A stretch of 47,904 nt of DNA from NCBI GenBank assembly GCA_964016885.1, contig CAXHJY010000791.1:1-47904 (forward strand), written 5' to 3'. This DNA comes from Eledone cirrhosa. Its lineage: Eukaryota. Under the pieces are notes generated by a model. That model saw nothing but the letters and a program-made list of their open reading frames with translations, did not search any database and was not told the origin of the DNA. How positions within the stretch are numbered: position 1 is the first letter of the stretch; each line of letters opens with the position of its first letter. Positions 1 to 47,904 of the stretch are shown here, piece by piece. The position numbers and the translations under genes were made by a program.

Positions 1-432
1 TGTAACAAGAGCGAAACATCCCCCGAATTTATACAATATTTATCAGAGATTATTACAGTCTCAGTGGTTAAATAAACTAATGAAATACGTATTATGTACG
101 CGGTATTTCAGGGTATCAGTAGCAGAGTGGTTAGAACGTGTGACACAATACTTCGCTGAGGAGGTGTAAAAAGACTAAAACATGCCCTGGGTTTCTACGT
201 GAAAGACAATACTTCGCTGTGGTGTAACAAGGTGTAACAAGAGCGAAACATCTCCAGAGTTTATACAATGTTTATATCAAAGATCATTACAGTTTCAGTG
301 GTTAAATAAACTAATGAAATACGTATTACGTACGCAGGAATTTCGGGATATCAGTAGCAGAGTTGTTAGAACGTGTGACACAATACTTCGCTGAAGAGGT
401 GTAAAAGAGTAAAACAAGTTCCCGGCTTTCTA
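1..432 (+). repeat. Two-copy tandem duplication (period ~232 bp) containing a SINE-like A-box
   Basis: TGTAACAAGAGCGAAACATC starts at 1 and 233, followed by colinear similarity; both units contain TAGCAGAGT(G/T)GTTAGAAC. Confidence 0.8.
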
Positions 433-765
433 TGATGTTTTTCAAAGATCAATTAAATACCCTAATCAGAAAACTAGGGGGAAATTTTGAAATATTAAAA
501 GAGTTTCTGTAGTCAACCTGTTGTTTACACAACTAGCTACAGGCTGAAAATCTTCCAAAGAAGAAGAATTAATGGTCTGTGGCTCTTTAGCGTTATGGTT
601 AAAGCACTCACTCAATAATCAAGAGATGTGGAGTTCGATTTAACGCAAGTAAAACTTTATCTTATTTTCTTAATTATTATCTATGGCGATTGACTATTAT
701 CAAAGTCATATGCGCAGGGGTGACTACATTTCAAATACTCCAATACTTCTAAGATCACGCGATTG

Positions 766-767
<2 letters not shown>

Positions 768-857
<90 letters not shown>

Positions 858-945
858 GTACATATACATATATATACGTACATATACACACACATATATA
901 TATATATATACGTACATATACATATATATACGTACATATACACAC

Positions 946-977
<32 letters not shown>

Positions 978-1084
978 GTAGATATACACATATGTACATA
1001 TACATATATATACATATATATATATATACATATACACACACAGACACACACATATACATAGATATACATATATATATGTATATA

Positions 1085-1123
<39 letters not shown>

Positions 1124-1226
1124 ATGGAGTGTAATGCGAAATTCCTGTAGATTCACCCTGGTGAGCACTCGATGTTTAGATTCTCGCCTGTAACTCGGTG
1201 TAGAGTTAAACAAATATATATATATA

Positions 1227-1293
<67 letters not shown>

Positions 1294-1344
1294 TATTGCC
1301 AAGCGTTTCCGAAGAATAGATCAAGGAAGAATACACACACACAA

Positions 1345-1375
<31 letters not shown>

Positions 1376-1406
1376 AATATACACACACACACACACACAC
1401 ACACAC

Positions 1407-1493
<87 letters not shown>

Positions 1494-1756
1494 CGTGTGT
1501 GTGTGTGTGTGTGTCGAGCAGTTTTTATTTGTTTGTTCAAAGCTGGTGATTTTCTTTTCACTAATCTGAGAGTCTCGCTTGCGTGGGTTCGTTCAGGTGA
1601 CAAAGAGAAGAAACAGAACTCTTCTGTTTGTCAACTGTGCTAACGCATTTAAGTGTGACACATGGCTTAACGATGTACTGATGAATCATCAGTACGGAAC
1701 CTCGAATCTAATATATATAATATATACTATACTATATATATACTATACTATATATA

Positions 1757-1819
<63 letters not shown>

Positions 1820-1866
1820 TATATATATATTAGAATTGGTGCTCTGAAAAATACACTATATATACA

Positions 1867-1908
<42 letters not shown>

Positions 1909-2087
1909 AACTAACATACATAAACTGTTAAATATACACCCATTTATGCTTGATTGCATATACTTCCAATCAATCACATTATTATCTGTATATGCACGTA
2001 AAAATATACACATACACCTCCATGTATGTATGTATATATATATATATATATATATATTTACATGAGTAGTTTTATATGTCTATATAA

Positions 2088-2144
<57 letters not shown>

Positions 2145-2447
2145 TAGATTTATATGACTATGTATATATATATAGATATAGATATATAGATATATGCATA
2201 TATATATATATATATATATATACGTAGGTCCCGGGTTGAGTCGGGGATAACCACAGTAAGTAAGGTACTCAATACATGGCAGAGTAAAATGTTTTTATTT
2301 TATAGAAGGAGCTTCTACAGGACTAGTACTGTTTCATTCAGATGAAATCTTCAGGAAGCTTCCAGAAGATTTCATCTGAATGAAACAGTACTAGTCCTGT
2401 AGAAGCTCCTTCTATAAAATATATATATATGTGTGTGTGTGTGCGTG

Positions 2448-2509
<62 letters not shown>

Positions 2510-2510
2510 C
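768..2510. repeat. Compound (TA)n/(CA)n/(TG)n microsatellite field with short unique interruptions
   Basis: Dinucleotide runs visible directly; source of the YI/HT/CV-repeat ORFs. Confidence 0.95.
2222..2420 (-). mobile_element. PLE-like fold-back cassette: 124-bp palindrome (2297-2420) with hammerhead-like core and GTATTGAGTAC tail
   Basis: 62-bp arms centred on AGCT (2358/2359) with one mismatch; minus strand reads CTGAAGA-TTTCATCTGAAT-GAAAC-AGTACTA-GTC; flanked by (TA)n. Confidence 0.65.
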
Positions 2511-2946
2511 ACGTACGTATAAAAACCCTAAACCCACTTCTTCAATAGACTTAATCTCGTAGAGTCACGCTCGCGTCACTTCGTTCTCCATTAACCGCCT
2601 CTTAATCCGGTCATATACTAATTCCGACTTAGCAGGTTTTTCATTTCGGAATCTTTTATGACTGCGATCTCCAGTCGCATGAGGTGATAACGTTGTATAC
2701 TATCTCGTGATGACAGAACTGCTTATGGTCATTAATCGTTAGATATGTGGTTTTGATTGGTATACAGTTTGTGATGGAAGGCGTGCGGTTATTGTGTTAC
2801 TGTTGATGTCCTCTCATTTGATCCACGTGTATTAAGATGTATAATGAACAAGATTATGTCTATATATATACTGGATGCTTTCTGTCCTTATTTCTCTTTT
2901 CCTTGCTTTTGTATACATCTATACAAATGTATATATATACACACAT

Positions 2947-3052
<106 letters not shown>

Positions 3053-3137
3053 GTGAAGTTGTATGTATGTATATATATATATATATAAAACTGGTTTGTT
3101 TTCCGTGGGTGCACCGCTGGCATCTTTTGACACGCAA

Positions 3138-3435
3138 TACATACACAACACATATACATACACACACATATACATACACACACATATACATACACAACAC
3201 ATATACATACACAACACATATACATACACAATACATATACATACACAACACATATACATACACAACACATATACATACACACACATATACATACACAACA
3301 CATATACATACACAATACATATACATACACAACACATATACATACACAACACATATGCATACACACACATATACATACACAACACATATACATACACACA
3401 CATATGCATACACACACATATACATACACACACAA
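3138..3435. repeat. CA/TA-derived minisatellite (CATATACATACACAACA-like units)
   Basis: Direct reading of ~16-17 bp variant units. Confidence 0.85.
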
Positions 3436-3519
3436 CCATCACATCAACAATGATGTGCCAATGTTTTTCTCCTGTTTATTTGTATCATATATTGTTCGCT
3501 CCACCTGTTGATTCCTACC

Positions 3520-4560
<1,041 letters not shown>

Positions 4561-4755
4561 AAATATATACAGAAGGCGAAGTAGAGATATACATACATAT
4601 ATATATATATATATATTAAATTGTTAAACAATATTCAATGAATTATGTCAAAGAATGATTTTTACAGTAGATTGGAAGCACTCAAAGGGAAAAAATAATT
4701 TTCAGGAGTTATTAATACAAATATTAATAAAATAGATGTTCTTTTGATCAATTAC

Positions 4756-4808
4756 ATTTTATTATACATATTTCGGATGTACAACAGTACGTCCTCATCA
4801 GACAAAAT
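4756..4808 (-). ncRNA. Minimal type I hammerhead ribozyme within a PLE-like cassette (~4616-4865)
   Basis: Minus strand: ATTTTGT-CTGATGA-GGACGTAC/TGTT/GTACATCC-GAAA-TATGTA-TA-ATAAAAT; stems I and II pair, the core is intact and the NUH triplet is ATA. Confidence 0.8.
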
Positions 4809-4932
4809 ATAATGATACATGACATACCCTGAGATGTTAAATGGTTAAGATTTAATCAAGGTAGTATATATATATATATATATTATACTATTTGTAACAT
4901 GTACTCCTGCGTTGTTGTGTTTTTGTATTCTG

Positions 4933-5317
<385 letters not shown>

Positions 5318-5580
5318 GTATGTATGTATGTGTGTGTGTGTGTACAATATTTCTCTCTGTCTCTCTTCTTTCTCTTTTTTGTCTGGCTTCGTATGCACCC
5401 CCCCCCCCCTCTCCTTATAGTCAACTACCAGGTTTTTTTTTCATGTTATTCTCTCCTGACCTCTCTTCTCCCTCTCTATCTCCTTCTCTCTCTTGACCTG
5501 CCTTCTCCCTCTCTATCTCTCTCTCCCTTGACCTCCCTTTCTCTCTCTCTCTTCTCTCTCTCCCCCTCTCTCTCTATCCT

Positions 5581-5620
<40 letters not shown>

Positions 5621-5809
5621 CTTGCTTGATTCATAGCTGCAATGTCCGCCCTTCTGATAAATCACAGACCACTGAAACACGGAGGTCGAGGGTCATATCA
5701 GCAATCAACAAACGCCAAACAAACAGTTGTGTGGCTTCTTTTTTTTATTTCATGTTCGTCTGAATTATTGCTTTTTTGTCAGAGAACTATTTGGATATAA
5801 AGTTAAGTG

Positions 5810-6120
5810 CTTGGGTGGTTTGAGGTGGTTTGGAGTGGTTTGGAGTGGTTTTGGGGTGGTTTCAGGGTGATTGTGAAGTAGGTGGAATGGTCTGGGGGTG
5901 GTTTTGGCAGGTTTTGGGGTGGTTTGGGAATGGTTTGGGGGTAGTTAGAGTGGTTGAAGTGGGTGGGTGATTTGGATGGTTTGGGTGGTTGGTATGGTTT
6001 GGTGTTGGGGTGAATGGTTTGGGTTGTTCAGATCGTTTGGGGCGGTTGACGTGAATGGAGTGGATTGAATGGTTGGAGTGGTTCTGGAAGCTAGGGTTGT
6101 GTGGGTAGTTAGGGTGGCTG
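5810..6120. repeat. Degenerate G/T-rich ~10-bp minisatellite (GGTTTGGAGT-like)
   Basis: Direct reading. Confidence 0.75.
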
Positions 6121-6270
6121 ACACATTAAATACTCATGACACTCTACCGGCTCTGTCAATCCTCCACCTAAAATATAATACTGATGTCTAATTTAGGCAC
6201 AAATCTAACAAAGCAGGAAGAAAAGCAAAGCAGATTATTATCAACCCCAGTATTTAACTGGTACTTAATT

Positions 6271-6400
6271 ATCATCATCATCATTCTCCGACTACTGTCG
6301 AGATGATGGATCTCACTCTCATGCCCCAGAATTCCCTGTCCCCCATCGCTTCCCCCAGGTCCCGTCTACTGATTCCCGTATCCCTAGAGATCATTATGAT
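6271..6400 (-). mobile_element. 3' end fragment of an RTE-like LINE with (GAT)n tail
   Basis: Manual minus-strand translation ISRDTGISRRDLGEAMGDREFWGMRVRSIISTVVGE* has the AMxDRxxW motif of RTE ORF C-termini, followed by TGATGATGATG. Confidence 0.65.
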
Positions 6401-6756
6401 CAGAAACAGGACCCGGGAAAGCAGGGGCTGGACCCACATCAACAGGTATACCATATAGTGTGGTTCCCTGAGGAACAGGAACCCTGGTGCAGTCAGTTGC
6501 GAAATCCATCATCTTTTCAAATAGCTAATAATGTGTGTGGGCGCCACTACTACACACTTAATTATATCAGCCCCGGTGGGATGAAATGTAAAGTTTAGCA
6601 CGGCGGGATTTGAACTCATGTTTATTACAACATTTTATTGATATATTTGTTTTAACCAATGTATTATGATATTTCGGGGCTAACACCCACTTTTCAAATG
6701 AGGAGCTGAGGCAGTTCAAAACAAAATATAATATATTTAATATACTGAAATCAACT

Positions 6757-6915
6757 CCAGTACTTGACTGGTACTTTATTTTATCGATCCCAGAAACATG
6801 AAAGGTAAAGTTGAACCCAGTGGGATTTGAACTCAGAATGTAAAGAACTGGAATATATATAGCTAAACATCTGTCCAATACTCTAGCCACTGTAACAATC
6901 CAGCACTCTTCGTTG
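6757..6915 (-). mobile_element. tRNA-derived SINE family 1, decayed
   Basis: Reverse complement of the TGAGTTCAAATCCC...TTTCAT...GATAAAAATAAAGTACCAG core shared with 46999-47189. Confidence 0.75.
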
Positions 6916-8024
6916 ATATCAGTAATAAGAACAATACGGCCATTAACATTCCGCCACGCCAGCCTGGCCCACCTCACCAGAATTTCAGCCAGTCTCATTG
7001 ACCATCGTCTAGAAATGTTCTCTCGTCTACATAATCTATTTATACATTGTGATTTGGTAGAGTGGGGGGAGTCATGGAGTGGTGATGGAAATAGAGAATG
7101 GAAAAGTGGTGTAGTGGTGGTGGAAATAGAGAAGAGAATGGCGGAATAGTGCAGTGGAGGAGTGGTGAAGTGGTCATTGACATTTCCTCACGCCAGCCAG
7201 CCAGACCATCTACACGATTCGGATATCCCCTCCCCCAAAGCATTCTTTACAGCATTCTAGCAATTGTGTCTGTTTATTAGACAGCTAGCATGTTTAATAT
7301 AATGAGCTACTGAGAATTTTTAATTAAACAGAAATTACAGCCACGATAAAGAGATGAATAAGTGGTGTAGATGACAAGCTTGTTGTGAAAAAACAAAAGG
7401 ACGATGCTGAGACACTGGAATTAATATTAGTTAAAATTTCAAACGCACACGCACACACACATACACAGATGCAGATAAACACACACACAAGCATAAGCAG
7501 TCAAGCACAGACACACATACACATACACACATGTGTACACAAACATTCACACACACAACAAATTCACGAGGTTAGTCAATACAGATAGTTTTGAAAAGAC
7601 TGCAGTTTCACCAAAAATTCAGTATAAACAGTCAATTTCAATTGGAAATGGAAAGTAAGTTTATCATTATCTATAAAAGGCAGGTTGTTGTTGTTGTTGT
7701 GTGTGTGTGTCTGTGTGTGCATGTTCCATGTTTATACATTCGCACAATTTCAAACCGATTCGACTGAATGTCTGTAAGAATGTTGTAAATGGTCTAACAT
7801 AGGTCAACGACTATTTATTTATTTCAAACTCACCCACAATTGCGGATATAATCGATAAAACTAAATACATGATGCTTTAACCCTCTAATACAATCTGATT
7901 CCCTCTCTCTACTCCCCTTAAAATTCGATAAAACTACATACATGCTGCAACTTTCTCTTATATACGCTTAAACTTACAAACTTCCTTTAGGAACGCCGAA
8001 GAAAGAAGAGAGAAAGAAATGACG

Positions 8025-8085
<61 letters not shown>

Positions 8086-8257
8086 GGGGAGGTTAAATTG
8101 GAAATAGCACTGAAAATATATTTATGAATCTGTTTTTCCTTTTTTTATTTCCTTTCTTTGATTCGTCAAAGTGGCATTATTGAAACAATGAGAGGGACAA
8201 TTCTTTTAAAAAATAAAATAATTTTATATATATATATATGTGTGTGTGTGTGTATTA

Positions 8258-8440
8258 GGTAATTCCGAATAAAAAGCACAAGAAAAAAGAGTGTTCTATG
8301 CATAGAACAGAGCTATTTAACATATCTGTCTGATGAACGATCCAGACGTATGTTATTATTGTCTGAGATCCAGAAACCTTTGGTAATGGTGTAGTAATAT
8401 ATTGTGTTGTTCACTCTCTAATTAAATAGCTCTGTTCTAT
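8258..8440 (+). mobile_element. PLE-like cassette with 19-bp inverted repeats enclosing a hammerhead-like core
   Basis: ATAGAACAGAGCTATTTAA (8302-8320) and its reverse complement (8422-8440); CTGATGA at 8330, imperfect stem II, GAAA-CC-TTT-GG-TA at 8373-8385. Confidence 0.6.
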
Positions 8441-9053
8441 ATATATAGAGAGAGAGATAGATAGATATACATAGGTCACACTGGTATGTAACAACATAAT
8501 TATATATTCTCCGAAATATATTGGTTGGTGCAATGGATGGTAGAAAACAAAGTACGTGTGAAACTATATGAAAGAACCTAGTTTTCAGTTTTCTATATTT
8601 TTTCCTTATTTTATTCTATTTTATTTTATTTTATCTATTTTGAAAGTATTCCGGTTAAAAATACATCTTTCCGGAAGACGGATGAATGCAGAAAAAGACT
8701 TCCCAAAATTAGCTATGGACGTGCTTCGCACCTTCCTGGAATTAAACTTTTAAACTTTTCTCCTTGGAAATAACGAAAGCGAAATATCTTCCATTCTCCT
8801 CGTTATATTTACGTCACTTTAAGATTTATATTGGCTGTATCTCAGTACGTGATACTCGTTCAGCTGAATTGGAGATTTTCTAACTCCATTCCCAACCCAT
8901 TCCAAACCTCTCATAAATAACGAAACATTGTCTTCTCTCTTCATTTCTCCTTCTTGGTTGGTTTTCCTTAAGTTTTAATATACGAAATATATATTAAATC
9001 TAAGATATCTAGACGAACATATATTCCTATTCTCTCTCTCTGCCTGTGTATAT

Positions 9054-9130
<77 letters not shown>

Positions 9131-9308
9131 ATATAGAAATTATTGTGAGCAAGAAGCCAACAGTATTTCACAATATATAAATGACTATAACGTCAAAATG
9201 GAATGTATATATATATATATATGCATATACATATATGTCCATATATATATATGTATATGTATATATGAGTGTTTGTGTTTATATATATAAATATATGCAT
9301 ATATATCC

Positions 9309-9341
<33 letters not shown>

Positions 9342-9389
9342 TACATATGTGAATGAATAGAAATAAATAAATCTATATATATATCTGTT

Positions 9390-9534
<145 letters not shown>

Positions 9535-9599
9535 CTGGTGACTTCATACAAATGAAATAGTTCTAGTGCAGTAGAAGTCCTTTCTCTCTTTATATATAT

Positions 9600-9890
9600 A
9601 ATAAAGCTACGTATACTCTACCAATGTATTGAGTACCCTTCGGTAGTTACCCACTGGGAAGCCGTTAAAATGGAAGTGGGGTTATAAAAAGCAAAGCAAC
9701 AAAACAGGGGGAAAAGGAATATAAACAAGAATCAAAAATAAAGTAACATTGGAAATATTTGTTGGTCCCACCATATTTCGGATAATTTCCTTCATCAAGG
9801 GATCAGTTGGAAATCTTGATTTACGCCAGAGAGAACATGGTTATGCCTAGCTCTCGTTTGTGTAATATATATTCTACGGTGTAAATTTAA
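9600..9890 (-). mobile_element. PLE-like cassette with a degenerate hammerhead core
   Basis: Minus strand TCCC-TTGATGA-AGGAAATTATCC-GAAA-TATGGT-GGGA (~9766-9802); GTATTGAGTAC at 9626 on the plus strand. Confidence 0.5.
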
Positions 9891-10015
9891 GAGATACCGT
9901 TTTCTTTAAATTTAGCGTCTCTTAATAGCTTAAAACATATATATACATACATACACACCCACATATATATATAGCAATATATACACTCATATATATATAT
10001 ACATATCTTATATAT

Positions 10016-10083
<68 letters not shown>

Positions 10084-10224
10084 ATAGCAAACACTTATTT
10101 GAAGTGATATTATCTGATGTAGTCGGTCGTTAAACATCACGAAATATCCGCTCTTGAGTCCTTCATGTCAAAGTCCATTTTATCTCTTCTATGTTGGTCA
10201 TCTAACCGAAAGATGACTCCCAAG

Positions 10225-10590
10225 CACCACCCCCACCTCCACCACAGCCACCACCACATCCACGACCACAACGACCACCACCACCACCACGACCGTCTCC
10301 GCCACCACCACCACGACCGTCTCCACCACCACCACCACCACCACCACCACCACCACCACCACCACCATAAAGCCACACACACAAGACACAAAACTACACA
10401 CACACACATACACCGACACATAAAGCCACACATACACACACATACAACCTCCCCCCCCCCCCCCCACACACACACATAAAGTCACACATACAACCTCCAC
10501 ACACACATAGACACATACCCCCCCCCGCACACACACAGCCACTGACACATAAAGTCACACATACACACAAACAGACCCACACACACAACG
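10225..10590. repeat. (CAC)n and (CA)n microsatellites
   Basis: Direct reading. Confidence 0.9.
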
Positions 10591-10964
10591 TTGTCTTCTC
10601 AGTACTCCGTCACTGGCGAGGACCACTCTCCTCATCACGACAGACGGTAATGGCTACAATATAAATATTATTCAATATGGCCAAATATCAGACCTTTTCT
10701 TGCACTATTACTGTATCGATGAATAAAATCAATCACTGGCTTTGGTTTTAGCCAATTGGATTCGATTGATGTCAGTTAAATGGTGAGTTCGAAGGTTGAC
10801 TTTGAAGCATAGCCCATCTGATTCTGATGGGAAATCAACTAAAATCGATAATCGATGTGTCATACAGTCTTTCATTTAGAGAGAAATATATGTGTGTGGG
10901 AGGTTGTGAGTGGTCGTGGGGGGAGGGCTTCTATAGTGAAACATACGGTAGCATTTGAATAACA

Positions 10965-11046
10965 GGAGAGAGAGAAAGAGAGAGTGGGAGAGAGAGTGAG
11001 ACAAAGTAGAAAGTCAAAGGGAAAGTAGAGAGAGGGAGAGAGAGAG

Positions 11047-11130
<84 letters not shown>

Positions 11131-11203
11131 TAGAGAGAGTGAAAGGGAAAATAGGGAGAGAGAGAAAGATAATGCTAGAGAGAGAGGGTGCTACAGAGTG
11201 TGC

Positions 11204-11239
<36 letters not shown>

Positions 11240-11240
11240 T

Positions 11241-11301
<61 letters not shown>

Positions 11302-11520
11302 TAGAGAGAGCGAAAGAGAGAGAGAGCAAATGTCTGTGGTAGGGAAAGAGACTGTTAGAGAGAGTGAATGTGAAAAAGGTGTGTGTAGTAGAGAGAGAGG
11401 GGGGAGAGAGAGAGTACTAAAGAGAATGTGTGAGAGAGAAAATTGGTAGTGAGAGACAGAGGGGAGAGAGACAGAGATGTAGTAGATATATATAGAGAGA
11501 GAGGGGGAGGGGAGAGGGGC
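10965..11520. repeat. (GA)n purine-rich tract
   Basis: Direct reading. Confidence 0.95.
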
Positions 11521-11649
11521 GTGTAGTGAACTATGATCAGAAGAAGATCAGATGAAAGGAAAGATAAACATAGGACTAATGTTTCCAAACGTTTTCATAT
11601 CTGACCGACATTGGATTTTAACAGATACAGAGATGTGGAGTCATTGTGC

Positions 11650-12296
11650 TGGTCATAGATATAGGAGAGTCATAGATATATGACAGGTCATAGATATAGG
11701 AGAGGTCATAGATATATGACAGGTCATAGATATAAGAGAGGTCATAGATATATGACAGGTCATAGATATAGGACAGGTCATAGATATATGACAGGTCATA
11801 GATATAGGACAGGTCATAGACTGTGGAGTAGTGTAGTGTCTCAGAGCAGATCATAGGTACATGACGAAGGACAATGAAGAAATGTCATGTAGAAGGTCAT
11901 ATATATATACGATGTCATTGATATATGACAGCTCATAGATATAGGAGAGGTCATAGATATAGGACAGATCATAGATTGTGGAGTAGTGTAGTGTCTCAGA
12001 GCAGATCATAGGTGTATGACGAGGGACAATGAAGTAAGATCATATATATACGATGTCATAGATATAGGACAGGTCATAGATATATGACAGGTCATAGATA
12101 TAGGGCAGGTCATAGATATAGGGCAGGTCATAGACTGTGGAGTACGTCATGTAGTGTCTCAGAGCAGATCATAGATATATGACGAGGGACAATGAAGTAA
12201 GATCATATATATACGATGTCATAGATATATGACAGGTCATAGACTGTGGAGTAGTGTAGTGCCTCAGAGCAGATCATATGTACATGATGTATACAT

Positions 12297-12300
<4 letters not shown>
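11650..12300. repeat. 18-bp minisatellite (AGGTCATAGATATA(T/G)GAC) with a higher-order unit
   Basis: Monomers interleaved with four copies of a GTGGAGTAGTGTAGTGTCTCAGAGCAGATCATA block. Confidence 0.9.
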
Positions 12301-12346
<46 letters not shown>

Positions 12347-12410
12347 GTATATGGAAATAATATACATTTACGTCTCTCTATCTCTCTCTATATCTATCTA
12401 TTTATCTATC

Positions 12411-12514
<104 letters not shown>

Positions 12515-13117
12515 AACGGAGCAAGAGCGAGGTGTAATGAGTGGAGAGTGGACGGGGATGTACAAATGGTTTCCTTTCAGAAACAACATTAGGTGTTATA
12601 GCAAACAAAATGGCCGTCATTCACAGTAGCTGAGCCGTAGATAACATAGTCCTGTGTGGAGTGGGTCTTTAGTTAGATCAAAGAGGGCATTAACCGGTGT
12701 ACAATGCGCATGTGTTGCTATGACACCAGCAATCGGTTGCTTAAGCGTCCGAAACGAAAGGTGGCTGACACATCGGACACTTAGGTAAATGATTTGAAAT
12801 GGAGGGACAAAGGAAATAAAGGGGGAAAAAGGGAATGAAGAACGGAAGAAGAATTGAATGAGAGGGAAAGAGAGGGATATTGAGAAGAAGTGAGAGATAA
12901 TGAATGACAGCGAGGAAGAAGATATAGTAAGAGAGGGGGGGGGGGGCTAATGAGAAGTGAGAAAGGAACAAATTATAATAAATGAGAGAATGGAACAGGG
13001 AGAGAGAGAGAGTGAGAGAAATAATGAAAGAAAGGAGATAAAGAAGAAAGATATAGTAAAAGAAAGACAGGGAGAGAGAGAGATGAGGAATGGCCCATTT
13101 GCTTAATGGTTTAAAGC

Positions 13118-13350
13118 AGGCATGTCAAAACTGAGGGTCCCTCGAGGGACACATGGGTCATTTTTGTTGTCTGAGGGCCACACGAGGGCCACACGAGGGT
13201 CCCATGAGTGACATTTGTGTTGTCTGAGCCACACACAACTAATTGCGCACATTATAACTAATTTTTTTTTATTTTATATTACGAAGATAAAACATGCTCA
13301 CGCTATAAAACCTTTGTGCGGGTCGCAGGTGCGCTTGTAAAGGGCCGCAG
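13118..13350 (+). mobile_element. Possible hAT/Charlie-type MITE fragment
   Basis: Starts CAGGCATGTCAAA with repeated GAGGGCCAC/GGGCCGCA subterminal motifs; no clear right TIR seen. Confidence 0.4.
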
Positions 13351-13554
13351 GGGTGCTTGTAAAGTCCCTAGCCGATATCTTGGAGATATGTGGTTCAGTT
13401 CCACACAGTAGCCCATGACAACTTCTTTTAAAGGTCTTCACTCTATTTATAATGTATTGTTATAGCATCTCTCCACATGAGCACGTCATACTTTATATTA
13501 ATTGTATGTTCTCAGTGCCTAAAAGTCCGGGAGAACGCTTGAAATAATAGGAAA

Positions 13555-13596
13555 GGAGTCATAGCGTTTCGGACACTAGTCCTTCATCAGAAGATA
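13555..13596 (-). ncRNA. Hammerhead ribozyme core (family C), cleavage site mutated
   Basis: Minus strand TCTT-CTGATGA-AGGAC/TAGT/GTCC-GAAA-CGCT-ATGA; homologous to 39565-39600. Confidence 0.6.
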
Positions 13597-13715
13597 GAAT
13601 TTGAAATAAAGGGTGAAATAGAAAGATAGAGAGTGAGAATGATCGAGGGGGGGGGGGGGGTGTAACAAAAGAACGCACTTGCTTATTCATTCAGCCATTT
13701 TGGAGATTTTATTTA

Positions 13716-14109
13716 TATTAGAAATGTAAGCTATCGCCGTATTTTGACTAAAGAAATTAAAGAAATTATTTAGCCTGATAGTGGGGTTAAGAACCCTCGG
13801 AAAAATGGAAAAAGATGAGTATTGACGTACATGGGAGTCGAACCTACATCTTTGGTTATCCGGACCACTGTGCTACCATTTACACCAACACATGATGTGT
13901 TGGTGTAAATGGTAGCACAGTGGTCCGGATAACCAAAGATGTAGGTTCGACTCCCATGTACGTCAATACTCATCTTTTTCCATTTTTCCGAGGGTTCTTA
14001 ACCCCACTATCAGGATAAATAATTTCTTTAATTTCTTTAGTCAAAATACGGCGATAGCTTACATTTCTAATAATTTCAAACCCACTCGCTGTTTCGAAAA
14101 TATTCTTAC

Positions 14110-14110
<1 letters not shown>
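13716..14110 (+). mobile_element. tRNA-headed element inserted as a 357-bp palindrome (13716-14072) plus a short tail ending at (TA)n
   Basis: 178-bp arms around the single base G13894, one mismatch seen; the tail TTTCGAAAATATTCTTACT recurs inverted at ~44267-44285. Confidence 0.85.
13894..13965 (+). pseudogene. tRNA-like sequence (Gln-like D arm, non-canonical anticodon loop); mirror copy at 13823-13894 on the minus strand
   Basis: Folds as GATGTGT/TG/GTGTAAATGGTAGCAC/A/GTGGT-CCGGATA-ACCAA/AGAT/GTAGG-TTCGACT-CCCAT/GTACGTC-A; A box, B box GGTTCGACTCC and TTTTT at 13975-13979. Confidence 0.7.
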
Positions 14111-14140
<30 letters not shown>

Positions 14141-14153
14141 ATATATACATATA

Positions 14154-14186
<33 letters not shown>

Positions 14187-14432
14187 AGATTCAGCGAGAA
14201 TCGCATTTCGACGGGCAGGAAAAAGCGAAGCGAAACGCAAAAATCAGAAATGATACTGGCAAAGTGCTCAATAGTTAAAAACCAGAGCTAAACAATGTGT
14301 TAAGAAGCCATATAAAACTGAAAAGGTGGTCAAGAAAGCATTAACCACCCAAGCCAAATACCAAATCAAGCTAAACAGGTCAAAACAAAATAAATGATAA
14401 AAGATAAATGATAACCATGTGCATACATACAT

Positions 14433-14505
<73 letters not shown>

Positions 14506-14507
<2 letters not shown>

Positions 14508-14774
14508 CAAATGGAAACTATATTTATAAAACCATATTTATTTCATTATACATATTTCAAAAGCCACCAGAGAAAACTATGGTGCGCTTTCATCAGATAG
14601 TTTGCTCTGGTGGGCCTTGAAATATGTATAATGAAATAAATATGGTTTTATAAATATAGTTTAGTTTCCATTTGTTAATATATTGTATATTTACTCCAAT
14701 AATCTGTTGAGTGCTTTATATCAGTTATAAAAAATATTTTGCTTGTTGTATCCCAACAAATTAAATATAACCTC

Positions 14775-14777
<3 letters not shown>
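14506..14777 (+). mobile_element. Fold-back cassette family B with a hammerhead core in the inverted arm and a TTGAGTGC tail
   Basis: Hairpin 14506-14676; minus strand CTGATGA (14596-14590)...GAAA-TATGTA-TA; homologous to 28130-28355 and 43549-43780. Confidence 0.8.
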
Positions 14778-14825
<48 letters not shown>

Positions 14826-15042
14826 ATGTATATATATATGTGTATATATGTATGTATGCACATGTATATGTATATACATCAATGTGAAGTAGAAAGTGAG
14901 GAGATGAAGTGTTCTCACAAATAATTAAAGGTACTCGAAACTGTTCGAATGGTTTCTAAACTAATAGACACAATTGGTTGACAAGGTTTCTATAATTGCC
15001 CATATATATATATATATACTCTATATATGTATATATATATAA

Positions 15043-15162
<120 letters not shown>

Positions 15163-15377
15163 ATATGTATGTATGTATATATACTGTATGCGTATTGGTG
15201 TAGATATATACGTAATTATAGATATTTGATTATCATCATATAAATATATACATCGATATATACATCGATAACATATATGTATGCATATACACATAAAACG
15301 TATATATATATATATATATATATGGTACACACCTACAGAAAGTGAAAGTAGAGAGAGTAAGAGAAAGGTAGAAAGTG

Positions 15378-15414
<37 letters not shown>

Positions 15415-15678
15415 AAAGAAAGGCAGAGAGGAAAAGAGAGTAAGAGAATGGTAGAAAGTGAAAGTAGAGAGAGCGGAGAGAGAGAGAGAGAGAGTGAGAG
15501 AGAGAGAGAGTAAGAGAAAGCCAGAGAAGAAAAGAGTGTGAGAGAAAGGCAGAAAGTTAAAGAGAGCAATGATATATGGGGAAATAAACATGTTTACATT
15601 GTCATTGGTACTGAGGAGTGCATGGTAACAATGTTATATATTGGTAGAGAGAGAGGGAGGGAGAGCCTTTGATGTGGT

Positions 15679-15742
<64 letters not shown>

Positions 15743-15850
15743 ACATACACACACATATATATATATATATATATACATATACGTATATTTAGGTTGGTAG
15801 ATAACTGAATTTATGCATATAGTGTGCTTAAATATATACATACATATATG

Positions 15851-15978
<128 letters not shown>

Positions 15979-16054
15979 CATGTATGCATATATACATATT
16001 GCATATGCATGTGCGCGCATATTTATCACCTCTCTCTCTTTCTCTGTATATATA

Positions 16055-16105
<51 letters not shown>

Positions 16106-16152
16106 GCATGCATATATATCCTTGGCAAATACATCTGTACAGAGCATGGTGA

Positions 16153-16200
<48 letters not shown>

Positions 16201-16203
<3 letters not shown>

Positions 16204-16391
16204 CGAAGGAAGTGTGGTAAGGAACCAGATGGACCATAACGCACCAGAGTACTCAATACTTAGGGTAGTAGAGTGGGTAATAGTAAAATGATAAACCCCG
16301 ACGGCAGAGATCAAACCGTTTCGACGGCTATTTCTGGACTCAGAAATAGCCGTGAAAACGGCTTGAGCTCTGCCGTCGGGGTTTATCATGT

Positions 16392-16396
<5 letters not shown>
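16201..16396 (-). mobile_element. Fold-back cassette family A, second copy
   Basis: Reverse-complement match to 5043-5248 with a slightly different turnaround; flanked by (TA)n on both sides. Confidence 0.8.
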
Positions 16397-16479
<83 letters not shown>

Positions 16480-16505
16480 ATAAGAGAGTATTGAAGTTTG
16501 CTTGA

Positions 16506-16574
<69 letters not shown>

Positions 16575-16581
<7 letters not shown>

Positions 16582-16613
16582 GTACAGAGACACAACAGAG
16601 ATATGCACACACA

Positions 16614-16666
<53 letters not shown>

Positions 16667-16695
16667 CAGAGACACCACAGAGATATGCACACACA

Positions 16696-16765
<70 letters not shown>

Positions 16766-16794
16766 AGAGACACAACAGAGATATGCACACACAG

Positions 16795-16825
<31 letters not shown>
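16575..16825. repeat. Three-copy tandem of CAGAGACACAACAGAGATATGCACACACAG plus (TA)n
   Basis: Copies near 16585, 16666 and 16765. Confidence 0.9.
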
Positions 16826-16827
<2 letters not shown>

Positions 16828-16885
16828 AATATACTGCATGCGTGTGCATATCTGTTGCTTCTCTGTCAATCTCTCTCTCTAAGTA

Positions 16886-16926
<41 letters not shown>

Positions 16927-17315
16927 CGAGAGAGAGAGAGAGAGAGAGAGGGGGGTGGTAGAGAGAGAGGGAGAGAGAGAGTGAGAGAGAGCTAGAGAGA
17001 GAGATACGCTGTATTGTCCAAATCCGTTGATTACTTCCAGCCGATGTTTACGACGTGATGTCGAGAATATACTAGCTGAGATATGTCTGCACTTCTCCCA
17101 CTTTTGTTGATACTCTTGATGTCCTTCTTCGTGTTCTTTTAGTTGCTGTTGTTGGTGTTGTTGTTGTTGTTGATGCTACAGTTGTTGTTGTTGTTGTTGT
17201 GGTTGTGGTTGTTGTTGTTGTTAAGTGACAATTCAACTTTGACGTAACTCGGTAACTGGGACTGCTTCGGAAATTTCTATTGTAAAGTATATTTGAGTAT
17301 ATATATGTATGTATG

Positions 17316-17411
<96 letters not shown>

Positions 17412-17419
17412 CATATATA

Positions 17420-17542
<123 letters not shown>

Positions 17543-17738
17543 CTATATATATATCTTTTAAGTGTGTGTTTAAGTACAGCGGTCTGTCATTACAAGTGCA
17601 TTTGACTAAATAAAAGGAGATGGAGGGGGGAGAGGGAGAGAGAGATAAAGAGAGAGGGGGAGGGGGAGAGGGAGAGAGAGAGATAAAGGCAAGTATAAAG
17701 TAATTGTGATATGAATGTACATACAAATTATACATAAA

Positions 17739-17813
17739 CAAGGGTGTCCCCAAAAATGTATACACACTCCAACAGCATTCTTATAAATATGTGTATACAT
17801 TTTTGGGGATATC

Positions 17814-17816
<3 letters not shown>
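17739..17816. mobile_element. Tiny Tc1/mariner-type MITE (~78 bp)
   Basis: ~28-bp imperfect TIRs CAAGGGTGTCCCCAAAAATGTATACACA / TGTGTATACATTTTTGGGGATATCCTG followed by TA. Confidence 0.65.
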
Positions 17817-17889
<73 letters not shown>

Positions 17890-17897
<8 letters not shown>

Positions 17898-18010
17898 TTC
17901 AGATGTACTGAGCTATCTATAACAATACGTCCTCATCAGAAAAAATAATATGATGCACGACATACCCTGACTTAGTAGATGGTTAAGATTCAGTCATGGT
18001 AGTGAATAAG
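17890..18010 (-). mobile_element. PLE-like cassette homologous to 4765-4865; hammerhead ends at the (TA)n junction
   Basis: Minus strand CTGATGA-GGACGTATTG/loop/CAGTACATCT-GAAA-TATGTG, then (TA)n; shared flank GACATACCCTGA...ATGGTTAAGATT. Confidence 0.7.
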
Positions 18011-19289
18011 ATATGACAAAACTCAATATTTATATACCTTAAGATTCAGACATGAAACAATTTACATATAATACAGAGGGTGCGTGTGAGAAAGCTTAAA
18101 AATACATAATAGTAATTTACATAACTGTTAGAGATTCAAATTATTGAAGAAAGAAGAAGACCAGAGAGAAACAGACGAGGAAAAAAATATAGTTACTAGA
18201 AGTATAGAAAACAAATGAGAATTGATCAAGGATAGAGAGACAAGGAGGAAAATTTCTATAGTATAAAGCATAAGGAGGGAGATTTGTATTGTTGTGGATG
18301 AATAGGGTGTGATTAGATGATGCAAAAAATATATATCTATATAAATACATGAGTAGCTTTGTGAAAGAGTAAACTCGAATCTTCGAATTATCTAGAAGTA
18401 TCCATCAATCGAAATATTAAATGTATCTGGGTGTAATAATATGAGGGTTTAATTTTGAGTCCTTAGTTAATTAGAAATATACTAACAATTAATTATATAC
18501 ACTATATATATCCAAACGTATCCGCCTGACCGTTAAATTTCGAATCATTTATGTTAGTTCAGAATAATGAATTAATCTAAAGGTATAATATTTCAGGCTA
18601 TAAAATTTATAAATATCTATATTAATATTAAAGTATACAATCATATTTAATTTATACAATCATATTTAAAGTATTTGCAAACATGAGAAAGAAGAGACTT
18701 AATATTTTCATCCGCACGAAGGTAATCCATATCAAATTATATTATTTTATATTATATTAAATCATTTTTTTTTTTTTTATATTAAAATAATAATTCTCAT
18801 TATATAATTTAGAAAATAATTACAGTTATAACTTTAAAAATTAAAAATTAACAATTAGAATGCGATAAAGTATCTAGAGGCCTTATAATTACACTTAAAA
18901 AAGGGTATTATTAAATTAGATATACGCATTTGTCTAAATATATACAAAAAGTATATTGTCTAAAGTTCAAGACGATATTAGTCAGTTATACACAATATAA
19001 TATAATAAATAAGTTACTGTTAATATTGTTAAAATTAAGGTTTTAGAACAATTATTATATTAGAATCATGTAATACATATATAGTATAAATATACAAATC
19101 AAACTTCATGAATCATAAGGATAAGAACCAGATTTTAAAAAAATAAGTAAATTGTTTGCGATCATAAATGAATGAAAAGCAATCCCAGATATATGAAATC
19201 TGTTCCTCGATTGAAGGCGACATATTTAATTAATTGTTTCTACTTTCTTTCATATATATATTGCACATAGCTAGGCATCATTAATTAAA

Positions 19290-19400
19290 TATGTCGCCGA
19301 GATTAACTTTGCCTTTCATCTTTACAGGGTCGATAAAATAAAGTACCAGTAATACACTGGTTTATTGCTGGCCTTGTGCCTAACATAGAAACAATTATAT
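19290..19400 (+). mobile_element. SINE family 1, 3' part
   Basis: TTAACTTTGCCTTTCATC...GGTCGATAAAATAAAGTACCAG...GCTGGCCTTGTGCCTAA..TAGAAAC. Confidence 0.85.
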
Positions 19401-19726
19401 TAAGGCTAAATAGTAAGTGTTGAAACTGGAGTTTTGCCTGCATCTCACAGGGTCAACAGACAAGAATTGTTACAACAGACTATATTTATATCTCGCCAGA
19501 GAGAGTTTTATATATAAAGAGTTTTATAATGTATATAAAGTATATAAAGTAAACTTTATATTGTCCCTCTCACTTTTTCAATAATGTCACTTTGACGAAT
19601 CAAAGAAAGGAAAAAGGAAGGAAAAAAAAAACAGACCCTTAAATATATTTTCCGTGCTATTTCCAATTTCACCTTTTCTCTATAACCACTGTTTTGTATA
19701 GAACCTTACTTCCCTTTTCAAATATA

Positions 19727-19758
<32 letters not shown>

Positions 19759-19802
19759 CACACATCTCTCTCTCTATCTATATATATATATACATACACA
19801 CA

Positions 19803-19856
<54 letters not shown>

Positions 19857-19862
19857 CACACA

Positions 19863-19908
<46 letters not shown>

Positions 19909-19921
19909 CCCACTCTCTCTA

Positions 19922-20028
<107 letters not shown>

Positions 20029-20361
20029 AATATTGTATTTGGTTCATCTATAAATATACTTACAATATGGATATAATCAGTCTTGATTAAAGATTCACCG
20101 CCATCTTTGTTAGGACAAACCACTTTGTTAAGACATCTTCTTGAGATATCGCCAAAGAAAACACACAAAATCTTTGCCGCCATTTCGTTTTCTATATTTT
20201 CGCTTCTTTTCTTTTGTATTTCTTTTGTTTGCCTTTTAAAGGTCAGAATTTAATTTTGTTTTTGTTTTATTTTTGTTTTGGTTGTTGTTGTTTTTTTAAA
20301 TGTGTTTTTTATATATTTATTTTTCTTCTTGTTAGTTTGTTTTTCATCGTGGAAAATAAAT

Positions 20362-20690
20362 GGAGGAATTGGCAGTGTCGTTAGAGCGTCGGACGGAACA
20401 CCTTGCGGTATTTGATATGGCTCTCTGCTCTGCACGTTCAAATCTAGTTCAAATTCGATAAATAAAAACCCAGACCAGGTAGGCGTGGTGATGTATTTGA
20501 TGAGGTGCCTTGCGGTATTCCTTATGGCTCTCTCCACTGTGAGTTCAAATCCCCACCAAAGTCGATAAATAAAGTACGAGACCAGGTTAGGGTGGCGTTA
20601 GTTGGGTGGAATTGGTAGAAGAAAAGAATGGGTGAGGTGTTTGTTCCGGTTCTCTGCACTGTCAGTTCAAACCCCCACCAAGTACAGGAC
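20362..20690 (+). mobile_element. Three decayed tandem SINE family 1 heads
   Basis: GAATTGGCAGTGTCGTTAGAGCGTCGG and three GTTCAAA B-box-like motifs (~20437, 20543, 20665). Confidence 0.55.
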
Positions 20691-20714
20691 CAGGGGAAAA
20701 GGAAAGTGGTAATT

Positions 20715-20771
20715 ATTGTGGTTACGATGTTGGTAGTGGTGGTGATGGTGGTGTTGGTCGTAGTGGTGGTG

Positions 20772-20803
<32 letters not shown>

Positions 20804-21400
20804 GGTGGTGATAGTGTTAGTAGTCGTGGTGGTGGTGGTGGTGTTAGTGGTGGTGGTGATAGTGTTAGTGGTTGTGGTGGTTGTGGTGGTGTTGGTGGTG
20901 TTGGTGGTGGTAGTGGTGTTGGTTGTGGTGGTGATAGTGATAGTGGTTGTGGTGGTTGTGGTGGTGGTGGTGGTAGTGGTGTCGGTGGTGGTGGTGATAG
21001 TGGTTGTGGTGGTTGTGGTGGTGGTGGTGGTGGTGATAGTGTTAGTGGTCGTGGTGGTTGTGGTGGTTGTGGTGGTGGTGGTGGTAGAAGAAGTGGAAAC
21101 GAGAATGGTTGTTATGATGGTGATGAGGGTGGTACGAGTGGCAGTCGTAGTGATTGTGGTGATGGTGATGGTTGTGGTGGAGGTGGCGGTGATGGTGTCG
21201 GTGATGTTAGCGATGATGATGATGGGGGTGGTGGTGATAGTAGCGGTGATAGTGGTGGTGGTGATGATGATGATGATGATGATGTTAGCGATGGTGGTGG
21301 TAGTGTTGATGATGATGGTTATGAAGGTGGTGGTTGTGAAGGTGGTGGTGATAGTAGTGGTGGTAGTGGTGGTAGTGGTGGTAGTGGTGGTAGTGGTTCA
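20715..21400. repeat. (GTG)n/(GAT)n degenerate trinucleotide tract
   Basis: Direct reading; source of the poly-Val ORF. Confidence 0.95.
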
Positions 21401-21472
21401 ATTACTAAACCCAGTTAGTTTTAAATCTGTCTGAACAGACTTAAAACACAACTAGACCAAATAGTCGTCAGC

Positions 21473-21589
21473 ATATATATATATACATACATATATATAT
21501 ATATATATATACATGTATATATATATATGTATATAGTATATATGTATATATATATAGTATATATGTATATATATATATATAGTATATAT

Positions 21590-21634
<45 letters not shown>

Positions 21635-21941
21635 GTATATATGTATATATATATATATATATAGTATATATGTATATATATATAGTATATATGTATACAT
21701 ATATATATGTATATAGTATATATGTATATACATATATAGCATATATGTATATATATATATCGTATATATGTATATATATATATATATATATAGTATATAT
21801 TTATATATATATATAGTATATATATATATCGTATATATGTATATATATATATATCGTATATATGTATATATATATATATAGTATATATTTATATATATAT
21901 ATATATAGTATATATGTATATATATATATATATATATCGTA

Positions 21942-21972
<31 letters not shown>

Positions 21973-21973
21973 C

Positions 21974-22022
<49 letters not shown>

Positions 22023-22048
22023 GTATATATATATATATATATATATAG

Positions 22049-22079
<31 letters not shown>

Positions 22080-22091
22080 TATATATATATA

Positions 22092-22161
<70 letters not shown>

Positions 22162-22288
22162 CTATATATATATATATATACATATATACTATATATATAC
22201 TAATATACTATATATATATATATATATATGCTATATATATATGCATTATATATATAGTATATATATATATACTATATATATATATATG

Positions 22289-22320
<32 letters not shown>

Positions 22321-22383
22321 CATATATATATATAAATATATATATATACTATATATATATATACCATATATATATATATATAT

Positions 22384-22452
<69 letters not shown>

Positions 22453-22548
22453 TACTTATAAATATATATACATAGAAACTTATATATATATATATATATA
22501 CATATATACTATATATATATGTGTGTGTGTGTGTATGTTTGTATATAT

Positions 22549-22613
<65 letters not shown>

Positions 22614-22620
22614 CACACAC
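21473..22620. repeat. Long interrupted (TA)n tract
   Basis: Direct reading. Confidence 0.95.
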
Positions 22621-22863
22621 ACCTGTATGAGACAGACATATAAACATATCTCTGCCAAACATACTTTTATATCCACCTGCTGCCAAAAAAATATAGATAA
22701 CCCCTTTGATGTTCGCGGCTTGATTGAATTGAAAATAGTTGATAGATGGAAGTAAGAATGTGCAATAAATAGATTAACTCAATATGTGGGAAAATGACGT
22801 TTCGGGTAATTATTCTTCGTCTGAAAGGGTGTGAGAAAAAAAGCACGCACCCACACTATATAC

Positions 22864-22965
<102 letters not shown>

Positions 22966-23033
22966 AACGTATATATATATCCGTTTGTTTGGAAGTTAAG
23001 TCCTAAAAAGACAGGCATAACGAGCAGAGAGAG

Positions 23034-23104
<71 letters not shown>

Positions 23105-23237
23105 AGATAGGGGGAGATTGAGAGAGAGAGAGGTAAAGCGAGAAAGAGAGAGAGAGGAAGAGAGAGACAGAGGAAGAGAGAAAGAGAAGAGAAGAGAAGA
23201 AGCAAAAGAGACAGAGGGAGAGAGAGAGAAGAGAAGA

Positions 23238-23300
<63 letters not shown>

Positions 23301-23615
23301 ATAAGTGAGGAAAGACAGGCAAACGCGGGGGTATGAGATAAAACATCAATTTGAATAAAAAAGAGTCCTGTGTAGCTAAAAACAAACGAATGGATAAAAT
23401 GCGATATATAGATTGGCGAAGACAGGAAAATACAGACGAACAGAAACAATACAGACATAAAGTGACCCTGGAATGCTCGGGCACTTCTTTGTTAATTTTA
23501 CGAACAGACTGTTCTTTTATTTGAACGCGACGCGTGAAACTCTCGTCATTAAATCCGACAAAGGTACAGAACACACACATACACACATACACAGAGAGAT
23601 AGAGAGAGAGAGAGT

Positions 23616-23665
<50 letters not shown>

Positions 23666-23698
23666 TTTCTCTATTTGCCACAAGGGCGCACAAGAAAT

Positions 23699-23737
<39 letters not shown>

Positions 23738-23762
23738 GGGGGGGGGGGGGGGGGGGGGGGGG
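23699..23762. repeat. Poly-G run of ~64 nt
   Basis: G run with one A interruption. Confidence 0.9.
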
Positions 23763-24092
23763 TATTTTACATACAATCGATCTATTAAAAATTAACATAG
23801 ATATTCAACAATCGAAATTCCCAATAGGGCGGTGACGTTACAAATGGATTGTTTTATACTCCGTAGATAGAACAACCCTCAACTCCAGGAGCATGATAGA
23901 TAGATAGATAGAGATGCAGGCGAAACACCAGTGGGGGTGTGAAAAAAACAGGCTATAAATTCACTCATCTGGCATTTTTATCACAGGATTCTATTAAATA
24001 CGTCGAGAAAAATACTTGGTAAGCTGTTCTTTCACCAATAATCAATCCACAAATTCAATTTACTATTAGTAACAAAGAGAGAGAGAGAGAGG

Positions 24093-24158
<66 letters not shown>

Positions 24159-24254
24159 AGAACATCTGGTTATCGGGTAATCATCAGCTAAATACTACAG
24201 AAACATCAATTTCTTCCGAGAAAAACTTTGACTTCGATATGCGGACCAAAATTC

Positions 24255-24762
24255 AACCCTTTCGATACCTTATTTCTAATGAAAGACACTGTCTATGTCA
24301 TTAACCCTTTCATTAACATATTTCTAATGAAAGACACTGTCTATGTCATTAACCCTTTCGATACCTTATTTCTAATGAAAGACACTGTCTATGTCATTAA
24401 CCATTTCATTAACATATTTCTAATGAAAGACACTATCTATGTCATTAGCCCTTTCGATACCTTATTTCTAATGAAAGACACTGTCTATGTCATTAACCCT
24501 TTCATTACCGTATTTCTAATGAAAGACACTGTCTATGTCATTAACCCTTTCATTACCATATTTCTAATGAAAGACACTGTCTATGTCATTAACCCTTTCG
24601 TTACCATATTTCTAATGAAAGACACTGTCTATGTCATTAACCCTTTCGTTACCATATTTCTAATGAAAGACACTGTCTATGTCATTAACCCTCATTAACC
24701 CTTTCGTTACCATATTTCTAATGAAAGACACTGTCTATGTCATTAACCCATACGTTACCATA
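24255..24762. repeat. 48-bp minisatellite, ~10.5 copies
   Basis: Unit AACCCTTTCGTTACCATATTTCTAATGAAAGACACTGTCTATGTCATT; AACCC at 24255, 24303 and onward. Confidence 0.95.
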
Positions 24763-25055
24763 TAGCCACATTTAGCCAGATACATATAGCCACTTTAACC
24801 CTTTTCCTCAAATTTCTACCGAAAAGCAAGGCTTTAGAAATATAAGTAGCTTTCTTATTAAGTTAGTTTTTGGAACATGATTTAACGAGGGTTCTTACAT
24901 AAAGTCATAATATGGGTTTTTAAGATTATTATGAATACTTTATTCATTTCTTTACCATAGGCTCGGTTTTTCGTAAGACTCTGTCTAAGGTTTTTAAACC
25001 CTTTTGAAAATCGTAAAGATTTAGTAATACAAATAACTTTCTCATTATTAAGGTG

Positions 25056-25370
25056 TTGAGTTCAAATCTCGCCAAGGTTAGCTTTACCTTTCATCCTTAC
25101 GGGGTCGATAAAATAATGTACCAGTAATACACTGGGATAATTGCTGGCCTTGTGCCTAAATCAGAAACCATTATTATCATCATCATCATCAGTAGTAATA
25201 TCAGTAGCATCTATTCTTGCTCGGAGTTCAAAACCCGTCAAGGTTATCTTTACCTTTCATCAATACAGGGTCGATAAAATAAAGTACCAGTAACACATTA
25301 GGGCCGATATAACCGACTTTCTCCTCTCCCAAAATTGTTAACCATGTACTTAAATCAGAAACCATTATTC
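25056..25370 (+). mobile_element. Two 5'-truncated SINE family 1 copies in tandem
   Basis: GAGTTCAAA...CTTTACCTTTCATC...GGGTCGATAAA..GTACCAG...AAATCAGAAACC at ~25056-25175 and ~25222-25370. Confidence 0.85.
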
Positions 25371-25594
25371 AGTAGGTGTTCGGGACATAACTTAACAAAG
25401 GTTCTTACGCTGGTATTTTTTCTTTTTTTTTTTAGATAAATATAAACTGTTTAAATAAATAACTCACTATGGTATTAGGGCTGTTTCAGGTAGTTTAGTA
25501 TGAAAAGGGGTCAACATTTATCAGGATATCTCTCCACTACCACAGGTGACAGTCCTTTCAGAAGAGAAGAAATAAAACTTCTTGATTTTCATTT

Positions 25595-26000
25595 GTACAC
25601 ACAGACACACGCACACACACACGTTTGCACTCACACACTTACACACACACACACACACTTGCACCCACACACTTGCACACACACACACTTGCACTCACAC
25701 ACACACACACACGTACACACACACATACACACACTGGCACACACGCACATACTTGCACACACGCACTTGTATACACAATTGTATACGCACTTGTATACAC
25801 ACTTGAACGCACACACATGAACACATGCACACACGCACACATACCTGCACGCACACACATTCACACACACATACCTGAACGCACACACATGCACACACAC
25901 AGACACACCTGAACGCACACACACACACACACACATACACTTGCATACTCGCACTTGCCCACACAGATACAGACACATACACACACACACACACATAGCT
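25595..26000. repeat. Degenerate (CA)n tract
   Basis: Direct reading. Confidence 0.9.
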
Positions 26001-26049
26001 GTGTATATATGTATGTGTGAGTATATATAATTTATATGTATATATATAT

Positions 26050-26407
26050 CTGTGTGTGTGAGTAAATATAACATATATATATGTAATGTGTGAGTATATA
26101 TATAATATATATATATATAATGTGAGTATATATATAATATATATATATGTAATGTGTGAGTATATATATAATATATATATGTGTAATGTGAGTTTATATA
26201 TAATATATATATATGTAATGTGTGAGTATATATATAATATTTATATATGTAATGTGTGAGTATATATATAATATATATATATGTAATGTGTGAGTTTATA
26301 TATAATATATATATATGTAATGTGTGAGTATATATATAATATATATATATGTAATGTGAGTATATATATAATATATATATATATATAATATATATATGTA
26401 ATGTGAG

Positions 26408-26438
<31 letters not shown>

Positions 26439-26820
26439 ATATATATATATGTAATGTGTGAGTTTATATATAATATATATATATGTAATGTGAGTATATA
26501 TATAATATATATATATGTAATGTGAGTATATAATATAATATATATATATGTAATGTGTGAGTATATATATAATATATATATATGTAATGTGTGAGTATAT
26601 ATATAATATATATATATGTAATGTGTGAGTATATATATAATATATATATGTAATGTGAGTATATATATAATATATATATATAATATATATATATATATAT
26701 AATATATATATATATATATAATATATATATATGTAATGTGTGAGTATATATATAATATATATATATGTAATGTGAGTATATATATAATATATATATATGT
26801 AATGTGAGTATATATATAAT

Positions 26821-26854
<34 letters not shown>

Positions 26855-27480
26855 ATATATATATATGTAATGTGTGAGTTTATATATAATATATATATAT
26901 GTAATGTGTGAGTTTATATATAATATATATATATGTAATGTGTGAGTTTATATATAATATATATATATGTAATGTGAGTATATATATAATATATATATAT
27001 GTAATGTGTGAGTATATATATAATATATATATATGTAATGTGAGTATATATATAATATATATATATGTAATGTGAGTATATATATAATATATATATATGT
27101 AATCTGAGTATATATATAATATATATATATGTAATGTGAGTATATATATAATATATATATATGTAATGTGAGTATATATATAATATATATATATGTAATG
27201 TGTGAGTATATATATAATATATATATATGTAATGTGTGAGTATATATATAATATATATATATGTAATGTGAGTATATATATAATATATATATATGTAATG
27301 TGAGTATATATATAATATATATATATGTAATGTGAGTATATATATAATATATATATATATGTAATGTGAGTATATATATAATATATATATATGTAATGTG
27401 AGTATATATATAATATATATATATGTAATGTGAGTATATATATAGTATATATATATATGTAATGTGTGAGTATATATATA
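26050..27480. repeat. ~31-35 bp minisatellite GTAATGTG(TG)AGTATATATATAATATATATATAT
   Basis: Dozens of near-identical units differing in TA/TG number. Confidence 0.95.
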
Positions 27481-27665
27481 ATTGTTTCTACTTTTGGCAC
27501 AAGGCCAGCAATTACCCAGTGGATTACTGGTACTTTATTTTATCAACCCCGTAAGGATGAAAGGCAAAGTTAACCTCGGCGGGATTTGAACTCAGAATGG
27601 CAAGGGCCGTAACTCTATGCGTCAAAGCATGGCGTCCGACCCTCTACAGATACTGCCAATCCACA
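27478..27665 (-). mobile_element. SINE family 1, near full length
   Basis: Colinear reverse-complement match to 46999-47189. Confidence 0.9.
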
Positions 27666-27928
27666 GATATATATATATATATGTATGTATGTCTGTAATA
27701 ATGAAACGAAGTCGAAACTAGGTCAGAGAATCTGTGTACCGTAAGACCAACTCTTACATAATAACACACATAACATGTGTATATATGTATATGTACACAC
27801 ATACATGTATATTATATATGTGTGTGTGACCCACTCTACTACCCCAAGTATCGAGTACTCTGGTGAGTTATGGTCTACCTGGTTTTTACCACACCCTATT
27901 TGATACACACATACATACATATATTTAT

Positions 27929-27970
<42 letters not shown>

Positions 27971-27971
27971 T

Positions 27972-28059
<88 letters not shown>

Positions 28060-28157
28060 TTATATATATATTTATATATACTGCCAAATCAACCTCCCAA
28101 ATGCAAGGTGATTGAAAGGTATGTCGTATCTATTTATTTATAAGACTGTTTATATTG

Positions 28158-28223
28158 TATTTTGTCTGAAGAAGGCATAACATATTGTTAATATGATATC
28201 CCTGAAATATATATAACGAAATA
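28158..28223 (+). ncRNA. Minimal type I hammerhead ribozyme in an unfolded family B cassette (~28130-28355)
   Basis: TATTTTGT-CTGAAGA-AGGCATAACATATT/GTT/AATATGATATCCCT-GAAA-TATATA-TA-ACGAAATA; stems I and II pair and loop 3 is palindromic. Confidence 0.8.
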
Positions 28224-28351
28224 AATATGGTTTTATAAATATAGTTTCCATTTATTTAATATCATAAATATACTCCAAATACTTGTTGAGTGCTTTTATA
28301 TCAGTTATAAATATTTACTCGTTGTTAACCCAACAATTTAAATATAACTTT

Positions 28352-28392
<41 letters not shown>

Positions 28393-28464
28393 AAGAAATA
28401 ATATTACTTATGCATATACTTATTTGCTTATGCAGGCATATATATTTATGCATATATAAATGTG

Positions 28465-28498
<34 letters not shown>

Positions 28499-28639
28499 AG
28501 TGTATGTATATATTATGTAAGATATATGATATCATATCGCGCGAATAATATCATGTAATATATATATATATTGTGTCAATATCCTGCAACAATGCATAGC
28601 ATATCGACCAGTCTTAATTAGGTATGTGTGTTATAAAAC

Positions 28640-29860
28640 GTGGCTTAATGGTTGGTGTGTTCGGCCCACGATCGTAAGGTCGTGATTTCGATTCCCAAAT
28701 CGAGCAGCTAGTTGTGTTCTTAAGCAAGAGACTTTATTTCACGATGTGTTCTGGAGTAAACACTTTATTTTACGATGTGTTCTGGAGTAAAACACTTTAT
28801 TTGACGATTGACGATGTGTTCTGGAGTAAAACACTTTATTTGACGATGTGTTCTGGAGTAAAACACTTTATTTGACGATTGACGATGTGTTCTGGAGTAA
28901 AACACTTCATTTGACGATGTGTTCTGGAGTAAACACTTTATTTGACGATGTGTTCTGGAGTAAAACACTTTATTTGACGATTGACGATGTGTTCTGGAGT
29001 AAAACACTTTATTTGACGATGTGTTCTGGAGTAAAACACTTTATTTGACGATGTGTTCTGGAGTAAAACACTTTATTTGACGATGTGTTCTGGAGTAAAA
29101 CACTTTATTTGACGATGTGTTCTGGAGTAAAACACTTTATTTGACGATGTGTTGTGGAGTAAACACTTTATCTGACGGTGTGTTCTGGAGTAAAACACTT
29201 TATTTGACGATGTGTTGAGGAGTAAACACTTTATTTTACGATGTGTTCTGGAGTAAACACTTTATCTGACGATGTGTTCTGGAGTAAAACACTTTATTTC
29301 ACCATGTGTTCTGGAGTAAACACTTTATCTGACGGTGTGTTCTGGAGTAAAACACTTTATTTGACGATGTGTTCTGGAGTAAAACACTTTATTTCACCAT
29401 GTGTTCTGGAGTAAACACTTTATCTGACGGTGTGTTCTGGAGTAAAACACTTTATTTGACGATGTGTTGTGGAGTAAACACTTTATTTTACGATGTGTTC
29501 TGGAGTAAACGCTTTATATCACGTGTGCTCCGTTCACTCTGCAGGAAAATAACGAGCAGTACCTGTAATTCAATGGGTCAGTTTTGTCACAAAATGAGAC
29601 CCACTGAATCTCCCTGAGAACTGCGTTAAAGGTACACATGTCTGTGGAATACTCAGACACCTACACAAAATACAATATGAACTGTATATGTAATTGAAAG
29701 GAGCTGCCCTGTTATATATTGTGTCACGTTGAATCTCCCTGAGAACAACAACATTAAGGGTTGAATGCTCAGCTACTTGGGCTTCATGTCGACGGGGACG
29801 CTGTTTGGTTGTTGGAGTAAACTTGAACACTCATCGTCGTAAACTGACGGAGGTTCGAAC
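28640..29860 (+). mobile_element. tRNA-derived SINE family 2 (CORE/V-like central domain) split by an internal minisatellite
   Basis: A box GTGGCTTAATGG, B-box-like TTTCGATTCC, GTTGTGTTCTTAAGCAAGAGACTTTATTTCAC; body resumes at ~29511; compare the uninterrupted head at 47641. Confidence 0.7.
28731..29520. repeat. 31-32 bp minisatellite, roughly 24 copies
   Basis: Unit GACGATGTGTTCTGGAGTAAAACACTTTATTT (GACG at 29047 and 29079); some units carry a 7-bp TTGACGA duplication. Confidence 0.95.
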
Positions 29861-30019
29861 AACTTCAACACTCATCGCCGTAAACTGACGGAGGTTCGAA
29901 CAACTTCAACACTCATCGCCGTAAACTGACGGAGGTTCGAACAACTTCAACACTCATCGCCGTAAACTGACGGAGGTTCGAACAACTTCAACACTCATCG
30001 TCGTAAACTGACGGAGGTC
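29826..30019. repeat. 41-bp minisatellite, ~4.7 copies
   Basis: Unit AACACTCATCG(C/T)CGTAAACTGACGGAGGTTCGAACAACTTC. Confidence 0.95.
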
Positions 30020-30293
30020 CGCATGAAAAAATATGTAAAATTAAAAAAAAAATTAATAATTAAAGGTAAGAAAGTAATACTAGCAATATTAACTTACCTG
30101 ACTAACTCCACGTGTGCTGTTAACATCATTAGCATCACTATCATCATCATCATCATCATCATAGTCGACATCGTTATCATCACAGTAGCAGATGAAATAA
30201 CCAGCCTGCTACCACCACCGCCACCACCACTACCACCACCGCCTCTTCTCACTTTACGCAATCCGCGAGTATTTCGAAACAGCTTGTGTATGC

Positions 30294-30414
<121 letters not shown>

Positions 30415-30476
30415 TGTGTGAGTGTGTGTCTGTGTGTGTGTGTCTCTCTGTGTGTGTGAGTGCGTTTGTGTGTGTG

Positions 30477-30541
<65 letters not shown>

Positions 30542-30690
30542 ATGTTATGTATATTTGTGTATGTGCGTTTGTGTGATTATATATATACGTGCATATATAT
30601 GCGTATGTCTCTCATTTTCTCTTCCTCTCTCTCTCACTCTCTTTCTCTCGTTCTCTCTCTCTCTCTGTATAACTATCTATCTATCTATCT

Positions 30691-32530
<1,840 letters not shown>

Positions 32531-32649
32531 CTTCAGTGACCACACTGAAGCTTCTCTGACTGGCGAGGGTTGTAGAGAATGCTAGAGTTAATGAAGCGAA
32601 CTATACTATGGTATAGCGTAGTGTAGTGTATTGTAGTGAAGTGGTTAAT

Positions 32650-32710
<61 letters not shown>

Positions 32711-32734
32711 CGATGGTGGTAGTAGTAGTAGTTA

Positions 32735-34330
32735 TTACCGCTGTTTAAACCCAGAGGTGTAGAGTTCGATTTCATAAAATCTCGATATATTCCGTGTTAA
32801 CTGAAAAATATTAAATAAAATCCACACTGTGTGTTTGTTGTTGTTGCTGTAGTTATTGTTGTTACTGCTGCTACTGTTGTTGATATTGTTGTTACTGTTG
32901 CTGCAGCTGTTGTTGTTATTTTGAAGGAAGCTCTGCAGTTTAAAACCAAAAGGTACAGAGTTCGATTTCATAAAGCTACGCTATATTCCTTTAATGTTAA
33001 ATGGTCAATAAAATAAAGTACCAGTAATACACTGGTTAATTGCTGGCCTTGTGACAAAAGTAGAAACAATTTTCAAATGGTAAATGAAATCCACATTATC
33101 TACATTTTACTGTTGTGTTTGTGTTGCTGTTGTTGTAGTTATTGTTACTGTTACTGCTGCTGTTGCTTTTGATGTTATTGCAGTTGTTGCTGTTGTTGTT
33201 ATAATTTAGACAGCAGCTCCGTGGTCTAAACCCAGAGGTACAGAGTTCGATTTCACAAAACCTCGCTATATTCCATTAATAGTAAATGTTAAATCAAATC
33301 CACACTGTGTTTGTTGTTGCTGTTGTTGTTGTTACTGTTGTTGTTGTTACTGTTGTTGTTGCTGCTGTTGTTGCTGCTGCTGTTGTTGCTGTTACTGCTG
33401 CAGCTGTTGATGGTGCTATTATTTACACAAGAAACTCCACCGTTTAAACCCAGAGGTACAGAGTTCGATTCCACAAAACCCCGCTACATTCCGTTAACTG
33501 TAAATGGTAGATTATAAAATCTACAATGTGCTTGCTACTGCTGCTGTGTTGTTATTTTAGTTACTGTTGTTGCTGCTGTTGCTGTTGTTGTTGCTGCTAC
33601 TGCTGCTGTTGTCGTTGCTGCTGTTGTCGTTGCTGTTTTGAAGTTATTACTACTGACGTTGTTGCTGCTGCTGCTGTTTGCAGCGGCTTACTGTTAATTG
33701 CTGCTGCTGTTGTTGTTACTGTTAATTGCTGCTGCTGCTGTTGTTACTGTTAATTGCTGCTGTTGCTGTTGTTACTGTTATGGCTGCTGTTGTTGCTGTT
33801 TTGAAGTTATTACTACTGACGTTGTTGCTGCTGCTGCTGTTTGCAGCGCCTTACTGTTAATTGCTGCTGCTGTTGTTGTTATGTTAATTGCTGCTGCTGT
33901 TGTTGTTACTGTTAATTGCTGCTGCTGTTGTTGTTACTGTTAATTGCTGCTGCTGTTGTTGTTACTGTTAATTGCTGCTGCTGTTGTTGTTACTGTTAAT
34001 TGCTGCTGTTGCTGTTGTTACTGTTATGGCTGCTGTTGTTGTTGTTGCTGCTGTTGTGCTGTTTTGAAGTTATTACTAGGCGTTTGCAGCGCCTTACTGT
34101 TAATTGCTGCTGCTGTTGTTACTGTTATGGCTGTTGTTGTTGTTGTTGTTGTTGCTGCTGATGTTGTTGTTGCTGTTGCTATTGTTGTTGGTGCTCCTGT
34201 TGATGTTACTGTTGTTGTTATTGTTGCTGTAGATGTTGTTGTTGTTATTGTTGTTGTTGCAGTAGTTTTTGTTGTTGTTGTTGTTGTTGTTAACTGCTGC
34301 TGCTTCTGTTGATGTTATTGTTGTTGTTAA

Positions 34331-34362
<32 letters not shown>

Positions 34363-34764
34363 ATTGTTGCTGTTGTTGTCATTGTTATTGCTGGTGCTAA
34401 GGACGAGGCCCATTCGTTAAACCCGGAGGTGGCAGGTATATATTTTACAAAGTCCGCAATATTCCATTAAATCATAACATTTTAAATAAATCTCACATAG
34501 AGCTTGCTGCTGTTGTTATTGTTGTTGTTGCTGTTGTTATTGTTGTTGTTGCTGTAATTGTTGTTGTTGTTGTTGTTGTTGTTGCTGCTGTACTTGTTGT
34601 TGTTGTTGCTGTAGTTGTTGCTATTGTTGTTGTTGTTGTACAGGGTAAGGTTCTGTAGTTATACTCTACAAAGTCCGCAATATTCCATTAAATCATAACA
34701 TTTTAAATAAATCTCACATAGAGCTTGCTGCTGTTGTTATTGTTGTTGCTGCTGCTGCTGCTGC

Positions 34765-34830
<66 letters not shown>

Positions 34831-35260
34831 ACAGGGTAAGGTTCTGTAGTTATACTCTACAAAGTCCGCAATATTCCATTAAATCATAACATTTTAAATA
34901 AATCTCACATAGAGCTTGCTGCTGTTGTTATTGTTGTTGCTGCTGTTGTTGTTGCTGTTGTACTTGTTTTTGTTGTTGTTGCTGTAGTTGTTGCTATTGT
35001 TGTTGTTGTACAGAGTAAGGTTCTGTAGTTATACTCTACCCGGAGTAACAACCTTGTTTCAACACAACCATGTATTTCGTTAACATTGAACTTGCTACTG
35101 TTGTTGTTGCTGTAGTTGTTGCTATTGTTGTTGTTGTTGTTGTTATTGTTGTTGTTGTTGTTGTTGTGACTGTAGTTGTTATTGTTGTTATTGAAGTATC
35201 ATGTAAAGTTCTGACCATATACCCCGGGATACCCAGTCTCATTTCAATACACACTGATAT
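32735..35260 (+). repeat. Complex satellite: ~80-bp SINE-like core alternating with (GTT/GCT)n
   Basis: TAAACCCAGAGGTACAGAGTTCGATT...ATATTCC..TAA cores near 32745, 32940, 33225, 33443 and 34415, with variants at 34640, 34830 and 35010. Confidence 0.8.
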
Positions 35261-35304
35261 ATTTTGTTAGACTGTTTTTACTTTAGGGAAATAAACAGTG
35301 TATT

Positions 35305-36640
35305 TTTTGTTGTTATTGTTGTGGTGTTATTGTTGGTGTTGTTATTGTTGTTATGGTGTTATTGTTGGTGTTGTTATTGTTATTGTTGTGGTGGTGCTAT
35401 TGTTGGTGTTGTTATTGCTGTTGTGGTGTTATTGTTGGTGTTGTTGTTGGTGTTGTTGGTGTTGTGGTGGTGTTATTGTTGGTGTTGTTATTGCTGTTGT
35501 GGTGTTGTTGGTGTTGTTATTGTTGTTGTGGTGTTATTGTTGTTGTGGTGTTATTGTTGTTGTGGTGTTATTGTTATGGTGTTATTGTTGGTGTTGTTAT
35601 TGTTGTTGTGGTGTTATTGTTGTTGTAGTGTTATTGTTGTTGTGTTGTTATTGTTGTTGGTGTTGTTATTGTTGTTGTTCTTATTGTTGTTGTGTTGGTG
35701 TTGTTAGTGTTGTTGTTGTTGGTGTTATGGTTGTTATTGGTGTTGTAACTGTTATTACTCTTGTTTCTGTTATTGCTGTTACTGTTGTTGTTGCTCTAGT
35801 GACTGTTAAGTTTGTTGTTACTGTTGTTGTGACTGTTGTTGTTGTAGTTATTACTGTGGTTGTTGTTACTGTTGTTGTGACTGTTGTGCTGTTATCCTGT
35901 TGCTGCTGTTGTGACTGTTGTTACTTCAGCTGTTGCTGCAGTTGTTGTTGTAACTGTTGCTGCAGTTGTTGTTGTGACTGTTGCTGCAGTTGTTGTTGTG
36001 ACTGTTGCGCTGCTATCCTGTTGCTGCTGTTGTAACTGTTGCTGCAGTTGTTGTTGTGACTGTTGTGACTGTTGCTGCAGTTGTTGTTGTGACTGTTGTG
36101 CTGCTATCCTGTTGCTGCTGTTGTTACTGTCGTTACTTCAGCTGTTGCTGCAGTTGTTGTTGTGGCTGTTGCTGCAGTTGTTGTTGTGACTGTTGTGCTG
36201 CTATCATGTTGCTGCTGTTGTGACTGTTGTTACTTCAGTTGTTGTTGTAAATATTGTTGCTACTGTTGTTGTTGTGACTGTTACTGCTGCTCCTATTGCT
36301 GCAGTTGTTGAGGGAGTATATAGTTACTATTTCTAGAGTCTCCCGTTACTTCTACCTATCGATTACATTGATTGATTGAGTGTTAAATATTTTCTTTTTG
36401 GTCTGTTTTGTTGTTGTTGTTGTTGTTGTAATAGTAGTCGTAGATGTTGTTGTAGTGCTGGTAGTAGTAGTAGAGTTTGTAGTAGTAGTAGTAGTAATAG
36501 TAGTAGTAGTAGTGGTAGTCGTAGTAGTGGTAGTGGTGGTAGTAGTAGTGGTAGTGGTGGTAGTAGTAGTGGTAGTAGTAGTGGTGGTGGTGGTGGTGGT
36601 GATGGTGGTGGTAGTAGTAGTAGTAGTAGTGGTGGTGGTG

Positions 36641-36694
<54 letters not shown>

Positions 36695-36780
36695 ATATTA
36701 GTAGTAGTAGTAGTACTAGTGGTAGTAGTAGTAATAGAGTTAATAGTAGCGGTAGTAGTGGTGGTGTATGTGTGGTTGTT
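35305..36780. repeat. (GTT)n/(GCT)n/(GTA)n/(GTG)n trinucleotide field
   Basis: Direct reading. Confidence 0.95.
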
Positions 36781-36827
36781 TGATGTGTATGTGTATGATG
36801 ATGTGTATATGTATATGTGGTTATTAG

Positions 36828-36969
<142 letters not shown>

Positions 36970-37011
36970 ATGAGTAGTTGTATGTGAAAATATGTTATTA
37001 AATATATTTCG

Positions 37012-37485
37012 TGTATGTGGAAAAGTATGTGTGTGCATGTATATATGTAGGTGTGCAACTGTGTGTGTGTGTATGTGGAAAAGTGTGTGTGCATGTATAT
37101 ATGTAGGTGTGCAACTGTGTGTGTATGTGGAAAAGTGTGTGTGCATGCATATATGTAGGTGTGCAACTGTGTGTGTATGTGGAAAAGTGTGTGTGCATGC
37201 ATATATGTAGGTGTGCAACTGTGTGTATGTGGAAAAGTGTGTGTGCATGCATATATGTAGGTGTGCAACTGTGTGTATGTGGAAAAGTGTGTGTGCATGC
37301 ATATATGTAGGTGTGCAACTGTGTGTATGTGGAAAAGTGTGTGTGCATGCATATATGTAGGTGTGCAACTGTGTGTGTATGTGGAAAAGTGTGTGTGCAT
37401 GCATATATGTAGGTGTGCAACTGTGTGTGTATGTGGAAAAGTGTGTGTGCATGCATATATGTAGGTGTGCAACTGTGTGGAAATG
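37012..37485. repeat. 50-56 bp minisatellite, ~9 copies
   Basis: Unit GTATGTGGAAAAGTGTGTGTGCATGCATATATGTAGGTGTGCAACTGTGT(GT). Confidence 0.95.
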
Positions 37486-37608
37486 TGTGTGTGTATTATA
37501 TAAGAGTCCCAATCTGTATGTGTTTATAAATTCGGTGGTGCATGTGTGTGTGTGCGTGCAAGTGTGTGTGTGTGTGCAAGTGTGTGTGTGTGTGCATGTG
37601 TGTGTATG

Positions 37609-37686
<78 letters not shown>

Positions 37687-37959
37687 TGTGTGTGTGTGTG
37701 CAAGTTTGTGTATGCAAGTGTGTGTGTGCAAATATGTGTGTGCAAATGTATGTGTGTGCAAGTGTGTGAGCAATGTGTGTGTGCAAGAAAGACACATAGA
37801 TAGATAGATAGATAGATAATCCCACTGCCACATCCACACATATACACTGATACACACAGACACACACACACACACACACATAACATGTACACTTTTCTAC
37901 TCATAGATACAAACACATACACATGACATGACGAACACACGAACACATGCAGGGACGAT

Positions 37960-37999
<40 letters not shown>

Positions 38000-38227
38000 C
38001 GATCATAGACCCAATACGAACACTACTACTAGTATTACTGCTGCTGCTACTACTGCTGCTACTACTACCACTACTACTACCATCACCACCACTACTACCA
38101 CCACTACTACTACTACAACCACCACAACCACCACCACTACTACCAACAGCGCCACCACTACTACTACTACTACCACCACCACCACCACTACTACTACTTA
38201 TGTTTGTAGATATACATGCACGTATGC

Positions 38228-38296
<69 letters not shown>

Positions 38297-38422
38297 TGGG
38301 TGTATATATATATATATGTACTTCCACATACATAAACTCGCCTATATGTGTAGGCGTGTGTCTATGTATTTGATACACACACACACACACACACAGACAC
38401 ACACACACACACACACACACAC

Positions 38423-38473
<51 letters not shown>

Positions 38474-38612
38474 TTTTATTAAGGCTAAATAGTGAGCCTT
38501 GTTATGTTACTCTGGAGAGCACTAACACACAATCATCAGTATTGAACCTTAATAAAATGAATATTAATACTCTATTACGGTATTGAGTACTCCTTTTTCT
38601 CAGCCATCAACC

Positions 38613-38652
<40 letters not shown>

Positions 38653-38840
38653 ATATATATATATATGTATATATATGTATATAGATTTTGAGTATATGTT
38701 GGTTGTATACCAACACCTCAGTATGCAGGCTGGAGCACTCGACGAAGTGCGCAGGTTGGTTTGGTTAGTCCCGGAGTAATGTATTGACAAAATTATACAC
38801 CTCAACAACATATGTACTTGTCTATACCACACTAATTCGG

Positions 38841-38895
38841 ACTGCCTGACGAGGTCACAGCCAAAGATGGCTGTCACTGAAATATATATAGCAGT
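38841..38895 (+). ncRNA. Complete minimal type I hammerhead ribozyme followed directly by AATAAA
   Basis: ACTGC-CTGACGA-GGTCACAGCCA/AAGA/TGGCTGTCACT-GAAA-TATATA-TA-GCAGT; perfect 5-bp stem I; predicted cleavage after 38890. Confidence 0.85.
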
Positions 38896-39529
38896 AATAA
38901 ACGAAGCTAAATTTTAAACATTTGACTTTTTATTTAACTTTATTTTATATATGTATTTAATTTTATATATGTATTTAATTTAATTTATAGAAAGGTATTT
39001 CGTTACCTTTTAAGCATCTTTACAATCCTCTTCGCTTTTCTTATTGTGTTGTTTTTGTTTGTTTGTTTTTTTTTCTTCATTGAACCCTAAAATATATGTT
39101 TTTAAAAATAATTTTTCAAAACTATTTTTGATTTTATTGTATTTTGTTCGATGAAATACTAAAAACCCTGAAAAATTAGCAGACATTCGTCATTTAACTC
39201 TGGATTTTTTAAAGTCCTTCACTAACAGATATATATTACTTATTTTTTTCTTTCGAATAGAAAAATGACGTTTCAATTGTTTGTTTTGATTATCAAAAAT
39301 ATTGTATCTGCATAAAAAATAAAACAATATAAAAATCCTGATAAAAACACAAACATTAAGGGTTCAAATTTTTATATTTTACAACTGTTTTCCTATATTG
39401 ACTATACATGACCTCGTGGAAATTCCAGTTATATTTTATTGCAAACAAACACCAAGTATTTAAAATCAATATGATAATGTTTTATTTTTAAATTATGTAA
39501 ATATAAGACATTTTTTTCAATTCCAACCC

Positions 39530-39690
39530 GCCACTCCCCTCAATCTATCTTATTTCTCATTCTTTCTTTTGATGAAGGACTAGCGTCTGAAATGTTAAGA
39601 CCCTCTTCCTGCTATTTCCAGTGTTAATCTAACATATCCCTTCCATATACTGTACCGATTGTGTTGTTATTTCTGTTTACCTTTTACACA
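39530..39690 (+). mobile_element. PLE-like cassette family C with a degenerate hammerhead (39565-39600)
   Basis: TCTT-TTGATGA-AGGAC/TAGC/GTCT-GAAA-TGTT-AAGA; the downstream ~100 bp matches 43846-43950. Confidence 0.65.
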
Positions 39691-39714
39691 CACACACACA
39701 CATATATATATATA

Positions 39715-39900
39715 GTTCAAAAGGATAAACAAACAAACGCTGGCGCCAATAGTACATAATGGTATTAGCTTCACGTTTGATGAGAGTGGGAGAGGGTACG
39801 ACGTTTCGGACATAAGTCTTTCATCATGAAAGTAGGGAGGAACTCCGAGAGAGAGTGAGGAGGGTAGTAAGAAGGGAAGTTAACAGGAAGAACATGAAAG
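39715..39900 (-). mobile_element. Family C-related cassette with a degenerate hammerhead (~39796-39830)
   Basis: Minus strand ATGATGA-AAGAC/TTAT/GTCC-GAAA-CGTC. Confidence 0.5.
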
Positions 39901-39949
39901 GACGGGAAAAATAAAAATAAAAATAAAAATAAAAATAAAAATAAAAACA

Positions 39950-40014
<65 letters not shown>

Positions 40015-40206
40015 ATGTGCAACCCCTCTGTTACAAATATACAAGTTGTTAGCACTCTGAGAATAGTTCGCTGGCGAATACTTTCAAACTATATCTTATT
40101 AAGTGAGTAATTGTGAGCAGCAGAGATTATGGAAAATATATTTCCTATAGCTTCGGCAACTAGACTATAAATATACATAAAAAAATATATATATATATAA
40201 ATAATT

Positions 40207-40530
<324 letters not shown>

Positions 40531-40544
40531 CACACTTAGTTAAA

Positions 40545-40729
40545 CCCATGCTTTCTACCATAGTTATGTCCCTTTACGGTCTGAGTTCAAATCCCACAGT
40601 GGTTAGCTTTGCCTTTCATCCTTACGGGGTCGATAAATGAAGCACCAGTAATGCACTCTCGGGTCGATTTAATCGATGTTCCCTCCATTACAAATTGCTG
40701 GCCTTGTGCCTAAAATAGAAACAATTATT
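40545..40729 (+). mobile_element. SINE family 1
   Basis: CTGAGTTCAAATCCC...CTTTGCCTTTCATCCTTACGGGGTCGATAAA...GCTGGCCTTGTGCCTAAAATAGAAAC. Confidence 0.9.
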
Positions 40730-40800
40730 TAGTGGTCGATAAAAAAGTAGCAGTGTAGTACTGGGATCGATTCTTTCTCTATATCTCTTTCTCACTTCCT

Positions 40801-40893
<93 letters not shown>

Positions 40894-41421
40894 TCTCTGG
40901 CAGAAATCAACTGCGTTCTGACATGAAAAGGGTGTGGCCACAGCCAGGTTTAAAAAGCCTAAGACAACGCCTTATGTATCAAAGGCGCCTCTACGACTCC
41001 ATCAAAAATGCAGGGCCCATAACCATACATACATACGTACACACGTAGTCTTTTACGGTCTAACTCATGGGTAAGTGTCAATTTTTCAATGTCAGGTCTT
41101 TGTTTTAAAATCTTAACACAGAAAGTCTCTGCGAAATATATAGCAACATTGCGTGATACATTTTCTGAGACATATCATAGCACTCTAGTATTCATTATTA
41201 TTGTTATTATTATTATTTTTTTTTTGGGGGGGGGGGGGTAGAGGTAATTCTGAAGGTGTCTGTCTTACACCTGTCGCCATGATGAAGGATGTTTTAATAA
41301 TCACCTATAACTACTTCTATTCAACAGAAACATGCGTACAGTCGTAGAGTGACATTTGAAACTTGGCGCAGTCCCATCTCTCTCCATAACTGAGAACAGC
41401 ATATGTATATATGTACATATA

Positions 41422-41464
<43 letters not shown>

Positions 41465-41530
41465 TTTATATATACATATATATATATATATGCAAATATA
41501 TATATATACATATATATGTACATATATATA

Positions 41531-41589
<59 letters not shown>

Positions 41590-42160
41590 TATATATAATA
41601 TATATATATATATAATATATATATGTATATATATACATATACACATACACACACATATATATATATACATAAATATATATATATATAGACAGAGAAAATA
41701 AAACAGAGAAATGATTTGAGAAGAAAAATGGAGAAAGATTCGACCCTAGTAGTACACTGGTACGTTATATATTGAACTGGAAAGGTTGAAATGCAACGTA
41801 GATCTCAGCGTGGGGTTTGAACTGAGAGCGCAAAGTGACGAAACTAAACCCATTAAACCACTCTATATGACATTGCAACGCCTCTCTCTACTAATTTACT
41901 GTCTTATCACTATATTTACCTGTACACAGACACTGCCATATCTCATAGTACCTATGCTGACCAAACGTCACTCTATTTACTAAGTTATACTCTATTACGA
42001 TTGAATCTCTCATTAGTTAGTGCTGACTTTGCAATGTTAGATCACTAAAGTCTGACACTAAATTTGTGAAATTTAAAATATATAGTATAATTGCGTGACA
42101 CATTTTAAGAAACTTTATACACTATGATATATTTATTATGTTTATTTTATTATATTATTA

Positions 42161-42201
<41 letters not shown>

Positions 42202-42205
42202 GTTG

Positions 42206-42686
42206 TTCTTTGAGTCTCAGTCATTGATGTTAGTTAACTGGAAAGTTTGTTGAAATGAACATCAAGCCACTACCTGCAGCCTCAGATATTCAGGACGTAT
42301 CGGAGGGTTCTTGCTGTTCCCAGCAAGCATGCCTTTTGAAGCGTTCCAAAAAGCGGGTCGGGGCCAATTTTCTTTAACCATGCCTGGAAACTTCTTGAGA
42401 TAGTACCTAGTGCGCCTATGACAATCGGGACCACTCTGACTTCATGGCAGTTCCAAATCCTTTTTAACTCCCACTTTAAGTCCTGGTATCGGTTAATTTT
42501 CTCCCTCTCCTTCTCTTGCAGGCTACATCCACAATCAGGCACGATCTTTTTCCCTTGTCCAAAACCACCAGGTCAGGTGTATTGTGTTCCAGTTTCTTGT
42601 CCGTCTGTACCCTAAAATCCCACAGCACCTTCACCTGATCGTTTTCTATCACCGACTCTGGCTTATGCTCATACCACTTCTTCTTC
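42206..42686 (-). mobile_element. 5'-truncated Dong/R4-clade LINE: restriction-like endonuclease (RLE) domain, frameshifted
   Basis: WYEHKPESVIENDQVKVLWDFRVQTDKKLEHNTPDLVV...IVDVAC, then EKINRYQDLKWELKRIW...VVPIVIGALG...LQKACLLGTARTLRYVL*; (TAA)n on both sides. Confidence 0.9.
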
Positions 42687-42741
<55 letters not shown>

Positions 42742-42747
42742 CATTAT

Positions 42748-43145
42748 TTTGCACATTTTCATTGCATTAGAGAGCGCAGTCTGTGCGACTTGGGTATGTG
42801 CAGTGTGGTTTTGGTAGTGTTGTTTCTATTATATTGAGAGTACTCCTCGTAATATGTGTGCAGTGCCTAGTAATGTTATTTGCTGTATGCTGTATATATT
42901 TGTAAGTCCTGGGGTGTTGGTTATGTATCTGTCTATGTGGTTTTTTTCATTCCCAGAGCCTCTATTATTATAGGTATTGTTTCTGTCTTCATCATCCTCA
43001 TTCGGGTTATTTCTATCTCTAGATCTTTATATTTGGATAGTTTCTCCATTTCCTTGGTAGAAATGTTATCGTTAGTTGGGATTACTACGTCAATCAGTAG
43101 ACAACTTTTTTTTTTGTAGTCTTTGACTATAATGTCAGGTTCGTT
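42748..43145 (-). mobile_element. Second 5'-truncated Dong/R4-clade LINE (different family)
   Basis: PDIIVKDYKKKSCLLIDVVIPTNDNISTKEMEKLSKYKDLEIEITRM...TIPIIIEALG, then after a frameshift ITLLGTAHILRGVLSI; 3' end abuts (TAA)n. Confidence 0.9.
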
Positions 43146-43149
43146 GAAT

Positions 43150-43370
43150 TCTTCTCCTTCTTCGTCCACTTATTCTTGGGGAGTGTTTGGAAGCAAAGTC
43201 CTCTAGCCCGCCTTCTAGTGGGTCCTGTCAAAAGCAACCATCTCTAACTGATCCGGCTGGATACCCCAACCAAGCGAGGCCAACCGAGCTCATGAAGGTT
43301 ATCCAACCATCTTGCCCAGGGTCTACTACCGCAAAATCTATCAAGCCATTCATCCCTGAGACACTCTAAC
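43150..43370 (-). mobile_element. 3' fragment of an RTE-like LINE
   Basis: Manual translation [16 protein letters not shown] and, in a shifted frame, MVAFDRTH*; GAA-rich tail. Confidence 0.55.
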
Positions 43371-43383
43371 CGTAGTATTTCAA

Positions 43384-43845
<462 letters not shown>

Positions 43846-43846
<1 letters not shown>

Positions 43847-43950
43847 CGAAACGTTAAGACCCTCTTCCTGCTATATGAAGCGTTAACCTAATATATCCCT
43901 TCCATTTACTGTACCGATTGTGTTGTTATTTCTGTTTACCTTTTACATAC
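43846..43950 (+). mobile_element. Family C cassette starting at CCGAAACG, within (TA)n
   Basis: Colinear with 39587-39690. Confidence 0.7.
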
Positions 43951-43958
43951 ATACATAT

Positions 43959-44019
<61 letters not shown>

Positions 44020-44020
<1 letters not shown>

Positions 44021-44145
44021 GAAGAGAGATGTCCCACACGGGTGACAATATAAGGAAAATAAATTGAAAATGCAACTGGAGTTTTTAAGAATATTTATTT
44101 ATTTACTTTACCGGTTTCACAGTTCTTAAGATTTTCAAAAGTAGA
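44020..44145 (-). mobile_element. Family D cassette with a decayed hammerhead-like core
   Basis: Shares GAAAATGCAACTGGAGT and TTTACCGGTTT with 40207-40400; minus strand TTGAAAA...GAAACCGGTA. Confidence 0.5.
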
Positions 44146-44213
44146 TAAATAAATAAAAATTTCTTTGAGAAAAAAACTGGTCTATTGAAGCCGCCATCAC
44201 TTTACACCCCAAC

Positions 44214-44266
<53 letters not shown>

Positions 44267-44539
44267 AGTAAGAATATTTTCGAAATATATATATTTATAT
44301 GCATACACACACGCACGCGTTCGGATATATATATATATATATACACAAACACACTCAGGGAAGAAGAGAAGTGAGAGCATTCTTATGTATTGGATTCAAA
44401 CTAAACCACGAGTAACCAGGTAATTCTTAGGAAGTGATTTCTTGAACAAATACAAAAGAATTATTTAGACCAACAATAAATACACAACAGATTTATATTT
44501 ATATTTCTTCTTACGATTTTTTTTAGTTTAAACAAATAA

Positions 44540-44726
44540 TTGTTCCTACTTTTTGGCACAAGGCCAGCAATTACCCAGTACATTACTGGTACTTTATTTT
44601 ATCAACCCTGTATGGATGAAAGGCAAAGTTAACCTCGACGGGATTTGAACTCAGACCGTAAAGGGACGTAACTATGCTAGAAAACATGGCGTCCAACTCT
44701 CTACCGATACTGCCAATTCACCGCCC
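44540..44726 (-). mobile_element. Full-length SINE family 1 with 12-bp target-site duplication
   Basis: TTAAACAAATAA at 44528-44539 and 44727-44738; body matches 46999-47189. Confidence 0.92.
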
Positions 44727-45495
44727 TTAAACAAATAACACCTCCATCTTAACACTATACCATCGCCATCTCTTTGTTGCTTTCTTCATATCTTTCTTTC
44801 TTACTTACTTTCTAATTTCCTTTCTTTCTTTCTTTCTTTTTCTATATTTATCTTTCTTTCTTTCTTTTTTTAATATTTTTCTTTCTTACTGCATTTAAAA
44901 AAAAAACATTTTTCTCTCGTTCTTCCAATTGCTGAATAAATAGCAAGAGTCGGAAAGATCGAAGTTCGAATTCATAACACCGGGTATTGTTGTTGCTGTT
45001 GTTGTTGTTGCTGTTGTTTTTGTTCTCCTGTTTTATTATTTGTGTTGATTTTTTGATTTTTTTTTCTTCCTTTTTATTTTTTCCTTTTCTTTTTTTGTCG
45101 AATCACAACAAAAATAAAATGAAATAAAATGAAGTAAAAGAGACACAAACACTGATTGTTGTCTTGGCAACCAACTGTCCACCATTATTTTGTGTGACTG
45201 ACTTTAAGAGAATGGAATTGTGATTCAGATAAAAATTATTTCTCGACACTCCACTACGCCGCCTTTTTTATCACCTTCTTCTTCTTCTTCTTCTTCTTTT
45301 CAAATATCGATCAGTAGAATGTGATATTCAATGGATTTGTATCGTATTGATTTCGAATTGTGATTAAAAAAAAAATCACCTAAAAATTAACACCCGCTTC
45401 AACAACAAGAACAACAACAACAAAATACAAGAAGATTATTAATAACATGTCTTGATTCATTGACCACAACTTGAGAGTGTTCACTCCTCCATTTT

Positions 45496-45526
<31 letters not shown>

Positions 45527-45699
45527 AATTTCGCGATCCGTCGATGTTCACCATTTTTTTAAAACAGGTTTCATAACACAGCTTTCACCCCCATAAATTT
45601 CTCCTAAGCTCCCGAACAATCAGAAAAGGCGATATCAACCAAATGAGAGGGGTCTCTCAAGTTGTATTACGAACAGCTAGTTGTCAACAGCCAAATATT

Positions 45700-46078
45700 A
45701 CTAAGTCATGAAAAGAATAATCCTCATTGAAATCACAATCCATTGGGAAGAAGAGTGCGGCAAGGCCTTTGAGCGAAAAAAGTGCCAAGTATCAAGAACT
45801 TGTGCAGGAGTATAGGGAGAAATGTTATCAGGCATGGCTGTTTCTAGTCGAGGTGGGTTGCAAGTTGTTCCGGCTCAGTAGGTTTGGGCAATGCTCATTG
45901 CAATTCGAATGACAGGAAGCAAGAAGGCTGCAGTTTGTGCATGATGGAAGCGGCAGCAGGAAGGTCCTCTTGCTAGCTTTGGAATACGCTAGAGGAGATA
46001 AGATGGAAGCCGGAAGGAGAAGATGGGCAGTAAATTTGGTCACCGCTGCTGATCCACCAAAGAAGAGGTGTTATGAAC
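45700..46078 (+). mobile_element. 3' fragment of a HERO/NeSL-like RLE non-LTR retrotransposon, frameshifted
   Basis: IILIEITIHWEEECGKAFERK / SAKYQELVQEYREKCYQAWLFLVEVGCKLF matches the ELTxPWE...KxxKY...VEVGCRG pattern. Confidence 0.8.
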
Positions 46079-46200
46079 TTTCGATGAAACACGTGGCAAA
46101 TCACCATAAAGAACTTTGTTGGTAGTGTGACTTTGCCACGAAATGTTAAACACTACACCTAACATATTGGTGTAGGATCCATCAAGTATCCTTGATATAT
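46075..46200 (-). mobile_element. RTE-like LINE fragment (post-RT region)
   Basis: LDGSYTNMLGVVFNISWQSHTTNKVLYGDLPRVSSKV. Confidence 0.75.
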
Positions 46201-46916
46201 ATCTTACTAGAATTATATCAGACACCAGTATTTGACTGGTACTTTATTTTATCAATCATGGGAAAGAATAAATAAAACAAAACAAAACAAAACAAAACAA
46301 AAAACAAAAAAAAAAGATATAAAAGCCACATCAGCGAAATTCGAAACCGAAAGGTTAAAAAGACATAACTAAAAACCACAAAACGGTATGATCGACGCTA
46401 CACCGCCCATTATGTTTCTGTTAAACCACCAACATAAACTTTCCATCTAAATATTGATTTTATCGACTTAAATATTGATGTTGTTATTTTCTCCCCCACC
46501 CCAAAAATATAGCAATATTCTCTCTGAACATTTGCTGATGTACATCCTGATTTTCGATTTTACTTTTATCTATAAATTACTTCGATCTATTTCGTATAAC
46601 ATTAAATCTACAAGAAATTGTTATATTAAAAAGATATTTAATCTTTGTAATCCGCGCATAACCGAATAATTATGTCCCTTTTTGTTTGTTGTTTGTTTGT
46701 ATTATGTTTGTTTGTGTCTGTTTCATGTACGTCTGTTGAGTTTGTTTATGTCTAATCCTGCAAGATCAAAAACGATGTAAGGTAATATATGTCGTGATGG
46801 CGGGAACATGACAGTTTTAGATGTTAACATACACATACAGACACACACACATACATCTATATGTGTGTGTGTGTCTGTGTTCTATAATTATATGTATTTA
46901 TAAATATAATATGATA

Positions 46917-46955
<39 letters not shown>

Positions 46956-46998
46956 ATGTTAGATATATACATATTATATGTTATATATATATATTTAT

Positions 46999-47189
46999 GG
47001 AGATGGAGTGGCAGTATCGGTAGAGGGTCGGGCGCCATGCTTTGCAGCAAAGAGTTACGGCCCTTTATGATCTGAGTTCAAATCCCGCCGAGGTTAACTT
47101 TGCCTTTCATCCTTACGAGGTCGATAAAATAAAGTACCAGTAATGTACTGGATAATTGCTGGCCTTGTGCCTAAAGTAGAAACAATTAT
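46999..47189 (+). mobile_element. Full-length tRNA-derived SINE family 1 (central domain resembles the Meta/MESC type)
   Basis: A box TGGCAGTATCGG, B box GAGTTCAAATCC, core CTTTGCCTTTCATCCTT..GGTCGATAAAATAAAGTACCAG; at least 9 related copies in the window. Confidence 0.92.
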
Positions 47190-47319
47190 ATGTTATATAT
47201 ATGTATATATATATATATATCATATATATATATGTTACATATATACATATTATATGTTATATATATATATATATATAACATATAATATGTATATATGTAA
47301 CATATATATACATATATGG

Positions 47320-47640
47320 AAGTCCCAAGAAATGTTCACGAACGTGTGGCACAAAACTGGTTCAGATGTGTCAAGGAAGATGATACCAGCTTTGAAGCTA
47401 AACCAAGAACCAGGGGAGAACTTCAGTTGTGGGTGGAAGATGAGAGGCCTCGTCTGAAATGGTTGACCAACAACCAAGCACAACCCACTAGTACATTGTC
47501 TACAGAACTTGGTCCTTTATAAAAGCACATTAATCGATACCTCCAAAACATCGTCGGTCAATTAATTCCTCAATAACTACCCAATGTCCGGGCTCAAGGA
47601 CGTGTCAACATTTGCAAACAACTGCTGGCAAATCCTCGTA
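47320..47640 (+). pseudogene. Mariner transposase fragment (HTH region), frameshifted
   Basis: VHERVAQNWFRCVKEDDTSFEAKPR..., TSTLSTELGP and later AQGRVNICKQLLANP match mariner WFxRFKxGDxSLEDxPRSGRP and the downstream motifs. Confidence 0.8.
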
Positions 47641-47885
47641 TGGCTTAGTGGCTATTGGGCTTGCAATGGAAAGGTTGTGAGTTCAATTCTCGGACCGGGT
47701 GATGTGTTGTTTCCTTGAGAAAGCACTTTATTTCACCTTGTTCCAGTTTATTCAGCTGTAGAAATGAGATGATAGGGACTGGGGGTCCTTATCATTAAAT
47801 CACCCAAGACACCTCCAACGAGATATACCTTGGAGGAGGCCAGCTAAACCTGCATAGGTGTGAGCTGTAACAACAACAACAACAA
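47641..47885 (+). mobile_element. SINE family 2 with (AAC)n tail inserted in the mariner fragment, 12-bp TSD
   Basis: CAAATCCTCGTA at 47629-47640 and 47886-47897; TGGCTTAGTGG A box, GAGTTCAATTC B box. Confidence 0.85.
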
Positions 47886-47904
47886 CAAATCCTCGTAAAG
47901 CCCG

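Follow-up and report, generated by a model that had tools for sequence, protein, structure and literature searches.

Penelope-like elements (PLEs) and the non-autonomous Chlamys elements (MRC1) share a characteristic insertion anatomy, set out in the available text of PMC8557442: 5' truncation, partial tandems, an adjacent inverted copy, a one-sided tail (30–40 bp in PLEs) and insertion at TA targets. The origin of the inverted arms and tails is listed there as an open question. The same traits recur in a short repeat family of Eledone cirrhosa described here, which also resembles Naiad and Chlamys, as portrayed in that text, in having no hammerheads. Non-autonomous Chlamys elements generally share 3' similarity with their autonomous family, whereas the Eledone unit has no open reading frame, has yielded no such similarity in a comparison with 50 GIY-YIG loci and contains a tRNA-like head.

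Other short passengers come close in different respects. The Schistosoma elements Sm-alpha and Sj-alpha are, like this family, non-coding and tandem-dependent, single copies losing propagation; like its head, they are tRNA-related, with a link to tRNA-Gln (PMC2770079, in part), and they are apparently transcribed by RNA polymerase III (Pol III; available portion of PMC6765202), as is likely here. They carry a hammerhead ribozyme, whereas the Eledone unit has no hammerhead core on either strand; PLE tails and inverted arms, both present in Eledone, are not described for Sm-alpha in the available portions of these two papers. Animal non-LTR retrozymes likewise consist of short non-coding tandem units and are proposed, in the accessible part of bioRxiv 10.64898/2026.07.22.740005, to be non-autonomous PLE derivatives using a rolling circle (PMC8969392, in part, is a further source for comparison). 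Each retrozyme unit has a type I hammerhead and is related to pLTRs, in contrast to the Eledone unit, which has a tRNA-like domain and in which no pLTR similarity was found; the words ‘tRNA’ and ‘polymerase III’ are absent from that preprint. The TRIMp3 elements (Cassandra, Helenus, Ajax) are also non-autonomous, bear a 5S- or tRNA-derived Pol III promoter in a repeated end and are often unlike their helper in sequence (PMC10886601, in part), but they use an LTR mechanism with PBS, PPT and integrase, whereas the ends seen here are of PLE type. Short non-autonomous Penelope elements are mentioned, in the available text of PMC6685494, with no tRNA link. Finally, tRNA-derived SINEs are similarly short, non-coding and high in copy number, and their decayed cloverleaf likewise contains A and B boxes; the Eledone family differs in its tandem unit, internal 3' end, lack of poly-A and mostly inverted pairs. 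Its unit is short, non-coding and tandem, as in retrozymes and Sm-alpha. Having no hammerhead, it is not a retrozyme, and with no poly-A and an internal 3' end it is not a canonical SINE. A literature search, outside which lay Repbase/Dfam, supplements (e.g. the PMC8557442 consensus file) and most subscription papers, turned up no PLE passenger that bears a tRNA and lacks a hammerhead.

The window, meaning the whole 47,904-nt stretch of E. cirrhosa contig CAXHJY010000791.1, holds one copy of this abundant short non-coding family as a 357-bp palindrome. An earlier note on this DNA had described it as a candidate Pol III SINE folded exactly at the first base of a tRNA-like head, proposed to have formed by snap-back of a cDNA and to be mobilised by a PLE-type mechanism. 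In the numbering used below, q1 is window position 13894, the first cloverleaf base, and negative numbers lie upstream in the tandem unit (−4 is q268). The features of the locus are as follows.

13716 to 13893, minus strand: inverted tail-less arm, unit q2–q179 read leftwards; its outer end is the second fixed end of the family.
13894 to 14110, plus strand: tailed arm, q1–q217 of the 271-bp unit, subfamily A.
13894 to 13965, plus strand: tRNA-like head, a class I cloverleaf with loop GGA (Rfam, 36.9 bits; ARAGORN).
13823 to 13894, minus strand: mirror tRNA-like head within the inverted arm (Rfam, 29.7 bits).
13949 to 13967, plus strand: 3' side of the T arm and acceptor stem (q56–74), the commonest zone of 5' ends and folds in the family, likely a site of reverse transcriptase (RT) arrest.
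13975 to 13979, plus strand: T5, a putative terminator for Pol III; in a long stem predicted to form with the spacer, it is the 5' strand.
14073 to 14110, plus strand: 38-nt tail, on one arm only; its 3' end is the fixed end of the family (q216–220).
14110 to 14185, strand not applicable: (TA)n/(TG)n target tract.
44266 to 44285, minus strand: 20-bp 5'-truncated tail fragment (q199–218) between TA runs.

Much of the earlier description of the locus stands. The arms are 178 bp long, as claimed (13716–13893 and 13895–14072), and differ by a single mismatch (13773/14015) around the central G13894. The proposed cloverleaf starting at that base coincides with the Rfam tRNA match on the plus strand, and the A box (13901–13912), B box (13944–13954) and T5 described with it can be read in the sequence. 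The end of the longer arm, said to recur in inverted orientation, does so: its terminal 19–20 bp are found again at 44266–44285 (E=1.9e-4 in a within-window search). This fragment is likely an independent abortive insertion; a comparable 26-nt copy lies at locus L083. The longer arm was also said to end at (TA)n with neither poly-A nor a TSD. The (TA)n end and the absence of poly-A are borne out, whereas the absence of a TSD is undefinable inside TA runs. Two claims require correction. The fold point carries a 1-nt ambiguity (+1|+2 or −1|+3) rather than lying exactly at +1, and the tRNA is not the start of the repeat, the genomic unit holding 54 bp more that are missing from this copy, which retains 217 bp of 271. 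A second T5 at 13983–13987 is private to it. No empty-site allele for the locus is present in the assembly, where both flanks are other repeats and the locus has no second copy. Rfam miRNA matches in the window fall under gathering scores and reflect the perfect hairpin.

Several other repeats occur in the window. A young repeat of ~232 bp at 14186–14420 (1,974 first-look candidates, 96–97% identity), with one end fixed at a TA run and the other variable, is likely the end of a further PLE-type family. Hammerhead-core motifs (CTGANGA...GAAA) are found in short repeats near TA runs at 13555–13590, 14545–14596, 4765–4801, 17939 and 2354 on the minus strand and at 8330, 28166 and 38846 on the plus strand; none is at the Rfam gathering score, and these repeats are likely truncated PLE ends. 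Positions 14505–14690 form an inverted pair of their own that contains such a repeat. Two further inverted repeats are dispersed (27476–27685/46982–47191, 89%; 5103–5291/16156–16344, 93%). A long low-complexity (TGT/GCT)n region at 32600–36800, with minus-strand open frames of up to ~500 codons at 36352–38501, may be a mucin-like exon or only satellite.

The family to which the palindrome belongs is young and well-defined. Its arm gives 1,938 first-look candidates in the 3.0-Gb genome. There are two sister subfamilies. Subfamily A, with 1,290 exact matches to a 25-mer at its 3' end, has a 271-bp unit arranged head to tail, comprising the 217 bp seen in the window and a 54-bp spacer; in subfamily B the unit measures 260 bp, with 1,284 exact matches. 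The two are ~96% identical over q1–92, ~70% over q93–212 and 80% in the spacer. Partial tandems are seamless, with 145 exact spacer-to-head junctions, and range from dimers up to ~10 units. Tandem units inside one copy share variants at 0.0155/bp versus 0.0020, which is compatible with a circular intermediate or an end-to-end jump and also with a homogeneous source array. A coding origin was rejected: a short open frame of A is, as judged by eye, not kept in B. At L166 (G000:C4:61009600-61012400), an array of ~10 units with a 272-bp period has mosaic variants, suggesting later expansion at the DNA level, and an AAT run at its tail-less end. A and B copies adjoin in the same TA tract at L243, L254 and L084. 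At G000:C2:314537456-314622822, ~10 exact spacer-to-head junctions recur at ~7.1-kb spacing within a larger tandem repeat that carries the unit, possibly a source locus or partner. At L003 (element-strand positions ~1240–1290), the unit is joined at the B box to another kind of tRNA-like head, a fusion suggestive of template switching from one small RNA to another.

Insertion anatomy was tabulated for the first 90 loci with 3'-motif matches listed on contig 1; removal of 2 duplicates and 6 loci with an internal motif only left 82, and four further regions lie outside the sample. In 78/82 copies the 3' end is fixed at q216–220, and 5' truncation is variable. The 3' end is followed by TA in 68 copies, CA in 4 and other sequence in 10; TA occurs within 8 nt of it in 68/82, against a background of 7–17%. 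Poly-A is found in 0/82 copies. A second, inverted arm is present in 61/82 (74%). The outer end of the tail-less arm falls mostly at q178–183 (spread, q158–183) and meets TA in 48/51 cases; the tail between the modal ends measures 33–42 nt. Of 51 folds, 38 pair one tailed with one tail-less arm, 12 have no detected tail and 1 has both. The unit continues past the insertion end, its more 3' sequence being present in seamless tandems. PLE-type insertion, first suggested from the window alone, is thus seen at family level: a fixed 3' end joined to (TA)n, truncation on the 5' side, partial tandems and a tail-less arm in inverted orientation match point by point the anatomy in the available text of PMC8557442, which supports PLE-type mobilisation. 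We therefore regard it as very probable that the family is mobilised by a PLE, and as likely that it is a hitch-hiker on PLEs without their usual self-cutting ribozyme.

Candidate helpers are at hand. Autonomous PLEs encoding RT and GIY-YIG domains are abundant in the E. cirrhosa genome and have inverted arms, one-sided tails (36 nt in L189, ~60 in L180 and L182) and TA flanks, as in the family. Two autonomous PLE fragments, L184:2260-5525 (3.3 kb, 99.7%) and L176:489-4237 (3.7 kb, 97%), form palindromes that are almost perfect, a large-scale version of the one in the window. A sensitive blastn comparison of the unit with GIY-YIG loci gave no sequence match in a small sample of 50 of 10,596 first-look candidates, all with a C-terminal EN; the N-terminal EN order occurs in none of the PLE loci examined. 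Against ~0.94 Mb of genome sequence with the family masked, only AT-rich chance matches were obtained.

The head has the appearance of a decayed tRNA. Both window heads score just above the Rfam tRNA gathering score of 29, and ARAGORN calls Ser(GGA) with a low score, non-standard pairs and no long variable arm. Serine tRNAs need a long variable arm, and a functional tRNA gene is rejected for these three reasons. Both subfamilies have intact A and B boxes. The T5 at q82–86, conserved in A and B, is the sole T run of at least 4 on the plus strand of the unit. It is the main difficulty for Pol III, which, judging from the sequence, it should stop early; a polymerase starting from either window head would meet a T5 after ~85 nt. 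The hammerhead core CTGANGA is on neither strand of A or B, where only antisense one-mismatch look-alikes and no Rfam match were found; the pattern works as a control, detecting several cores in other repeats of the window. The look-alikes near q174–212 are not kept in subfamily B and were discarded as a hammerhead relic. A predicted stem pairs q75–92 with q254–271 and is kept in B through U-G pairs, and in another predicted stem, close to the tail-less end, C-G is replaced by U-A, one compensatory pair representing one A/B split (25 A and 4 B rows). The fold of the whole unit is not unusual (z −0.9 plus, −1.3 minus).

The 5' ends of the copies follow landmarks of this RNA. They are nonrandom, as had been anticipated, but not fixed at +1: the commonest lie at q56–74, accounting for 29/82 tailed arms (5.1 expected, p=5.5e-15, 4.3 per 100 nt). 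The claimed enrichment at the tRNA start is confirmed, with 8 ends of tailed arms observed at q267–6 against 0.9 expected, or 5.6 per 100 nt. Other first-unit stretches have 0.14–0.63 per 100 nt, except for the last bin (1.35), which includes the T arm of the second unit. The q56–74 peak recurs in 30/51 tail-less arms and 5/21 non-inverted copies. Palindromic 4-mers lie at q62–67, with a 3–4-nt overlap in 8/25 inverted loci; because the wider peak is also found in tail-less and non-inverted copies, they account for only part of it. We infer that RT is arrested where the T arm and acceptor stem are folded, perhaps with help from tRNA-type modification. Closer to the start, 39 of 100 heads examined (of 507 exact matches) end at −6 to +5 by script, 33 once 6 are set aside by eye as variant spacers or an internal deletion; about two thirds of the 100 run on upstream through the junction. 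Folds at most 12 nt from +1 occur at 73 loci genome-wide. The window's own junction type is present at 7 other loci among the 50 matches listed; with the window included it makes up 8 of 51 near-+1 folds, and +1 is accordingly not a rule. Among the subfamily A arm ends of these folds (n=56, 50 matches listed plus the window), 12 fall at −4, 4 at −3, 6 at −2, 9 at −1, 7 at +1, 17 at +2, 1 at −7 and none at −5 or −6, setting an upstream limit at −4; in subfamily B, ends called at −5 and −6 cannot be told apart from the other arm's ATG. Position −4 is a pyrimidine-purine step (C|G), and this wall may well be a Pol III start. It also stands at the foot of the predicted closing stem, and RT stalling there could look like a start site. 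Trimming or RNase P may account for the second pile, at −1 to +2.

How the inverted arm forms can be judged from the relative reach of the two arms. In 39 clean single-unit joins, the longer 5' reach, by more than 8 nt, belongs to the tail-less arm in 15 and to the tailed arm in 6, the other 18 being symmetric; over all 61 inverted loci the corresponding numbers are 24, 13 and 24. Snap-back, in which a single cDNA reaches the 5' end of the RNA and folds on itself, an endonuclease then resolving the hairpin and removing the tail of one arm, gains from the symmetric joins, from 4-nt palindromic overlaps in 9/61 loci, from two variants common to both window arms that occur in 0/42 other loci, and from the suggestion, in the available text of PMC8557442, that the tail arises by EN-mediated resolution. 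A fold-back cDNA can only make an equal or shorter second arm and offers no route to a tail-less arm holding sequence absent from the tailed one. The 15/39 longer tail-less arms therefore need two separately primed antisense cDNAs, at least often, and the snap-back originally invoked fails as a family-wide account. Shared singletons are also found in asymmetric loci (4 in 1,804 bp versus 9 in 2,132 bp). The arms of one locus share variants at 0.0107/bp versus 0.0012 between loci, about nine times more, so both arms come from one source; gene conversion could also have produced this sharing. We judge snap-back improbable as the general route, and twin priming, with two cDNAs primed on opposite strands and joined head to head, probable. 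Twin priming agrees, by analogy, with an Anolis PLE in vitro, which in the available text of PMC11167929 cleaves and extends both strands, starts reverse transcription at two internal sites bounding the tail and needs RNA 3' of the start. Snap-back may apply to the symmetric subset, window copy included; being symmetric, this copy fits both routes and cannot by itself decide between them.

The nature of the template admits a further alternative, in which the family is PLE-mobilised but copied from a long read-through or circular RNA, the ends at −4 and +1 arising from RT arrest at the stem that closes the upstream unit or RNase P cleavage at +1, and the tRNA serving as a processing signal rather than a promoter. 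Such a template sidesteps the T5 problem and suits the heads that run upstream through the junction, the apparently bimodal ends, the position of the q75–92/q254–271 stem (ending at −1, with its strong part at −6), the variant sharing among tandem units and the clear stalling of RT at structure at q56–74. Yet the −4 ends lie beyond what RNase P alone would give, other predicted hairpins yield just ~0.6 ends per 100 nt, and intact A and B boxes occur in both subfamilies; we find this template doubtful. A related, tentative proposal is a ribozyme-free PLE parasite whose tRNA mimic does the job of the hammerhead, as Pol III promoter and as an RNase P site cutting tandem transcripts to unit length, with the resulting RNAs either circularised or copied by a PLE RT that jumps from end to end. 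An ordinary tRNA SINE mobilised by an RTE-, CR1- or L2-type LINE, with L1-style 5' inversions, would account for the head with its A and B boxes and for a 3' end abutting a simple repeat. It is very improbable given the absence of poly-A, an inverted arm that is a second copy of the sense arm, with a fixed end of its own, the sequence 3' of the insertion end in seamless tandems, and the inversion rate; nor is the unit an ordinary 5'-headed SINE-like build, as had been supposed, since it is a tandem repeat with 54 bp more. That the palindrome is an assembly artefact or a DNA-level foldback (MITE-like or replication slippage) is prompted by its position on a 48-kb unplaced contig and by a fold spanned by no read or contig among the sequencing data compared. 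At the family level the artefact is ruled out by inverted arms at 61/82 independent chromosomal loci with varied joints, and by the many head-to-head joints of the family in raw RAD reads and in independent contigs built from short reads; in X23, for instance, 6 reads with 3 starts contain the q62 joint. Four runs supplied these data, from two studies and no more than three samples, and X1 and X2 may represent the assembly's own sample. Arm divergence (0.029/bp) and 5' ends tied to RNA-level landmarks also count against this explanation, which we hold to be highly unlikely.

Taken as a whole, the data are quite probably best explained if a tandem repeat that is non-coding and bears a tRNA-like head was inserted head to head after being copied in trans, likely by a PLE and likely from a Pol III transcript starting at −4. 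In the proposed sequence of events, a tandem source copy would be transcribed from its A and B boxes, and the T5 would be read through part of the time, yielding RNA that includes the spacer; the spacer would then be the RNA downstream (3') of the RT start. The PLE protein would nick both strands of a TA run and prime two cDNAs, at q216–220 and ~q163–183. Each cDNA would run toward the 5' end of the RNA and usually stall at the folded T arm and acceptor of the tRNA, those that do not stall reaching −4 or passing into the upstream unit. Joining of the two cDNA 3' ends would involve microhomology, a short filler or the trimming of 0–5 nt. To give the near-perfect hairpin of the window copy, both cDNAs would have reached the RNA start, and this copy, having no spacer, would be a dead end. 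A purely linear model would shrink the tandems at each cycle, and a circle or template jump thus seems to be needed.

Passengers derived from small RNAs are known for LINEs (SINEs) and LTR elements (TRIMp3), and the present family likely extends them to ribozyme-free PLEs. A 271-bp passenger with thousands of young copies permits direct counts on how PLE inverted arms and tails form; the asymmetric joins favour twin priming in vivo, and the unit is small enough for the existing in vitro PLE assay. Its copies are also prone to mis-annotation as tRNA genes or miRNA hairpins. If the tentative proposal of a ribozyme-free PLE parasite with a tRNA mimic is true, this class would be the PLE counterpart of TRIMp3, and the thousands of copies would document in vivo that PLE inverted repeats arise from two separately primed cDNAs.
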